NCBI GenBank assembly: GCA_034439715.1
Contig: JAWXAY010000035.1
Coordinates: 1 to 62,943 of the forward strand
Length of the DNA stretch: 62,943 nucleotides
From: Pseudomonadota bacterium
GTDB taxonomy: Bacteria; Bdellovibrionota; Bdellovibrionia; Bdellovibrionales; SG-bin7
Reading direction: 5' to 3'
A program made the translations under genes and the position numbers. Below the pieces are notes generated by a model. It was not told where the DNA came from and did not search any database. It worked only from the letters and a program-made list of their open reading frames with translations. Below, piece after piece: positions 1 to 62,943 of the stretch. How positions within the stretch are numbered: position 1 is the first letter of the stretch; every line of letters starts with the position of its first letter.

Positions 1-111
1 GATTTTGAATATGTACGCAACTACATCATCAAAAACACACACGAGACCTTGGGACTCATTTCTTACCAAAGAGATAGAGCAAAGAAAATAATTAAAAGAT
101 ATCCTGTCTAA
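1..111 (+). CDS. 3' fragment of a probable Y1/HUH (IS200/RAYT-like) transposase
   Basis: Frame 1 reads DFEYVRNYIIKNTHETLGLISYQRDRAKKIIKRYPV* (stop TAA 109-111). The YIxxN helix resembles the catalytic Tyr helix of Y1 transposases. A GC hairpin follows. Truncated by the window edge. Confidence 0.4.
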   Translation, partial: DFEYVRNYIIKNTHETLGLISYQRDRAKKIIKRYPV

Positions 112-140
112 TGGGGCCACCTGCCCCAACCCCCATGTTG
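112..140. repeat. Short GC hairpins after the transposase-like fragment
   Basis: TGGGGC-cacct-GCCCCA (112-128) and overlapping CCAAC-cccat-GTTGG (126-140). Confidence 0.4.
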
Positions 141-165
141 GACGACTGAATAACTAGTTATTTTT

Positions 166-948
166 CTAATTTAACTCAATAACCTTAAATGACTTGGGCT
201 TTTTGATTACAAATGTTTTTGGGTCCAATAAGTCGTCTGGCGAAAAGTCATTGAAATTTATTGTGAACTGAAAATCCACAGTGTCCAATTGGACAATGCG
301 CTTTATATCTTTTCGATTTTCCCATTTAATAATAAAATTTTCTTTAGGACCAACACATCTCTTCATTTTATCCCCATCTTCGGTACATGCCCATTTTTCG
401 TCGCTGGGAGTAGATTCAAATAGGACCGAAAAAATTAAGTGTGGATCAAACTCAAAACCAAGCGCTTCTTTCATTATATTTGGCATTATATTTGGCTTTA
501 TACCTGTAGTTATTTTCGAATTCGTTACTGGAGTGGACTTTCCCACGTAGATTTTTTTTTGTCGAATAAGAACTGCCTCTATCTTATTGTTATCCAAAAC
601 AATGCTCGCTACTGGCGTTCCCATCATAGCTGAAACATCGAGGCGTACTTGTTTCTCTCTTTTAGCTCTAAAAATCAAGTCAACGGTCTGGGCCTTCCCG
701 GTTTTATTTTCGATAATTTTAGCTGATGATGACCACTTTCCACTAGAGACCTCCAACCAATTAAATGATTTTTTTTCGACAGAGGTACAGCCCGCCATTA
801 ACACAAAGATATTTAGGAATAGTGCTAAAACAAATATGCCGCTATTTTTTTGCGGGTTTAGATGAGGCCGGATTTCTTGGCTGACTTTTGATGGGGTGGT
901 CTTCTGTTGCTGTAATTTTTGAACGCAACTTAAGCAAAATCTGTTCAT
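166..948 (-). CDS. LolB-like/DUF4292-like outer-membrane lipoprotein (true start probably near 840-810)
   Basis: Hydrophobic stretch and lipobox (VLMAGC), RLDV.A.MGTPVA strand pattern, directly downstream of a TPR lipoprotein as in TPR-lolB gene pairs. Confidence 0.55.
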   Translation of the reverse strand: MNRFCLSCVQKLQQQKTTPSKVSQEIRPHLNPQKNSGIFVLALFLNIFVLMAGCTSVEKKSFNWLEVSSGKWSSSAKIIENKTGKAQTVDLIFRAKREKQVRLDVSAMMGTPVASIVLDNNKIEAVLIRQKKIYVGKSTPVTNSKITTGIKPNIMPNIMKEALGFEFDPHLIFSVLFESTPSDEKWACTEDGDKMKRCVGPKENFIIKWENRKDIKRIVQLDTVDFQFTINFNDFSPDDLLDPKTFVIKKPKSFKVIELN

Positions 949-2677
949 CTTTTTCTAGCTCCAGAGCACGTCTATACATTTTCTGTGCCTTTTGTGGCAT
1001 TTGATTTTTATAGTACGCATCTCCTAGGTGTTCGGCAATAATACTTTCATCGTTCTTTACTTCATAGGCCTTTTCGAGAGTCTGAATAGATTCTACAATC
1101 TTGTCTTGTTTAAATAAGATCCAACCTAGCGTGTCCATGATGTAACCATCTTTAGGTTCCAAAGTTAAGGCTTTGCGAATTAGCTTTTCGGCCTCGTCTA
1201 GCTTACTGTTCTGCTCCGCATAAGTGTAAGCAATATAGTTTAGTGCCTGGGCGTGATCAGGGTTGATTTCTAACACCTTTATCATCTGTTCAACCGTTTT
1301 TTCAGATTTTCCGATCTTGTCATAAATGGAACCCAAAACAAATCGCATCTCTGCATTCTCCGGAAATTTTTCAATGGAGTCTTGTACTATCTCAATGGCC
1401 TCAGAGTATCTTTTGTTTTCACTCAATAGAGACGCCATTGACGTATAAAGCTGTGGAATATCTTTTCGATAGGTTAGCCCCTCAGCCAACGTAGCAATTG
1501 CTTTTTCCATTTGGTTCATTTGTTTATAAGTATGTGCCGCTAAGACAATTGATTGAAAATAGTATTGGCTCGTTGGACCGATCTGTAAAAATGCCTTGGC
1601 CGCAAACTCGAGACTGCCTTTCTCTAAATAGACGGCTCCTAAAAAGTAGCGGACTCGGTCAGAATCGGGCGCCCGATTTAATAGATTTTCAAGTTGAGAA
1701 ATGGCCTCATCGTACTTTTTCATGCTGTATAAAAGATGAGCCATCTTTAACATGACGTTTAGATCATCGGGATCAGACTGAGAGCTTATTTCATACTGCT
1801 GATAAGCTAACTCGTATTTTTCTTGTTTGAGGTAAAACGGCGCGAGCGCTTCAGCCACGCTAGTGCTCGGCCCATGCTTGTCCTGAAAGCTGGCTAAAAG
1901 TTCAACGGCCTTTTCGATTTTTTCTTGATGTTCGTAAACACCAGCTAATACGACAGCCGCATCCGAAAAATCCGGCTTGATTTGTAACCCTTTTATTAAT
2001 GCTTTTTCAGCTTGCTGATATGACTTGTCGGTATTCTGTTGAATTCTGATTCGGCCAATATAATACCAGGCCAAAAAAGGCGAAGTAAATTTTTTATTGG
2101 CAGAAAGATGTTCAAAATAAGTGACGGCCTCGTCAAACTTACCTTCTTCGGCCAGCAAGGCGCCAACATAGAGCTGAGCATCCGCATTTTCAGGGTCTGT
2201 TTTCAATACTTCCTGGTATTGGGCGCTCGCCTTATCAAACATTTTCATTGAGGAATAGAGTGCACCCAACAAAAATCTCTGCTCGGGCATGGTCGGAGCC
2301 AGCCTAACGGATTCCTCGGCCTGCTCGATAGCCTCAGAGACCAAACCTACGCGCACATATTCTTTGGCTAACCTAAAATGAACGGTTCCGGAGTCCTTGT
2401 CATAAACCAAAGTATGCTTGTATTCTTCGATTGCCTTTTCGGGCTGACTTTCATGAGAATACGACTCTGCCAATGTGAAATGATAGTCGGCTAATGATCT
2501 GCGATTTAGCGGATCCTCCTCTGAGGAGTTCCACTGTTCCGGCGAGCTAGGTCGACCTGAATTAGAAAAATCGAGTGCAGAACTTTTGTAGTTTCCTTTT
2601 GAGTCATCAGAATCAAACGTTGAGCAGGCAGTAAAAAATAACGCGCCCGTGATCAAGATAAGTTTTGCTAACTCCAT
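842..2677 (-). CDS. TPR-repeat lipoprotein
   Basis: Lipobox FFTAC, many TPR motifs, typical C-terminal ALNYIAYTYA...YIMDTLGW...EHLGDAY. Confidence 0.9.
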   Translation of the reverse strand: MELAKLILITGALFFTACSTFDSDDSKGNYKSSALDFSNSGRPSSPEQWNSSEEDPLNRRSLADYHFTLAESYSHESQPEKAIEEYKHTLVYDKDSGTVHFRLAKEYVRVGLVSEAIEQAEESVRLAPTMPEQRFLLGALYSSMKMFDKASAQYQEVLKTDPENADAQLYVGALLAEEGKFDEAVTYFEHLSANKKFTSPFLAWYYIGRIRIQQNTDKSYQQAEKALIKGLQIKPDFSDAAVVLAGVYEHQEKIEKAVELLASFQDKHGPSTSVAEALAPFYLKQEKYELAYQQYEISSQSDPDDLNVMLKMAHLLYSMKKYDEAISQLENLLNRAPDSDRVRYFLGAVYLEKGSLEFAAKAFLQIGPTSQYYFQSIVLAAHTYKQMNQMEKAIATLAEGLTYRKDIPQLYTSMASLLSENKRYSEAIEIVQDSIEKFPENAEMRFVLGSIYDKIGKSEKTVEQMIKVLEINPDHAQALNYIAYTYAEQNSKLDEAEKLIRKALTLEPKDGYIMDTLGWILFKQDKIVESIQTLEKAYEVKNDESIIAEHLGDAYYKNQMPQKAQKMYRRALELEKDEQILLKLRSKITATEDHPIKSQPRNPASSKPAKK

Positions 2678-2712
2678 TTTGCCTGCCCTTTAGAGGAAAT
2701 TCCTTAAATTAC

Positions 2713-2740
2713 CTATCGGCGCAGGTACTCTAGTTCTAAA
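2713..2740 (-). promoter_or_regulatory. sigma28 (FliA)-type promoter of the TPR lipoprotein gene
   Basis: Minus strand TTTAG-N15-GCCGATAG versus consensus TAAA-N15-GCCGATAA. Confidence 0.65.
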
Positions 2741-2773
2741 AGATTTTCGAGAAATTTGGACTCCTTAGGCCCT

Positions 2774-3313
2774 CTACAGCTTATCCAAAGTATCAAGGGC
2801 TCTTATGAATCCTGCATCATCGCCCAAAAACACACTCAAGGGATTCTGAGTAACTGTAATGGCCTCACTAAAGTCTGTCTCATTATGAGAATTTTCGCCC
2901 TCAGACCAAACGGCAACTTTTTTCGCCTCTCCACTTTCGTCGCGAAAAACTTTGTAGCGATAGGGTTTGCCCCAGGGGTCATTCCCCAAAGTTCCCTCAT
3001 CCTTCCAGACGGAGACAGCTACATTATTTGTCGTTTTCTTTGAAGACTCCGAACCACCCAATGTGGCGGCAGGATATCGAGTCAATCTAGCTTGCTTCTT
3101 CGAGCTTGAATTCTTGGCTACAGAGGCGGCCTCGGTCAGATAAGCGATCTGGGTAGATAAGCGATCAGTTTCCTTCTTGGCCCAAAGCTGCTCGGTAGAG
3201 TGGCTAAAGTGCCTAATAGTGATGCTGGACACTAAGTATGCAGAAATAACAAAAAATCCAATCGAAGCAATGATTTCTGTGCTTTTCATGCTATTATCTT
3301 GAGCATTTGACAT
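2774..3313 (-). CDS. GspG-like (T2SS protein G C-terminal domain) membrane protein
   Basis: N-terminal TM helix; DPWGKPYRY...VWSEGEN...DD motif. Confidence 0.65.
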   Translation of the reverse strand: MSNAQDNSMKSTEIIASIGFFVISAYLVSSITIRHFSHSTEQLWAKKETDRLSTQIAYLTEAASVAKNSSSKKQARLTRYPAATLGGSESSKKTTNNVAVSVWKDEGTLGNDPWGKPYRYKVFRDESGEAKKVAVWSEGENSHNETDFSEAITVTQNPLSVFLGDDAGFIRALDTLDKL

Positions 3314-3353
3314 CTGAGCCTCGTTAGGAATTTTATAAGACTTCCTAACTAGA

Positions 3354-3380
3354 CTATCGGCTAGACCTGTAAAAACTTTA
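3354..3380 (-). promoter_or_regulatory. sigma28-type promoter of the GspG-like gene
   Basis: TAAA-N15-GCCGATAG, near-perfect consensus. Confidence 0.75.
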
Positions 3381-3494
3381 TAAGTTTAGTGAATTAATTA
3401 ACCGTTGCTGTTTCTTAAAGTGTCATTTATATCGAGATCTTAGCACGTTGTGTCTATAATTTTTGCATTTCAACAAACTTTGATTTTGTGCCTC

Positions 3495-3524
3495 TTGACA
3501 GGCCGTGGCGTTAAGGGATATTGT
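3495..3524 (+). promoter_or_regulatory. sigma70-type promoter of the PhaR-like gene
   Basis: TTGACA-N18-TATTGT. Confidence 0.5.
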
Positions 3525-3575
3525 CTCGGCGAACGTAACCCGGTTTAAGGCTATAAAAAATAAGGGAGATTTCAA

Positions 3576-4121
3576 ATGGGGGGAAATGTGGTGCAAACAC
3601 AAGGCATAACAGCCACAACACCTAATAAAGTGAGTGGTAAAACGAAGATAATTAAACGTTATCAAAATCGTAAGCTGTATGACACTCAACAAAGTTGCTA
3701 TGTAACTCTTGATGATATCGCGAAAATGATTCGTAGCAATGAAGAAGTTATGGTGATTGATAACAAAACAAAAAACGACATAACGGCGGCCACTCTTACG
3801 CAAATTATTTTTGAAGCAGAAAAGAAAGCATCGCAATATGCTCCTTTGTTCACACTTCGTGAAATAATTCAAAATGGTAACGGCAGCATCTCTGGCTACT
3901 TGGCAAAGCTTGGCGCATTCCCAAAGGAATACATGAGCAAACCTCAGGTCTTCAAAGAGCCCGTTATGGAATCTCAGAAGCCTGCGTTTGAAGACGTACA
4001 ACAGAGCCTCGAGAACCGCGTAGCAAATGCGGCTGAAAGAACAGCATCTGAGTTAAGCGCTGGTTATAAAGAAGAAGAAACGCCCAGCCTACCTAACTCA
4101 AATAAAAGCTTAGATAATTAA
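3576..4121 (+). CDS. PhaR-family DNA-binding domain protein
   Basis: IKRYQNRKLYDTQQSCYVTL..I..M...E..V.D.KT..DIT...L.QII is the PHA-regulator N-terminal signature; SD GGGAG. Confidence 0.85.
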   Translation: MGGNVVQTQGITATTPNKVSGKTKIIKRYQNRKLYDTQQSCYVTLDDIAKMIRSNEEVMVIDNKTKNDITAATLTQIIFEAEKKASQYAPLFTLREIIQNGNGSISGYLAKLGAFPKEYMSKPQVFKEPVMESQKPAFEDVQQSLENRVANAAERTASELSAGYKEEETPSLPNSNKSLDN

Positions 4122-4177
4122 TCTAATAATTAATCTAAATATTTATTACCTCTCTGAGTTAGAACTTTCAAAACTTT

Positions 4178-4209
4178 AAAACCCTTGGTAACTTTATCAA
4201 GGGTTTTTT
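4178..4209 (+). terminator. Intrinsic terminator (possibly bidirectional)
   Basis: AAAACCCTTG-N10-CAAGGGTTTT followed by T run. Confidence 0.7.
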
Positions 4210-4228
4210 ATTTTCAGGAGGTCGCTCA

Positions 4229-4828
4229 ATGCTGAATTTTTTTAAGACTATATTGGCTCTCAGTGTTCTCTTTTTGTCGATAGGCGCCAATGCAATTGAT
4301 CAGGGCGACTTCCGGTTGTCCGGTCTAGTTGGAAACACGTCGTTACTGGGAGACGTCGGCAATGGCGGCCAAAATGCAATTGGCTACGGCGGGGGATTTT
4401 CGTACCTAATAGCAGATGATATGGCCTTCAATATTCTGTACTCAGAAAGCTCACACAAAAACGACGTAAATCACTCGGATCTCTCTTTAGGAGTAGACTA
4501 TTACACTGGCGGCGATGACATTATGGCGATTTATATTTCTGGTGGACTTGGATTTTTATCCAACAAAATTGAAGCTGTAAAAGTTGCAGCTCTTACCGGA
4601 TCTTCTGTTGCTTCAGTCAGCGATGTCACTGGTAGCGGTATGGCTATTTTCTTGGGTACTGGTGTTGATTTCGCAGTGGGAAAAGCCATGAATTTTGGAA
4701 TGCGCTTTAAATATAATAAGGCGTTCGAAGCTACTGAAACCGTTAACAACGTTGAAATCAAAACAATGCAGGACTCCGTTGATGTTTTAGCTGTTATCTC
4801 TTTTGTAATGCCAAGCAAGGGTTGGTAA
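4229..4828 (+). CDS. Outer-membrane beta-barrel protein (OmpW/OmpA-like 8-strand)
   Basis: Signal peptide (ANA), alternating strands such as LGVDYY, YISGGLG and GTGVDF; SD AGGAGG. Confidence 0.75.
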   Translation: MLNFFKTILALSVLFLSIGANAIDQGDFRLSGLVGNTSLLGDVGNGGQNAIGYGGGFSYLIADDMAFNILYSESSHKNDVNHSDLSLGVDYYTGGDDIMAIYISGGLGFLSNKIEAVKVAALTGSSVASVSDVTGSGMAIFLGTGVDFAVGKAMNFGMRFKYNKAFEATETVNNVEIKTMQDSVDVLAVISFVMPSKGW

Positions 4829-4838
4829 ACCTACAAAC

Positions 4839-6068
4839 CTATTGAAGCGAGCGCCATACGACAAACGAAGCTTTGCGTGGCTTCACTAAAACTGCTTGAG
4901 TGTCCATGCTTTCGCCCGTGGGACTACCGCTCGAATCAAGTCCATCTGCTGAAACCTGATATTCACCAGCAGGCAGCCGCAGCCGCGAAACTTGCAGAGT
5001 TTCGGGTAACATTGACCAATGCCGAGTATCGGCTTGGTCGGAAATATGCATTACCAAATAGGCAACATCCCCTAGCGCTCCATTTTTTTGCCGAATTTGA
5101 TCGGCAACTACTTCTTTAGCTACCAAGCCGGCAATTCTTTTTGCGATTAACCCACCGATTTGATCATTAAATGACTTAATGCTGGTTTCACTAATGTCGT
5201 AGATTTCTTCAGTGGGAACAAAAGCTTGTCCCTCAATCTTTAAGTTGGCTGCTTTGGTGCGAGAGTATTGTTGATAAAGTCTTGGAAATCTAGGATGGAT
5301 TGGGTCGGGACGCTTAACTGGTCCCCACCCCTGTTGAAAAATCAATACAATCTCACCATATTTTTTATCATCCCAATTATTTTTATACTCTACTGCAGGA
5401 AACTGTTTTTTCCACTTGGCGAAATCTTCCATTCGATTGGCCTTTTTAGCTACACGAATCAAGTCCGCTCTTAACATCGGAATATTCGGATTCAATTTAT
5501 AACACTCTAGATAATCAATGTAGGCGTCGTCCCACTTCCCGTTTGATTCCCACGCCATAGCAGAAAGATACCGCGCAAAAGCATTTTGTTCATAGGGCAG
5601 TTTGGCTTCGTTTTTATATTTAATAAGCTTTTCATTGAGTCTTCGGGCTTCAACTAAGGCGCTTTCAAGATCATTTAACATGAGATAATTGGTTGCCGCG
5701 AAAGCATTAATTAAGACTTTTTCGTAGTCCTCTCCCTTGTATTGAACCATCTTTTCGCTAAATAAGAGAGAACTCGTTATGTTGCTAACACTATGATAGT
5801 CCTGAATTTCTGACATGCGATCGGCCATGAGAAACATCTTATTACTTTCATCATACTGGGCAGCAAGTTGTAGGGCCGTTGCATACTCTAAAAGGAAAAC
5901 CAGCTGGTTGTCGTCTTCTTTCATTGCCATTGGCTTTAGGAGCTCAGCGGCCTTAGTAAAGTTTTTGTTAACCAGATTCTTTCGTGCCTCACCCACTAAC
6001 ATTTGGTGGGTGGCACAAGAGACTTGGAATACTAGAAAAAATAATAAGAATGAACTTTTAAGAATCAC
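4839..6068 (-). CDS. COG3014-family lipoprotein
   Basis: Lipobox QVSC; YKGEDYEKVL, ALVEARR and ADTRHWSMLP motifs; adjacent to lpoB. Confidence 0.8.
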   Translation of the reverse strand: MILKSSFLLFFLVFQVSCATHQMLVGEARKNLVNKNFTKAAELLKPMAMKEDDNQLVFLLEYATALQLAAQYDESNKMFLMADRMSEIQDYHSVSNITSSLLFSEKMVQYKGEDYEKVLINAFAATNYLMLNDLESALVEARRLNEKLIKYKNEAKLPYEQNAFARYLSAMAWESNGKWDDAYIDYLECYKLNPNIPMLRADLIRVAKKANRMEDFAKWKKQFPAVEYKNNWDDKKYGEIVLIFQQGWGPVKRPDPIHPRFPRLYQQYSRTKAANLKIEGQAFVPTEEIYDISETSIKSFNDQIGGLIAKRIAGLVAKEVVADQIRQKNGALGDVAYLVMHISDQADTRHWSMLPETLQVSRLRLPAGEYQVSADGLDSSGSPTGESMDTQAVLVKPRKASFVVWRSLQ

Positions 6069-6078
6069 CTAAGTAGTC

Positions 6079-6696
6079 TTATAAACCTATGCGACGTTTT
6101 TTAAATGATTTTCTAAGTTGCTTTTGGTTTGTCCACTCGATCAGATTCGTTCTAAGGTTAGTTAAATTCAGTGTCACTTTATAATAAACCGTTTTGTCTT
6201 TTCCGATTTCTTGAACAATGGAATCTAATCTCCCGTTAATTATATAATCGGCACCGATTTGGCCACCCTTTTTTTTCTGTGAAGCGGCGTCGACCATACC
6301 TGAATCCTGATACTCAAGTTCGGTAGAAACATCATCACGCGCCTCTTTGTCGACAAAAGCCACGCGGCCTGAGTTTGTTAATTCCACTCGAACCATATCC
6401 ATAACTGATTGAGTATCAATGTGCTCGCTGGTTTTGTTTTCGAGTTTGGTAACCATGATGACCGGAGGGCGCGGTGCTGCGGCGATTGCTCGGTGCCCGA
6501 CCAAGTTTCCAACCAAGTCGTGAACAGCTTTTTGCATATCTGTTTCGGACCATTGGTCGTTAAGGGTATTTTCTTTTTCAACGTTTTCATCGTAATCCCC
6601 TTTTGTAAAAGCTTTGGGGCCACAAGATGTCAGCGTTAAAGTTATTGCTATCAAAACAAATATGGCGAGTGAAGACTTAATCAATCTAGAAATCAT
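6079..6696 (-). CDS. lpoB: Penicillin-binding protein activator LpoB family lipoprotein
   Basis: Lipobox LTSC; WSETD, NKTSEHIDT and GADYIINGRL motifs. Confidence 0.8.
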   Translation of the reverse strand: MISRLIKSSLAIFVLIAITLTLTSCGPKAFTKGDYDENVEKENTLNDQWSETDMQKAVHDLVGNLVGHRAIAAAPRPPVIMVTKLENKTSEHIDTQSVMDMVRVELTNSGRVAFVDKEARDDVSTELEYQDSGMVDAASQKKKGGQIGADYIINGRLDSIVQEIGKDKTVYYKVTLNLTNLRTNLIEWTNQKQLRKSFKKRRIGL

Positions 6697-6771
6697 GTGG
6701 TTCTCCTAAAAAAATTGAAATTAAATTGTACTTATATAAGGGCTGCTCGTCACTATTTTGACGCGCGTAGG

Positions 6772-7320
6772 TTATTGTCTTATTTTTTTTACTGATTTTA
6801 CTTTCAGATTTTGATCAACCTGGACCTCGAATCCATTTCTGCGGGCGTTTTCGATAAACTGCGCGATAAAGCCTTCTCGTTCTTGCTGGGCCCTATAGAG
6901 TTCATCTTGTTTAAGCTTTAACTGATACTGGACATACTCTTCTGGCGTCATGTTACTAGTTGAGATTGCCTCAATACTCCACTTGTCTTCAGTTTCTAGG
7001 TCGCCCCCCGAGTATTCGTTAACTGGCCGCGAGGGAACTGCGCCTTGCGAGGGAACTTCGGCGGCTGGGTTAGTTCTACCAAAATCATTTTTAGCGCGAA
7101 TTTCTTCAAGCTGTTTTCTGTTGTAGGCGTCTTTTAAATAGCGATTAACTCTTTCTTCATTGAGGCGACGCACGCTGGCCTGATCTGAACTTTCAATTCC
7201 GTTAACGGCAACAGTCTTTTTTTTAGACAAAGAGACAAGCAATAGGCTTAACCCAATAATCAAAAAAATATAGGGTAGAAAACCAGTCAACGACTCATAA
7301 GTCTTTTGCTTACTGCTCAT
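6772..7320 (-). CDS. Hypothetical single-pass membrane protein
   Basis: 182-aa ORF with an N-terminal TM helix and a charged helical body. Confidence 0.75.
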   Translation of the reverse strand: MSSKQKTYESLTGFLPYIFLIIGLSLLLVSLSKKKTVAVNGIESSDQASVRRLNEERVNRYLKDAYNRKQLEEIRAKNDFGRTNPAAEVPSQGAVPSRPVNEYSGGDLETEDKWSIEAISTSNMTPEEYVQYQLKLKQDELYRAQQEREGFIAQFIENARRNGFEVQVDQNLKVKSVKKIRQ

Positions 7321-7327
7321 GAAAATC

Positions 7328-7355
7328 CTATCGGACGTCTGGCGTTAGGCCATTA
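7328..7355 (-). promoter_or_regulatory. sigma28-type promoter (near-leaderless)
   Basis: TAATG-N15-TCCGATAG ending 7 nt before the ATG at 7320. Confidence 0.5.
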
Positions 7356-7382
7356 GTACCCACTATGTCTCAAAATAAGAAT

Positions 7383-9326
7383 TTATTGCTTAATTCTGAT
7401 TTCCTTGGCGCGAGCATCAGGCGGACCTAATGCTGGAATCTGAATAGTAAATTCTGACCCTTTGCCTGGCTGAGATTTTACCAAAATATTTCCGCCATGT
7501 TTTTGTACGATTCCATAAGAAATACTCATGCCTAACCCGGTACCCTGCCCTACATTCTTCGTGGTAAAAAACGGATCAAATATCTTTTCAGAAGTTTCTT
7601 TACTCATTCCCTTTCCGTCATCCTTTATCAAAATATTTATCCAATCCTCTTTGCTCTTGCTCTCGATCGCGGTGCTAATTTCTATGTTTCCGTTGCCTTC
7701 GATTGCTTGCACGGCATTCGACAAGATGTTCATAAATACCTGATTGAGATTTCCTATATAACAGGGCACGAGGGGAAGCTTTCCATACTTCTTTGAAACC
7801 TGAATGCGACCTTTTAGCTCGCCTGAAAGTAACATCAGAGTATCATCGATGCTCTCATTGATGTCGGCCTCTTTAAGATTAGCCTCTTCGAGACGAGAAA
7901 AATTTCGCAGACCCAAAACTATATCTCGCGTTCGACGAGCCCCATCTTGACAGGATTTAATTAATTTTGGCAGGTCATTTTTGATATATTCAAAATCTTC
8001 TGTCTTCATTGTTTTTTCTAAATCGCCGGCATTGGTTAAAGCCAATCCAATAATTTTAACGAGGCGCTTAGAATAGTCATCTAGTTGTGTCAGATTTGAG
8101 TAAATAAATCCGATGGGATTATTGAGTTCATGAGCAATGCCGGCGACCAATTGACCGAGACTTGCCATTTTTGCAGAGTGAACTAAGTGGGATTGGGATT
8201 TTCTTATTTCGTTGTTTGCTGATTCTAATTCTTGAATTTTCTTTCTGAGATCATCCCGGGCTTCCTTAATTCGCAAAGACATCTCGTTGAAACTTTGACT
8301 GAGATAGCTCATCTCATTATCACCATGAACGGGCAAAGAAATTCCTTCTTCGCCCGAATTTAATCGCGTAATGCCGGCATAAAGATCTCTTAGCGGCCGA
8401 ACCACAACATTAGATGTGACCCAAGTTAAAATGACGACTAAAACAAGAACTGTCAGAAAGACTCCAATAAATGCAGTTTTAATATTTCTCAAAGTATCAT
8501 TAGCTTCAATTTTTGCCGCCGCCAGTAAAATAAAAAACTTTGAATCACCCCAGGCTATAGGGTGTACTAATATTCCATAGGGAAGGGAACGTACCTTTAT
8601 GTCGAAAAGCTTTCCGACAAAATCACCTTTAAGAGATTGAAAAAACCTCTGGGGATAAGAAAGCAAATCTTCATTGGTAGACGAAACGATTTTATAATCT
8701 GGAGACATCAAAGAAACATCAACATTAAGTCGAGCCTTAAAGGAGCTGAGAAAGTTTTTCTGAAAACTAAGCACTTGTTCAATATAGCCCATGCCTTTTC
8801 CACTTTTTGAAAAAACAGGGTAATACTGTATAAGCTCAAGACTTTCTTTTTTTGATTCAATCAATTTGGCCTTCGGATTGGCTTTTATTTTTTTTAAAAC
8901 CTCTTCGGCAACAAAAATTTGGTTTGGTCCCTCAAGATCATCCGCGACCTTTTTTTCTTCAGCCGTTTTATAGGCTGATGCAATTATCCTTCCATCGGAA
9001 TTAAGGATTGAAATTCGAGAGGCTACCGTAGACCCCAACCATTCAAGAACAAGTCTCTTAATTTCGCTTTGATTTGAATTAGAAAGGTAAAAACTGAGAG
9101 ATCGGTCTACCGAATATTTTTCGGCCTTTGCTACCAAATGGTTTTCAAATCCATTTAAGGTCAATTCTACATCTTTGGCGTTCCCGGTAATCCTCTGAAA
9201 GAGTTCACGGTCAAGAGCCACTCGAGATTTTTCTAAGGCAAATCCCGTCACAAATATAAGCGGCACCAACGAGAACAATAAAAACCAAAAGATCAGGCTG
9301 TTTCGGAGAGTTCCTCTAACTGGCAT
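7383..9326 (-). CDS. Membrane sensor histidine kinase (HAMP-HisKA-HATPase)
   Basis: Two TM helices, HAMP domain, H-box AHELNNP, N/G1/F/G2 boxes. Start ATG 9326 chosen for its GGGAG SD. Confidence 0.92.
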   Translation of the reverse strand: MPVRGTLRNSLIFWFLLFSLVPLIFVTGFALEKSRVALDRELFQRITGNAKDVELTLNGFENHLVAKAEKYSVDRSLSFYLSNSNQSEIKRLVLEWLGSTVASRISILNSDGRIIASAYKTAEEKKVADDLEGPNQIFVAEEVLKKIKANPKAKLIESKKESLELIQYYPVFSKSGKGMGYIEQVLSFQKNFLSSFKARLNVDVSLMSPDYKIVSSTNEDLLSYPQRFFQSLKGDFVGKLFDIKVRSLPYGILVHPIAWGDSKFFILLAAAKIEANDTLRNIKTAFIGVFLTVLVLVVILTWVTSNVVVRPLRDLYAGITRLNSGEEGISLPVHGDNEMSYLSQSFNEMSLRIKEARDDLRKKIQELESANNEIRKSQSHLVHSAKMASLGQLVAGIAHELNNPIGFIYSNLTQLDDYSKRLVKIIGLALTNAGDLEKTMKTEDFEYIKNDLPKLIKSCQDGARRTRDIVLGLRNFSRLEEANLKEADINESIDDTLMLLSGELKGRIQVSKKYGKLPLVPCYIGNLNQVFMNILSNAVQAIEGNGNIEISTAIESKSKEDWINILIKDDGKGMSKETSEKIFDPFFTTKNVGQGTGLGMSISYGIVQKHGGNILVKSQPGKGSEFTIQIPALGPPDARAKEIRIKQ

Positions 9327-9354
9327 GAGATTAATTCTCCCTAACACCATCTCC

Positions 9355-10308
9355 TTACTTATCCTCAATCCACAAAATGTATCGATCCTGATTTTCTGGC
9401 ATCACCCTACCGTGAGGATCTTTCACAGTTTGAACATCCCCATAGGTCTTTAACACCTCCAGTAATTCTAGGCCCTTTTCCTTTTCAATTACAAAGTGGT
9501 AATAGTTCCCATTTAGTTTTCGCCAGCCAATTTCAACCTCGCCTGCCTTAATTGCTCCCATAGCAATAATTTTCTCAGCTATCTCGGGACCCAGAAGATC
9601 CAGATTCGCCAAACTCATAACTAATTTGTAAACGTAGCCCTTCGGAATAATATCGGGGGGCGGGACCGGTTTAACTTTTGGAACTTCGACCTTTGGTGTT
9701 GGGACTTCCGCAACCGCGGCAACCTCGGCCACCGGGGTTACTTTGGCCACTGCGGCTACCGCGGGGACCTCAACAAGTTGCTCTGGCACAATCTCTGCCG
9801 ACATTTTTTCATTAAAATCCGCTATTTCTTTTTTATCGGTCAATTCGACGTTGAACTCTTCCTTTTTTATTTTCTGCTGGATAAGTACGGTTTCATTTTT
9901 AACAGGAATCATGCTTTGTATGTTCGACCAAAATAAAACTAAAGTAATTGTTGCTACAAGGCTTGAGACGACTAGGGCTTCGATACCCCACCTTAATGGA
10001 ATCGGCCAGCGTTTAGGGCTAAACTTTTGCTTTAAAATGTCGAATATGGTCAGCGGCGCCAAGGCCTTTTGCATAAAGGCCTCGCCTAACTTAGTTTGCG
10101 AGAGATCCGAACAATATTTAATGGCAACCTCTAATGAATGTTTTTGTTTTCTTAAGTCATCATGTTTTTCTAAGGCAGCAGCTACTGCCTCTTTTCGCAT
10201 TGGATCTAAACGTCCTAATAAAAAATCGAAAAGCATCTCTTGGCATATAAATTTGCTATATTGGCGATTCCTGGCTATCTCTGAGAAAGAGCCTTCGCTA
10301 TTATGCAT
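9355..10308 (-). CDS. Membrane protein with degenerate anti-sigma (zf-HC2-like) N-terminus
   Basis: CQEMLFDFLLGRLD..RKEAV..AL pattern, one TM helix, Pro/Ala/Val linker. ATG 10308 overlaps the upstream stop. Confidence 0.6.
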   Translation of the reverse strand: MHNSEGSFSEIARNRQYSKFICQEMLFDFLLGRLDPMRKEAVAAALEKHDDLRKQKHSLEVAIKYCSDLSQTKLGEAFMQKALAPLTIFDILKQKFSPKRWPIPLRWGIEALVVSSLVATITLVLFWSNIQSMIPVKNETVLIQQKIKKEEFNVELTDKKEIADFNEKMSAEIVPEQLVEVPAVAAVAKVTPVAEVAAVAEVPTPKVEVPKVKPVPPPDIIPKGYVYKLVMSLANLDLLGPEIAEKIIAMGAIKAGEVEIGWRKLNGNYYHFVIEKEKGLELLEVLKTYGDVQTVKDPHGRVMPENQDRYILWIEDK

Positions 10309-10729
10309 GAGCCAGCTCCGTCTCCACAAAGCCACCCAATTTTTCTAAAGTTTGGCCAACTCGTGTGCGTAATGTTCCTGCCGTTACTCCCATGGCGGAA
10401 GCTACCGCGACTTCGTTCTCTTTGATAATTTGAATCCAAATTAGTGGAAATAGGCTTTGTGGGTCAGCGTCTCTTAAAAATTGTCGCCAAGAAGATAAGT
10501 TAATATTTGGAAGTACCACTGAATTTTTTTGAATAATTCCGGTTGCCGATAATCTAAATTTAGGGTTTTCGCGATAATCTAAAAAAATCTTGTAAACAGT
10601 TTTGAGCCGTGCTGACGAATTCTTACGAGATTTTTTTAAAACCGCGCGCGTAGCAATTAATGCCACTTTTTCGTCAAGGAAGGCTAACAAGAAAAAAAGA
10701 GCAATGGATTTTACTTCTTGCTCGGCCAT
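10301..10729 (-). CDS. Short protein with ECF sigma region-4-like HTH
   Basis: C-terminal VAVASAMGVTAGTLRTRVGQTLEKL resembles EIA..LG...GTV.SR..RA...L. Confidence 0.55.
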   Translation of the reverse strand: MAEQEVKSIALFFLLAFLDEKVALIATRAVLKKSRKNSSARLKTVYKIFLDYRENPKFRLSATGIIQKNSVVLPNINLSSWRQFLRDADPQSLFPLIWIQIIKENEVAVASAMGVTAGTLRTRVGQTLEKLGGFVETELAHA

Positions 10730-10734
10730 TGAAT

Positions 10735-11781
<1,047 letters not shown>

Positions 11782-11859
11782 TTACCTACTTTTTTCTTAT
11801 TTATTTATAATTGGTGGTATTCAAACGATAGTCAATTTAAGAGTTCAGCGGCAACGAAG

Positions 11860-12672
11860 TTACCAGGTAAAGTGTCTTACCTTGTCGCGATTGACCTCAA
11901 GACCTTGCATTGACTCAACGCCAATCTCAAAGTGCATTTCCGTATATTTTTGAAATACCTTTTTAGCAGACTTGCTTGATTTAATTTCTTTTAACGGCAG
12001 ATCACTTACGAGCAATAATGCGCCGCATGGAACCTTACATGTAAATGCTGTTATAAAAAGAGATGCTGTCTCCATCTCGATAGCACCAACTTTTTCTTGC
12101 TTTAGCATTTCTATAAAATTCTTGTCAAACTCCCAAAGTCTATAGTCCGTTGTGTGCACGACTCCTGCAAAATATTTGAGTTTTTTTTCTACAATCACCT
12201 GGCTTAGATATTTCTGAATGGTAAAGGTAGGAAGTGCCGGAACCTGAATGGGTAAGTAATGTGCAGAAGTTCCCTCATCTCTGATTGCTGCCATGGGCAA
12301 GAACAAGTCTCCAATCTTTAAATCGCGATGCAGTCCGCCACACATTCCCAGCATCACCACGCTCGTAGGATCAATCGAGGATATCATTTCTATGACAAGC
12401 GCTGACATGGGAGCACCTATATTAAAACAAATCATCGAAATGTCGGGGTTTTCAGCAGTAGCAACACTAAGAGCACTACCCGAATAAATCTTAGCATTGT
12501 AGCGTTTCGAAAATTTTTCGATGTAAAACTCAAAATTGGTTAAGATAATGTATTTTGAAATCCTATCTGGATCACATCCCGAATATCGGGCCAACATATC
12601 CTTGGCGATAGCCTTCTTTTTTGGATTGTTCCATGTCCGCGCCGGCTCAATGGGTAGATTTCTGTGGGCCAT
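11860..12672 (-). CDS. amn: AMP nucleosidase (short PNP_UDP_1 type)
   Basis: MLARYSG, YIILTNF, GMCGGL, AIRDEGTS.HY, EMETASLF, LLLVSDLP. Confidence 0.85.
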   Translation of the reverse strand: MAHRNLPIEPARTWNNPKKKAIAKDMLARYSGCDPDRISKYIILTNFEFYIEKFSKRYNAKIYSGSALSVATAENPDISMICFNIGAPMSALVIEMISSIDPTSVVMLGMCGGLHRDLKIGDLFLPMAAIRDEGTSAHYLPIQVPALPTFTIQKYLSQVIVEKKLKYFAGVVHTTDYRLWEFDKNFIEMLKQEKVGAIEMETASLFITAFTCKVPCGALLLVSDLPLKEIKSSKSAKKVFQKYTEMHFEIGVESMQGLEVNRDKVRHFTW

Positions 12673-12736
12673 TTATTCCTTCTTATTTATTTAACCTTAC
12701 AGTATAAAGAAATTTGGGACAAGGGGTGGCCAGACC

Positions 12737-13195
12737 ATGAGTACAAGCTTTGATAACCTCAAGGTTTTTTTTGAAACAAAAGGCTTTTGTCGAGAAGCCC
12801 TTTCTTTACTAAAGAAGGGCGTAGAAATTGGCCTGGTGTTAGGGGACGGTAAGGCCTGTGCGCTGACCTGTACCTCGGGCAGGGTCACACTTGAATCTCG
12901 ACCCGCCAACAACCCAGACGTCGTCTTTACACTCACGTCGGGGGCCGTACAAAATATTTGCCAAAGTCCAGCAGAAGACGTTGGCGATTTCTCAGTTTTG
13001 GTATTGAAACAAATTAAAGACGGGCAGGTCTCGCTCAAAATCACAGGTGGTTTTTTTAGCATCGCCACCAATGGCTACTTATCGATTATCAAATTGGGTG
13101 GCAAAAAAATGTGGGATTTTTTAGCGTCGTACGGTTTATCAAATATTTTTAAAGTTACCGGATTGATAAAAGATTTACTTAAGAAAAAAACTTAA
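12737..13195 (+). CDS. SCP2 sterol/lipid-binding-like protein
   Basis: PDVVFTL...IKDGQVSLKITG pattern of SCP2-like domains. Confidence 0.55.
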   Translation: MSTSFDNLKVFFETKGFCREALSLLKKGVEIGLVLGDGKACALTCTSGRVTLESRPANNPDVVFTLTSGAVQNICQSPAEDVGDFSVLVLKQIKDGQVSLKITGGFFSIATNGYLSIIKLGGKKMWDFLASYGLSNIFKVTGLIKDLLKKKT

Positions 13196-14811
13196 GCGTT
13201 TTGCCAGCCAAGTTCAAAAGTTACGTGGGCTGAAAGTTCTTGGACCTGCTGTTTCAGCAGATCGTCACTCAAGCCAAGCTCGCAGGCAAATACCTTTTCA
13301 ATTTTTGGCAAGTGCTCGAATCCATGTTTTTCGTAAGCTAAAAACAGGGGGGATCTCCTCAAGTAAAAGTCTCTTAGCGACAAACACATGGTGTTTTCAA
13401 TGGCGTGTTGGGATTCTAATTCCCAAATGGTCTTAGCTTCTGAACCCAACAAACTAAGCGCTTCGCCACCATGTCGCTCTACCAGTTGTCTGACGTCAGA
13501 CTCAGAGCGAAGCGTTTCTTTTGCCAAATAACTAATGGAGTCGCGCAAAGCACTTAAAATAGCAGGAGTGATTTTTGGATTGATCGGAACTTTCGTGTTA
13601 TTGATAGCAAACGAGCACTTTTTTTCAAACGGGAAGAACTCCAGCACTTCTTTTACTATTTGTTCTGAAGTCTTACGATAGGTAGTGTATTTACCACCGG
13701 CAACAAAGGTTATATTTCTGGGATCATGTTTGATGATATGTTCTCGACTGGTTTTGCCCTCAGAATTAGAACCATCATACACCAGTGGTCGAACTCCGGC
13801 ATAACTTGCGATAATATCTTTTTTTTCAATTTTGGCGCCTGGAAAATAGTCGGCTAAAAGCTTTAGTAGATAATCAACATCACTTTTTTCTGTGTGAACT
13901 GTCTCGGGGTTCGCTCTAAAATCAGTATCTGTCGTTCCGACGATGACCATTTCTTCTCGTGGAATAACAAAAACAATTCTATTGAGAATGTCATCAGACA
14001 TAATTACTGCGTCCCGAATAGGTAGGCGTTTTCGAGAAAGTGTCAAATGAATACCCTTGGTCGGACGAAGTAAGTTTTGCCAATCGCTAAACATTTCGTG
14101 ACCCAATATATCTGTCCATGGGCCTACTGTGCTTATAACATGACGGGCTCGCACAGAAATTTCTTTGCCACTAAGAACATCTTTTACAAGTACTGCCTTT
14201 ATTTTTCCTTCGGTAATTTCGACGCCGACAGCTTTTACGTAGTTGGCACAAATGGCCCCCAGGGCATGGGCTGATCTCAGTGTTTCAATCACAAGACGAT
14301 CGTCATCCATAGTGGCATCGTAAAAAGCAAAGCTGCCGCACAACTGATTAGGATTTAGAATCGGAACTTCTCGCATGGTCTGCTTTTCATTGTATCTCGA
14401 GTGAATTTCGGGCGCCTCGAACTGCGACAAAAAATCATAAAGCCACATGCCGAGACCTAGCTTAAACATACCGACACGACTTTGTTCGTATAGGGGCAAG
14501 AAAAATTTAAGTGGATGCACTAAATGGGGAGCTATGTCGAAAAGTATTTTTCTTTCAGACAGCGCCTCAAAAACCAACCCAAACTCCAAATTTTCGAGAT
14601 ACCGAAAACCACCATGAATTAGTTTGCTAGAGCGAGAACTCGTGCCGGAGGCAAAATCATTGGCTTCAATCAACGCCACCTTCATTCCGCGACTACTGGC
14701 ATCGCGGGCAACTCCCGCGCCAGAGATTCCGCCACCAATAATAACAAGATCAAAATAATCCTCAGAAAACTGGTCTATGTTTTTTTTTCGAGTTTCGGCG
14801 TTAAAGGCCAT
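13192..14811 (-). CDS. glpD: FAD-dependent glycerol-3-phosphate dehydrogenase
   Basis: IIGGGISG, GTSSRSSKLIHGG.RYL, GTTD, AGVRPL, GGKYTTYR. Confidence 0.95.
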   Translation of the reverse strand: MAFNAETRKKNIDQFSEDYFDLVIIGGGISGAGVARDASSRGMKVALIEANDFASGTSSRSSKLIHGGFRYLENLEFGLVFEALSERKILFDIAPHLVHPLKFFLPLYEQSRVGMFKLGLGMWLYDFLSQFEAPEIHSRYNEKQTMREVPILNPNQLCGSFAFYDATMDDDRLVIETLRSAHALGAICANYVKAVGVEITEGKIKAVLVKDVLSGKEISVRARHVISTVGPWTDILGHEMFSDWQNLLRPTKGIHLTLSRKRLPIRDAVIMSDDILNRIVFVIPREEMVIVGTTDTDFRANPETVHTEKSDVDYLLKLLADYFPGAKIEKKDIIASYAGVRPLVYDGSNSEGKTSREHIIKHDPRNITFVAGGKYTTYRKTSEQIVKEVLEFFPFEKKCSFAINNTKVPINPKITPAILSALRDSISYLAKETLRSESDVRQLVERHGGEALSLLGSEAKTIWELESQHAIENTMCLSLRDFYLRRSPLFLAYEKHGFEHLPKIEKVFACELGLSDDLLKQQVQELSAHVTFELGWQNA

Positions 14812-14813
14812 TT

Positions 14814-15755
14814 TTATATAAGATTCCCGGGCTTGATTTCACTGGGTGCTTTGGTTGAAACTGCCAAACTCATCAGGTCGTTAAAGTACTTGAGACGCTC
14901 GTTGAGTTCGGCTTCTGTTTGACAATCAATTCCACAAGTGGTCGAAAATAAAATTTGGTTATTAGAAATTGGTAGAAATTTTTCGAAAAAATCTTTGACT
15001 AGGCCTTCGTTTATTGGCTCCAGCGGCATACGATTCGCCGCTATTAATCCCGCGGCCAGCCAAGAGCCCCGCGTAAAATACTTTTGCCAAGCTTCAGCCC
15101 AAACGATTGGTTCTCTTTCAAAATGATCGATAACCTCAGCGACATCAAAATGCACTACCTGCCATGGGAGAGCTAACCAGTGGGGAACCAACCCGCCGCA
15201 AGTATGCAGAGCCACACCAAAGGGTTTATACATATCAATTGCATGAAAAAATTCTTTCCAAAGTTCTTGGCACTCCGGCACTAAAAAAGCCGCGGGCTCA
15301 TCCAGAGCAATAACTACACTTAGTGCGACTTCTGAAAGTATCTGAATTTGCGCCACATAGGCTTCTGAAATAAATTTAATAATTTGTTCATCGTTGCCCA
15401 TGGCTAATTTATGCTTTAGCAATGCCCACTTGAGAGTAGCGGGGCCAATCATTTGTCCCTTGATTACCTGCACTGGTCGATTTTTATACTGTTCTTTAAT
15501 CAATTTAATGCCTGGCCGCTCATTCAGTTCTTCGTGAAAAAAAACTTTGGATCGTGTTGGATCAAGCCATCTTTGATAAAGCGGCACCCAAAAGCCCAAA
15601 AGGGTCTCACTGTCATCTTGACCATAAAGCTCGGGCCAACTGGGAATATCAAAGTTTTCCAGGATGATTTTACCAATGGGAGAGGGATCTATAAGCGTAA
15701 ATCCGCCAGCGCTCCATGTGTCCCCAAATTGATAGAACTGTTGACGCTTAGCCAC
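14814..15755 (-). CDS. Single-domain MetE/UROD-fold Zn protein (core methionine synthase-like)
   Basis: IP.WPEL, KGQMIGPATL, LDEP, LHTCG, HFD and STTCG motifs. Confidence 0.7.
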   Translation of the reverse strand: MAKRQQFYQFGDTWSAGGFTLIDPSPIGKIILENFDIPSWPELYGQDDSETLLGFWVPLYQRWLDPTRSKVFFHEELNERPGIKLIKEQYKNRPVQVIKGQMIGPATLKWALLKHKLAMGNDEQIIKFISEAYVAQIQILSEVALSVVIALDEPAAFLVPECQELWKEFFHAIDMYKPFGVALHTCGGLVPHWLALPWQVVHFDVAEVIDHFEREPIVWAEAWQKYFTRGSWLAAGLIAANRMPLEPINEGLVKDFFEKFLPISNNQILFSTTCGIDCQTEAELNERLKYFNDLMSLAVSTKAPSEIKPGNLI

Positions 15756-17073
15756 CTTTTTTACCTACTATAGATTCAAGCTCGTTTATTTCTTTTGGTG
15801 CTTCCAAGGTTAATACTTCAATTCCAATGTCTGTAACAAAAATATCGTCTTCGATCCTTACGCCGATTCCTCTAAACTCAGAGGGAACACTCGTATCTCC
15901 AAGAGAAATATAAAGACCAGGCTCAACCGTAAACAACATCCCTTTTTCAATTTTTCGGGATTCATTATCGACCGTGTAATAGCCTACATCATGAACATCC
16001 ATGCCTAAAAAGTGCGACACACCATGCGGATAATATTTTTGATAGGACTTTTGTTCAATAATTTCATTGGGCTTTCCTTTGAGAAATCCCAGGTCAAGCA
16101 GGGCCTGAACCGAAAGCTCTATCGTTTTATCTTGCAAGGATTTAAAAGGGATTCCAGGTCTAATCATAGCTAATATCTGCTTTTGGATCTTGAGAACGGT
16201 CTCATAAATTATTGATTGCGGCCGCGTGAATTTACCACTCACAGGATAGACGCGGGTAATATCGCCCGCATAATATTTGTACTCTGCGCCGGCATCTACC
16301 AATAAAAGGTCGCCACTTTTACATTCTTGGTCATTAAAAACATAGTGAAGGGTTGTTGCGTTCGCACCCGAAGCAACGATTGCTGGATAAGCTTCGCGCG
16401 CAGCTCCTTGCTGCATCATAGAGTTCAATATTACTCCCCACAACTGCCTTTCGCTAACTCCAGGTTTAACAAACTTCATGGCTTCGATGTGGGCCTGCGC
16501 TGATATAGAACAAGCCTTTTTTATATACGGCAATTCGTCCTCGGTTTTAAAGAGCCTCAAATCGCTTAGTACTTCGTGCGGATCAAAAATGGGCGGGTAA
16601 CCACGGCCCGAACGCCCCTTTTTTAATCGCGCCTTTTCTAGCATCGCAAAAAAACGTTCATCAAACTCATGATTCGAATTAAGCCGATAATAAACTTTGT
16701 CGATATTTTCCAATAGGTCTGTTGTTACTTTTTCGAACTCGCTAATAGGATAACATTTATCGAAACCGAACTCTCTTTGCGCAAGATCAGGCCCAAAACG
16801 AAAGCCGTCCCAGGTTTCACGTTCTAAGTTTTTTTCTCTCACAAATAATACGGTCTCAGGATTACATCCCGGGCGAAAAACCAAAACCGACTCTGGCTCC
16901 TCAAAGCCCGTTAAATAAAAAAGGTAGCTGTCTGGTCGATAATAGTGATGAACATCGCTATTACGAATAAATTCAGGATGAGACGCAATTATAATGGCGC
17001 ACCCTTTAGCCTTTTCGCCAAGCTTGGACCTTCTTTGTTTAAAAGTTTTTATGTCTATTAGCGGCTTTCTCAT
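15748..17073 (-). CDS. pepP: Xaa-Pro aminopeptidase P
   Basis: YLTGF.EP, LHY, VDAG, DITR, HGVSHFLGMDVHD, TVEPG, VRIEDD. Confidence 0.95.
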   Translation of the reverse strand: MRKPLIDIKTFKQRRSKLGEKAKGCAIIIASHPEFIRNSDVHHYYRPDSYLFYLTGFEEPESVLVFRPGCNPETVLFVREKNLERETWDGFRFGPDLAQREFGFDKCYPISEFEKVTTDLLENIDKVYYRLNSNHEFDERFFAMLEKARLKKGRSGRGYPPIFDPHEVLSDLRLFKTEDELPYIKKACSISAQAHIEAMKFVKPGVSERQLWGVILNSMMQQGAAREAYPAIVASGANATTLHYVFNDQECKSGDLLLVDAGAEYKYYAGDITRVYPVSGKFTRPQSIIYETVLKIQKQILAMIRPGIPFKSLQDKTIELSVQALLDLGFLKGKPNEIIEQKSYQKYYPHGVSHFLGMDVHDVGYYTVDNESRKIEKGMLFTVEPGLYISLGDTSVPSEFRGIGVRIEDDIFVTDIGIEVLTLEAPKEINELESIVGKKGG

Positions 17074-17082
17074 GACATTCCT

Positions 17083-18054
17083 TTAAAATCCATACTTATT
17101 GGACAATATATTTAGATGGTATCTACCGTCATTGCCACCCGTCTGCACAAATGCTCGACGCATTTCAAAATTGTTCAAGTAGAAATTCTTAGTGTCAACC
17201 GTGATTGTATAATCGACGCTCGACTCGGCTTCACGCAGCTGCTTCTTTATTTCTAACCACAAATTAGCTAGTGCTGGCTGTTGTTGATAGTCAGCATCGC
17301 TAACCATTTTACCTGAAGCGATAACATTTACTAGAACCACAACATCTATATTCTGTTCTCGTAAAAACTCGGCCGCTTTTTTTATGTGACTTACAGAGGC
17401 CACCGTGTTTCCGGTAATTTTAAATAGTGGCGGATAGGGCAAGCAAGTCTTAATACTTTGCAAAGCGTTGCCGTTGTCGTTTACTCCTATTTTTTCTTCT
17501 TTAGTTGAAAAACTTAAACAAGAAAATGGAACCTTAAAGCTTTCGTGGTTTCTTTGACCTAGCTCCCTTTTAACAAATTCCATGACCTGAGAAACCGATG
17601 CCGCTCTATCTTTGGCATTGAAAAAACTTTTTTCAAATAACTCATCTTCTTTAAGTTTAAATAACTTCCACTCCGCCTCATTGGCGCTTCCGTTTAAAGC
17701 ATAAAAAGCCGCAGGTAAAGTAGCCATTTCAAGTCCCACAATAGCGTCAATGGGAATTTTTGCTTTTTCAAACTCTTTGAGAACGCCTAAGTGGGCGAAC
17801 GTTTTTAATCCTCCGGGTCCTAAAATCAATCCCACCTTTGGTGTTTTCGGTTTTTTAGGTGCCAGTACTGGCGCTGGCAGCTCTTCTGCGGAAGTTGAGC
17901 TAGGAGCTTCGTCTTGGTCGGGCACTTGGGATTCAGCCTGTGTTACTTCAGTTTTTTCTTTCTTTTTTGAAGTTTTCTTACTTGGCGTAGTAACGCAGGA
18001 AGCAGCCGCCAAAAACAAAATCAAAGCCAAAAAAATTTTAATTCTTTTTCGCAT
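17083..18054 (-). CDS. Patatin-like lipoprotein lacking catalytic residues
   Basis: Start MRKRIK at 18054; lipobox AASC; LILGPGG...AHLGVL. GLEMA replaces GxSxG. Confidence 0.75.
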   Translation of the reverse strand: MRKRIKIFLALILFLAAASCVTTPSKKTSKKKEKTEVTQAESQVPDQDEAPSSTSAEELPAPVLAPKKPKTPKVGLILGPGGLKTFAHLGVLKEFEKAKIPIDAIVGLEMATLPAAFYALNGSANEAEWKLFKLKEDELFEKSFFNAKDRAASVSQVMEFVKRELGQRNHESFKVPFSCLSFSTKEEKIGVNDNGNALQSIKTCLPYPPLFKITGNTVASVSHIKKAAEFLREQNIDVVVLVNVIASGKMVSDADYQQQPALANLWLEIKKQLREAESSVDYTITVDTKNFYLNNFEMRRAFVQTGGNDGRYHLNILSNKYGF

Positions 18055-18799
18055 AAATAAAAAACTCTTGGTTTCCGGCGCCGCCCTTAACTGGACATTC
18101 AAAATAACCCTGAACGCCAAATTGAAGGCCTTCAAACAGTTCATATATTTTTAATTTTACCCTCTCAAAATCAAGGTGGCCGCCCTCTTGTTCTAACTCA
18201 TACTGGGGCTTCACAAGAGCCAAAAGATAAGCCTGACCTTTCAGAAATTTTACCACTTCAGGTACAACCTTAGTCAAAGAAATGAACGATACATCAAGCA
18301 CAATTAAATCAAATGGTGCTAAATAGTCGTGCGTGCCCAATTCTCGAGCGTTAATGCCCTCATGAACCTCTACATTTGGATGTTTTAAAATCGACGGGGC
18401 GGTCTGACCATGCCCAACATCAATTCCAACCACTTTCGCTGCTCCCGCCTGAAGCAAACAGTCAGTAAATCCTCCCGTTGAGATTCCTATATCCATAACA
18501 CGAAGTCCGGAGGGATTTATTTCAAAGAAATCTAAAGCCGCGCGCATTTTTAGCCCACCTCGAGAAACATAGCGGTCAACGTTGCCCTCGATAATATGAA
18601 GTTTTGGAAACGCCGATTTAATTTTTGCAATATTAAAAATCTGCATTGATGGTTTTTCAACAAGCTCGTGACCTGTAGACTCCGCTCTTTGAATAAATAC
18701 TTGTCCGGCTTCAATCATTCGCTGAGCCAACGTTCTGGACTTTACTAGCCCTAATTCAACAAGCGCCTGATCCAAGCGAATTTTCTCGCTATTTTCCAT
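18038..18799 (-). CDS. tlyA: TlyA-family rRNA methyltransferase
   Basis: S4 domain RLD..LV..GL, YVSRGGLK, DIGISTGGFTD, DVSFISL, LVKPQYE. Confidence 0.93.
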   Translation of the reverse strand: MENSEKIRLDQALVELGLVKSRTLAQRMIEAGQVFIQRAESTGHELVEKPSMQIFNIAKIKSAFPKLHIIEGNVDRYVSRGGLKMRAALDFFEINPSGLRVMDIGISTGGFTDCLLQAGAAKVVGIDVGHGQTAPSILKHPNVEVHEGINARELGTHDYLAPFDLIVLDVSFISLTKVVPEVVKFLKGQAYLLALVKPQYELEQEGGHLDFERVKLKIYELFEGLQFGVQGYFECPVKGGAGNQEFFIYAKKN

Positions 18800-19666
18800 C
18801 TATTTATTGCGATCGCGGTTATAGACCGCAAGCTCTCTCAAAGGTTCCGCCTTTATATCCCAGTTTTTTATAAAATTCTGCGAATTGTCCGTTAGAGTAT
18901 TGAGATAGTCTTTTGTCTCTTCAATTCCTATTAAGCTGGTAAAGCTTCCTGATTCTGGCTTTTGAGGATTAAAGTCTAAAATGTCATCTTTAACTTGAAA
19001 GGCGAGCCCCAGAGTTAAAGCATATTCATGAATATCTTTTTGCTGCTTTTGGTTAGCACCACATAAAATCGCCGCACCCAGTGCAGCTACTTTGATAAGT
19101 TCTCCCGTTTTCAAATTATGAAGTCTTATGAGTTCTTGATGGGAAAGGCCTTCTCGTTTGGCGTACATGTCTATTGACTGACCCCCGACCATTCCGCAAG
19201 CTCCGGCAGATTGACTGAGCTCAGCTGCAGCTTTGGCAGCCAATTCTCCCTGGCTAGAATAACTTTGAGTTACCAAAAAAAATGCCTCAGTTAATAGAGC
19301 GTCACCTGCCAATAGGGCCGTGGCCTCGCCATAGACCTTGTGGTTAGTGGGCTTTCCGCGCCTCATGTCGTCGTTGTCCATACATGGTAGATCATCGTGG
19401 ATCAGGGAATAGGTGTGGATAAATTCAACGGCACCAGCGAAGGGCAAAATAAATTTCGCATCAACCCCCAGAGCCTCTGCAGTCATAATCGACAAAACGG
19501 GGCGAAAGCGTTTTCCACCACTATTTGCTGAGTAGGCCATGGCCTCTTTTAGCTTTTTTAATCCTGGAGCGTCTTTTAAAAGGCGTTTTTCAAGATAATT
19601 TTCAATAAAGCTATCGGCCATCTTTGCGCGGTGACCAAAAAGCTTTTCAGTTAGATCAGGCGTCAT
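18800..19666 (-). CDS. ispA: Farnesyl diphosphate synthase
   Basis: GGKRFRP, SLIHDDLPCMDNDD.RRG, FQVKDDILD. Confidence 0.95.
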   Translation of the reverse strand: MTPDLTEKLFGHRAKMADSFIENYLEKRLLKDAPGLKKLKEAMAYSANSGGKRFRPVLSIMTAEALGVDAKFILPFAGAVEFIHTYSLIHDDLPCMDNDDMRRGKPTNHKVYGEATALLAGDALLTEAFFLVTQSYSSQGELAAKAAAELSQSAGACGMVGGQSIDMYAKREGLSHQELIRLHNLKTGELIKVAALGAAILCGANQKQQKDIHEYALTLGLAFQVKDDILDFNPQKPESGSFTSLIGIEETKDYLNTLTDNSQNFIKNWDIKAEPLRELAVYNRDRNK

Positions 19667-19884
19667 TTCGGAACTTCAAAGTCCTGCGTTTGAGCATTGC
19701 CCTGAGCATCTACATTGAGCAAAAGTTTTACTTTTTGCTCAGCCTCATTGAGCTGAGAGTGGCAATCTCGAGATAACTTTACGCCTTCCTCAAAAAGCTT
19801 GAGTGACTCTTCTAGTGGTAGACTGCCTTTTTCCATTGAACTCACAATGTCTTCTAAACGCGAAAGTTTTTTTTCAAAATTCAT
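19663..19884 (-). CDS. xseB: Exodeoxyribonuclease VII small subunit
   Basis: FE..L.RLE.IV..ME.G.LPLEESLKLFEEG. Confidence 0.95.
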   Translation of the reverse strand: MNFEKKLSRLEDIVSSMEKGSLPLEESLKLFEEGVKLSRDCHSQLNEAEQKVKLLLNVDAQGNAQTQDFEVPK

Positions 19885-19900
19885 AATTCACCCTTTTTAT

Positions 19901-21205
19901 TTAAGTTTCTAAATTGATTTCTTCGATCTTTGCTCTCGCTCTTCCTTTAGCGAAACGAATGTCAATAATGCTTCCCTTAATCAATTTTGTAGCCTCTGTA
20001 ATCACCTGTTCTCCGGCCTTTACTATTGAATAGCCTCGCTCCACTACACGGAGTGGACTCAGGCCATCTAAAAGCGAAGAAAGTCGAGTCCATGTCCTAA
20101 ACTTATTCTGCAGGAGTGTTTCTGTTTTCGACTTAAGCTGAGAAGACAAGTGCCTTATATTATGTGAGCGCTCACTAAGACTATTATTCGTGGCCGCCTC
20201 AAGTCTACCGACAAAATCATCTATTCGAATCGCTACATCTTGTAAATACCGTTTTGGATCTATTAATCTTTTAGAAAGCGACTCTATGATCTGCATTTTC
20301 ATTTGCAAAAACTTTCGAAACTGACTGGCCAGAGTTTTATCTATTTGAACTATTTTGTGAGTCAGGTCAGCGGCGTTTTTTATTACTAGTTCGGCCGCCG
20401 CTGAGGGCGTAGGCGCCCTTAAGTCCGCCACAAAATCACTAATCGTAAAGTCAATTTCGTGTCCCACTCCTGATATAACTGGAACCCGACAAGCGGCAAT
20501 CGCGCGGGCCACGATTTCTTCATTAAAAGACCAGAGATCTTCTATTGAGCCACCGCCACGAGCGACAATTAATACATCCAGATCTTTTAAGCGCTGAGCT
20601 TTTTCAATAGCTGCGACGATTTCACTGGCGGCATCGGTGCCTTGAACTTTTGTTGGAACAACTGTGATGTGAAGGCCCTTAAATCTTCGCGATAGCACAT
20701 TCAACATATCCCGCACCGCTGCTCCTGTTGGCGATGTTACAATGGCTATATGCTTCGGCAAATACGGGAGCGGTCTTTTTCGCTCGGGAGCAAACAATCC
20801 CTCGGCCTGGAGTTTTGCTTTTAACTGTTCAAAGGCTATCTGCAAAGCTCCGGCGCCGACAGGTTCCATCCACTCGCAAAAAACTTGGTAATTACCGCGT
20901 GGCTCATAAACTGTGATTTTGCCCCGAACGATGACTTCCATTCCATCTTGCGGCCGAAATTTTAGCTTTTGATTAATGCTTTTAAACATAACTGCAGAAA
21001 TTTGAGCTTTTTCATCTTTCAAACTGAAATAATAGTGGCCCGATGTGTGGGCCTTAAAGTTTGAAATTTCACCTTTAAGCCAAACTTCAGAAAGACGCCC
21101 CTCAAGCAGGCCTTTAATAATAGAATTCAGCTCGCTAACAGAAAAAATTTTTACTTCTTGTTCGGCGAGTTCACTTTCAGCTTCGAATGTCATTTGATTC
21201 GACAT
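19901..21205 (-). CDS. xseA: Exodeoxyribonuclease VII large subunit
   Basis: GEISN...SGH.YF.LKD, RGGGS.EDLW.FN.E, GHEID, APTPSAAAE. Upstream TTGACG-N17-TATTTT. Confidence 0.97.
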   Translation of the reverse strand: MSNQMTFEAESELAEQEVKIFSVSELNSIIKGLLEGRLSEVWLKGEISNFKAHTSGHYYFSLKDEKAQISAVMFKSINQKLKFRPQDGMEVIVRGKITVYEPRGNYQVFCEWMEPVGAGALQIAFEQLKAKLQAEGLFAPERKRPLPYLPKHIAIVTSPTGAAVRDMLNVLSRRFKGLHITVVPTKVQGTDAASEIVAAIEKAQRLKDLDVLIVARGGGSIEDLWSFNEEIVARAIAACRVPVISGVGHEIDFTISDFVADLRAPTPSAAAELVIKNAADLTHKIVQIDKTLASQFRKFLQMKMQIIESLSKRLIDPKRYLQDVAIRIDDFVGRLEAATNNSLSERSHNIRHLSSQLKSKTETLLQNKFRTWTRLSSLLDGLSPLRVVERGYSIVKAGEQVITEATKLIKGSIIDIRFAKGRARAKIEEINLET

Positions 21206-21245
21206 AAGCTAAACAAAATAGTGGGCTAAGAGGAGCCCGTCAACC

Positions 21246-21455
21246 TCATAATAGGTGCTGAATTGACCAAAATCCGCCGACTACTAAACAGACCCACCCC
21301 AACCACGCTCGACTGAGAAACTGTTCTAAATAGCTTTTTGGTAAATTTTTTTCGGCAACTTCGACGAGGGCCGGACTATAAAGAACAAGGAGAATGAATA
21401 TACCATACAGACATACAAAAAAGGGGAAATAATAGTCCAAGTCCTGAGGCAGCAT
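21246..21455 (-). CDS. Small two-TM membrane protein
   Basis: 69 aa with two hydrophobic helices and its own sigma28-type promoter. Confidence 0.7.
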   Translation of the reverse strand: MLPQDLDYYFPFFVCLYGIFILLVLYSPALVEVAEKNLPKSYLEQFLSRAWLGWVCLVVGGFWSIQHLL

Positions 21456-21461
21456 CCCTAC

Positions 21462-21488
21462 TTCTCGGCATAATGTCTCAATAGTTTA
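21462..21488 (-). promoter_or_regulatory. sigma28-type promoter (near-leaderless)
   Basis: TAAA-N15-GCCGAGAA, 6 nt before the ATG at 21455. Confidence 0.65.
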
Positions 21489-21594
21489 CAGTCGAAAAGG
21501 AGGGTTTTTTTAGAGTGAAGCCACTTTTTTCTTTACAAAAAATTTTTTTTTGAGCGTCTTGTTTTAAGATCCCGTTTGATGATATTCTACGTTT

Positions 21595-21764
21595 AGGTTT
21601 GACGATGGAGGACTCATGAAAAATAAACTCGACAAGCATATATTAGGGGGCTGTCCCTGACGATGGTGAGCAAGCTCAGCCTGGACTGAGAAGCCTAAAG
21701 TTGTTAAATGGCCACCCACTTTAGCAAAACCGAGTTTATGTTCATTGAGGTCCTCTACAAACCT
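21595..21764 (+). ncRNA. ssrS: 6S RNA
   Basis: Long closing stem (AGGTTTG/CAAACCT; GAGGACTCATGAAAAATAAACTCG/CGAGTTTATGTTCATTGAGGTCCTC) and a central bubble. Apical TGGTGAGCAAGCTCAGCCTGGACTGAGAAGCCTAAA closely resembles the E. coli 6S apical region as recalled. Extended -10 TGATATTCT and an A/T UP tract lie upstream. Confidence 0.85.
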
Positions 21765-21917
21765 GTTTTTAAATAATTTGATCCTTCACCATTAGTATTA
21801 AAAACCTCCTAAATCCTTGAATAGCCTTATTAAACAACATCTATGCATTGTGCGTTAAGGGAGCGTTCGCCCTTCGGACCAAAAATTTGCCAAGGCTCGC
21901 AAATTTCAGGTAGACCT

Positions 21918-21933
21918 CGGCCTAGAGTTTGCT
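21918..21933 (+). promoter_or_regulatory. sigma54-type promoter
   Basis: cGG-cctagagttt-GCt (GG-N10-GC with TTGCT) upstream of 21970. Confidence 0.55.
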
Positions 21934-21969
21934 CAAGCCCCAATCTTACAATCCAAAGGGGGCTATTTT

Positions 21970-22338
21970 ATGAACGCTGAAACTATTATTCAAAATCTAG
22001 AGAAAAACCTAAGATTACATTTTACCGTTACGGGCGATTTTCGAGCCGTATTCTATTATTCGAAACATCAAAAAAATATAGTTACCTTTGATCTTATCGA
22101 TGAAAATCAAAAGCTTCTCGATAGCAACAATATTGTCGCCATCGTTGGGTCATCGCGAGAAATATGTTGGTACCACGGCAAAAACTTTTGGAAGCTTTTA
22201 AATCTCTACGCGACAATAAGAGGTTATTCACTTGATGATATGAATGAGCACGAGATGGGTAGCCTTGTCGCTGATTGCCTCAATTATTATTACCGCCTGT
22301 ATGCTACGATGCCGCCAAGTTTGTATTGCGTTCACTGA
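21970..22338 (+). CDS. Hypothetical protein (paralog 1)
   Basis: 122-aa ORF, SD GGGGG, similar to the next ORF. Confidence 0.75.
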   Translation: MNAETIIQNLEKNLRLHFTVTGDFRAVFYYSKHQKNIVTFDLIDENQKLLDSNNIVAIVGSSREICWYHGKNFWKLLNLYATIRGYSLDDMNEHEMGSLVADCLNYYYRLYATMPPSLYCVH

Positions 22339-22340
22339 GT

Positions 22341-22703
22341 ATGAATGCGGGGATGGTGATAAAGCAGCTTGAAGACGTTATTCGGAAAAGGCATCGAATA
22401 AAAGGTGGCTTTAAAGTCAATTTTGTTTACGAAAATTATTGTATTCTATTTTCGATAATTGATAAAAACAAGAAAAGAATCACAGCGGTACCTGAAAAGC
22501 TTTGCCAGGTGGACGACGAGCGACGAATTATTCTGCACCTTCCGTTAAATATTCATTTTCTTTTTAAACAACATGTCCAACAAAATAATTTAACGCTAGA
22601 AAGTCAATCCCGAGAGGACATCGGACAAATGCTATTAAATAGCATAAATTATTTCTATCGAAGACACGCTAAGATACCAACCGTATTGTACGGCGTCGAT
22701 TAG
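22341..22703 (+). CDS. Hypothetical protein (paralog 2)
   Basis: ATG at 22341, 2 nt after the upstream stop. MNAGMVIKQLE...INYFYRRHAKIPTVLYGVD aligns with paralog 1. Confidence 0.75.
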   Translation: MNAGMVIKQLEDVIRKRHRIKGGFKVNFVYENYCILFSIIDKNKKRITAVPEKLCQVDDERRIILHLPLNIHFLFKQHVQQNNLTLESQSREDIGQMLLNSINYFYRRHAKIPTVLYGVD

Positions 22704-23136
22704 CAACATTATCAAAAAACTCCTGGAGCTGCCGGAGCTCCTCTTCGGCTGATCCAATGGGCTCTACCCTATCGTCAAAGTAACTTTGCGTGTAGTCATC
22801 GCCATTTTTGAAACGATGACTGAACGTAATAATATTGGTTCTTAAGCCCACATGAAGGCCTAACCTTCCTTTTGTAGTTACGATAAGGTACTCCGGCAAA
22901 TTACGAGTTACGTCTATATGGTGATCAACCTCCGCATTATTTTTAAAGACATTTTTGCTGATAATTTTTATTGTTGGCTGTGAAACAAGTGGCATCACAA
23001 AATATTTTTTTTCGAATAGGTCCGGGCGGCGCTTTACCAGGTTCACAAAAAAAGGATGTGCTCTGTCAGGGCTGATGTTACTGGCGTTAATAAGTTCGAT
23101 CAAAGTCGAGGTCTGGGGCATTGGGGGAATCCTCAC
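22669..23136 (-). CDS. Hypothetical protein
   Basis: 155-aa ORF preceded by a sigma28-like promoter. Confidence 0.65.
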   Translation of the reverse strand: MRIPPMPQTSTLIELINASNISPDRAHPFFVNLVKRRPDLFEKKYFVMPLVSQPTIKIISKNVFKNNAEVDHHIDVTRNLPEYLIVTTKGRLGLHVGLRTNIITFSHRFKNGDDYTQSYFDDRVEPIGSAEEELRQLQEFFDNVANRRRTIRLVS

Positions 23137-23147
23137 AATTTAGAAGT

Positions 23148-23175
23148 GTTTCGACGAGTGGCTTGAATTTCTTAA
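23148..23175 (-). promoter_or_regulatory. sigma28-like promoter
   Basis: TTAAG-N15-GTCGAAAC. Confidence 0.45.
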
Positions 23176-23246
23176 ATTATGCTGTGGGTGAATGTGTCTC
23201 ATATTGAGACTTGAACAATTGAGGGCTCTCTGGAAAAATAGGGTTT

Positions 23247-23262
23247 TGGCACTCATATTGCT
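23247..23262 (+). promoter_or_regulatory. sigma54 promoter
   Basis: TGGCAC-tcata-TTGCT, exact -24/-12 consensus. Confidence 0.8.
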
Positions 23263-23306
23263 GCATATACAGTAAGTTAGTGTTAGGTCTCACCTGGGGG
23301 TTTTTA

Positions 23307-24956
23307 ATGTCTAAGTATTTGTCGGTTGTTAGTTTTTTGCGACTCTCAGGAGTTGTCTTGGCATCATTGGTTTTTATGGAAATTGGAATTGCGACTGAGG
23401 GATCTGATATCCGCAGCGGCTTTCAGCCAGATTGTAAAGCCTCCGATATAATTGTAGAGGAACATAAGAACACATGTAAAAATACTTATAACGCTGCAAC
23501 AACAGCTGATGAAAAAAACAAAAACGGAGGTGCTGCAGGTATAGCAGCCAGAGGCAAAAATAGGGAAGAATCCCTAAAGTTTTGCTTGGGTGATAGTCGA
23601 TATCAGCCGGGGGTTAGCGCGCAGTGTGCAGGGCTAAAAGGGTCTCAGTGTCAAGATCGTCAAGAAAAACTAGTAGAAGAAATGAAAGGACTTAAGGATG
23701 ATTGCCAAAAGTCGGGAGGAGGCCCCTTGGGATCTTGCCTTGGGTATGGACTTGCTTGTGAAGAAGATGGGAAGAGGCTCGGCAATAAAACAACGGTAGA
23801 ATTTGAGGAAGAAAATGCCAACGACTGGCGAGTCCAAACAGACCCCGAAGCATTAATGGCTAGCGGAAATGGCAGTTGCCCCGGTTATGCGATGGGTAAC
23901 CTTAAGGACTGGCAGGAGCAAATAAAAGATGGCACAAGACGCATGGTTGAGCTTAAAAGAGACGCCGCCGTTGAACAAAAAAAATTAATGGAAAATATGA
24001 CTTCGCTGCAACAAGAAATGCAGAAAATAGACGAAGATGTACAAAGACTGTCTGATCAAGAAAAAAATATGCTTGAAGAATTACCTGAGGTAATGAAAAA
24101 CATCGATTCACAAACCGAAGCGCAAATTCAAGACATGTCGATCAAGATTAAACAAGAGCAAGATAAGATTTTGCAGATTAATGATAAATTGAGAAGGGCC
24201 ACCGTTGAATATAGCAGGGCTATTGCGCAGTTAAATGCCGCCTGTGAAGCCGAGGGTAGAAGCCAATATAAAACTGAAGTATTTGATCGATTTAGAAACC
24301 GACCCAATGCTGGCGGCTCTATTAATCAACTCGCCAATGTAGGCAAGAAAATGGATTCTATTCAAAAGGAAATGATCACTACCGCCTGCTCACAACAAAA
24401 AACCACTTCGGCAAAGGCCATTGCCGCCCAATCATTGGCCGCTGATCAATTATCACTTAGCGAAGCTGCTGCTCAGGTAAAGGAACTGATTTCATCGAGC
24501 GCCCAAAATCTAGATGCCATTTTTAAAATGGGACAAAACCAAAAATCGATGGCGCTTAAAAAAATAGAGTCAAAATCTCGTGATATCAATACTCAGAAAC
24601 AGGTATTAATTACGAAAAAACAGCAGCTATTAGTTCAGGCTTCACAGCGAACAATTTCTGACGGACAACAGCTCAACATTACCCAAGAAGAATTACAGCG
24701 TGAAGCCCTTAGAACTCACAATGCCACGACATTGGCAGGGCTTGCTAGGAAAAAGGGAATCAATAGAGACAACGATAAGTTCTCAAGTAATGAAGTTTAT
24801 GGGTTAGTCCAACAATTTGAGGGCCTAGTAGCGAGCTGTGAATTTATTAGAGGCAAATGTTCTAGTGAACTTAGTGGAGAAGTCAAAACGTGCGCCGATG
24901 GTTTTCCGGATTCAACGGGTGCTCCGCGAGTGGGTTCAAATAAGAAAAGCCGCTAA
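23307..24956 (+). CDS. Exported Cys-rich coiled-coil protein of unknown function
   Basis: N-terminal hydrophobic segment, Cys-rich N-domain, long heptad-rich helices. ATG 23307 follows GGGGG. Confidence 0.8.
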   Translation: MSKYLSVVSFLRLSGVVLASLVFMEIGIATEGSDIRSGFQPDCKASDIIVEEHKNTCKNTYNAATTADEKNKNGGAAGIAARGKNREESLKFCLGDSRYQPGVSAQCAGLKGSQCQDRQEKLVEEMKGLKDDCQKSGGGPLGSCLGYGLACEEDGKRLGNKTTVEFEEENANDWRVQTDPEALMASGNGSCPGYAMGNLKDWQEQIKDGTRRMVELKRDAAVEQKKLMENMTSLQQEMQKIDEDVQRLSDQEKNMLEELPEVMKNIDSQTEAQIQDMSIKIKQEQDKILQINDKLRRATVEYSRAIAQLNAACEAEGRSQYKTEVFDRFRNRPNAGGSINQLANVGKKMDSIQKEMITTACSQQKTTSAKAIAAQSLAADQLSLSEAAAQVKELISSSAQNLDAIFKMGQNQKSMALKKIESKSRDINTQKQVLITKKQQLLVQASQRTISDGQQLNITQEELQREALRTHNATTLAGLARKKGINRDNDKFSSNEVYGLVQQFEGLVASCEFIRGKCSSELSGEVKTCADGFPDSTGAPRVGSNKKSR

Positions 24957-25085
24957 TCACATCCGCCTCCCTCCGCGTCAACCTAGACCCTAAAAACCAG
25001 CAAAGCATAGGCGCGGCTTGCCCGCACGGGCAGCCCACTATAAATTAGATAGGTTTGAAGCAACTTCTCTAGTTTGGTGGGATAC

Positions 25086-27953
25086 ATGCGCGAGAAATAT
25101 TATCAACTTCGAGAGTACATACGTCTGCCATTTCGCCTGACAAAAAAAATGGTGGCACTGTTAATTGGAGGATTATTTGCCCTTATCGCCATCGGCGCAG
25201 TTTCACTGATTGGTATTTCAAGCAACCTACCTAAATTAATTACCGTGGCCGACTATGAGCCGCTACTTGTGACAGAAGTCTACGCTCGCGACGGAGAACA
25301 GATTGGCGAATTTTTTAGAGAGCGGCGCATATTAACTCAGTACGAAAATTTTCCGCCCCAACTTATTAACGCCTTCATCGCCGCCGAAGACTCAAAGTTT
25401 CTTGAACATAAAGGAATTAATTTTTTCGCAATATTTCGTGCTTTTTTAGCAAACCTCAAAGCCGGCCGTAAAGTACAGGGAGCGTCGACCATCACGCAAC
25501 AAGTGGCACGCTCGTTATTATTGTCGCCAGAGAAAACCTACATTCGAAAAATTCGCGAACTTATGCTCGCCTCGCGAATGGAAGAAAATCTTTCTAAAAA
25601 AGATATCATGTACCTGTATCTCAATCAGATATACTTGGGCCACAGCGCCCATGGTGTGGCCATGGCCTCACAAATTTATTTTCGCAAACCCGTAATTGAA
25701 TTAACTCTAGCCGAAATGGCAATACTCGCTGGCCTACCACAAGCCCCCAGCCGTTACTCCCCCGTATTTCACCCCGATTTGGCGAAACGACGACAGTTGT
25801 ATGTACTAGAGCGAATGACCGAGGATGGCTACATTGACGAAGAGACTCACAAAAAAACAGCCGAGGAACCTGTTACAGTTTACCTAAGAGAAGATTATCA
25901 AAAGACGGCACCCTATTACATTGAAACCGTTCGGCAAATTTTAGTAGGCGAACTTGGTGAAAATACAGTTCTCGATAAGGGACTCAAGGTTTACACGGGA
26001 CTTGATTATAAAAAACAATTGGCCGCCCAAGAAGCCATGAAGCTGGGCCTAAGAGAACTCGATAAGCGCCAGGGCTTTCGGGGGCCACTTAATAAATTAA
26101 CCACTCCTGAGCAGATCGCCATTTTTTTAAAAGAGACGCGTGAAAAATTAGTTTTTGATAGCTCACCTGTGAGAGTTGTTTTGCCCGACGGCAGCGTACC
26201 CCAGCTACCAGAAATGAGTTTTGATTTAGAGACCAATGAGGCGGGTGAGAAAATCGCCAAACTCCCAAGCTATATGCCCATTGGCACAACCGCCCCAGGC
26301 GTTGTCACGAAGATCGACGACAAGTGGGGCCTTGTCACCGTTAGTATCGCAGAAACACAGGGATTCATCGACCTTGACACCATGAAGTGGGCCAGAAAAC
26401 CAAACCCTGAAGTAAAAAGTGAGCACGACGAATTAAAAAAGCCTTCTGCTGCACTCGCCGTGGGTGATGTGATTGAGGTAAAGATTGTAGACAAACGCTT
26501 TAATTCGCAACGACTTAAAGAAAAGATTGATGAACTAAAAGTCGCGCATAATCAAAAAACCAAGAAACAAAACCCCAAACCCGTATTTGAGTTGCCTGTC
26601 GATTTACCTAAATTTCAGGAATATATAGAAGTAGAACTCGAACAAGAGCCAGAGGCCGAAGGCTCGCTGATTTCGTTTGGCCAAGGTTCAGCGGACATTG
26701 TTGCCATGGTCGGAGGACAAAATTATGCCAAGTCCCAATTTAATAGGGCCATTCAAGCGTTAAGACAAACTGGTTCAGCATTTAAAGCGATTGTTTATGC
26801 TGCAGCCTTAGACGGTGGATTTAGTCCTGTCTCAAAAATTATTGATGCTCCTGTAGTCTATGAGGAACACAAAATTATTGATGAGGGCCAGCAAAGCGAA
26901 GAGGTTGTTACCAAGCGTTGGAAACCAGAAAATCATTCAAAAAGTTTTGGCGGCGACATTTTATTTCGAAACGCATTGATTCAATCGAAAAATGTACCGA
27001 CCGTTAAAATCGTGCAGGATCTCGGTGTTAACTGGGTGGCCAGCTATGCCCGCAAACTAGGTATGTTTAGCCCACTCAACATGGATTTTACTTTAGGGCT
27101 TGGCTCAAGCGCCGTGACTTTGTATGAGCTTACCAAAGTATTCTCAACGTTTGGTCGAATGGGTACGCGAATCCGACCAGTGGTTATTCATAAAGTTATG
27201 GACCGACAGGGCACTGAGATTATGGGTGTTCGCACACTTGACGATCGGTTCAAGGAGCAAATAGAGCCCATTGAAACCGAACTCGAAAAAAGACGACAAA
27301 CATTTTTAACTGGCGAAGAAGCTAAATTAAAAGAACTTGCCAATAGCACAATTGCCGAAAAAAACATTGCCGAAGGCACCGGAGAAAATCAAAATAAAGA
27401 GGTTCCACCAAACACGGGACAAAAAACAAGGGATAAAATTCCAAAAATTTATTTTAAGGATCCCGATCAATTGATTAATTCATCGACTGCCTTTTTAATT
27501 ACAAACTTGCTGGAGGGTACGATTACCGACCGCCTTGGTACGGGTTCAGCCGCTCGCTCAATTGGTCGACCAGCCGCCGGAAAAACTGGAACAACCAATG
27601 GATACTACGACGCTTGGTTTGTTGGATATACGCCCCAAATTGTTACCGGCGTTTGGGTGGGTTACGATACTGAGAAAACTTTAGGTCGGGGAGAAGTTGG
27701 TGGACGCGCCGCCCTTCCGATTTGGCTGGATTACATGAAACAGGCTCACATTGGATTGCCTGAAACTTCTTTTCCGGTTCCTCCAGAAATTGTTTTTGCT
27801 AACATCGACAATGCGACCGGCAATCTTGCGGGGTCCAATTCGAAAGAAGTTGTTAAGCAGGCTTTTCTCCAGGGCACAGAGCCTAAGTCTCTCGAGGGTA
27901 GTGATAACGACGAACAGGACAGTCGTTTTTTTAAACAGGACATGTCTGAATGA
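25086..27953 (+). CDS. mrcA: Penicillin-binding protein 1A
   Basis: Transglycosylase EDSKF.EH.G and GASTITQQ; transpeptidase GSAFK, SKN, KTGT; OB insert. Upstream TTGCCC-N17-TAAATT (25018-25046). Confidence 0.95.
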   Translation: MREKYYQLREYIRLPFRLTKKMVALLIGGLFALIAIGAVSLIGISSNLPKLITVADYEPLLVTEVYARDGEQIGEFFRERRILTQYENFPPQLINAFIAAEDSKFLEHKGINFFAIFRAFLANLKAGRKVQGASTITQQVARSLLLSPEKTYIRKIRELMLASRMEENLSKKDIMYLYLNQIYLGHSAHGVAMASQIYFRKPVIELTLAEMAILAGLPQAPSRYSPVFHPDLAKRRQLYVLERMTEDGYIDEETHKKTAEEPVTVYLREDYQKTAPYYIETVRQILVGELGENTVLDKGLKVYTGLDYKKQLAAQEAMKLGLRELDKRQGFRGPLNKLTTPEQIAIFLKETREKLVFDSSPVRVVLPDGSVPQLPEMSFDLETNEAGEKIAKLPSYMPIGTTAPGVVTKIDDKWGLVTVSIAETQGFIDLDTMKWARKPNPEVKSEHDELKKPSAALAVGDVIEVKIVDKRFNSQRLKEKIDELKVAHNQKTKKQNPKPVFELPVDLPKFQEYIEVELEQEPEAEGSLISFGQGSADIVAMVGGQNYAKSQFNRAIQALRQTGSAFKAIVYAAALDGGFSPVSKIIDAPVVYEEHKIIDEGQQSEEVVTKRWKPENHSKSFGGDILFRNALIQSKNVPTVKIVQDLGVNWVASYARKLGMFSPLNMDFTLGLGSSAVTLYELTKVFSTFGRMGTRIRPVVIHKVMDRQGTEIMGVRTLDDRFKEQIEPIETELEKRRQTFLTGEEAKLKELANSTIAEKNIAEGTGENQNKEVPPNTGQKTRDKIPKIYFKDPDQLINSSTAFLITNLLEGTITDRLGTGSAARSIGRPAAGKTGTTNGYYDAWFVGYTPQIVTGVWVGYDTEKTLGRGEVGGRAALPIWLDYMKQAHIGLPETSFPVPPEIVFANIDNATGNLAGSNSKEVVKQAFLQGTEPKSLEGSDNDEQDSRFFKQDMSE

Positions 27954-30823
27954 AGCATATTCACCTCTGGGGGGTGAAACAAAATAACCTCAAGAATATT
28001 GAGGTTAAAATCCCACTCGGATCTTACACTGTTATTTGCGGCCCTAGTGGCTCTGGCAAAAGCAGCCTTGCTTTTGAAACCTTGTACGCTGAAGGGCAGC
28101 GGAGGTATATTGAAAGCCTTTCGAACTACGCGAAACAATATATCAACAAGGCGCCAAAACCAGATATCGAAGGTGTAGAAAATCTGCCTCCCGCTATTGC
28201 CATCGAACAAAAGAATACCGTTAAAACAAGTCGCTCGACGGTGGGAACTACTACTGAGGTTTTTGATTATTTAAGGCTTCTTTTTGAGAAACTAGGTTCG
28301 CCTTTTTGTCCCAATGACAAAACACCCATCGAAAAAGAATCTGTCACGGTGGCCACCGACAAAACCATTAAAAAGTTTTCAGGAAAACGCGGCTATATTT
28401 TAGCGCCGGTCACAGAAAAAATGCGTGTCGCCACCGGAAAAAAGCTGCACGCCATGCTTTTAAAAGAGGGTTTATTAAGAATATTTACTTCAAAAAACGA
28501 AGTTGTCGAAATTGATAACTCTGCCGCAGTAAAAAAAGGATTACCTAAAGAGGATTTTTGGATAGTGGTGGATCGTGTCGTTTTTAGCCTCGATGAAAAA
28601 GCCCGCCTTGCTGATTCTATTGGTCAGTCTTACACGATTTCTACCCGACTAAACACAGGGTTCGCGGGTGGCCACGCTCTCATTCAAACGACCGAAAATG
28701 AAACTCTAAAAGTCAGCGAAGAGAACTCTTGCTCCTTATGCGGCTATACTTTTCCCAACATTACCTCGACTCTGTTTAGCTTTAATAGTCCGATAGGCGC
28801 GTGCACTTCGTGTAAAGGCTTTGGCAACATACTAAGCCTCGACGAAGAAAAGATTGTGCCAAATCCAAAGCTGACAATTGCTGAGGGCGCACTTCGCCCC
28901 TACACCATGCCAAGTAGTACTGCTGACCGTCGCGCACTGTTAGAGTTTTGTCGTCGCAGAAAAATTGACTCACATCTCCCCTGGCAGGACCTCACGCGCG
29001 AGCAAAAAAATCTAATTTGGTCCGGCGACGAAAAATTTGACGGCATAAATGGCTTCTTTGAATACCTTGAAAGCAAAAAATATAAAATGCACGTGCGCGT
29101 TTTTTTATCTCACTATAAAAGCGCCACTTTGTGTGCCTCGTGCCAGGGCTCTCGACTCAATCTTTTTGTCGGGCACATATTAATTTCTGGAAAACCAATT
29201 GGTGAACTTTCGAAAATGACACTTGAAGAGTTATTAAAATTTATTAATAGCCTCGACCTAAATAAGACACAGGAGAAGATTGCCCTTGAAGTCCTAAAGC
29301 AAATCTCTTCGCGCTTGCAATTTTTGGTAGATGTGGGAGTTCACTATTTGACTCTCGATCGCCCTACAAAAACACTCTCTGGTGGCGAATATCAGCGTCT
29401 GACTTTAGCAAGCCAGCTCGGCATGGCGCTCTCGCAAACACTTTACGTTTTAGACGAGCCTACCATCGGACTGCACCCTCGTGATAACGACCGATTAATT
29501 GGTCTTTTAAAACAGCTCAACGCCATTGGCAACACCGTTATTATTGTGGAACACGATAAGGATGTGATCAGAAGCAGCCAAAATATTATTGAAATGGGGC
29601 CTGGCTCAGGCCATCTTGGCGGCGAGATTATTTACGATGGGCCAACGCCTGACTTTTACAAGTGTAAAGAATCTAGCACCGTCCCGTATTTGAAACCCCG
29701 AGCTAACCTTCTATCACAAAATTTTAATCGTCCCACCTCTCTCAAAGAATTTAAATATCTCATCTCGCTTAAAGGGTGTACCGGAAATAATTTAAAAAAT
29801 GTTACAGTGGCCTTCCCACTAAACCGCCTAGTGTGTGTAACTGGCGTAAGTGGTTCGGGTAAATCCACACTCATCACTCAGACTTTATATCCCGCGGTTG
29901 CTCGCGAGTTGGGAATTGAGTTTTTAAGGGCCGCGCCCTTTAAGTCCGTATCCGGCGCCAAATTTGTAAAAAATGTATTGTTGATAGATCAGTCACCGGT
30001 CGGCAGAACCTCCCGCAGTAATCCAGTCACTTATTTAAAGGTTTTCGATACCATTCGACAGATCATGGCAACTAGTCGCGAAGCTAGTGCTCTTGGTTAT
30101 ACCGCGAGTACATTTAGCATCAATGTCGATGGTGGTAGATGCCCCGTTTGTCGGGGTGCTGGCAGTGAGACCGTGGACATGATGTTTATGGACGATGTCG
30201 AAATCAAATGCGAGGCTTGTGATGGCAAAAAATATCGACCAGAAATTTTGGATATCAAATATAAAAATAAAAACATCCATGAGATCTTAAATATGACTGT
30301 CAATGAAGCAATGGATTTTTTTGTGGCCTATCCACAGATTCGTAGATCTTTGGGAATACTAAAAGAAGTGGGGCTTGATTACATTCGTTTGGGGCAAAGC
30401 GCCAATTCACTGAGCGGAGGAGAGTCGCAAAGATTAAAACTCGCTCGTGAGTTTAATTCTACCAACCAAAAATCAACTCTCTACATTCTTGACGAGCCAA
30501 CGACAGGATTACATTTTCGTGAGGTTGAGCTTTTACTTAAAGTTCTTAATAAACTTATTGATGCTGGTGGCAGTGTCCTGATCATCGAACACAATCTTGA
30601 CGTAATAGCTGCCTCTGATTATATCGTGGATCTGGGGCCAGAGGCCGGTGAGGCCGGGGGCAAGATTGTGTTTCAGGGCCCAATTGATAAGCTAATTACT
30701 AGTAAAAAGAGTCTAACTGGACAGTATTTGAAATCGTACCTTGAGGAAACGTACCCAAATTTGATAAACCTTAAAGTTAAGGGGATTCGTGCAGACGCTA
30801 AAAAAACTATTACCGTTACTTAG
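27950..30823 (+). CDS. uvrA: Excinuclease ABC subunit A (UvrA/UvrA2-type)
   Basis: Two ABC domains (GPSGSGKSS, GVSGSGKST), LSGGE signatures, zinc fingers. Confidence 0.93.
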   Translation: MKHIHLWGVKQNNLKNIEVKIPLGSYTVICGPSGSGKSSLAFETLYAEGQRRYIESLSNYAKQYINKAPKPDIEGVENLPPAIAIEQKNTVKTSRSTVGTTTEVFDYLRLLFEKLGSPFCPNDKTPIEKESVTVATDKTIKKFSGKRGYILAPVTEKMRVATGKKLHAMLLKEGLLRIFTSKNEVVEIDNSAAVKKGLPKEDFWIVVDRVVFSLDEKARLADSIGQSYTISTRLNTGFAGGHALIQTTENETLKVSEENSCSLCGYTFPNITSTLFSFNSPIGACTSCKGFGNILSLDEEKIVPNPKLTIAEGALRPYTMPSSTADRRALLEFCRRRKIDSHLPWQDLTREQKNLIWSGDEKFDGINGFFEYLESKKYKMHVRVFLSHYKSATLCASCQGSRLNLFVGHILISGKPIGELSKMTLEELLKFINSLDLNKTQEKIALEVLKQISSRLQFLVDVGVHYLTLDRPTKTLSGGEYQRLTLASQLGMALSQTLYVLDEPTIGLHPRDNDRLIGLLKQLNAIGNTVIIVEHDKDVIRSSQNIIEMGPGSGHLGGEIIYDGPTPDFYKCKESSTVPYLKPRANLLSQNFNRPTSLKEFKYLISLKGCTGNNLKNVTVAFPLNRLVCVTGVSGSGKSTLITQTLYPAVARELGIEFLRAAPFKSVSGAKFVKNVLLIDQSPVGRTSRSNPVTYLKVFDTIRQIMATSREASALGYTASTFSINVDGGRCPVCRGAGSETVDMMFMDDVEIKCEACDGKKYRPEILDIKYKNKNIHEILNMTVNEAMDFFVAYPQIRRSLGILKEVGLDYIRLGQSANSLSGGESQRLKLAREFNSTNQKSTLYILDEPTTGLHFREVELLLKVLNKLIDAGGSVLIIEHNLDVIAASDYIVDLGPEAGEAGGKIVFQGPIDKLITSKKSLTGQYLKSYLEETYPNLINLKVKGIRADAKKTITVT

Positions 30824-32576
30824 GCCTTACCGGTGGCAACTAGTTGGTGTCGTCATTTTGGGTGCACTCATGAGTCTGTGTCAGGGGTTGGTTGCCCCTC
30901 TGGGCGCCCTTTTATTTGATAACGTGTTTTCGAACTTGCCCCCACCCGAGGGCAGCCAAATCAAGAAACTCAATGATTTGCTTTATTCCTTCTTTGGCCG
31001 TGAACGCGAACAACTTATAATTGTGATTCCGTTAGCCTTTGTAGTTTTGTATTCTATAAATGGAGTATTTCGTTACGCCCATTTTTATTATACTCGCGTC
31101 ATTGGCGAAAAAATAACCATCGAAGTTCGGCAAAGACTTCAACAAAAATATTTGAATTTAAGTTTGACCTTTCACCATCAGTACGAAGGGGGCACTGGAG
31201 CATTGATCAGTCGCACTCTCAATGATGTCTCACAATTGCAAAATGCCATTTATTTGATTGCGGATTACGTTCGCGAGCCAATACTAATGATTTTATTATT
31301 CGTTAATTTGTTTATTCTCGATTGGAAGTTAACTCTGTGGACGCTATTTACCACACCGATATTTATTTTTATTATGAGGCAAATTGGCCGCGGTCTCAGA
31401 AAATACGGCCACCAAAGCCAATCCGCTATGGACACTGTTACCACTACTATTAAAGAGTCCCTGGATGGTGTTAAAGTAATTCAAGCCTACGGTTTAGAGA
31501 ATCAAATGAAAGAGCGTCTCAGTAAAAACGTGAGTCGTTACCTCGAAACTCGAAAGAGCATTATTGCTCACGAGGAAGCCGCTGGACCTCTTTCTGAGTT
31601 TGTAGGGACCTGCCTCTTTGCAGCTCTATGCTACTACGTTGGTAACGGTGTCGTGAATGGCACGTCTTCGGCGGGAGTTTTTGTTGGCTTTATCGTAGCA
31701 CTCGGATTAATGCAAAAACCAATCAAGACCCTGCAAAACGCCTTCGTTAAAATTCAACAGATTTTTGTCGTGACCGAAAGAATATTTAAAATTTTAGAAG
31801 ACCAGGGCCACGTCCCCGAGTTAACTAATGCAAAGGCTTTTCCGGAAAACTGGCAGACACTGTCTTTTAAAAATGTGTCCTTTTCGTTTGGCAGTGAACC
31901 CGTAATCACCGCTGTAAACCTGACAGTAAAGAGGGGTGAAGTTATTGCAATTGTTGGCGAGAGCGGTAGTGGCAAAACAACTCTTATGAATCTTTTGGAG
32001 AGATTCTTTGACCCTGAAAAGGGACATGTTTTTTTAGATGACACTAAAATCAGTGACCTTAAACTCAAAGATTTACGCAAGCATATTGCGCTAGTTACGC
32101 AAGATGTATTTCTATTTGATGATTCTGTTGAGAGCAATATTCACTCAGGAGATTTTGAAAAATCAAAAACCCTCGTGGTTGATTCTGCCAAAGCCGCCAA
32201 TGCGCACGGATTTATTGAAAAACTTTCTGGCGGTTATCAATATAAGGTTGGCGAACGCGGCCAAAAACTTTCTGGTGGCGAGAGACAACGGATTAGTATT
32301 GCTCGCGCCATATATCGAGATGCGCCGATCCTGATATTAGACGAGGCAACAAGCGCGCTAGACTCGGTCAGTGAAATTGAAGTTCAAAAAGGACTTGATC
32401 GACTAATGTTTGGCCGCACCTGTTTTGTTATTGCGCACCGGCTTTCGACAATACGAAAGGCTGATCGCATTCTCGTAGTCCAAAAAGGTACTATTGTTGA
32501 AGACGGCAATCATGACAAGCTCTTAGAGCTTCGTGGAGCCTATTTTAAATACTTTCAACTCCAGACCAACGGCTAG
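30789..32576 (+). CDS. msbA: MsbA-like ABC exporter
   Basis: TM domain plus GESGSGKT, LSGGERQR, DEATSALD. Confidence 0.75.
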   Translation: MQTLKKLLPLLRPYRWQLVGVVILGALMSLCQGLVAPLGALLFDNVFSNLPPPEGSQIKKLNDLLYSFFGREREQLIIVIPLAFVVLYSINGVFRYAHFYYTRVIGEKITIEVRQRLQQKYLNLSLTFHHQYEGGTGALISRTLNDVSQLQNAIYLIADYVREPILMILLFVNLFILDWKLTLWTLFTTPIFIFIMRQIGRGLRKYGHQSQSAMDTVTTTIKESLDGVKVIQAYGLENQMKERLSKNVSRYLETRKSIIAHEEAAGPLSEFVGTCLFAALCYYVGNGVVNGTSSAGVFVGFIVALGLMQKPIKTLQNAFVKIQQIFVVTERIFKILEDQGHVPELTNAKAFPENWQTLSFKNVSFSFGSEPVITAVNLTVKRGEVIAIVGESGSGKTTLMNLLERFFDPEKGHVFLDDTKISDLKLKDLRKHIALVTQDVFLFDDSVESNIHSGDFEKSKTLVVDSAKAANAHGFIEKLSGGYQYKVGERGQKLSGGERQRISIARAIYRDAPILILDEATSALDSVSEIEVQKGLDRLMFGRTCFVIAHRLSTIRKADRILVVQKGTIVEDGNHDKLLELRGAYFKYFQLQTNG

Positions 32577-32604
32577 TTTTTTGCCTAGAACTTTGATAGG
32601 CCCC

Positions 32605-32632
32605 TAAAGATTGTCGAATCTTTTGACGATAA
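32605..32632 (+). promoter_or_regulatory. sigma28-like promoter of the bEBP gene
   Basis: TAAAG-N15-GACGATAA. Confidence 0.55.
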
Positions 32633-32655
32633 AAGATTAGACAAGAGGTGAGCTT

Positions 32656-34239
32656 ATGATTAATTGGGATGAGTTTGAACATATCCATGTAATTAAAAAA
32701 CTAAAACAAATCCTTCACCAGTGGTGGAACATCGATACAGTTTTTACCGATGAGTCGGGACGCTTACGAGGATTGGATAAAAACAGCCAAGCCTTTGCCA
32801 ATCCCTTGACAGGGGCGCTCTTTGCAAAAGACACGGCAGTGCAAAGCCTAGGGGAACTAGTAAATAAAGCGGTCGACGAACTAAAATCCTCTACCAGTAA
32901 ACACGCCATCAAAAAGTGGGACCTCACGGGTTTCGATGTCGCTGTAGTTCCGATTATAATAGAAAATGATTTTATGGGCTGCGTGGTTTCTGTGGGCTTT
33001 CTTAAGGACATGGGCCAATCAAGTCGTGTCACAGAAATTCGCGATCGCCTTTCTGCCTTTGGGTTTACCAAAGAGGTTATTGAACACGGTCTATCACGCA
33101 TAAAAGCTCTCGATGACCAAAACAGAACTCATTTTATTGAACTCGTAGAACTAGTATCCCAAGAGGTTATCACGCTTCACCTTGAGATCACATCTCGCGA
33201 AGATAGAATTCGTGAACTCAATAAAGAGCTCGGCAGCCGCTATAAATATGACAATATGATCGGTAAATCTAAACCGATGCAAAGTCTCTACATGTTGATG
33301 GATAAAATTAAAACTGCCGACAGCACTGTTCTTATTCAAGGCGAAAACGGTACAGGCAAAGAACTTATCGCAAAATCGATTCATTATAATTCGAGTCGCA
33401 CGGGCGGCACATTTGTAATTGCCAACTGTTCTGCCTTTAACGACAATTTATTAGAGTCAGAGCTTTTTGGTCACGTAAAAGGATCTTTTACTGGAGCCAT
33501 TAAAGATAAAAAGGGCCTATTTGCAATGGCCGACAAGGGGACCTTCTTTTTAGACGAGGTGGGCGATACTTCTCCGCAAATGCAGGTAAAACTTTTGCGT
33601 GTTTTACAAGAAGGTACGTTTACTCCGGTAGGTAGCACCGAAACCAAGCGTGTTGACGTTCGGGTTATAACAGCTACCAATAAAAATTTAAAAGAAATGG
33701 TCGAGCGAGCAGAGTTTCGCGAGGACTTATATTATCGCCTTAACGTTATTAACTTGCGCGTACCACCACTCAGAGAAAGAAAAGAAGACATCCCACTTTT
33801 AGTGGAATCGTTTTTGAATAAAGCTGCAGGAGCAGATCCTGCCTCTAAAAGAATAATCACGAAACGCTGCCTCGAAAAACTTTATGATTATCACTGGCCC
33901 GGCAACGTAAGAGAACTGCAGAATGAAATTGAACGCATGGTGGTTCTATCTGGAACCGAAACTAAACTTACCGGCGACATGCTTTCACCCAAAATTTTAG
34001 AGGTTTCTGATGCCTCCAAGGTTCAAGGCGCGAGAGTCACAGGTAGACTTAAGGACGCTCTAGAAGAACTCGAAGTTCAAATGATTCGCGAAGGACTTCG
34101 TCGCACCGGCTGGAACAAATCAAAACTTGCGAAAGAACTTGGTATTAGCCGTGCCGGCCTAATTATGAAGGTCGAAAAGTATGGCCTTGATAAACGAAAG
34201 ATGGCTGCAGCGGCTGCCGCCATAAAAGTAGCGAAGTAA
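32656..34239 (+). CDS. sigma54-dependent activator (PocR-like sensor, AAA+, Fis HTH)
   Basis: GENGTGKE, ESELFGH.KGSFTGA, FLDEVG, FREDLYYRL, WPGNVREL, WNKSKLAKELGISR. Confidence 0.93.
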   Translation: MINWDEFEHIHVIKKLKQILHQWWNIDTVFTDESGRLRGLDKNSQAFANPLTGALFAKDTAVQSLGELVNKAVDELKSSTSKHAIKKWDLTGFDVAVVPIIIENDFMGCVVSVGFLKDMGQSSRVTEIRDRLSAFGFTKEVIEHGLSRIKALDDQNRTHFIELVELVSQEVITLHLEITSREDRIRELNKELGSRYKYDNMIGKSKPMQSLYMLMDKIKTADSTVLIQGENGTGKELIAKSIHYNSSRTGGTFVIANCSAFNDNLLESELFGHVKGSFTGAIKDKKGLFAMADKGTFFLDEVGDTSPQMQVKLLRVLQEGTFTPVGSTETKRVDVRVITATNKNLKEMVERAEFREDLYYRLNVINLRVPPLRERKEDIPLLVESFLNKAAGADPASKRIITKRCLEKLYDYHWPGNVRELQNEIERMVVLSGTETKLTGDMLSPKILEVSDASKVQGARVTGRLKDALEELEVQMIREGLRRTGWNKSKLAKELGISRAGLIMKVEKYGLDKRKMAAAAAAIKVAK

Positions 34240-34385
34240 CAAACTTCGTCCCAGTGTCTATCAAATAACGCTATTTCAAAGATAGGGGATGCCAATCTTT
34301 TTTGGCCGCCCAGACACACTCCGATATTCTCAATAAATTTAGCTAGTTATAAATATTCGTGCAAACGTATCAAGCGAAGGGGTAC

Positions 34386-34401
34386 AGGCACAGTCCTTGC
34401 G
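34386..34401 (+). promoter_or_regulatory. sigma54 promoter
   Basis: aGGCAC-agtcc-TTGCg. Confidence 0.7.
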
Positions 34402-34434
34402 TTATAGCCCAGTGATGTTGATTAGAGATCAACA

Positions 34435-35412
34435 GTGGAACGTATAAATTTGAGGACGGACTATATGAGCGGGCTATTACAAAGCGAAGAAAAGCTAAAT
34501 ATATTGGTGAACAAAATTGCAAACCTGATTCAAAATAACTTTGATGTTGGTTTTAAATTTCTGACTATTGAACAATGGGATTACATTGCTACCAACAGAA
34601 TCCTAAATGATAACGACATCTATCTACCCATCAAGGACGAGCACCACTTGCTTGGAGTCGCTCAAATAATAGAGGGAAAGGTACTGGACACTGACCAAGT
34701 CGCGCAGCTGGATATATTTATTGATAGTATTTTTTCAGGCGCGTTAACAATGTTGTCCCATATAGATGACCTAGAGCGCGAAGAAACGCGGATTAAAGAA
34801 ACTCATTCTGATCAGCGAAGTGAACTCTCCTCGAATGTTGTTCAGATCTCAAATTACAAACAGCGACGCGAAAAAACTAATACAATTGAGGTTAAAACTG
34901 CACCCGAAGTCCCACAAGGCGACCTCACTGTTTTTGTTCACGCCACCAGTCATGAGCAGATCTTTAAAATTGCGCACGAAATTTATACTCAAACGAAACG
35001 CTTTGCCTTTTTAGAAATTTCGTCCTTTAAGGAAAATGAACTCGCGCCAGAATTCTTAGAAAACTTGGGAAACATCTGCCTGTTTATCCCTGAAATTATA
35101 AATTTATCACCCAGGCAATCTCAAGTCATCGAACAATATCTTTTAAACCATCGCACGGATCCCAACGAAGGAGTCTTGATTGTTAGCGGCTCTATTCATA
35201 ATAGTGCCGAGCTCGTTAGATCATTAAATATACCACTCGACTTTTATCGACTGGTGTCGCAAGTGCGACTTAGCCATATGGACTTAACCCTGAGCCAAGA
35301 CCAGTTGGCGCTCTATGCCGAGACCGTCACCAAAGCACACCAAGATTTATTGATGATTATACTATTAAACCAACTAGGCATTACTTCATTAGGTGTTGAT
35401 AATCCCACCTAG
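34435..35412 (+). CDS. Hypothetical protein with a degenerate bEBP-AAA-like domain
   Basis: LFIPEI.NLS...Q..I.QYL, VLIVSGS and DFYRLV echo the bEBP AAA motifs, but Walker A, GAFTGA and HTH are absent. Confidence 0.6.
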   Translation: MERINLRTDYMSGLLQSEEKLNILVNKIANLIQNNFDVGFKFLTIEQWDYIATNRILNDNDIYLPIKDEHHLLGVAQIIEGKVLDTDQVAQLDIFIDSIFSGALTMLSHIDDLEREETRIKETHSDQRSELSSNVVQISNYKQRREKTNTIEVKTAPEVPQGDLTVFVHATSHEQIFKIAHEIYTQTKRFAFLEISSFKENELAPEFLENLGNICLFIPEIINLSPRQSQVIEQYLLNHRTDPNEGVLIVSGSIHNSAELVRSLNIPLDFYRLVSQVRLSHMDLTLSQDQLALYAETVTKAHQDLLMIILLNQLGITSLGVDNPT

Positions 35413-35430
35413 TTATGTCAAAATTTTTTG

Positions 35431-36471
35431 ATGACAGCGCTCGATTCAGAAAGTCTAAAAACCGAAGTTTTTTATTCTTTTCTTAAAAATCATTTTGGCA
35501 GTGAATCCTTTCAGGTCATACCTCTTGCAGGTGATGCTTCAGCCAGAAAATATTATCGTGTTGTTCACAAAGAATCTGCTTGGGTTTTAATGAGCTGGGA
35601 GCCTTTTGTCGACGACGGTAGATATCCTTTTTTATCGGTATTGCGACACTTTGCTAAGCATGATGTTTTAGTACCGAAGGTTGTAGACCTTCTGCCGCAA
35701 GATGGCTTAGTGCTTCTTGAGGATTTAGGTGACCTAACTCTTGAACGAAAATTTTGGGAAAATCAAAACCATGAAGTTGCGTTGCCGTTTTATAAAAAAG
35801 CCATTGATGAGTTGATCAAAATTCATTACCACGCCTCAAAAGACACTAAGGCCAAATGTGTGGCTTTTGATATCGCCTTTGATTCTAAAAAATTGATGTG
35901 GGAAATGAATTATGGTTTTGAACACCTTATCGATAAACTTTGTAACTCTAACATTTCAGAAAAAACCAAATCAGACCTGTACGCTATTTTTAATGAAATT
36001 TGTGAAACCCTTGACCGAGAACCCAAGTTTATTTGCCACCGCGACTACCACTCACGCAACATTATGCTCAAACATGGCAAAACGCGTATTATTGATTTTC
36101 AAGATGCCCGAATGGGGCCCATACAATATGATCTGGTAAGTCTTGCGAAAGATTCTTACGTCGACATTAGTCTCAACATGGGCAAAAGTTTACTAGAATA
36201 CTACTTAGCTCAAAGAACAAACGAAGGTTTCGAAAAGGTTTCCTGGGATCAGTTTATGGAAATCTACGAAATTCAAAGTGTGCAGCGCTGTTTTAAAGCG
36301 TGCGGTAGTTTCGCAAGTTTTTACAATTTAAGACAAGATAAACGCTATTTAAAATACCTACCAGTGACACTGCAGAAAATCAAAAAAAGCATTGAGTGCT
36401 TTACGAAATTTAAACTTTTTGACCAGATTTTAGAGGACAATGGCTTCTACAGTAATAAATTTGAGCTCTAG
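35431..36471 (+). CDS. amgK: Anomeric MurNAc/GlcNAc kinase (APH family)
   Basis: LAGDASARKYYR, LEDLGD, HRDYHSRNIM, IDFQDARMGP..YDL.SL..D, QR..KA.G.F; adjacent to murU. Confidence 0.85.
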   Translation: MTALDSESLKTEVFYSFLKNHFGSESFQVIPLAGDASARKYYRVVHKESAWVLMSWEPFVDDGRYPFLSVLRHFAKHDVLVPKVVDLLPQDGLVLLEDLGDLTLERKFWENQNHEVALPFYKKAIDELIKIHYHASKDTKAKCVAFDIAFDSKKLMWEMNYGFEHLIDKLCNSNISEKTKSDLYAIFNEICETLDREPKFICHRDYHSRNIMLKHGKTRIIDFQDARMGPIQYDLVSLAKDSYVDISLNMGKSLLEYYLAQRTNEGFEKVSWDQFMEIYEIQSVQRCFKACGSFASFYNLRQDKRYLKYLPVTLQKIKKSIECFTKFKLFDQILEDNGFYSNKFEL

Positions 36472-37549
36472 GCTTCCCATTTCGAACTCCAAATTTAACA
36501 CCATTGTTTTAGCAGCTGGGTTTGGTACCCGCTTTAAACCCCATACAGAAATTTTGCCTAAACCCGTCTTTCCTTTCTTGAACAATCCCTTTTTGTTTTA
36601 CTCCACTCATTTGGCAGAATACTTGATAACAACAAAACTGGTCATCAACACTCATCATTTGCCCACTAAAATAAAGGAATTAGTCATTCGAATTGTGCCT
36701 CCCACTTGCGCTAGCATCAAATCGGCACGCTATTATTTTTTAGATGAGGACCCGATTATTCTGGGTAGCGCTGGGGGCATTAAAAATGCGGAGGGCCACT
36801 TAAAAGGAAATGGTAATTTCTTAACTTTAAACGCAGACTCAGCGTTTTGGCCTAGCGATTTTAATTTTTTTCGAAATTTGCAGTCTAAGCACATGCAGGA
36901 GGGAGCACTGGCGACTTTGGCCCTGATTGAACATCCCGGAGTGGGCACACTTTATAATGCGGTTTGGATTAATGCGATCGGTGAGGTTGTGGGAATGGGT
37001 AAGCAGCCACCCTTGGGTGTCAAGGTACAGAAGGGACTACATTTTACAGGCATGCAATGGCTATCAGATGATGTTTTTGATTTAATTCCTTATGGAAAAG
37101 CTTGCGATATTTTTCGGGATATTTTGCTCCCGCAAATCGCACAGGGTAAAAAAGTTTTGGGGCATGAGGTTAAAGGACATTGGTTCGAGGCGGGTAGTCT
37201 TGAAATTTATTTAGCCGACACAAAGCGTGCGCTCGATTTACTAAATAATCAGGATCCTCGAAGTCTATTGAATTTTAACAGTAATGACTATGTACACTCT
37301 ATCTTTTCGCGTCTTTGGCGAAACTTTGAGAAACGTGAGTATATTTTAGAAAAAGTAAGTGGGGCACAAGTTCTCAGGGGTCATGATTCAACGATCGATC
37401 CCACCGCCGAACTTTCAGGTTTTGTGATTTTGGGTGAGGGGGTTAATGTTCCCGCTGGCTGCGCCCTTCATAATACGGTTATTAACTCCGGCGTGGTTTT
37501 GCCTGCGGACTTTGCGGCGGTCGACAGCCTAGTGCTGGCGACGCCTTAG
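36440..37549 (+). CDS. murU: MurNAc-1-P uridylyltransferase-like nucleotidyltransferase
   Basis: LAAGFGTRF.P.T...PKP, LGSAGGI, NAD; follows amgK. Confidence 0.75.
   Translation: MASTVINLSSRLPISNSKFNTIVLAAGFGTRFKPHTEILPKPVFPFLNNPFLFYSTHLAEYLITTKLVINTHHLPTKIKELVIRIVPPTCASIKSARYYFLDEDPIILGSAGGIKNAEGHLKGNGNFLTLNADSAFWPSDFNFFRNLQSKHMQEGALATLALIEHPGVGTLYNAVWINAIGEVVGMGKQPPLGVKVQKGLHFTGMQWLSDDVFDLIPYGKACDIFRDILLPQIAQGKKVLGHEVKGHWFEAGSLEIYLADTKRALDLLNNQDPRSLLNFNSNDYVHSIFSRLWRNFEKREYILEKVSGAQVLRGHDSTIDPTAELSGFVILGEGVNVPAGCALHNTVINSGVVLPADFAAVDSLVLATP
37515..37548 (+). repeat. Direct repeat copy 1 (murU 3' end)
   Basis: CGGCGGTCGACAGCCTAGTGCTGGCGACGCCTTA, 32/34 identical to 38780-38813. Confidence 0.9.
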
Positions 37550-37602
37550 ACTGGACTAAAAAACGGTATCTCTATTCCCGTTTTTATGTAAATATAGGGA
37601 AT

Positions 37603-38748
37603 ATGTTTCCCAGAAATTATAAGCATCCAAAGTCCCAAAGTTTCTTCCTTTTCGGCCCTCGGGGAACGGGTAAAACAACCTGGCTTAAAAATATGATGCC
37701 GACAGCCACACGAATAGATTTATTAGACGAGGCACTAGTTCAGTCCTATTTGCGTAATCCTCGCTTGTTTTATGAAGAATTGGCTCACTTGAGAGCAAAA
37801 AGTTAGGTCATTCTAGACGAAGTTCAAAGACTGCCTTCGCTATTAAATTATGTACATAAATTAATTGAAGAAAATAGGCTTCTTTTTGCGCTTACTGGCT
37901 CCAGTGCTAGAAAATTAAAAAAAGAAAATGCCAATATGTTAGCGGGGCGAGCCCTTTCGATGTCCTTTCACCCTCTCTCCGTAATAGAATTAGGCGGCCG
38001 GTTTGATCTCAAAGACTCCCTTCGCTTTGGACATTTACCAATGGTATTTAGCTCCGATGATCCAAAACAATATCTCAAATCATATGTGGGAACATACCTG
38101 AGAGAAGAGGTTCAGCAAGAGGCTCTGGTTAGAAATTTAGTGGGTTTTTCTCAATTCATGGAAGTCATGGCTTTGTCTCAAGGGCAACTCATAAACACCG
38201 AAAAAATCGGCGCAGAGGTTGGCGTTGATAGAAAAACAATTGAGAATTACCTAAAAATTTTAGAAGATCTTCTGCTTGCCAAAAGAGTTCCCGTGTTTCA
38301 AAAAAAGGCAAAAAGAAAAATGACCACAAAGCCTAAGTTTTTCTATTTTGACGTAGGAGTTTATCAAATATTGAGACCCCGCGGCCCTCTAGACCTTGAA
38401 AGTGAAATCCATGGTGTTGCCCTAGAGACTTTGATATTTCAGGAGTTGGTGGCCCTAATCGCACAAGAGGGACTTGATCTTGCCATTTCGTTTTATCGAA
38501 CAACCCAACATGTTGAGGTTGATTTTGTTGCTTATGGCGAAGATGGTTTTTTTGCTATCGAATCAAAAATGAGTCCACGAATTCGTCCAGAGGACTTAGT
38601 CGGCCTTAAACAATTTCACGAAGATTATCCTAAGGCAAAATGTTTTCTATTCTATCTAGGTACTGAACGAAGATTAATTGATAAATTTATACATGCGGTA
38701 CCTATAACCTCTGCACTAAAAAATTTACGAGACCTAATTAGCTCGTGA
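37603..38748 (+). pseudogene. AAA_14/DUF4143 ATPase interrupted by an in-frame TAG
   Basis: GPRGTGKT, then TAG at 37804-37806. The same frame continues VILDEVQ...LTGSSAR...LAGRA to EVDFV...AIESK. Confidence 0.88.
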
Positions 38749-38779
38749 GGCCATCATATAAAATTACCTAGCGAATATC

Positions 38780-38813
38780 CGGCGGTCGACAGCCTAGTGC
38801 TGGTGACGCATTA
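38780..38813 (+). repeat. Direct repeat copy 2
   Basis: CGGCGGTCGACAGCCTAGTGCTGGTGACGCATTA. Confidence 0.9.
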
Positions 38814-38820
38814 AAAGGTA

Positions 38821-39984
38821 TTATTCGCACAGGTCCGTTATTTTTCTTATCTGATTCCACGGCACGGCCACCACATCTTTATTTAGCTTAAGGACTCGAG
38901 GGGCAGAACATACGACAAAGGCTCCGTAAGGGCAATTATACTCCTTCATAAAAGTAACCAGATGTTTTGTATCGCTTTCGGTTAGACGATCTCCAAATTT
39001 TACTTCTATCGGAATAAATTTTCTCGAGGAGTTTAGTACCCAATCAACTTCAGGACCATCGGGATCACGCCAAAAGTGAAGGTGAGTACTAGATTTTTGT
39101 CGTACTGAACGAAGTAATTCAAGTCCAATCAGATTTTCAAAAAGCTCACCCAAGCGAGGACTCCCAAGTTGCGCACCTTCTCCCGCTGCCATTCTTCGAA
39201 CACCCAAATCAAAAAATAAATATTTACTTGATTTAGTCAATTTTTTTCGAGTCGCGGAGTTAGATATCGGATCCACCCGCTCGACGACTAAACAGTCTAC
39301 TAAAATTTGAAAGTAAGAGGCAATTGTGGTGTGCGCCACGCCTAGCGTCTGACTTATTGAATTAAAGGATACAATTTTTCCGGACTCTAATGCCGCAACT
39401 TCCAAAAACCTGTAAAATGCCGGTAAGTTTCTGACAATTGCCTCTGCGCGAACCTCCTCTTCAAGGTAAATATCTACGTAAGAACGTAAGTCAGCGTTTT
39501 TAATTTTCAAGTTTGAATTCAATGAAACCGCAGGAAGAGAACCATAAATGAGATGATCATCAAGTTTTTGTGAGTGCTCAAATTCACTAAAAGGATCCAT
39601 GTGCAAAGCGATGACTCGACCGGGCAACAGATTAATTTCTGACTGTCTCCTTAGTTTACGCGCGGAAGAACCCGTTAAAACAAATATGGCCTTGCGGTCG
39701 TCGATTAGCGTTTGGATGGGGTCAAGTATGTCCGGTACTTTTTGAATCTCGTCAATGACAACAATAGGCCTTTTCAAATTTAAGCCCTCTACCTCCTGAA
39801 TAATCTGATCGGGGTTTAGTTCGAACCGTCGTCTCTCTGTTGTTAAGGAGAGGTTTATGTAGAGATCAGACTTGACACTTTTTATCAGAGTAGTTTTACC
39901 GGTCTGGCGCGGACCCAACAAAAGTATACTCTTTTTATTCTTTAGTAATTCGTGGAACTCAGCCTCGATAGATCTCTTAACCAT
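38821..39984 (-). CDS. AAA_14/DUF4143 ATPase with C-terminal PD-(D/E)xK-like motif
   Basis: GPRQTGKT, IDEIQK, LTGSSAR, K.LFFD.G, EVDWV...PIEVK. Confidence 0.9.
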   Translation of the reverse strand: MVKRSIEAEFHELLKNKKSILLLGPRQTGKTTLIKSVKSDLYINLSLTTERRRFELNPDQIIQEVEGLNLKRPIVVIDEIQKVPDILDPIQTLIDDRKAIFVLTGSSARKLRRQSEINLLPGRVIALHMDPFSEFEHSQKLDDHLIYGSLPAVSLNSNLKIKNADLRSYVDIYLEEEVRAEAIVRNLPAFYRFLEVAALESGKIVSFNSISQTLGVAHTTIASYFQILVDCLVVERVDPISNSATRKKLTKSSKYLFFDLGVRRMAAGEGAQLGSPRLGELFENLIGLELLRSVRQKSSTHLHFWRDPDGPEVDWVLNSSRKFIPIEVKFGDRLTESDTKHLVTFMKEYNCPYGAFVVCSAPRVLKLNKDVVAVPWNQIRKITDLCE

Positions 39985-40018
39985 GCACTCAATTTTCGCC
40001 GAATTTTGAGTGTATGGT
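39980..40018 (-). promoter_or_regulatory. Palindrome overlapping the promoter and start codon
   Basis: ACCATGCACTCAA-N13-TTGAGTGTATGGT (12/13). On the minus strand TTGACC-N18-GAAAAT lies 7 nt before the ATG. Confidence 0.6.
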
Positions 40019-40024
40019 CAAGGA

Positions 40025-41575
40025 CTATTTTAGGTTAGCGCGAATTGCCTTCATACGGTTTGAGACTTTTTCCCAAATGGATGGGCCTGAAGCTGCAGTG
40101 ACACCTTCGGCTTTTAATCCTTGGGTCGCCATCATACGCATTTGTTCTTTTTTCTGTCCCGGTAAATACTTACTGAGATCAAATTTTGCCATATCCCTTT
40201 CGCCTCGTCCGCCGCCACCACCACTGCCTCCGCCAAAACTCCCGTACATGCCAACGTCACCGCCGCCTTTGCCACCCTTAATATAACCTTCGTTGACTTC
40301 TGTTTTGTAATCCTTCGCATCGCCACCTTTATCATCGGGGTTGATGCCACCGCCAGCCCCGCCTCCAGCAGGTCCACTCCCACCACCTTGTTGGACTCCG
40401 TCAGATTTAGTTGCGGCATCACCGTTACCACCATTAACTCCGCCAATTATGTCGCCATCACCGAGACCATTGAGAGCATCATTGCCTAGGTTGTCCCTTC
40501 CGCCACCTATGAGACCCGGATTTCCGGCAGTGGGGCCTGGTGCGCGATAATTACATATCGGATTCGTTCTCGCTTTTTTAGGGTCCGCACAGAGGCAGTC
40601 TCTACTTAATTGTTCCGATGGACTATTACAATCTGGTGCCCCACCACAACTCGGCTGAGATTTGTTTTCGGGTTTGGCACAATATTCTGCGATGCTAAAC
40701 CCTTCGGATTGTTTTGCGCAGTCATTTGCTACGGCCCACTGCACTGCATTCCCCGCGGCTTGTAAAACGGCCGGCAAGGTCTGGACATATAAATTCTGAC
40801 AATTGGACTCTCCAGCTTTAGCCCTTTTAGAAACTCTTAATTGAATTTCGTGTTTATTGTAGGCGGTCGAATGCTTTTCATAATGTCCCTGGCACACGCT
40901 CGCACTGCCATATTTGCTACAATTGACTCCAAAGGCACCCATGTTGTTCTTTGGCTGCTGCGATTTCTTTCTGATGCACTTCGTACATTCCTCATAAGTC
41001 TCATATTGTAACTTTGATTCGTTCAATTCCCTGTTCGCAATAGCCGTTGAAGACTCTGCTTTTTCACTGCAGGTACTATCACACTGTCTGGCAATCTCGC
41101 CGCAGGTAATCGCCAAGCCTGAATTTACCGCCACCCCAAGTTTCGAAAACGTTGCGGCCAGTTCACACCGATCTTTCGTAGACTTACCCGCGCCACCTGC
41201 TACGGCGCCGCCCAAGCCCTGAAACATATTCACCGCCATAAGAGTCACCGGATTCGTCAAAACATTACATGTCGACTTTGCAGATTTAACATTTAAAGCG
41301 CACTCGCCAAGCTCCATTTCAATTGCATTCTCCGCTCGCTCTCCTGTCATACTAGCTCTATACTTTGGTAGTAGCAGCTCGCCGCCGTCATCGCCCTGGC
41401 TATTTGTGCTACTGGTATTTTCGGGAGCCACCTCTTGAGAACCTTCAAAACCCTGTCCAAAATTATTAAAATTATTAGAACGGTCTTCCACCTGAGCCAT
41501 CACGCTATTTTCCTCAGTAATAGTCATCACAACTATGAAAATTAGCATTAAATTTCTTAAGCTTATTTTTCTCAT
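40025..41575 (-). CDS. Exported Cys/Gly-rich protein with a SIWEKVSNR C-terminal motif
   Basis: Signal-like N-terminus, many Cys, hydrophobic Gly/Ala helices, Gly-rich tail. Confidence 0.8.
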   Translation of the reverse strand: MRKISLRNLMLIFIVVMTITEENSVMAQVEDRSNNFNNFGQGFEGSQEVAPENTSSTNSQGDDGGELLLPKYRASMTGERAENAIEMELGECALNVKSAKSTCNVLTNPVTLMAVNMFQGLGGAVAGGAGKSTKDRCELAATFSKLGVAVNSGLAITCGEIARQCDSTCSEKAESSTAIANRELNESKLQYETYEECTKCIRKKSQQPKNNMGAFGVNCSKYGSASVCQGHYEKHSTAYNKHEIQLRVSKRAKAGESNCQNLYVQTLPAVLQAAGNAVQWAVANDCAKQSEGFSIAEYCAKPENKSQPSCGGAPDCNSPSEQLSRDCLCADPKKARTNPICNYRAPGPTAGNPGLIGGGRDNLGNDALNGLGDGDIIGGVNGGNGDAATKSDGVQQGGGSGPAGGGAGGGINPDDKGGDAKDYKTEVNEGYIKGGKGGGDVGMYGSFGGGSGGGGGRGERDMAKFDLSKYLPGQKKEQMRMMATQGLKAEGVTAASGPSIWEKVSNRMKAIRANLK

Positions 41576-41576
41576 T

Positions 41577-42566
41577 TTAGTTGCCCACCATAAAATAATT
41601 TACTTTTGATTTTTCCTGATACCTTCTCGACACCATTTTAAAAATATTATCTTGCGCCACACCAATCGGTTGACCCCGAAACAATTTTGCGGGTCCCGTA
41701 AACGAAGCAGCAGATCTGTCCTTGGATTTCATCTTTCCAAACAAAGAATTAAAATCAAATTTGCTACCACCGGCCGTACCGTCACCAGATCCTTGTCCGC
41801 CAGACGAGCCGCCGCCACTTGAATATGAAAGGCGCATATTTTTTTCGTTGGAACCGTATAGTGATGCAATTTTTGAGTTCACATCATTCATTTTGCCTGC
41901 AATCTCTTTCATCTCGGCCGGGCCTAAACCTGTAGCTGACGCGAAGGCGCCCGCATTCCCATTAGTTAAGTCCTCTAGGTTCGCCGTATTGCCATTCGGC
42001 AATGTCATATTCCCTTTTTCGTCGAGCTTAATTCCACGTTTTGCTATTTCAGCCAATGGTTTTTTTAACTCTTCCCGCACTTTTTCTGGTTCTATTACCG
42101 AGCCATCCGGCCGTGTGGGCCGAAATCTTTCGGGGTCAAGACTGGGTGAATAACCGGAGTCATCTTCTGATTTAGCCGCCCCTGCAACCGTGGATAGCTG
42201 ATACAATCCCTGAAGACCCGAAAGTCCCGCCATTCCCAAAAAGACAAAACCCAACATATCTTTCTTTGCGCCTGCAGATTTTTTTACAATACCGAGCTTC
42301 GCTTCAGATGTTGCCAGAGGAAAATTTTGGGCGTTAGCAGCGGTTATCGCTGCTTTTTCGTGCTCGACGCCTTTCTCTTTTAGAACAGTTCCCTCAGTCC
42401 ATTTCTCATCGGCTTCCATAAAAAGCATTGCCGCAGCTACCGCACTTGCTCCTGCACCCATGGCAGCTTGGCCGCCGGCGCTTGTGGACCCACTATTCGC
42501 CTGGCCAAAGCCTAAGCTCGCAGAAAATGAAATCGCAATTATCAAAGCAATGCACTTCTTAGCCAT
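41577..42566 (-). CDS. Exported Gly-rich protein with hydrophobic helices (paralog of the next gene)
   Basis: Signal peptide, two hydrophobic segments, TLPNG, C-terminal IGVAQDNIFKMVSRRY. Confidence 0.8.
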   Translation of the reverse strand: MAKKCIALIIAISFSASLGFGQANSGSTSAGGQAAMGAGASAVAAAMLFMEADEKWTEGTVLKEKGVEHEKAAITAANAQNFPLATSEAKLGIVKKSAGAKKDMLGFVFLGMAGLSGLQGLYQLSTVAGAAKSEDDSGYSPSLDPERFRPTRPDGSVIEPEKVREELKKPLAEIAKRGIKLDEKGNMTLPNGNTANLEDLTNGNAGAFASATGLGPAEMKEIAGKMNDVNSKIASLYGSNEKNMRLSYSSGGGSSGGQGSGDGTAGGSKFDFNSLFGKMKSKDRSAASFTGPAKLFRGQPIGVAQDNIFKMVSRRYQEKSKVNYFMVGN

Positions 42567-43529
42567 TTAAAATCCCCAATCGCCTTCAATAAAAAAACTT
42601 TCGGATTTTTTATCTTCATATTTTCTTCGCACCATCTGAAAAATGTCATCTTGGGCAATCCCTACCCTGTCTCCGCCAATATTTTTTGTAAGTCCCGCGG
42701 TTTTGGATGTAGCCACTTTCCTCATCGGCCGCGCGCCAAAATACCGGTCTAAATTTGTATCCGCTGAAGATTGTGGGGGAGAAGAAGACGCCCCGCCGCC
42801 ACCTGCAATCATTTCGAATTTTGAATCATTGGCCGCAGCTAACGCATTTTTTTTCTGTTTACTTAATTCGTCAGCTAGTATCTTTGCTTGATCTTCGTCG
42901 ACTCCCAATTTTTTTGCTATATCACCTACGCTACCGCCAACGCCGCCAAGAGCAACCTCCTGACCATTTGGTAATGTTAGACTGCCAGTATTGGAATCTA
43001 GTTTCGCGCCATATTGTTCTAAACTGTTCAAGCCTTTGTTAATTTGATTTTGAAAACTGTTTGGACCAATTTGTTTTCCATCAGGCGTAGTAATAATAAA
43101 CTTATCTGGAGCGCCGTCATCAAATCCAGACTGCGCGCCAGAAATACCAGCTCCAGATGCTACCTTTTTTTGAGAAAGACCCTGAGCGGTTGACAATACA
43201 CCCATGGCAACCATACCTAATCCCACCCAACACATTGGTTGCGTCCACGCACTTGGACAATTAGATACTGCTATTGCAGTACCCCCAATAATCAATCCTC
43301 CACCCATCACATAACTTACAATAGACGCCGAGTTGGCCTTTTTTTGCGAATTGTTCGAAGCCATATTTACGGGGGCCTGGTAAGTAGGTACATTGGTCGG
43401 CGGAGGGGTGGGGTTCGTCGACGGTGCTGGATTATTTTGCGCAAAAGAGCCATAACTTACTGTCGACAAAATCAGAATGAGTATACCAATCTTTCGATAC
43501 GTCTTTTCAAAAGAAAATAACTTAGTCAT
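42567..43529 (-). CDS. Exported Gly-rich protein with a hydrophobic hairpin
   Basis: Signal peptide (SFA), hairpin with C-x7-C loop, TLPNG, C-terminal VGIAQDDIFQMVRRKY. Confidence 0.8.
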   Translation of the reverse strand: MTKLFSFEKTYRKIGILILILSTVSYGSFAQNNPAPSTNPTPPPTNVPTYQAPVNMASNNSQKKANSASIVSYVMGGGLIIGGTAIAVSNCPSAWTQPMCWVGLGMVAMGVLSTAQGLSQKKVASGAGISGAQSGFDDGAPDKFIITTPDGKQIGPNSFQNQINKGLNSLEQYGAKLDSNTGSLTLPNGQEVALGGVGGSVGDIAKKLGVDEDQAKILADELSKQKKNALAAANDSKFEMIAGGGGASSSPPQSSADTNLDRYFGARPMRKVATSKTAGLTKNIGGDRVGIAQDDIFQMVRRKYEDKKSESFFIEGDWGF

Positions 43530-43565
43530 TGCTTACCTTTTTGTGTTTGATTACTTACTAAAGTC

Positions 43566-43593
43566 TTATCGGCTCATAATAGGATTTGCTTTA
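43566..43593 (-). promoter_or_regulatory. sigma28 promoter of the three-gene operon
   Basis: TAAAG-N15-GCCGATAA with a perfect -10. Confidence 0.75.
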
Positions 43594-43674
43594 ACAGATT
43601 ATTCACTTTTAGTGTCAATTCTATAGACACACTAAGTGCTTGTTTTAACATGTATTCCAAGCATTTTTTTATTG

Positions 43675-45711
43675 CTAATTACCGCCGCCCCACAATGCCG
43701 AAGGGGGAGGGTTTTTAATGTTTCCGTTCCCCGCGCCCACGCCGCCAAGAGAGTGCTCCTGCGATAACAAATAATCCCGTGAAACGATTTTAACGGAGTA
43801 CCCTGTTCTCCCCCCTATAATACAATCTCCGGGCGTCGGCGGCTCGTTGGAATTGGGCTCTGGAATCGAACTGCATTCTGCAAATTTGTTTGCTGGAAAG
43901 GAGTAGTCGGCCTCTTGCTCTTGCGCCCACCCGGTAAGTAATTGACTCGGTTTTTTGGTAAGAAAAAAATAATCAATAGTATTATTTATTGTAAAGGCGC
44001 TTCTGCTCGCCTCAAGCAATACATAGGCGTTGGCAATGGACGAAGTCCCGCCAATTGAACCATGGTCGTCGGGTGCTCCTGCGCCAATTCCCAAGCTCTG
44101 CGGGCCTCTGTTCACATAGTACCGATAAAACTGAGGTTCAACAGAGTAATAAATGGCGTCAAAAATATCGGGAGAAACTGCCGCAAGCTCGGCTTGACGA
44201 AGGACTCCCCCGTTCGGCACCGCTTCGGCAAATGGTAAATCATCTCCTTGCGGTGAACCAAGTGTCTTAAGAGTTTGATAGTGATTAGTATAGGGCCTCA
44301 AATTGACATCATCCTTGTTAAGCAATCCCCGGCCCATCGACATAGAGAGCGATGATTTTAAGCCAAACTTATCCCCGGGATATTTGGAGTAGTTAGGCAA
44401 AAAAATCGAATCTTTAGCTAAATCACCAGTGGGCTGATTACTTGGACTGCTGCGAGGCACAGCGAGCGGATCAACTTTAGCCGCGCCAGGATTTGACGTC
44501 GGCGACTCACGTTCCCAACTCACAGTATCCCATGGTCCAATTCTACCTCCAAATGGCTTTGCAAAAGCTACCGCTTTAAGTTCCACTGGGCTACCAAATG
44601 GCGCAAACGGCGGCTTCGAAAATGTTTTCGCACTCACTCCCACATAAGCCATGTACCAAGGGTTTTTTTCAAATCCCCGAGTGGAATGAAAAATGTTTCC
44701 GCGTGGCGGCTCGCCAATCATTGACCTTAATGCCCCGTCAGGGTCATTAGTTTCTACGTTTGGTGGCATTGTGCTAACGACTTCTATACTATTTGAACAA
44801 CCACTTCCACTGCCCGGTGTATGTAAAACATAACGAACAATTGGATCTATTTCTAAATCAGAGATCCAAAGTGGTCTGCCATTTTCAATTTTGGTAGCCA
44901 AAGAATTAAAGATAGACATTTCTTTTAGATTTCTTTTATTTCCCGAAGTTAGATTTTTCTCAAGCGTACTTGCAGTTCCACCTCGAACGGGTTGACCATC
45001 AAGGTCCATAAAACCATTTTCGTCATCCGACAGATTTCTAGCAAATTTTAAAAAAGCCATTTTTCTTCGCACGATGTCCTTTTTATACATATAGTTTATT
45101 ATTGCCGCAAATCGCCAATTGGCGAGCCCGCCCCTTTTACACGTTTCTGTGATTTGCCCTTTAATTTGTTCAATATAATTAGAAAGCTGGGCATTTAATG
45201 GATTAAGGGCAAAGATGACTGGGCTAGACGGAATTTGAGAAACTGTATTGTTTGCCGACTGACACAGAGACTCGTTGTCTCCGGCATCACTAAAATCACG
45301 CCAGCCTTTATGTGTGATGCAGACTGCGGGCTGATCAGCCATTAAAAAGGGAGTCCCCGAAATGACAGATGGAAATAGAGCTTCAGCCAGCGGACCACCG
45401 TAATCCAAACGTGCCGGATGCCCGTTGTACCCAAACCCACCAACAACCCTCAAACGATACGCCATTAATTTATATGTCTGGCGAATTTGATAATTCACGT
45501 GCGCCATCGCATTTAATACTTCGGCCTGTTTAGAGGCGGCATAATAAGCGGCGAGATCCACTGAGTTTTGTAAATTAATTTTATCGTGAACGAGCAGACC
45601 AATATTTATTATCATTGCGAAAAAAACAAAGAGTACCTGAAAAATAATCGCGATAAAAATTGCCATCTGCCCGCTGGCACATCTAATAATTCGCTTAAGC
45701 GTTTGCCACAT
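43675..45711 (-). CDS. Tad-domain (TadG-like) pseudopilin with a large C-terminal domain
   Basis: SG|QMAIFIAIIF...INIG.....K..LQNSVDLAAYYAA prepilin/Tad signature. Confidence 0.85.
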   Translation of the reverse strand: MWQTLKRIIRCASGQMAIFIAIIFQVLFVFFAMIINIGLLVHDKINLQNSVDLAAYYAASKQAEVLNAMAHVNYQIRQTYKLMAYRLRVVGGFGYNGHPARLDYGGPLAEALFPSVISGTPFLMADQPAVCITHKGWRDFSDAGDNESLCQSANNTVSQIPSSPVIFALNPLNAQLSNYIEQIKGQITETCKRGGLANWRFAAIINYMYKKDIVRRKMAFLKFARNLSDDENGFMDLDGQPVRGGTASTLEKNLTSGNKRNLKEMSIFNSLATKIENGRPLWISDLEIDPIVRYVLHTPGSGSGCSNSIEVVSTMPPNVETNDPDGALRSMIGEPPRGNIFHSTRGFEKNPWYMAYVGVSAKTFSKPPFAPFGSPVELKAVAFAKPFGGRIGPWDTVSWERESPTSNPGAAKVDPLAVPRSSPSNQPTGDLAKDSIFLPNYSKYPGDKFGLKSSLSMSMGRGLLNKDDVNLRPYTNHYQTLKTLGSPQGDDLPFAEAVPNGGVLRQAELAAVSPDIFDAIYYSVEPQFYRYYVNRGPQSLGIGAGAPDDHGSIGGTSSIANAYVLLEASRSAFTINNTIDYFFLTKKPSQLLTGWAQEQEADYSFPANKFAECSSIPEPNSNEPPTPGDCIIGGRTGYSVKIVSRDYLLSQEHSLGGVGAGNGNIKNPPPSALWGGGN

Positions 45712-45837
45712 GTAAGTAATTGTAGGCTGTAATTGTTTAAGCGACTACTAGACATAGACGTAGGAATAGCCTTCGCCCATTTTATTCGAGGCTCGAATTT
45801 GTTTTGTCTCAGCCACCGTTAAAAGACTTTTCTCGCT

Positions 45838-45853
45838 GGGCCCAAGTCTTGCT
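45838..45853 (+). promoter_or_regulatory. sigma54-like promoter
   Basis: gGG-cccaagtctt-GCt. Confidence 0.45.
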
Positions 45854-45865
45854 CTAAGCTCATAA

Positions 45866-46066
45866 ATGGCTCAAAGCACTCTCGCAATTCAAAGTGGTCT
45901 TCACAAAATCTACCAAAGAATTCTGATTCAGATTCCTAACGCCCATCTCTCCGGCGTCGCTGTTCAAAATTTAAAAGCGCAAATTAACTCAAGAGGCAAC
46001 ATACTTAATCGCAGAAATCAACACGCGAAACAAGAAGTACTCAACACCTATAATCCATTTAATTAA
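45866..46066 (+). CDS. Small hypothetical protein
   Basis: 66-aa ORF just after the sigma54-like site; no SD. Confidence 0.4.
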   Translation: MAQSTLAIQSGLHKIYQRILIQIPNAHLSGVAVQNLKAQINSRGNILNRRNQHAKQEVLNTYNPFN

Positions 46067-46159
46067 CCCCAACACCTTGGAGTGGGCGCCGCACCCTATC
46101 CTTACTGACAAAAATGAAGTCATTGCAATGAGAGAGTCATTCTTTAGAAAATACTATCG

Positions 46160-46630
46160 CTAACTCACCAGTTTTCTTTTTTTGGGTTTGGTGTCCGCAA
46201 CATATTGTTCAACCGCCTTACGAATAAATACTTCCCAAAGATTCTTTGGAGGCGTCGTTATTACTTCGCCATTTGCATCAAGATAGTCACTTATTTTTCC
46301 ATAATCCACGTCAAAGTTTTCAATGCCAGCAAAATCCTTTCCTGCGAAGTAAAAATAGAATTCACCTTTTAACTTGCCCAAGTGGATAAAGCATTTAGAC
46401 TCATCCAAAGTTGTCCAGAATTTATTTGCACTTTCCTCGGAGTCAAAGCTTGTTTTATGGGTAAATTTGTACACACCCTCGACCATTGAGAACATAAAGA
46501 TGGTGTGCTGACAGCGATATTCTTCTGCATTTTCTCTAAAAAAGTCCCGGGCCCTATCTATAAACACTTCTCGATCAGCTGCTCGCAAGTGACAGACGTC
46601 TTCTAAAGATTCTGACTTATTCGTGTCCAT
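46160..46630 (-). CDS. Hypothetical protein
   Basis: 156-aa ORF with its own sigma28-type promoter. Confidence 0.75.
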   Translation of the reverse strand: MDTNKSESLEDVCHLRAADREVFIDRARDFFRENAEEYRCQHTIFMFSMVEGVYKFTHKTSFDSEESANKFWTTLDESKCFIHLGKLKGEFYFYFAGKDFAGIENFDVDYGKISDYLDANGEVITTPPKNLWEVFIRKAVEQYVADTKPKKRKLVS

Positions 46631-46636
46631 AGTCAG

Positions 46637-46664
46637 TTATCGGTAGCGGACAAAAGCCACTAAA
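46637..46664 (-). promoter_or_regulatory. sigma28-type promoter (near-leaderless)
   Basis: TTTAG-N15-ACCGATAA, 6 nt before the ATG at 46630. Confidence 0.6.
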
Positions 46665-46743
46665 CCTAGACTTAAGCTATAATCCCAATTTAGCGTCACC
46701 TAGCCTTTGACTTGAATCCCAGCCTTAAGAGAAACTGAGGCTT

Positions 46744-47613
46744 ATGAAAAAGCTTTTACTTACAATCACTCTATTTTTTATTTCGACCACCGCCCATGCC
46801 GACCTAATTTTTGAGGGTTACTACAAAATAATTAAAGAAAACATACATATTGGATATACGATTTTACGATTTGAGTACAATCCCGCCAAACAAGAAATGA
46901 TCGCCACTAGTTTTATTAAAACGGCACCTAAATTTACTGACCTCACCGAAAGTTATGTCGCCCGCGCCAACACAGGCTATCAACCAATTTCACTGCAGTT
47001 TACGTCGGTCGATAATACTAAAAGAAAAACGGCCATTACGGCAAAAATGGTGGGCGAAAACTTTGTGGGTGAACTTGTTACCAATGGTCCTCCACAGAAA
47101 TTAAATGTTAAAATTAAAAAAGGTGTATTTTTTAGCTCCTTTTTACCATTTTTGATGCTGAAGGCGGGGCTGAAAACTGGTTTAGGTTTTACCTACTACT
47201 CTATCACCGAAGAAAGTGCCGAAGTAAAAGAGGGTACGGCAAACATTGGTAAGACCATGGAGGACTTTAAGGGCCAAAAAGTTTTTCGTGTCAGCAATAA
47301 ATTTATGGGTGTTGAATACTCCAGCTTCATCGCGCCGAACGGCGAAATTCTCTATGTAGATTCTCCGACTCAACAAACCTCAACCGAACTTACGTCCAAA
47401 GAAATAGCTACCCAGGGCATGCCTGTGCCGCAATCTATCATCAGTGCTCTTTTTGGCGGAACACCTGCTGGCACAAAAAATTCTCTCGGCGTCAGCACTC
47501 TGAATCCAACAAAGTCCCCATCGCCGCCTGCCACAACCGGCGGGAAGGCCACCTTTCCGGCGGGCCAAGGCATAATCGTTAAACCCACTAAACCACCTCC
47601 TCAAACTGAATAA
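46744..47613 (+). CDS. Exported beta-rich hypothetical protein with a Pro-rich tail
   Basis: Signal peptide MKKLLL...AHA. Confidence 0.8.
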   Translation: MKKLLLTITLFFISTTAHADLIFEGYYKIIKENIHIGYTILRFEYNPAKQEMIATSFIKTAPKFTDLTESYVARANTGYQPISLQFTSVDNTKRKTAITAKMVGENFVGELVTNGPPQKLNVKIKKGVFFSSFLPFLMLKAGLKTGLGFTYYSITEESAEVKEGTANIGKTMEDFKGQKVFRVSNKFMGVEYSSFIAPNGEILYVDSPTQQTSTELTSKEIATQGMPVPQSIISALFGGTPAGTKNSLGVSTLNPTKSPSPPATTGGKATFPAGQGIIVKPTKPPPQTE

Positions 47614-47718
47614 TTGGACCTCGACTTTGGTCTAAGTGTGCTGGCCTTTTTTTTCTTAGCCTTTGTTTACTAAAGATGATGAACTCTAAATAGATTCAAC
47701 ACTTTAACGGGACGTAAT

Positions 47719-48846
47719 GTGAGCAGTGCTATACACAGAAGCCTTGGTCAATCCTTAATCATCGGACTAAAAGGCAAAAGCCTCTTGCCCGAGGAGGCCA
47801 AATTTATCGTTGAAAACAATATCGGTGGCGTGATTTTGTTTGATCGTAACATCGAAGGCCCCGAGCAACTTTTTTACCTGTGCGCAGAACTTCAAAAGTT
47901 ATCGCTGCAAATGCCCGACAAAGCCCCCTTGTTTATTTCAATTGACATGGAGGGCGGCCGAGTTCACCGCCTAAAAGCTCCGTTTACAAAGTGGCCCTCG
48001 GCTAAAAAGATTGGCGATCTCAATTCATCCTCAGTAGCATTTTTAGTGGCAAATTGCATGGGCCGCGAACTTTTTGCTGTGGGAATCAATGTTAATTTTG
48101 CACCCTGCGCAGATGTCTTAACAATTCCCACCAACACCGCCATTGGCGACCGAGCATTTAGTGACAACATCGATGCCGTGGGAAAAATTGCTTCGGCTTT
48201 TGTGCGAGGTCTTTTAAAGGCCGATATAATTGCTTGTGCCAAACATTTTCCGGGACATGGCAACACCCTAATCGACAGTCACGATGATTTACCAGTGGAA
48301 ACGGCAACGCTAGCACAACTTGAAGAGCGTGAGATCCAACCCTTTAAACGGGCTTTTCGAGCTCGCCTGGATTTAGTTATGCCTGCGCATATTAAATTTA
48401 CTAATATTGACCCCGATTACCCCGCTTCGCTCTCCCGAATTTTTTTAAAAGATCTTTTGCATGATAAAATTCGCTACAGAAATCTCGTGATCACTGACGA
48501 CATGGGAATGAAAGCCATCACTAAAAACTTTGAAGTCGGTCAGGCCGCCGTTTTAGCGTATCAGGCAGGCGCCAATTTAATATTGTACTGCAATGATTTC
48601 GCGGCGCCTGAAATGGCCATACAAGCATTGATAGCTGCTGCGGAAAGCAAAGCTATTGATGCGCTTACCATCACTACAAATCACAAACGCATCATCGATC
48701 TTAAGAAAAGTAAAATTAAAAACTTTAATTTTGGAAAGTATACTGCTGTCGAAAAAATTATAGGTTGTGAGCAACATCAAGAAATCGCTCGAGCCATTGG
48801 CGAGGGTCGCGTGCCTCAGGGCACGACTGACGATGACGAATCGTGA
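47719..48846 (+). CDS. nagZ: Beta-N-acetylhexosaminidase (GH3)
   Basis: DMEGGRV.R, FAP..D, KHFPGHG...DSH, ITDDMGM. Confidence 0.92.
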   Translation: MSSAIHRSLGQSLIIGLKGKSLLPEEAKFIVENNIGGVILFDRNIEGPEQLFYLCAELQKLSLQMPDKAPLFISIDMEGGRVHRLKAPFTKWPSAKKIGDLNSSSVAFLVANCMGRELFAVGINVNFAPCADVLTIPTNTAIGDRAFSDNIDAVGKIASAFVRGLLKADIIACAKHFPGHGNTLIDSHDDLPVETATLAQLEEREIQPFKRAFRARLDLVMPAHIKFTNIDPDYPASLSRIFLKDLLHDKIRYRNLVITDDMGMKAITKNFEVGQAAVLAYQAGANLILYCNDFAAPEMAIQALIAAAESKAIDALTITTNHKRIIDLKKSKIKNFNFGKYTAVEKIIGCEQHQEIARAIGEGRVPQGTTDDDES

Positions 48847-49865
48847 TGAACTCCAATAAAATAATTCGACATAAAGTAGTGCGGCACAAAAGAAAAATAA
48901 AAACCATTGGCGTCTTGACGAGCGGAGGCGACGCCCCTGGGATGAACGCGGCCATTCGCGCTGTAGTGCGCGCGGGAATTTATTATGGCTGCAGAGTCAT
49001 TGGCATTTATAAAGGATACGCCGGACTACTCGAAGGGCATTTTGAAGAATTTAATTTATCTAGCGTTGCCAACATCATTCAACGTGGCGGTACGATTATT
49101 AAATCTTCGCGTTGTCCTGAATTTCACAAAAAATCCTATAGAAAACAAGCTCACCAAAATCTCGTGTCTCACGGAATCGATGCACTGGTTGCCATTGGTG
49201 GGGATGGCACCTTTCGTGGAGCTCATCTTTTGTGGACCGAGACTGGCTTTCCGGTCGCGGGAGTTCCAGGTACGATCGATAATGATTGCTGGGGCACCGA
49301 CATTACAATTGGATTTGATTCCGCCATCAACACGGGACTTCGTGCCATAGATCAAATTCGCGATACGGCGGGCTCTCATGATCGACTCTTTATTGTTGAA
49401 GTCATGGGTCGCAATTCTGGTTACATTGCTATGGACGTGGGTATCGGTGGCGGGGCCGATTCAATTATTATTCCTGAAGATCCGTCGAGCGTTAAAAACA
49501 TTGCGGCACAAATTCAGCGCGGAGTAAATCGTGGCAAAACTAGCTCCATCATTGTTTGTGCGGAAGGCCCAGTTCAAGGAAAATCCTACGCTATCGCCAA
49601 TGAACTTAAGAAAAAATATGGGTATAAAGCGAGAGTTTGCATATTAGGCCACACCCAGCGCGGTGGTTCGCCAACTGCGCGTGATCGTAAAGTTGCCAGC
49701 ATCATGGGGGCTATGGCAGTGCGCGAGTTGCTTGGCGGCTATAGTGATTTTATGACAGGAATTGATGGCTTGAGACCTCAACTGGTTTCATTAATTAAAG
49801 CTACTGAGGGTAAAAAAACCCTTCATCAAGATTTGATTTTACTCGGAAAAATTCTTGCGACTTGA
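48846..49865 (+). CDS. pfkA: ATP-dependent 6-phosphofructokinase
   Basis: TSGGDAPGMNAAIR, GGDGT, PGTIDND, VEVMGR, LGH.QRGG. Confidence 0.96.
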   Translation: MNSNKIIRHKVVRHKRKIKTIGVLTSGGDAPGMNAAIRAVVRAGIYYGCRVIGIYKGYAGLLEGHFEEFNLSSVANIIQRGGTIIKSSRCPEFHKKSYRKQAHQNLVSHGIDALVAIGGDGTFRGAHLLWTETGFPVAGVPGTIDNDCWGTDITIGFDSAINTGLRAIDQIRDTAGSHDRLFIVEVMGRNSGYIAMDVGIGGGADSIIIPEDPSSVKNIAAQIQRGVNRGKTSSIIVCAEGPVQGKSYAIANELKKKYGYKARVCILGHTQRGGSPTARDRKVASIMGAMAVRELLGGYSDFMTGIDGLRPQLVSLIKATEGKKTLHQDLILLGKILAT

Positions 49866-50078
49866 TTTTTTTGGTTTTCATTCAATTTGTGCAGCAGATA
49901 GAATGGCTCCCAAGTGTCGCAGACCTTAACCGAATTATTTTCATGCCTCGGTTGTAATTTTTTCTTACGGAGACATAAACATCATATTATAGAGCGAAAA
50001 TACCGCCACTTTCCATAGGGGCACATTGGTATCAATCTTGTATACAAACGAATCAATGCTCTAATTGGGGGATTTCAA

Positions 50079-51032
50079 GTGAGTAGACGACGTAACAATT
50101 TACATTATAAAACTGCAGCCTTTATTGGTCTTTCCACTGTTTTGCATGCGGGATTCCTGATGTACGTCGCAGCTTCTAATTACGGAAGCGATATCCCTGG
50201 CGAACTTGCGCCAAGTACCGGAGAGTCTGTGATGGTTGAATTCACCCCCGAAATTAAAACTGAAGATACCACACCTATTGCTCTGACTCCCGCTCCGGCT
50301 CCTGAACTTCCCGCTCCAAAAATAACTACTGAACCAAAAAACACCAAATTACCCGAGAAGTCTCCGGCCATTATTGCCAAATCAAAAGAAAAAATTGAAA
50401 ACCCTGTAGTTTCTGAAAGTCCTGAGAGCGTACCCGTACCAGTTGCGGCCGCGACAAAAGAAAAAAAGGCGGAACAACAGCTTGTCGAACAAATTCAAAA
50501 TGATGTGGTAACTCCTGCTCCAGAAATAATTCCAGCGACAATTCCCGACACGCAGACTGAAGCCACTGCTGTCGTGCCCGACCCAACGCCCGCCGAAGTC
50601 GCAGTGCCTGCAATCCTTGAAAAATCTGCTCCGACAGCACCCGTAGCAGCGAGTGCACCCGCGGGTAACACAAATGTCGTCAGCGAAAGCGCGCCGATTA
50701 TGCCCGTTCGTCAAGACTCTGAACTAAGAGCTATGCCTGGCAATAAAGACCCCAGTTATAATTTTGATGATCGCCTGGCTAAACGTGAGGGAGAAATTAA
50801 ATTTTTGGCTGAAGTTACGCCTGAAGGTTCCGTAACAAATGTGCGGATGTTAAAATCCACAGGACACAAATCACTCGATATGGCTGCCCTCAAATCTTTT
50901 AAAAATTATCGTTATCAGCCTGGCCAACAAGGTTATGTTCTTAAGTCTTTTAATTTTGTATTGAAGGGTCCAGCGCGGCAGTTGCCATCTAGGCTAGCCG
51001 ATCGAACCTCTAACAACTCAATCGCCAAATAA
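50079..51032 (+). CDS. tonB: TonB-family protein
   Basis: TM anchor S..LH, Pro/Ala-rich linker, C-terminal P.Y...EG.....V..EG.V..V....S.G...LD.AA. Confidence 0.8.
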   Translation: MSRRRNNLHYKTAAFIGLSTVLHAGFLMYVAASNYGSDIPGELAPSTGESVMVEFTPEIKTEDTTPIALTPAPAPELPAPKITTEPKNTKLPEKSPAIIAKSKEKIENPVVSESPESVPVPVAAATKEKKAEQQLVEQIQNDVVTPAPEIIPATIPDTQTEATAVVPDPTPAEVAVPAILEKSAPTAPVAASAPAGNTNVVSESAPIMPVRQDSELRAMPGNKDPSYNFDDRLAKREGEIKFLAEVTPEGSVTNVRMLKSTGHKSLDMAALKSFKNYRYQPGQQGYVLKSFNFVLKGPARQLPSRLADRTSNNSIAK

Positions 51033-51143
51033 TTCTTTAGCAGAATGGGTCGTGCCCTTGTTGCGACGCTTTGCTCGCGCCTCTTTACCTTTAGTGCGGG
51101 ATTTTCGACGACGTATTTTTTCTGTTTTCTTTGTTGGCGACAT
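51018..51143 (-). CDS. Small, highly basic protein (41 aa), not in the ORF track
   Basis: MSPTKKTEKIRRRKSRTKGKEARAKRRNKGTTHSAKELFGD*, with SD AGAGG 8 nt upstream. Confidence 0.75.
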   Translation of the reverse strand: MSPTKKTEKIRRRKSRTKGKEARAKRRNKGTTHSAKELFGD

Positions 51144-51176
51144 AGTTAAACCTCTTTAATTTAAGACTAGTGGCTA

Positions 51177-52073
51177 TCAAAACGGCAGTCTAAAGTCAAA
51201 CAGATGCCTAGTTCCGCCCTCTTCTTGTATTTCGTTTTGGAAGGAATATCCGGCACTTAAGCGCGGCCCTTCAAAACCGAGACCTGCTGTAAATAGCGTT
51301 CTTTGTCTCAGCGTATCCCAGCCAAAGCCCCACCTTATAGCAATATAGTCGACTGGTCTCGTTTCAATCCCAAAATTTACAAACTTTTTGGACTCGGGAT
51401 TATTTCTAATTTCCTGCCCCAAATCAGCCCTAAAATGAAACTTATCTGCAAAAATAAGAAACACACCGATTCCTAATGTGGCGGGCAGATGCAATGGCAC
51501 CGGCAAGGCACCTGACGGCTTAGCTAGATTTTTGGCTATTAGACCAAAAGCTAGCTCAGTTGCTGGCGAAAACAGAAGGCCAAGGGTATAGTTGTTTTCA
51601 ATATACTTAGGTCCTTCAACTATTTGAGACTCATTACGATTGAGGCCCAGACCCAAGGTAACTCTGTTGCGCACAAAACTAGCGAGCGAAATACTGTAAT
51701 ATTTCTGCAAGACTTCAGTCGGGAGAACCCCCGTTCTTTTGGCACTTATGTAAGCAAATGCGCCAGGAATTACCGTTGTGCAATCAGAAGCTAAAATCCC
51801 CCAAACCTGATCGTCTTGATTGGCAAAAACCGATCCTTGCCCAAATGTGCCGCCAATTTTAAACTCCTTAAAATGAGGAAGCACAGCTGGATTTAAAAAT
51901 GCGCCCTCCAGTTGATCTAGATTGGCGATTCCAGCCCCACCCAAGGCCGAGGAAGTTGGTGCAAAATTAACTTGGGCATGCAAGGATTGTAGTGGAAGAC
52001 CTAAAATTAATAGGACAATGGTCATAATGATGCAGCTTGTGAAGAACAGCTTGAGCGTACTTTTTTCTCTCAT
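51177..52073 (-). CDS. Outer-membrane beta-barrel (PorV/FadL-like)
   Basis: Signal peptide, ALGGAG.A...AFLNPA.L motif, amphipathic strands, terminal F. Confidence 0.75.
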   Translation of the reverse strand: MREKSTLKLFFTSCIIMTIVLLILGLPLQSLHAQVNFAPTSSALGGAGIANLDQLEGAFLNPAVLPHFKEFKIGGTFGQGSVFANQDDQVWGILASDCTTVIPGAFAYISAKRTGVLPTEVLQKYYSISLASFVRNRVTLGLGLNRNESQIVEGPKYIENNYTLGLLFSPATELAFGLIAKNLAKPSGALPVPLHLPATLGIGVFLIFADKFHFRADLGQEIRNNPESKKFVNFGIETRPVDYIAIRWGFGWDTLRQRTLFTAGLGFEGPRLSAGYSFQNEIQEEGGTRHLFDFRLPF

Positions 52074-53160
52074 TGCTTTAATTGTATTTCATTCCGAGGC
52101 CTATGGGTCAAAGGATGAAAAAACCAAAATGTCGCGCGTTGCCATCAAACAAGGCGACACGCTGTCCTCTATTCTTAAAAAACATTCTTTTAGCAATCAC
52201 GAAATTCATAAGCTTTTGGCTCTAAAGCCTCTGCCACCTAAATATCATCTCATTCCCAGCGAGCCCTATCTCTATTTAAATGATTCTAACGAAAAGCGCC
52301 AAGGAGTTAAGCTTTTTGAGCAGCTAACAGACAAATCTTATTTCCTTTGGAAAAAACCCAATGGGCAAGTCGGATTCGAATCCCTTTTAGAAAAATTTAG
52401 AAAAGAAGTTTTTTCATTTAACGGTCGGGTTGTGGGCGGAATTCTCACCAGCATACGTAATATTATTGATAGCACTTGGCTCGCCTATAGATTTTTGGAT
52501 GCCTACGTTTTTGATATCAATCCCAAAAGAGATCTTACTCGAGGTGCGCATTTTTCTATGAAGGTAGAAAAAAACTTTTTAGGTGATCAGTTTGTCAAAT
52601 ATGGCCAAGTTTTAGAAACAAGCTTGGAAGTAAACGGGCTGGCAGAAAAAAGAAAATTTGTGGCTTTTGGTGATGGCGGTTTATTTCTAGAAAACAACCA
52701 GCAAAATGAAGCTGATAAACCACTTTATGCGCCGGTAAATTATTTGCGCGTCTCTAGTCCTTTCCAATGGCACAGATTTCATCCTATTCGGCAGCGGCGA
52801 GTAGCCCATCTGGGCGTTGATTTTGAAGTTCCTGTCGGCAGCGAAGTATTGAGCGCATTATCTGGTCAAGTTACAAGGATTGAAAAAAATCGGGCCTCGG
52901 GTAACTACATAATTATTCGACACGCCAATGGATACGAGACCTCTTACCATCATTTAAACTCTGTAGTGCCCAAACTTTTTGTGGGTAAATCTGTGGGAGA
53001 TGGAGAACTCTTAGGGGCGGTGGGCTGTACCGGCTACTGCACCAGTCCCCATTTGCATTTTGGTGTTAAAAAACATGGAAAACATATTGATCCATTTAAA
53101 GTTTTAAAGCGTTACCCCTACCAATTCGCTCAACGCCTGCTTTCTACCATTGAAAAATAG
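52039..53160 (+). CDS. M23 family peptidoglycan endopeptidase (start uncertain)
   Basis: Signal-like N-terminus, GDTL motif, HLGVD and HLH zinc ligands. Confidence 0.88.
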   Translation: MKNSLSVLFSLIALIVFHSEAYGSKDEKTKMSRVAIKQGDTLSSILKKHSFSNHEIHKLLALKPLPPKYHLIPSEPYLYLNDSNEKRQGVKLFEQLTDKSYFLWKKPNGQVGFESLLEKFRKEVFSFNGRVVGGILTSIRNIIDSTWLAYRFLDAYVFDINPKRDLTRGAHFSMKVEKNFLGDQFVKYGQVLETSLEVNGLAEKRKFVAFGDGGLFLENNQQNEADKPLYAPVNYLRVSSPFQWHRFHPIRQRRVAHLGVDFEVPVGSEVLSALSGQVTRIEKNRASGNYIIIRHANGYETSYHHLNSVVPKLFVGKSVGDGELLGAVGCTGYCTSPHLHFGVKKHGKHIDPFKVLKRYPYQFAQRLLSTIEK

Positions 53161-53198
53161 TTGTCTAACATTAGTGTTCTGTGGTCTCTTTAAATTAT

Positions 53199-54080
53199 AT
53201 GAAAAAAGTTAATAAAGCGGTTATTCCCGCAGCAGGCCTAGGCACTCGATTCTTACCTGCGACCAAAACAATACCCAAAGAACTTTTACCAATAGTTGAT
53301 CGGCCCATTTTATTATACATAGTTGAGGAGGCCGTCCGCGCCGGCATCGAAGACATAATTTTAATTTCAGGCCGCGGCAAAAGCGCCATCGAAGATTTTT
53401 TTGATGTTTCCTACGAACTCGAAGATTTTTTAAATAAAAAAGGACAATTGGCGACCTTAACCTCGTTAAAAAAAATTCGTGAAATGGCCAACATCATCAG
53501 TATTCGGCAAAAAAGCCCAATGGGTTTAGGCCATGCCATTCATTGCGCTAAACCAATTGTTGGCGAGGAGCCCTTTGCCGTCTTGCTTGGCGATGAAATC
53601 ATGTTAACCGATGCTGAAAAACCAACTGTCACTCGGCAGTTAATCACCAGCTTTGAAGAAACAGGAATTTCGACCGTATCAATAATGACCGTTGCCAAAG
53701 AAGACGTTTGCAAATACGGAATGATTAAGGGCTCGATGCAGAAAAGCGGCCTTTGGAAGATTGAAGACGTCGTTGAGAAACCCGCGATAGATAAATCTCC
53801 CAGCCAGTGGGCTCTTCCTGGTCGCTATGTCTTTGATAATAACATTATGAATTATTTGGCGGACCTTACTCCCGGGAAAAACGGTGAAATCCAATTAACT
53901 GATGGTATGATCAGGCTTGCCCAGAAAGAGGGCCTTCACGGTCTAGAGCTAAAAGCCACGCGGCACGATGCCGGAGATAAACTGGGCTTTTTAAAGGCAA
54001 ACATTGACATCGGACTCTCCCACCCTGAAATAAAGCAGGCCCTATCAAAATATCTGAAGGATCTGGCAAAATCTCTTTAG
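53199..54080 (+). CDS. galU: UTP-glucose-1-phosphate uridylyltransferase
   Basis: KAVIPAAGLGTRFLPATK..PKE.LPIVD.P, VEKP, GEIQLTD. Confidence 0.96.
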   Translation: MKKVNKAVIPAAGLGTRFLPATKTIPKELLPIVDRPILLYIVEEAVRAGIEDIILISGRGKSAIEDFFDVSYELEDFLNKKGQLATLTSLKKIREMANIISIRQKSPMGLGHAIHCAKPIVGEEPFAVLLGDEIMLTDAEKPTVTRQLITSFEETGISTVSIMTVAKEDVCKYGMIKGSMQKSGLWKIEDVVEKPAIDKSPSQWALPGRYVFDNNIMNYLADLTPGKNGEIQLTDGMIRLAQKEGLHGLELKATRHDAGDKLGFLKANIDIGLSHPEIKQALSKYLKDLAKSL

Positions 54081-54088
54081 GAGGTCAC

Positions 54089-54955
54089 ATGTTAAAATGT
54101 CTTTTGACGTTATATCTATTGGGGTCACTTAGCCCTTCTGCTTTTGGGTACATACCCGATCTCGAAATGATTTTAGATCGCACCGCAAAAAATCAGGGGA
54201 ACACCGGCTATGTAATTGACCTTGAAATTTCCTTCGATAACAAATCACAAACTCAGGTCGTTAAAGAACACTGGGTTATTGAAAACGCTGAAAGTTTGCG
54301 GGTCTTTGCGCGTGGAGAACGAGATTTAAAAGAGCAGCTAAGCTTGCTCCGCATTTACGACAAAAGCAAAAAATTCTATATGGATGAGTCGGGCACCGTA
54401 AGGTCCACGCGATTTTCTGGAGAGTTTTTTGAGCCACTCTTTCATATTAGAACCGTCAAAAAACTTCATCGAGCACTAATTGATTTATCAATATTGCCCG
54501 AGGCCTCAACCAGACATAAATCTGCTCCCATCGATGTCAAAGAGCCAACTTATGATAAAGTTCCTTACCTCAGATTGAGCCGCGCTGCCGGCGTTATTGC
54601 CTATGCACTCGGAATGCCACCACAAAAAGACGCCACACAGTTAAATCCCGAGATTTGGATTGAACAAGATCGATTTGTAATTAGAAAAATGAGACTTCCC
54701 AGCCAAACAGAAATTGTTGCTGACGACTACCAAAAATTTGTGGGCTCGCTTTCGTTTCCGCAAACGCGAACTGTCCGGTGGGCTAATAACTCTGTTAAAA
54801 TTCGTGTCATCAACATAAAAAATACACCCGTTACATCTAAAATAAGGGAACTTCTTTCTCCCAAAATCTTTACCGAAGAAAAAAAGAAGGCAGAAAAATT
54901 AAATGTGCTCCCTGAGGACCCCATTATTCAGGAATTTTACTCGAGGTTTCGTTGA
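54089..54955 (+). CDS. Exported hypothetical protein (possibly LolA-like fold)
   Basis: Signal peptide (AFG); WIEQDRF..RK and Y......FP..R motifs. Confidence 0.7.
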   Translation: MLKCLLTLYLLGSLSPSAFGYIPDLEMILDRTAKNQGNTGYVIDLEISFDNKSQTQVVKEHWVIENAESLRVFARGERDLKEQLSLLRIYDKSKKFYMDESGTVRSTRFSGEFFEPLFHIRTVKKLHRALIDLSILPEASTRHKSAPIDVKEPTYDKVPYLRLSRAAGVIAYALGMPPQKDATQLNPEIWIEQDRFVIRKMRLPSQTEIVADDYQKFVGSLSFPQTRTVRWANNSVKIRVINIKNTPVTSKIRELLSPKIFTEEKKKAEKLNVLPEDPIIQEFYSRFR

Positions 54956-56961
54956 AAGAAACTTTCTATAAAGTGGGGGTTGACGCTCCTCTGGACGAGG
55001 GGCTGACTTATTCTTATTCCGGAGAACTTTCTATCGGTCAGTCCGTGATTGTACCGCTTGGCAGTCGCAAAGTAACGGGAATTATATTGGGTCTCGCCGC
55101 CGACCACTCCTCTTCAAAATTTAAAGTAAAATCTATTCTTGAGGCTCATAGCGAATGGCCAATCCTAAAACCAAAACTTTTGGAATGGCTGGTTTGGCTC
55201 TCTCGTTACTACCAATATCCAGTTGGGCAGGTCGCCTCACTTTCTTTCCCACCCCTTTCAAAAAATACCAAGCGCAAGACATCGAAAGCGCCACTCATTG
55301 ACCCTAAAATACTTAAAACTAAAAAACACCCATTAACCGCCGAACAAACAATGTGTTTTAATAAAATTTCTGCCACCTCTGGTTTCGGCGTTCATCTTTT
55401 GTTTGGAGTTACCGGCTCTGGAAAAACCGAAGTTTACCTAGAGCTTTTCGAGGAAGTACTTCGCGCCGGAAAGCAGGGAATGTTTTTGGTGCCAGAGATT
55501 GCGTTAACCCCTCAGCTAGTGAATCGCTTTGCAGCTCGGTTCGGAAACGCAATTGGTGTGATTCACTCTCATTTGACAGAGCGAGAAAAAACTACCCAGT
55601 GGTGGGAAATGTGCGAGGGTAAAAAACAAATTCTTATTGGCGCACGCTCTGCTCTTTTTTGCCCCCTTCCTAATTTAGGACTTATTGTTGTCGACGAAGA
55701 ACACGAGCAAAGTTTTAAACAAGATGAAAAACTTCGCTATCATGCCCGTGATGCGGCCGTGATGCTCGCGAAACTTTTCGACATCCCAGTAGTCCTCGGT
55801 TCAGCGACGCCCTCCATGGAAACCTGGCATAATGCCATGACGGGAAAATACCAGATTCACGAAATGAAATATCGCGTGGAAAACAGATCTATGCCAACAA
55901 TTGAAATTGTAGATTTAAAAAAACCTACTCCGGAATCTGAATTGCCGTTTTGGTTAAGCCCAACACTCTACGAACAGCTTAAAAAAAATCTCAGTCGAGG
56001 AGAACAGTCAGCCCTTTTTCTTAACCGTCGCGGCACGGCCCAACTTGTGCTTTGTCCAGGTTGTGGCTTTACATCCCAATGCCCCAACTGTGCCGTTTCT
56101 CTTACACTTCATGGCAAAAAGCATTTAGTTTGTCACTACTGTGATTACAGCGAAACGCTAAAGGAGAAATGCTCCGAGTGCAAAATCGGCGAGTTAAAAT
56201 CCATCGGACTGGGCACAGAAAAAATTGAAGAAGACATCGCTAGCTTGTTTCCAACTGCACGGCTAGCGCGCGCAGATCGCGATGAAATTCAAAACCGTGA
56301 ACAGCTAGAAGAGTTCATTAAGGATATTGAAGACCACAAAACAGATATAATTATCGGTACACAAATGATCGCCAAGGGACTTGATTTTCAAAAACTGACT
56401 CTTGTCGGAGTCGTACTTGCTGACATCGGCTTTAATATGCCCGACTTTCGCGCGAGCGAGAGAAGCTTCCAACTCATCACGCAAGTCAGTGGCAGATCTG
56501 GCCGGCATATCTCAGCCGATAAACTACCCGGTCGAGTTATCATTCAAACGTTTAATCCTGAACATTTGAGTTTAAATTTTGCAATAAAAAATGATTACCG
56601 AGGATTTGCCAACCAAGAATTATCTTTTAGAGAAAAATTGGGTTACCCCCCATTTGGCCGGCTCGCCGCCTTTCGTATTAAGGGAATCGACAAAGCCCAA
56701 GCTCTAGAAAGTGCGCAAAAACTTTCGAGCCTCGCTAATGCTTTAAAGAAAAAATACGAAAACTTTTCTAAGGTCGAGGTCTTGGGACCAGCCGAAGCTC
56801 CCCTTGCGAAATTACACGGCCAGTATCGATACCAATTATTAGTTAAGGCCCAACAAGCAAATCATTTGAATCAATTTTGTCAGGTATTGGTAGTCCAAAA
56901 AAATATTGGCGACTCAAAAGTGAAAGTTCAAGTCGACATTGACCCCCTAAACTTGCTTTAG
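54952..56961 (+). CDS. priA: Primosomal protein N'
   Basis: GVTGSGKTEVY, DEEHE, SATPS, Cys cluster, GTQMIAKG, DIDP. Confidence 0.96.
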   Translation: MKETFYKVGVDAPLDEGLTYSYSGELSIGQSVIVPLGSRKVTGIILGLAADHSSSKFKVKSILEAHSEWPILKPKLLEWLVWLSRYYQYPVGQVASLSFPPLSKNTKRKTSKAPLIDPKILKTKKHPLTAEQTMCFNKISATSGFGVHLLFGVTGSGKTEVYLELFEEVLRAGKQGMFLVPEIALTPQLVNRFAARFGNAIGVIHSHLTEREKTTQWWEMCEGKKQILIGARSALFCPLPNLGLIVVDEEHEQSFKQDEKLRYHARDAAVMLAKLFDIPVVLGSATPSMETWHNAMTGKYQIHEMKYRVENRSMPTIEIVDLKKPTPESELPFWLSPTLYEQLKKNLSRGEQSALFLNRRGTAQLVLCPGCGFTSQCPNCAVSLTLHGKKHLVCHYCDYSETLKEKCSECKIGELKSIGLGTEKIEEDIASLFPTARLARADRDEIQNREQLEEFIKDIEDHKTDIIIGTQMIAKGLDFQKLTLVGVVLADIGFNMPDFRASERSFQLITQVSGRSGRHISADKLPGRVIIQTFNPEHLSLNFAIKNDYRGFANQELSFREKLGYPPFGRLAAFRIKGIDKAQALESAQKLSSLANALKKKYENFSKVEVLGPAEAPLAKLHGQYRYQLLVKAQQANHLNQFCQVLVVQKNIGDSKVKVQVDIDPLNLL

Positions 56962-56987
56962 CTAGTATAGAGATCGAGGAGACTCTT

Positions 56988-57860
56988 TTGAGCACTGCCC
57001 CTACCGATCTTAAAAAATGTCCGCGCTGCGGTGGTGACTCACGTGAACTCGTGCGCATCGACGCGGGCATGCGACTTAGCCTCACGGAATCAGGCCACCG
57101 CAAGGAAGGCGCCCTAGAGGTCTGCACCAATTGTATCAGCGATCTTTCAAAAATGGTTTCTCAAGGCGCAAAGCTGCGGGCGCAGCGTAAAGCCCGCGAA
57201 GCCAATCTTATGGCCCTATTCAGGAATCGCATCAATGTACTCAAGCAGGCCCGGGCCTATCTCGCGCAAAAGGTATTTGCTGAAGCCGCAATAGAGTTTG
57301 AAAAATATTTGCGTACCCTTGAGGTCGTATATGATACAAAGCCAGGAGCCCTAACGCCCGATACTTTTAAGTCTGCAAAAAAATCTTCAGAAATGGACGT
57401 TATTTTGTCAGTTTTGTGGGACCTCATAAAAATCTACGACATGAATATAAACTACCAGGGCAAACTCAAAGAAAAAATTGAACTCTTTATTCTTTTTTCA
57501 AAATCCACGCCAGCGTTTGCTAAATTGGCCAGAAAAATGCACGCCTACGCGCCAAAAGCCCGCAACAAAGCAATTATCAGCGAGCTATTAAAACGCTGTA
57601 ATGCTCCGCGCCCACGCTGCTTCATTGCTTCGGCCGCCTATGAAAGCCCCGAGCATCCCAGCGTGTTAACACTTTGCGCGTTCAGGGACCAGGTGCTTTT
57701 GGCCACGCCTCTTGGAGAGGCCTTTGTAAGCATGTATTATTATTTTTCTCCGACAATTGCAGGCATTCTTGACCGCTGTTATTTTCTTAAGCCTTGCGTT
57801 CGAGCTGCCCTGTACCCGCTTGTTAAAATCGCAAATCAGAAATTCCACTTGAATAATTAG
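56988..57860 (+). CDS. Zinc-ribbon/helical protein with a CFI-box-CTERM domain
   Basis: CPRC...CTNC; C-terminal CFIASAAY...L..FRD..L....GE.FV..YY..SP.IA. Confidence 0.75.
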   Translation: MSTAPTDLKKCPRCGGDSRELVRIDAGMRLSLTESGHRKEGALEVCTNCISDLSKMVSQGAKLRAQRKAREANLMALFRNRINVLKQARAYLAQKVFAEAAIEFEKYLRTLEVVYDTKPGALTPDTFKSAKKSSEMDVILSVLWDLIKIYDMNINYQGKLKEKIELFILFSKSTPAFAKLARKMHAYAPKARNKAIISELLKRCNAPRPRCFIASAAYESPEHPSVLTLCAFRDQVLLATPLGEAFVSMYYYFSPTIAGILDRCYFLKPCVRAALYPLVKIANQKFHLNN

Positions 57861-57883
57861 CGAATTTTTAGGAACTTGGCTTA

Positions 57884-58984
57884 ATGAGTTCTAGAGCACA
57901 TGAATTTGACATCATTATTGTAGGAAGTGGGCTCAGCGGCCTATTAGTAGCCGCATCAACCAGCCACAACTATAGGGTCGCCCTTATTGAAAGCGCGGAG
58001 CTCCCTGGAGGGCTCTGTCGCCAAAATACGAGCTATAAAGACCTGACTGGGCACTTTCAAATGCTTCCCGCTAACTCAGAGACAGATGGCGCACTGGCTT
58101 ACATAGAACGCTTGCTGGCTAAGCCCCTCCATCGGGAATTAATTCATGAAAGTCCTGTGACTTTTGATGAGGGCTTTTCTCCGTTCGTTGGCTTTGGCGA
58201 AAACTCTCCTACGTTTGTTGAGGAGTTTTCTTTTTACACTCACCCTAATCGCTATTTATTGCGCGAAGGCCCCGATCAGTGGATTCATGATCTCTATGCA
58301 CGTTTTACTGGTGAGTTTTTCAATTTAAGCCAAGTTACTAAAATCGATGTTGATGATTTCGGCAGGTATTCGGTGATCATGAATGGGCAAAAAGAGATTC
58401 ACGCGCCCAAGGTCGTCTTTTGTTGCAACCCAAAACTACTTCTAGAAATTCTCCCCAACGAAAAAATTTCGCCTAAAATTCGAACTAAATTGACGCGAGG
58501 AAAGCTGTGGACCTCGGTGCTACTACAAGTTGTGCACTCCAATATAGTTTCTGACAATCTTGCGGTTCACGTGCTAAATGGCAAATCCGACTTTAAAAAC
58601 CCTTGTTTGGGCCAGTTCTATGCCCCTGTTGTTTTAGATTCTGGTTTAAAAATGCAAAACTCTCAGTGGCTCACTTTTTTGTCTGAAGCCGACGCTGAAG
58701 ATGAGGAGCTCGTTGCTGCAGCAATAAAAAGGATAAAAAAGCATGTTTCGCGCGCGTATCATGGCGCGTTAAATGACCTGAAGTACGAAAAGATTTCTGT
58801 ATTTCATGCAAGTCACGGGACCTTCTCGACAAGTGTTGATCAGATGTCCTCTCTTGTTGGCTTTAAAAACTTTTTTGTCATCAGTCCAACAATTGGTGAG
58901 GCAAAAAATATTCCTGGCCTGGTTCTCCAGGCAGAACTCTGTTCCGAGGCTCTGCTCTGTTCTCCGGGCTGTCACCCTGCATAA
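57884..58984 (+). CDS. FAD/NAD(P)-binding oxidoreductase-like protein
   Basis: DIIIVGSGLSGL...LIE.....GG Rossmann motif. Confidence 0.75.
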   Translation: MSSRAHEFDIIIVGSGLSGLLVAASTSHNYRVALIESAELPGGLCRQNTSYKDLTGHFQMLPANSETDGALAYIERLLAKPLHRELIHESPVTFDEGFSPFVGFGENSPTFVEEFSFYTHPNRYLLREGPDQWIHDLYARFTGEFFNLSQVTKIDVDDFGRYSVIMNGQKEIHAPKVVFCCNPKLLLEILPNEKISPKIRTKLTRGKLWTSVLLQVVHSNIVSDNLAVHVLNGKSDFKNPCLGQFYAPVVLDSGLKMQNSQWLTFLSEADAEDEELVAAAIKRIKKHVSRAYHGALNDLKYEKISVFHASHGTFSTSVDQMSSLVGFKNFFVISPTIGEAKNIPGLVLQAELCSEALLCSPGCHPA

Positions 58985-59071
58985 TTGGCTCTAACCCCTT
59001 AAGAAATGTTGTTTTATTGGTCAAAGTTAGATAATTCATTTTGTTAGCTCAATTACAAAACCGGAGGCTTA

Positions 59072-60019
59072 ATGGCACAAGTGACTATGAAAGAGATGCT
59101 CGATGCGGGCGTACATTTTGGACACCAAACTGAGCGGTGGAATCCACGCATGAAAAACTTTGTATTTGGAGCTCGGCAAGGCATCCACATTATCGATTTA
59201 CAAAAGTCTGTGGCGCAAGCAAAAAAGGCTGCCGAATATATCCAGAAGATTGCCGCCAGCGGTGGAAAATTAATTTTTGTTGGAACAAAAAAACAGGCTG
59301 TTGAGCCCATTTTAGAAGCTGCAAAAAAGTGTGGCCAAAGTTACATGACTAAACGTTGGTTGGGAGGCACGCTCACCAACTTCTCAACTATTAAAAACAG
59401 TATTGATCGATTGCGAAAAATTGAACAGATGAAGGACAAAGGAAACTTTGATCTATTAACAAAAAAAGAGCGTGCTAAAATAGAGAAAGAAGCTGGTCGC
59501 TTGTCTGAATACCTCGAGGGAATTCGAGACATGAAAGATACGCCAAAGGCCATGTTTGTTGTTGATATTGTTAAAGAGCACATTGCTATTGCAGAAGCGC
59601 GAAAACTTAAAATCCCCGTCATAGCGATAGTGGATACCAATGCCGACCCTACACAAGTTGATTTTCCCATCCCGGGAAATGATGATGCCATTCGCTCCAT
59701 AAAGCTCTTTGCAAACCTTATTGCGGATTCTTTTCTTGAAGGCGCAAAAGAATGGGAACAAAAACTTCGCTCAGATTCTGATAAACAAATTGACCTTGCA
59801 GATCAGAAAGATCAGCCCGTCCGCGAAAGTCGACCACGAAGTCGGACAAAGGACAGTAAGCCCGAAGCCGTCGTCGCGCCAGGCGCTGGTCCAGCGGTTG
59901 TTCGTGTTGCAAAAGCCCGAAAACTTGTTGCGGCTGGTTTAGCTGACGAAGTTGAAATCCAGATGGAGCTCGACTCAGAAAAAACAGATCAAGACGAAAC
60001 CACGCCTGAAGAAAAATAA
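59072..60019 (+). CDS. rpsB: 30S ribosomal protein S2
   Basis: AGVHFGH...WNPRM, RWLGGTLTN, PGNDDAIRSI; long C-terminal tail. Confidence 0.98.
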   Translation: MAQVTMKEMLDAGVHFGHQTERWNPRMKNFVFGARQGIHIIDLQKSVAQAKKAAEYIQKIAASGGKLIFVGTKKQAVEPILEAAKKCGQSYMTKRWLGGTLTNFSTIKNSIDRLRKIEQMKDKGNFDLLTKKERAKIEKEAGRLSEYLEGIRDMKDTPKAMFVVDIVKEHIAIAEARKLKIPVIAIVDTNADPTQVDFPIPGNDDAIRSIKLFANLIADSFLEGAKEWEQKLRSDSDKQIDLADQKDQPVRESRPRSRTKDSKPEAVVAPGAGPAVVRVAKARKLVAAGLADEVEIQMELDSEKTDQDETTPEEK

Positions 60020-60039
60020 TTTTATTCTGGAGTAAAAAT

Positions 60040-60690
60040 ATGAGTATATCTCCTGCAATAGTTAAAGAACTACGTGAGCGAACCGGCGCCGGCATGATGG
60101 ATTGCAAGCGCGCCTTACAGGAAACTAAAGGTGATTTTGAAAAAGCCGTAGATTGGTTAAGGCAAAAAGGACTCAGTGCAGCCGCCAATAAAGCTGGCCG
60201 AGTTGCCGCAGAAGGTTTAGTTCATGCCTATATTCATGGCGAGGGTCGCATTGGTGTTCTCATTGAAGTTAACTGCGAAACTGATTTTGTGGCCAGAAAT
60301 GAAAAGTTTAGGGCATTTGTAAAAGAACTCTGTATGCAAATTGCAGCAACAAACCCCCTTTGTGTTGGTCCTGAAGATTTTCAGCCGGCAATTCTAGAAA
60401 GAGAACGAGCCGTCTTAGTTGCCAAAAACAAAGAATCAGGCAAGCCAGACCATATGATCGAAAAAATAATTGTTGGCCAAATGAAAAAGTTTGTCTCTGA
60501 GAATTGTTTGCTGGAACAAAACTTTATTAAAGATCCTGACAAAAAGATTTCTCAAATTCTTTCAGAAAATATTTCCACGATTGGTGAAAATATAGTTATC
60601 CGCCGCTTCGTTCGCTATGAACTCGGCGAGGGTATTGAGAAAAAGAAACACGACTTAGCTGCAGACGTACAAGCAGCTCTTAAGGGATAA
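60040..60690 (+). CDS. tsf: Elongation factor Ts (short form)
   Basis: [23 protein letters not shown]. Confidence 0.98.
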
Positions 60691-60691
60691 A

Positions 60692-61408
60692 GTGGCCAAG
60701 CCAGCATATAGCCGTGTTCTTTTAAAACTAAGTGGTGAAGCACTTGCGGGAACCGTTGGCTCAGGCATTGATACCAAGACTCTCAATATAATCGCTCATG
60801 ACGTAAAAGATGCGTTTGAAACCGGAGTGGAAATTGGCGTCGTCATTGGCGGCGGCAATATTTTTCGAGGTGTTGCTGGTTCGGCCGCAAATGGTATGGA
60901 TAGAGCCACTTGCGACTATATGGGAATGCTGGCAACCAGTATCAATGCTTTAGCTCTCCAACAAGCATTTGAAAATGTAGGGTTGTACACCCGCGTTCAA
61001 TCCGCGATAACAATGAACGAAATCGCTGAACCCTATATCCGCCGGCGGGCCATAAGACATTTAGAAAAAAAGCGAATAGTTATTTTTGCGGCAGGCACAG
61101 GGAACCCTTTTTTTACAACGGATACTGCGGCGGCGCTTAGAGCTGTAGAGATAAATGCACAGGTCATTTTAAAAGCCACCAAAGTTGACGGAGTATATGA
61201 CAAAGATCCTATGAAATTTAAGGACGCAGTTAAGTTTGAAGAACTGACTTATATCGAAATGCTCAACAGAGGACTGCAAGTAATGGACTCAACTGCTGTC
61301 TCTTTAAGCATGGACAATAAGCTCCCAATAATCACTTTTAATTTATCTATTCCTGGTAATATTAGGCGTGCTATCATGGGTGAAAAAATTGGCACAATTG
61401 TTCGGTAA
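60692..61408 (+). CDS. pyrH: UMP kinase
   Basis: [25 protein letters not shown]. Confidence 0.98.
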
Positions 61409-61418
61409 GGGGTGAATT

Positions 61419-61976
61419 ATGTTGGACAAGATTAAAAATGACGCCAAGGCCAAAATGGAGAAGGGCATAAACGCTCTTCGAAACGAATTAAAAAAAATTC
61501 GTACTGGAAAAGCTCATATTTCGATGTTGGATAATATTAAAGTTAATTACTACGGCACACCTACACCTCTATCTCAAACAGCAGCGATCAGTTGCCCAGA
61601 CCCGCGCTCACTAATGATCGCACCCTGGGAACCCAATCTTTTAAAAGAAATTGAAAATTCGATTATAAAAAGTGATTTGGGAATGAGTCCAATGAATGAC
61701 GGAAAAGTTATTCGATTAAAGGTCCCGACTGTAACCGAGGAGCGGCGTAAAGATTTAGTAAAAACGGCAAAAAAGATGGTCGAGGATGCACGCATTGCCG
61801 TTCGACTTGTACGGCGAGATATAAACGACGAAATAAAAAAAGGCCTAAAGGACAAAGTTTTAAGTGAAGATCAAAGCAAACAACTGACAGAACAAGTTCA
61901 AAAAATTACTGATGACTTCATGGAACAAATAGACAAAGTGTCTGCTGAAAAAGAAAAAGATGTAATGACAATTTGA
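61419..61976 (+). CDS. frr: Ribosome recycling factor
   Basis: IRTGKA, YYG..TPL, TEERRK, VRRD. Confidence 0.97.
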   Translation: MLDKIKNDAKAKMEKGINALRNELKKIRTGKAHISMLDNIKVNYYGTPTPLSQTAAISCPDPRSLMIAPWEPNLLKEIENSIIKSDLGMSPMNDGKVIRLKVPTVTEERRKDLVKTAKKMVEDARIAVRLVRRDINDEIKKGLKDKVLSEDQSKQLTEQVQKITDDFMEQIDKVSAEKEKDVMTI

Positions 61977-62752
61977 GCCAAAGGGATTTCATCAACTTGA
62001 ATCAACCACATCACATTGCAATTATAATGGACGGGAATGGGCGCTGGGCAGAGCTAAAAAATCACTCGCGAATATTTGGGCATGCTAAGGGCGCCAAGGT
62101 CTCAAAGGTCATTATTGAAGAATGTGTTCGTCTTAAGATTCCCTATCTAACCCTGTTCGCCTTTAGCAATGAGAACTGGCAACGGCCAAACTATGAGATT
62201 CATTTTTTAATGCGCCTTTTGCGAAGATATTTGCAGCGCGAGCGCGAAAGCTTGATGAAACAAAATATTCGCTTTCTAAGCATAGGTGAGCTCACGAGGC
62301 TTCCAGAAGCCGCACGCAATGAAGTTTATAAAACCATAGAAGCTACTAAAAACAATACCGGATTAAAACTGGTCTTTGCCTTAAGCTACGGTGGTCGCCA
62401 AGAAATTCTCGGAGCCGTCAAAGCGCTCTGCGAAAAGGCAGCCCGGGGCGAAATTACGCCGGAACAAATTGACGAGCCCCTCTTTCGACAATACATGGAA
62501 AGCGCGAACATTCCTGACCCCGACTTAATTATTCGCACGAGTGGCGAAACTCGAATATCAAATTTTTTCTTATGGGAGTCTGCTTACAGCGAAATTCATT
62601 TTACTAAAGCACTTTGGCCTGATTTTAGCGCCCAAGATCTTTGGGCTGCTCTCGCCACTTACAGTCGACAGGAGCGGCGCTTTGGTAAAACAAGCAAGCA
62701 AGTGCAGGAGGCCCGGGCTCAAATCTTACTTGATGAGCCGGCCCAGATTTGA
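61973..62752 (+). CDS. uppS: Undecaprenyl diphosphate synthase
   Basis: HIAIIMDGNGRWA, FS.ENW.RP, IRTSGE.RISNF.LW. Confidence 0.97.
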   Translation: MSQRDFINLNQPHHIAIIMDGNGRWAELKNHSRIFGHAKGAKVSKVIIEECVRLKIPYLTLFAFSNENWQRPNYEIHFLMRLLRRYLQRERESLMKQNIRFLSIGELTRLPEAARNEVYKTIEATKNNTGLKLVFALSYGGRQEILGAVKALCEKAARGEITPEQIDEPLFRQYMESANIPDPDLIIRTSGETRISNFFLWESAYSEIHFTKALWPDFSAQDLWAALATYSRQERRFGKTSKQVQEARAQILLDEPAQI

Positions 62753-62943
62753 TGTCTAATCTTGTCCAAAGAATATTTTCTGCCCTAGTTGCTCTCGGCG
62801 TACTCGCTTTGGGACACCACTTTGGCACATTAGGTGTTTTTTGTCTTTGCCTATTGGCCTCAATTTTAAGTCTGTTTGAATTTTCAGGATTGTGGCCAAA
62901 GCTAGAGTCTGAACAAAATTCGTCCACGCCTCTAATTTATCGC
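62752..62943 (+). CDS. cdsA: Phosphatidate cytidylyltransferase, 5' part
   Basis: ATG overlaps the uppS stop. MSNLVQRIFSALV...LFEF hydrophobic start and conserved uppS-cdsA order. Confidence 0.8.
   Translation, partial: MSNLVQRIFSALVALGVLALGHHFGTLGVFCLCLLASILSLFEFSGLWPKLESEQNSSTPLIYR

Follow-up and report, generated by a model that had tools for sequence, protein, structure and literature searches.

Two protein families encoded beside tadG in a Bdellovibrio relative are candidates for breaching the prey envelope

Introduction

A 2026 review treats two questions as open: by what means Bdellovibrio breaks through the prey envelope, and what causes prey death. The same questions were left open in the MIDAS-mutant paper, which also described killing by secreted proteins without invasion. 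A locus in the genome of a Bdellovibrio relative (95.7% complete) raises the question of whether proteins encoded beside a Tad gene take part in this step. The window analysed was a stretch of 62,943 nucleotides from that genome. The analysis connects the 'lone' tadG to two conserved, essential and unannotated families. Both combine a membrane-inserter architecture with an early drop in abundance and are candidates for the breach of the prey envelope. If this is true, they would be the first cargo to be named for a predatory Tad pilus and would make up a new pair of antibacterial proteins that breach membranes. The idea can be tested at low cost, since mutants, CRISPRi strains and proteomes are already available.

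Locus layout and orthology

The TadG-like minor pilin (678 aa; positions 43675-45711, minus strand) matched Pfam Tad (PF13400) at residues 14-60 with an E value of 1e-7, over the cut-off, which bears out its naming in the earlier note; the match covers an N-terminal, prepilin-like hydrophobic helix. The Pfam scan, limited to sequence families, gave no row for vWA/MIDAS, the domain of canonical CpaL, and the ESM Atlas returned Tad clusters only. Alignment with P0004 (35% over 730 columns, E 4e-107) identified the gene as the predicted ortholog of Bd0148, which carries a Tad-domain annotation.

Protein A (320 aa; 42567-43529, minus strand) was 26% identical to Bd0150 (P0013) over 341 columns (E 9e-9). 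Protein B (329 aa; 41577-42566, minus strand) was a second Bd0150-family copy lacking the loop cysteines. Protein C (516 aa; 40025-41575, minus strand) reached an E value of only 0.02 against P0033 by direct BLAST and was assigned to the Bd0149 family by profile, synteny and promoter match. The gaps between the three genes were recomputed as 0 and 1 nt; the translational coupling proposed earlier would follow from this spacing. What had been presented as a trio was resolved into a two-family pair (A/B and C) plus one local duplication. The paralogy of A and B stood (30% over 226 aa, E 7e-20), and by sequence they are a lineage-specific duplication of Bd0150.

Similarity and synteny together thus indicated orthology to Bd0148, Bd0149 and Bd0150. 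The B. bacteriovorus bd0148-bd0149-bd0150 locus shares the neighbours nagZ, murU, amgK, an NtrC-like gene and uvrA, and likewise has an internal FliA promoter 3' of tadG. Gene order differs, being tadG-0150-0150-0149 here and tadG-0149-0150 in B. bacteriovorus, where the Bd0150 family is not duplicated at the locus. C-family matches numbered one in this genome and several in B. bacteriovorus-like genomes. The locus is real and deserves pursuit, yet it is no unknown locus: bd0148-bd0150 already appear in published lists of predation-essential hypothetical genes. Their published role is a phenotype only.

Promoter and upstream palindrome

A FliA (sigma28)-type promoter, TAAAG-N16-CCGATA, was predicted by consensus match at 43567-43593 (minus strand). 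It had been described as perfect; relative to the published Bdellovibrio consensus TTAAG-N16-CCGATA (PMC3627812), the N16 spacer was the same and 10 of 11 letters agreed, making it near-perfect. The bd0149 promoter, at the equivalent position after tadG in Bdellovibrio, is active in attack phase. A palindrome, GTGTC-N9-GACAC (43612-43630), was present as the earlier note had it. It lies upstream of the FliA -35 element at a distance of 36 nt and may be a regulator site. As written it occurred near chance (3 in the genome vs 0.8 expected per spacer) and was dropped as a motif in its own right. It was a degenerate 9/14 copy of a longer box, TGTCTCA-N3-TGAGACA, conserved among relatives. A sigma-70 scan was uninformative (17 sites vs 11.3 +- 3.7 expected).

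Architecture of the two families

Protein A comprised a signal-like N-terminus, a long helical hairpin, a small alpha/beta domain, a Gly linker and a conserved C-terminal motif. The Cys pair reported at the loop of its hairpin exists, but C91 and C100 are separated by eight residues and not by the seven claimed. At least two Cys fell within the hairpin loop window in 133 of 149 A/B members. Conservation of such a pair makes it less likely that the hairpin resides in the inner membrane with its loop in the cytoplasm. Across the family (n=149) the hairpin had a median of 6% charged residues and 44% G+A+S.

Protein C began with a signal-like N-terminus, followed by a three-helix bundle with many conserved Cys, a small Cys-rich domain, a long Gly-rich linker and a C-terminal motif related to that of A/B. 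It is probably a disulfide-rich, long three-helix bundle. Signal-like N-termini, judged by hydropathy alone, were present in 126/149 A/B and 35/42 C members.

Hydrophobic helices in all three proteins, as first described, proved an overstatement. The best 19-residue Kyte-Doolittle windows past the N-terminus were 1.85 for A, 1.45 for B and 1.22 for C. Family medians were 1.42 for A/B (35/149 at 1.6 or above) and 1.05 for C (6/42 at 1.6 or above).

The proposed relationship between the C-termini was confirmed by hhalign (96%, E 2e-9, 56 columns). Homology of A/B and C over their whole length was ruled out, as only these last 56 columns align. Among the 8021 ORFs of the genome, the motif was carried by A, B and C and by no further protein, so nothing here points to a general secretion signal.

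Family and fold searches

The earlier note had suggested pore or translocator activity. The architecture fits, but the searches gave no family match and no significant fold match. In Pfam, A and B matched no family and C gave a single row, Ndufs5, which missed the cut-off (E 0.23); NCBIfam returned nothing over cut-off for seven proteins. At E <=0.01, ClyA-family Pfam matches (HlyE/HBL/Xax-type) were found in 0/149 A/B and 0/42 C members. The best PDB sequence matches (E 0.015 and 0.008) were helical or Gly-linker noise, with no ClyA-type entry among the matches listed. Foldseek gave nothing at E <=0.001 (best E 0.12 and 0.05). The ESM Atlas gave no usable feature match for Bd0150 or the Bd0149 homolog, and its structure rows had TM <=0.41.

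Fold searches with models of pLDDT 66 and 73 returned matches below the bar for helical bundles. Protein A matched the AhlB pore hairpin (Z 7.5, rmsd 4.2, 89 aligned). Protein C matched YaxB (Z 9.7, rmsd 6.4, 191 aligned), AhlC (9.3, 5.8, 180) and the ClyA pore (9.2, 6.3, 216), tying with the unrelated bundles MSP-1 (Z 10.1), dynein stalk (10.0) and Smc (9.9). The bi- and tripartite alpha pore-forming toxins of the ClyA family (YaxAB, XaxAB, AhlABC and SmhABC), which recur in these fold rows, resemble A/B and C in having adjacent genes and in pairing a hydrophobic-hairpin component with a long amphipathic bundle. Unlike them, A/B and C have signal-like N-termini, conserved Cys pairs, a Gly linker and a common C-terminal motif, in addition to lacking Pfam or PDB sequence matches and significant fold scores.

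The type III translocators SctE and SctB work with the tip protein SctA. Like A/B and C, they are two co-encoded helical proteins beside a filament-tip gene, featuring a hydrophobic hairpin as well as an amphipathic helix at the C-terminus, and the fold rows of C included an IpaB fragment (Z 8.0). Unlike them, A/B and C have signal-like N-termini and the partner filament is Tad. SseC/YopD-type Pfam matches were absent among the 149 A/B and 42 C members apart from one stray T3SS_TC row (1/149 A/B, E 0.003); a separate search, run without a positive control, likewise gave no SseC match. A single FHIPEP gene was found in the genome and is probably the flagellar FlhA. Export of A/B and C through an injectisome was rejected, the signal-like N-termini and the lone FHIPEP gene counting against it.

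Conservation and linkage to tadG

Matches to TadG and to A/B were each present in 59/61 genomes. An exhaustive homolog search gave 1271 A/B representatives, recorded without taxonomy; word-index searches were shallow (6 and 2 matches). In a tree of 24 A/B rows, support for the own-family clade was only 81/76. Of the 48 genomes having both, 39 had A/B and C no more than 1.5 kb apart, 8 had them on different contigs and 1 had them far apart. tadG was within 10 kb in 33/58 genomes; of the 41 genomes with it on the same contig, 8 had it at a distance of over 10 kb. Within the order, A/B was flanked by murU at 16/20 loci, amgK at 15/20 and tadG at 13/20. As murU and amgK flank A/B as often as tadG does, the tadG synteny is not specific.

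A core Tad machine was located elsewhere in the genome (C94:19762-27170), comprising pilin-like ORFs, CpaB-like, secretin-like and TadB-like ORFs and a 745-aa PF00437 ATPase; all except the ATPase were named by inspection. The predicted complex of TadG with A scored 0.34 (runs 0.46, 0.34 and 0.05) vs 0.01 for the best of three controls, with contact agreement of at least 23% and partner pLDDT of at least 54. The mark for a complex was reached by 116/157 solved and 2/215 mismatched pairs, and at <=0.60 by only 18/157 solved pairs and both mismatches. The model therefore lends weak support to a TadG-A contact. Taken with co-occurrence, the link of A/B and C to the Tad machine that had been proposed is suggestive only.

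Predation phenotypes and proteome of the orthologs

A prey-contact role, as first proposed, was supported through the orthologs by Tn-seq essentiality, the attack-phase FliA promoter and the early proteome drop. Tn-seq fitness under four prey conditions was 0.003-0.044 for Bd0148, 0.014-0.121 for Bd0149 and 0.003-0.051 for Bd0150, and 1.1-2.6 for the flanking genes. Mutants in the pooled screen were not rescued by neighbouring cells, which suggests that the product is cell-bound and not diffusible. An insertion in bd0149 could have a polar effect on bd0150. Transcription of both genes is attack-phase, without induction on contact.

At 15 min after mixing with prey, Bd0149 and Bd0150 had changed by log2 -0.42 and -0.39 (FDR 8e-5 and 8e-3), ranking 2271 and 2259 of 2305 rows. 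The Bd0149 paralog Bd0523 ranked 2265, and all three fell within the lowest 2% of the proteome. Both proteins stood at -0.59 at 30 min and rebounded at 6-7 h. Bd0148 was at 0.00, Tad core proteins shifted by -0.14 to +0.12 and the Flp pilin Bd0119 was up by about 2. The drop of about 25-34% does not reach the 2-fold threshold set by the authors. Larger declines were seen for flagellins and FlgM, so the drop could stem from shear or from turnover of proteins of the FliA regulon.

In a 2026 preprint, Tad was required for lasting attachment and invasion, and a tadG was termed a 'lone' gene; this gene is probably Bd0148. Myxococcus Kil/Tad likewise has a Tad tip minor pilin, together with a needleless T3SS*. 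In the available part of the Myxococcus account (PMC12075869), tip minor pilins drive contact killing and tip-delivered effectors are hypothesised, and no Kil effector is identified. At the present locus the candidate cargo lies beside tadG, whereas the Myxococcus T3SS* co-occurrence is restricted to Cystobacterineae.

Interpretation

The reading we favour, though it falls somewhat short of an even chance, is that A/B and C are cargo of the Tad tip, made in advance and consisting of two components that insert into membranes. A, B and C would be synthesised in the hunting phase, when the orthologs' FliA promoter is active, and would be held or carried at the Tad tip; each orthologous gene is required for predation in pooled Tn-seq. 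Following Sec export, disulfides would form in the periplasm of the predator, and the hairpin, being only moderately hydrophobic, could remain soluble there. The common C-terminal motif behind its flexible Gly linker may act as a Tad docking or tether signal. The proteins would probably be discharged upon prey contact, consistent with the early drop. The A/B hairpin would then insert in the prey envelope with the long C bundle as its scaffold, paralleling a ClyA/YaxAB-type pore with its two components, or a pair of type III translocators. This first breach could let secreted enzymes through as a portal, or could serve as a membrane anchor committing the predator to invasion. Against this reading stand the non-significant fold matches, the weak hydrophobicity of C and of most A/B members, the unspecific tadG synteny, the separate promoter of the pair and the scarcity of A/B matches outside the order. 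A bolder version, which we consider unlikely, is that Bdellovibrio has a translocon of its own: Bd0149 and Bd0150 would form a Sec-exported, disulfide-stapled two-component pore that is loaded on the Tad tip by means of the common C-terminal signal and driven into the prey envelope. On a type IV filament it would be the functional analog of the type III tip and translocators, and the entry route for 'kiss of death' proteins.

A non-lytic adhesin or anchor is likewise an unlikely reading, though one to be taken seriously. Here the pair would extend the Tad tip or coat the invasive pole and grip prey with no channel, the hairpin perhaps dipping into the prey outer membrane. Bd0150::tn tested singly was attachment-defective (class 1), and Tad depletion shortened attachment. 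Protein C was as close to disulfide-rich surface bundles (MSP-1, trypanosome HpHb receptor) as to toxins, and its family has grown to as many as 5-8 matches in a single genome, as is often seen for prey-recognition proteins. Against a simple grip, pooled attachment was nearly normal for Bd0149 and Bd0150 (0.93 and 0.88) yet rounding was low (0.48 and 0.18), and the hairpin is conserved and charge-poor.

That the pair inserts in prey membranes but is delivered independently of Tad, by type II secretion, vesicles or a T4a pilus, with tadG nearby through inherited gene order, seems improbable. The equally tight murU/amgK linkage, the pair's own FliA promoter, the genomes with a distant tadG and several additional PF00437 ATPases in this genome speak for it. 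Weighing against it, besides the weak TadG-A prediction, the order tadG, C, A/B was kept in L063 and L071, from another order, where the murU/amgK/nagZ block is absent (in L063 a 416-aa ORF separates tadG and C).

More improbable still are predator-resident periplasmic or membrane factors that assemble, gate or signal from Tad, like hit-locus proteins, and are turned over after contact. In favour, the null phenotype equals that of tad genes, the 15-min samples show a fall of Bd0108 too (-0.34) and Bd0149 G256V accompanies biofilm-forming host-independent strains. Against this, Tad core proteins stay flat while Bd0149 and Bd0150 fall, a cytoplasmic position would suit a Cys-stapled loop poorly, and most phylum genomes with tadG relatives show no clear A/B match: tadG relatives occur in 193/201 phylum genomes, but outside the order A/B matches were found in only 26/164 and are mostly weak.

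Position 256 could not be placed on homologs, residue 256 of L021 being Asp and N-terminal lengths differing. Four genes upstream of aspartate kinase, paralogs of Bd0149, had Tn-seq values of 0.26-1.8, with an uncertain gene-to-tag mapping.

Phenotypes and proteome of the locus

The bd0148-bd0150 genes are conserved, essential and expressed in attack phase, and their products fall soon after prey contact. In Tn-seq of an axenic strain, Bd0148, Bd0149 and Bd0150 had fitness values of 0.003-0.12 under four prey conditions, and both flanking genes were above 1 (supplements of PMC6561027). Since Bd0150 comes last in its operon and a separate promoter serves bd0149, the effects seen for Bd0148 and Bd0150 are probably not polar; the Bd0149 insertion phenotype may be polar. 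CRISPRi of a tadG termed "lone" blocked invasion (bioRxiv 10.64898/2026.07.08.737194); this gene is presumably bd0148, the preprint text giving no locus tag.

Pooled attachment of Bd0149 and Bd0150 mutants was near normal and rounding was low (PMC6561027). Unlike in the pooled score, the Bd0150 mutant scored alone was attachment-negative. A G256V change in Bd0149 has been linked with biofilm formation (PMC11323537). The view that the A/B-C pair is a non-lytic adhesin or anchor is judged unlikely.

The proteome was a time course of cell pellets (tables of PMC12546842). Bd0149, Bd0150 and the paralog Bd0523 were down by log2 0.39-0.42 at 15 min (ranks 2259-2271 among the 2305 rows listed) and by 0.59-0.70 at 30 min, a fall below the authors' 2-fold bar and smaller than that of flagellins and FlgM. 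TadG was flat and the Flp pilin was up.

Identity and distribution

The window contains, in this order, bd0148 (tadG, 43675..45711, minus strand as for all four), two bd0150 copies (A, 42567..43529; B, 41577..42566) and bd0149 (C, 40025..41575). This assignment is based on profile matches; on cluster members that carry the name Bdellovibrio bacteriovorus; on accessions, protein P0013 being Q6MRD7, given as Bd0150 in a proteome table, and Q6MRD9 being the Tad-domain protein Bd0148; and on the published bd0149 promoter (PMC12622784, supplement), which matches the stretch that separates tadG from the C-type gene in a relative (L021). The four ORFs, 0- and 1-nt gaps and Tad domain are as the earlier note described, and the paralogy it proposed for A and B is borne out (30% identity, E 7e-20). 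Another contig has both copies (P0039, P0041), and both fall in an own-family clade, with weak support (81/76) in a tree of 24 hand-chosen rows, so this is likely a real duplication that arose locally.

Among 61 genomes (its own plus 60 from its family and order), matches were obtained in 59 for TadG, 59 for the A/B profile, 49 for B and 48 for the C profile; a deeper C profile matched 33 of 37 order genomes. In closed genome G058, tadG is split over two ORFs of 310 and 444 aa (L022:12309-14572), by sequencing error or a real break. Two AAA-type ORFs between C and murU (37936-39984), absent from relatives such as L027, are likely an insertion; the 387-aa one comprises AAA_14 and DUF4143 (Pfam) and the 270-aa one is similar by inspection.

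Promoter and palindromic box

The sigma28 promoter proposed ahead of A (43593-43567) fits TTAAG-N16-CCGATA, the FliA consensus of Bdellovibrio. That consensus drives 92 of the 140 promoters mapped for attack phase (PMC3627812). Sigma28 here therefore stands for the hunting phase rather than for flagella and does not set this locus apart. A 156-aa ORF upstream of tadG (46160-46665, minus strand) has its own FliA-like site, TTTAG-N16-CCGATA, and matched no Pfam family over cut-off.

Relatives carry a palindromic box, TGTCTCA-N3-TGAGACA, ahead of this operon; the window has a degenerate copy (9/14) at 43612-43630 and another copy at 23195-23211, and further ones occur genome-wide. It was found at 11/14 or better in 28 of 38 upstream regions (0.4 expected), which are kin-related, possibly include repeated genomes and supplied the consensus from about 7 of their number. 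It also occurred in 13 of 14 later-fetched tadG-to-C loci (controls at most 9; again kin-related, with genomes possibly repeated), frequently 29-30 nt ahead of the FliA -35. At 13/14 the window's genome has 10 sites against 1 expected, and at 12/14 it has 36 against 11, mostly intergenic and ahead of exported-looking proteins; the box lies beside 6 of its 75 FliA sites (0.3 expected). The main tad cluster has a 13/14 palindrome immediately upstream (contig C94:19103). A literature search on the box listed no Bdellovibrio paper that has it.

Linkage to tadG

The linkage counts take a single tadG position and a single A/B position from each genome and omit additional C paralogs. Among 58 genomes with both, tadG and A/B were less than 10 kb apart in 33, farther apart on the same contig in 8 and on different contigs in 17. 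In 39 of 48 genomes no more than 1.5 kb separated A/B from C, and the tight unit is the A/B-C pair (17/20 loci); tadG neighboured A/B at 13 of 20 loci, no closer than murU (16/20) or amgK (15/20). Two loci of another order (L063, L071) provide a better argument for a Tad link than within-order linkage, because tadG, C and A/B stay together there without murU/amgK-type neighbours. No tadG was seen in the fetched stretches around 9 further A/B-like loci of other orders. Delivery of the pair independently of Tad is considered improbable.

The complex model lends weak support to TadG-A binding: it scored 0.34 against 0.01 for the best control. One of its three runs gave 0.05, agreement of contacts was at least 23% and the partner pLDDT was 54 or more. 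In the benchmark, 18 of the 157 solved pairs passed at 0.60 or under, as did the only 2 mismatched pairs that passed out of 215.

In families f17 and f29 (L065-L070, L077), weak A/B-like genes lie close to flagellin and nuoD-like genes, in tandem in L065; no tadG was present in the fetched stretches.

Predicted anatomy and mechanism

In the model of mature A (149-row alignment, pLDDT 73), a helical hairpin of 37+36 residues is followed by a small alpha/beta domain, then by one helix and a Gly linker that is disordered, and the chain ends in a beta-hairpin plus helix. The A/B hairpin is G/A/S-rich with few charges, and its loop Cys pair is retained in 133/149. The C model (42 rows, pLDDT 66) is a three-helix bundle with helices of 74 and 68 residues; in C, eight Cys are conserved to 90% or more, and the protein also has a long Gly linker as well as the terminal motif. 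Hydrophobic helices, claimed for all three proteins, hold for A, less well for B and poorly for C. Related C-termini were also claimed: C and A/B align over the last 56 columns and share nothing beyond them. A Pfam search of A/B and C family members matched no known family consistently in either.

What ClyA-family components and type III translocators do is taken here as general background. Judged by architecture, A/B and C would work like a ClyA/YaxAB pair or a type III translocon; by sequence they are members of neither. For both models the top fold rows included ClyA-family toxin chains, but below significance and level with unrelated bundles.

Our preferred reading, offered tentatively, is that A/B and C would be exported by Sec, stapled by disulfides, docked through their common C-terminal motif, delivered by Tad and inserted as a two-component pore or portal. 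That the pair is a predator-resident assembly or signalling factor seems more doubtful than any other reading. The bd0148-bd0150 locus was already known as a phenotype; new here are the families, their pairing, the common motif, the early proteome drop and the upstream box. A full-text literature search, with subscription papers outside its reach, found no structure or mechanism proposal for Bd0149/Bd0150.

The Bd0149 family is expanded: three paralogs stand in tandem ahead of aspartate kinase, the first being Bd0523, lone copies occur too, and some genomes have up to 8-12 matches (L041:5094-9554, L042:5440-6747, L043 and L047; genomes G037 and G175). An early fall in the proteome is seen for Bd0523 and Bd0527 as well (PMC12546842, tables). 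Larger exported-looking proteins of 600-850 aa with the C-terminal motif of A/B and C (L075:7481-9301, L076:5631-7424, L072:7178-9493, L073:6964-9522), of which two come from a different family within the phylum, are possible distant members.
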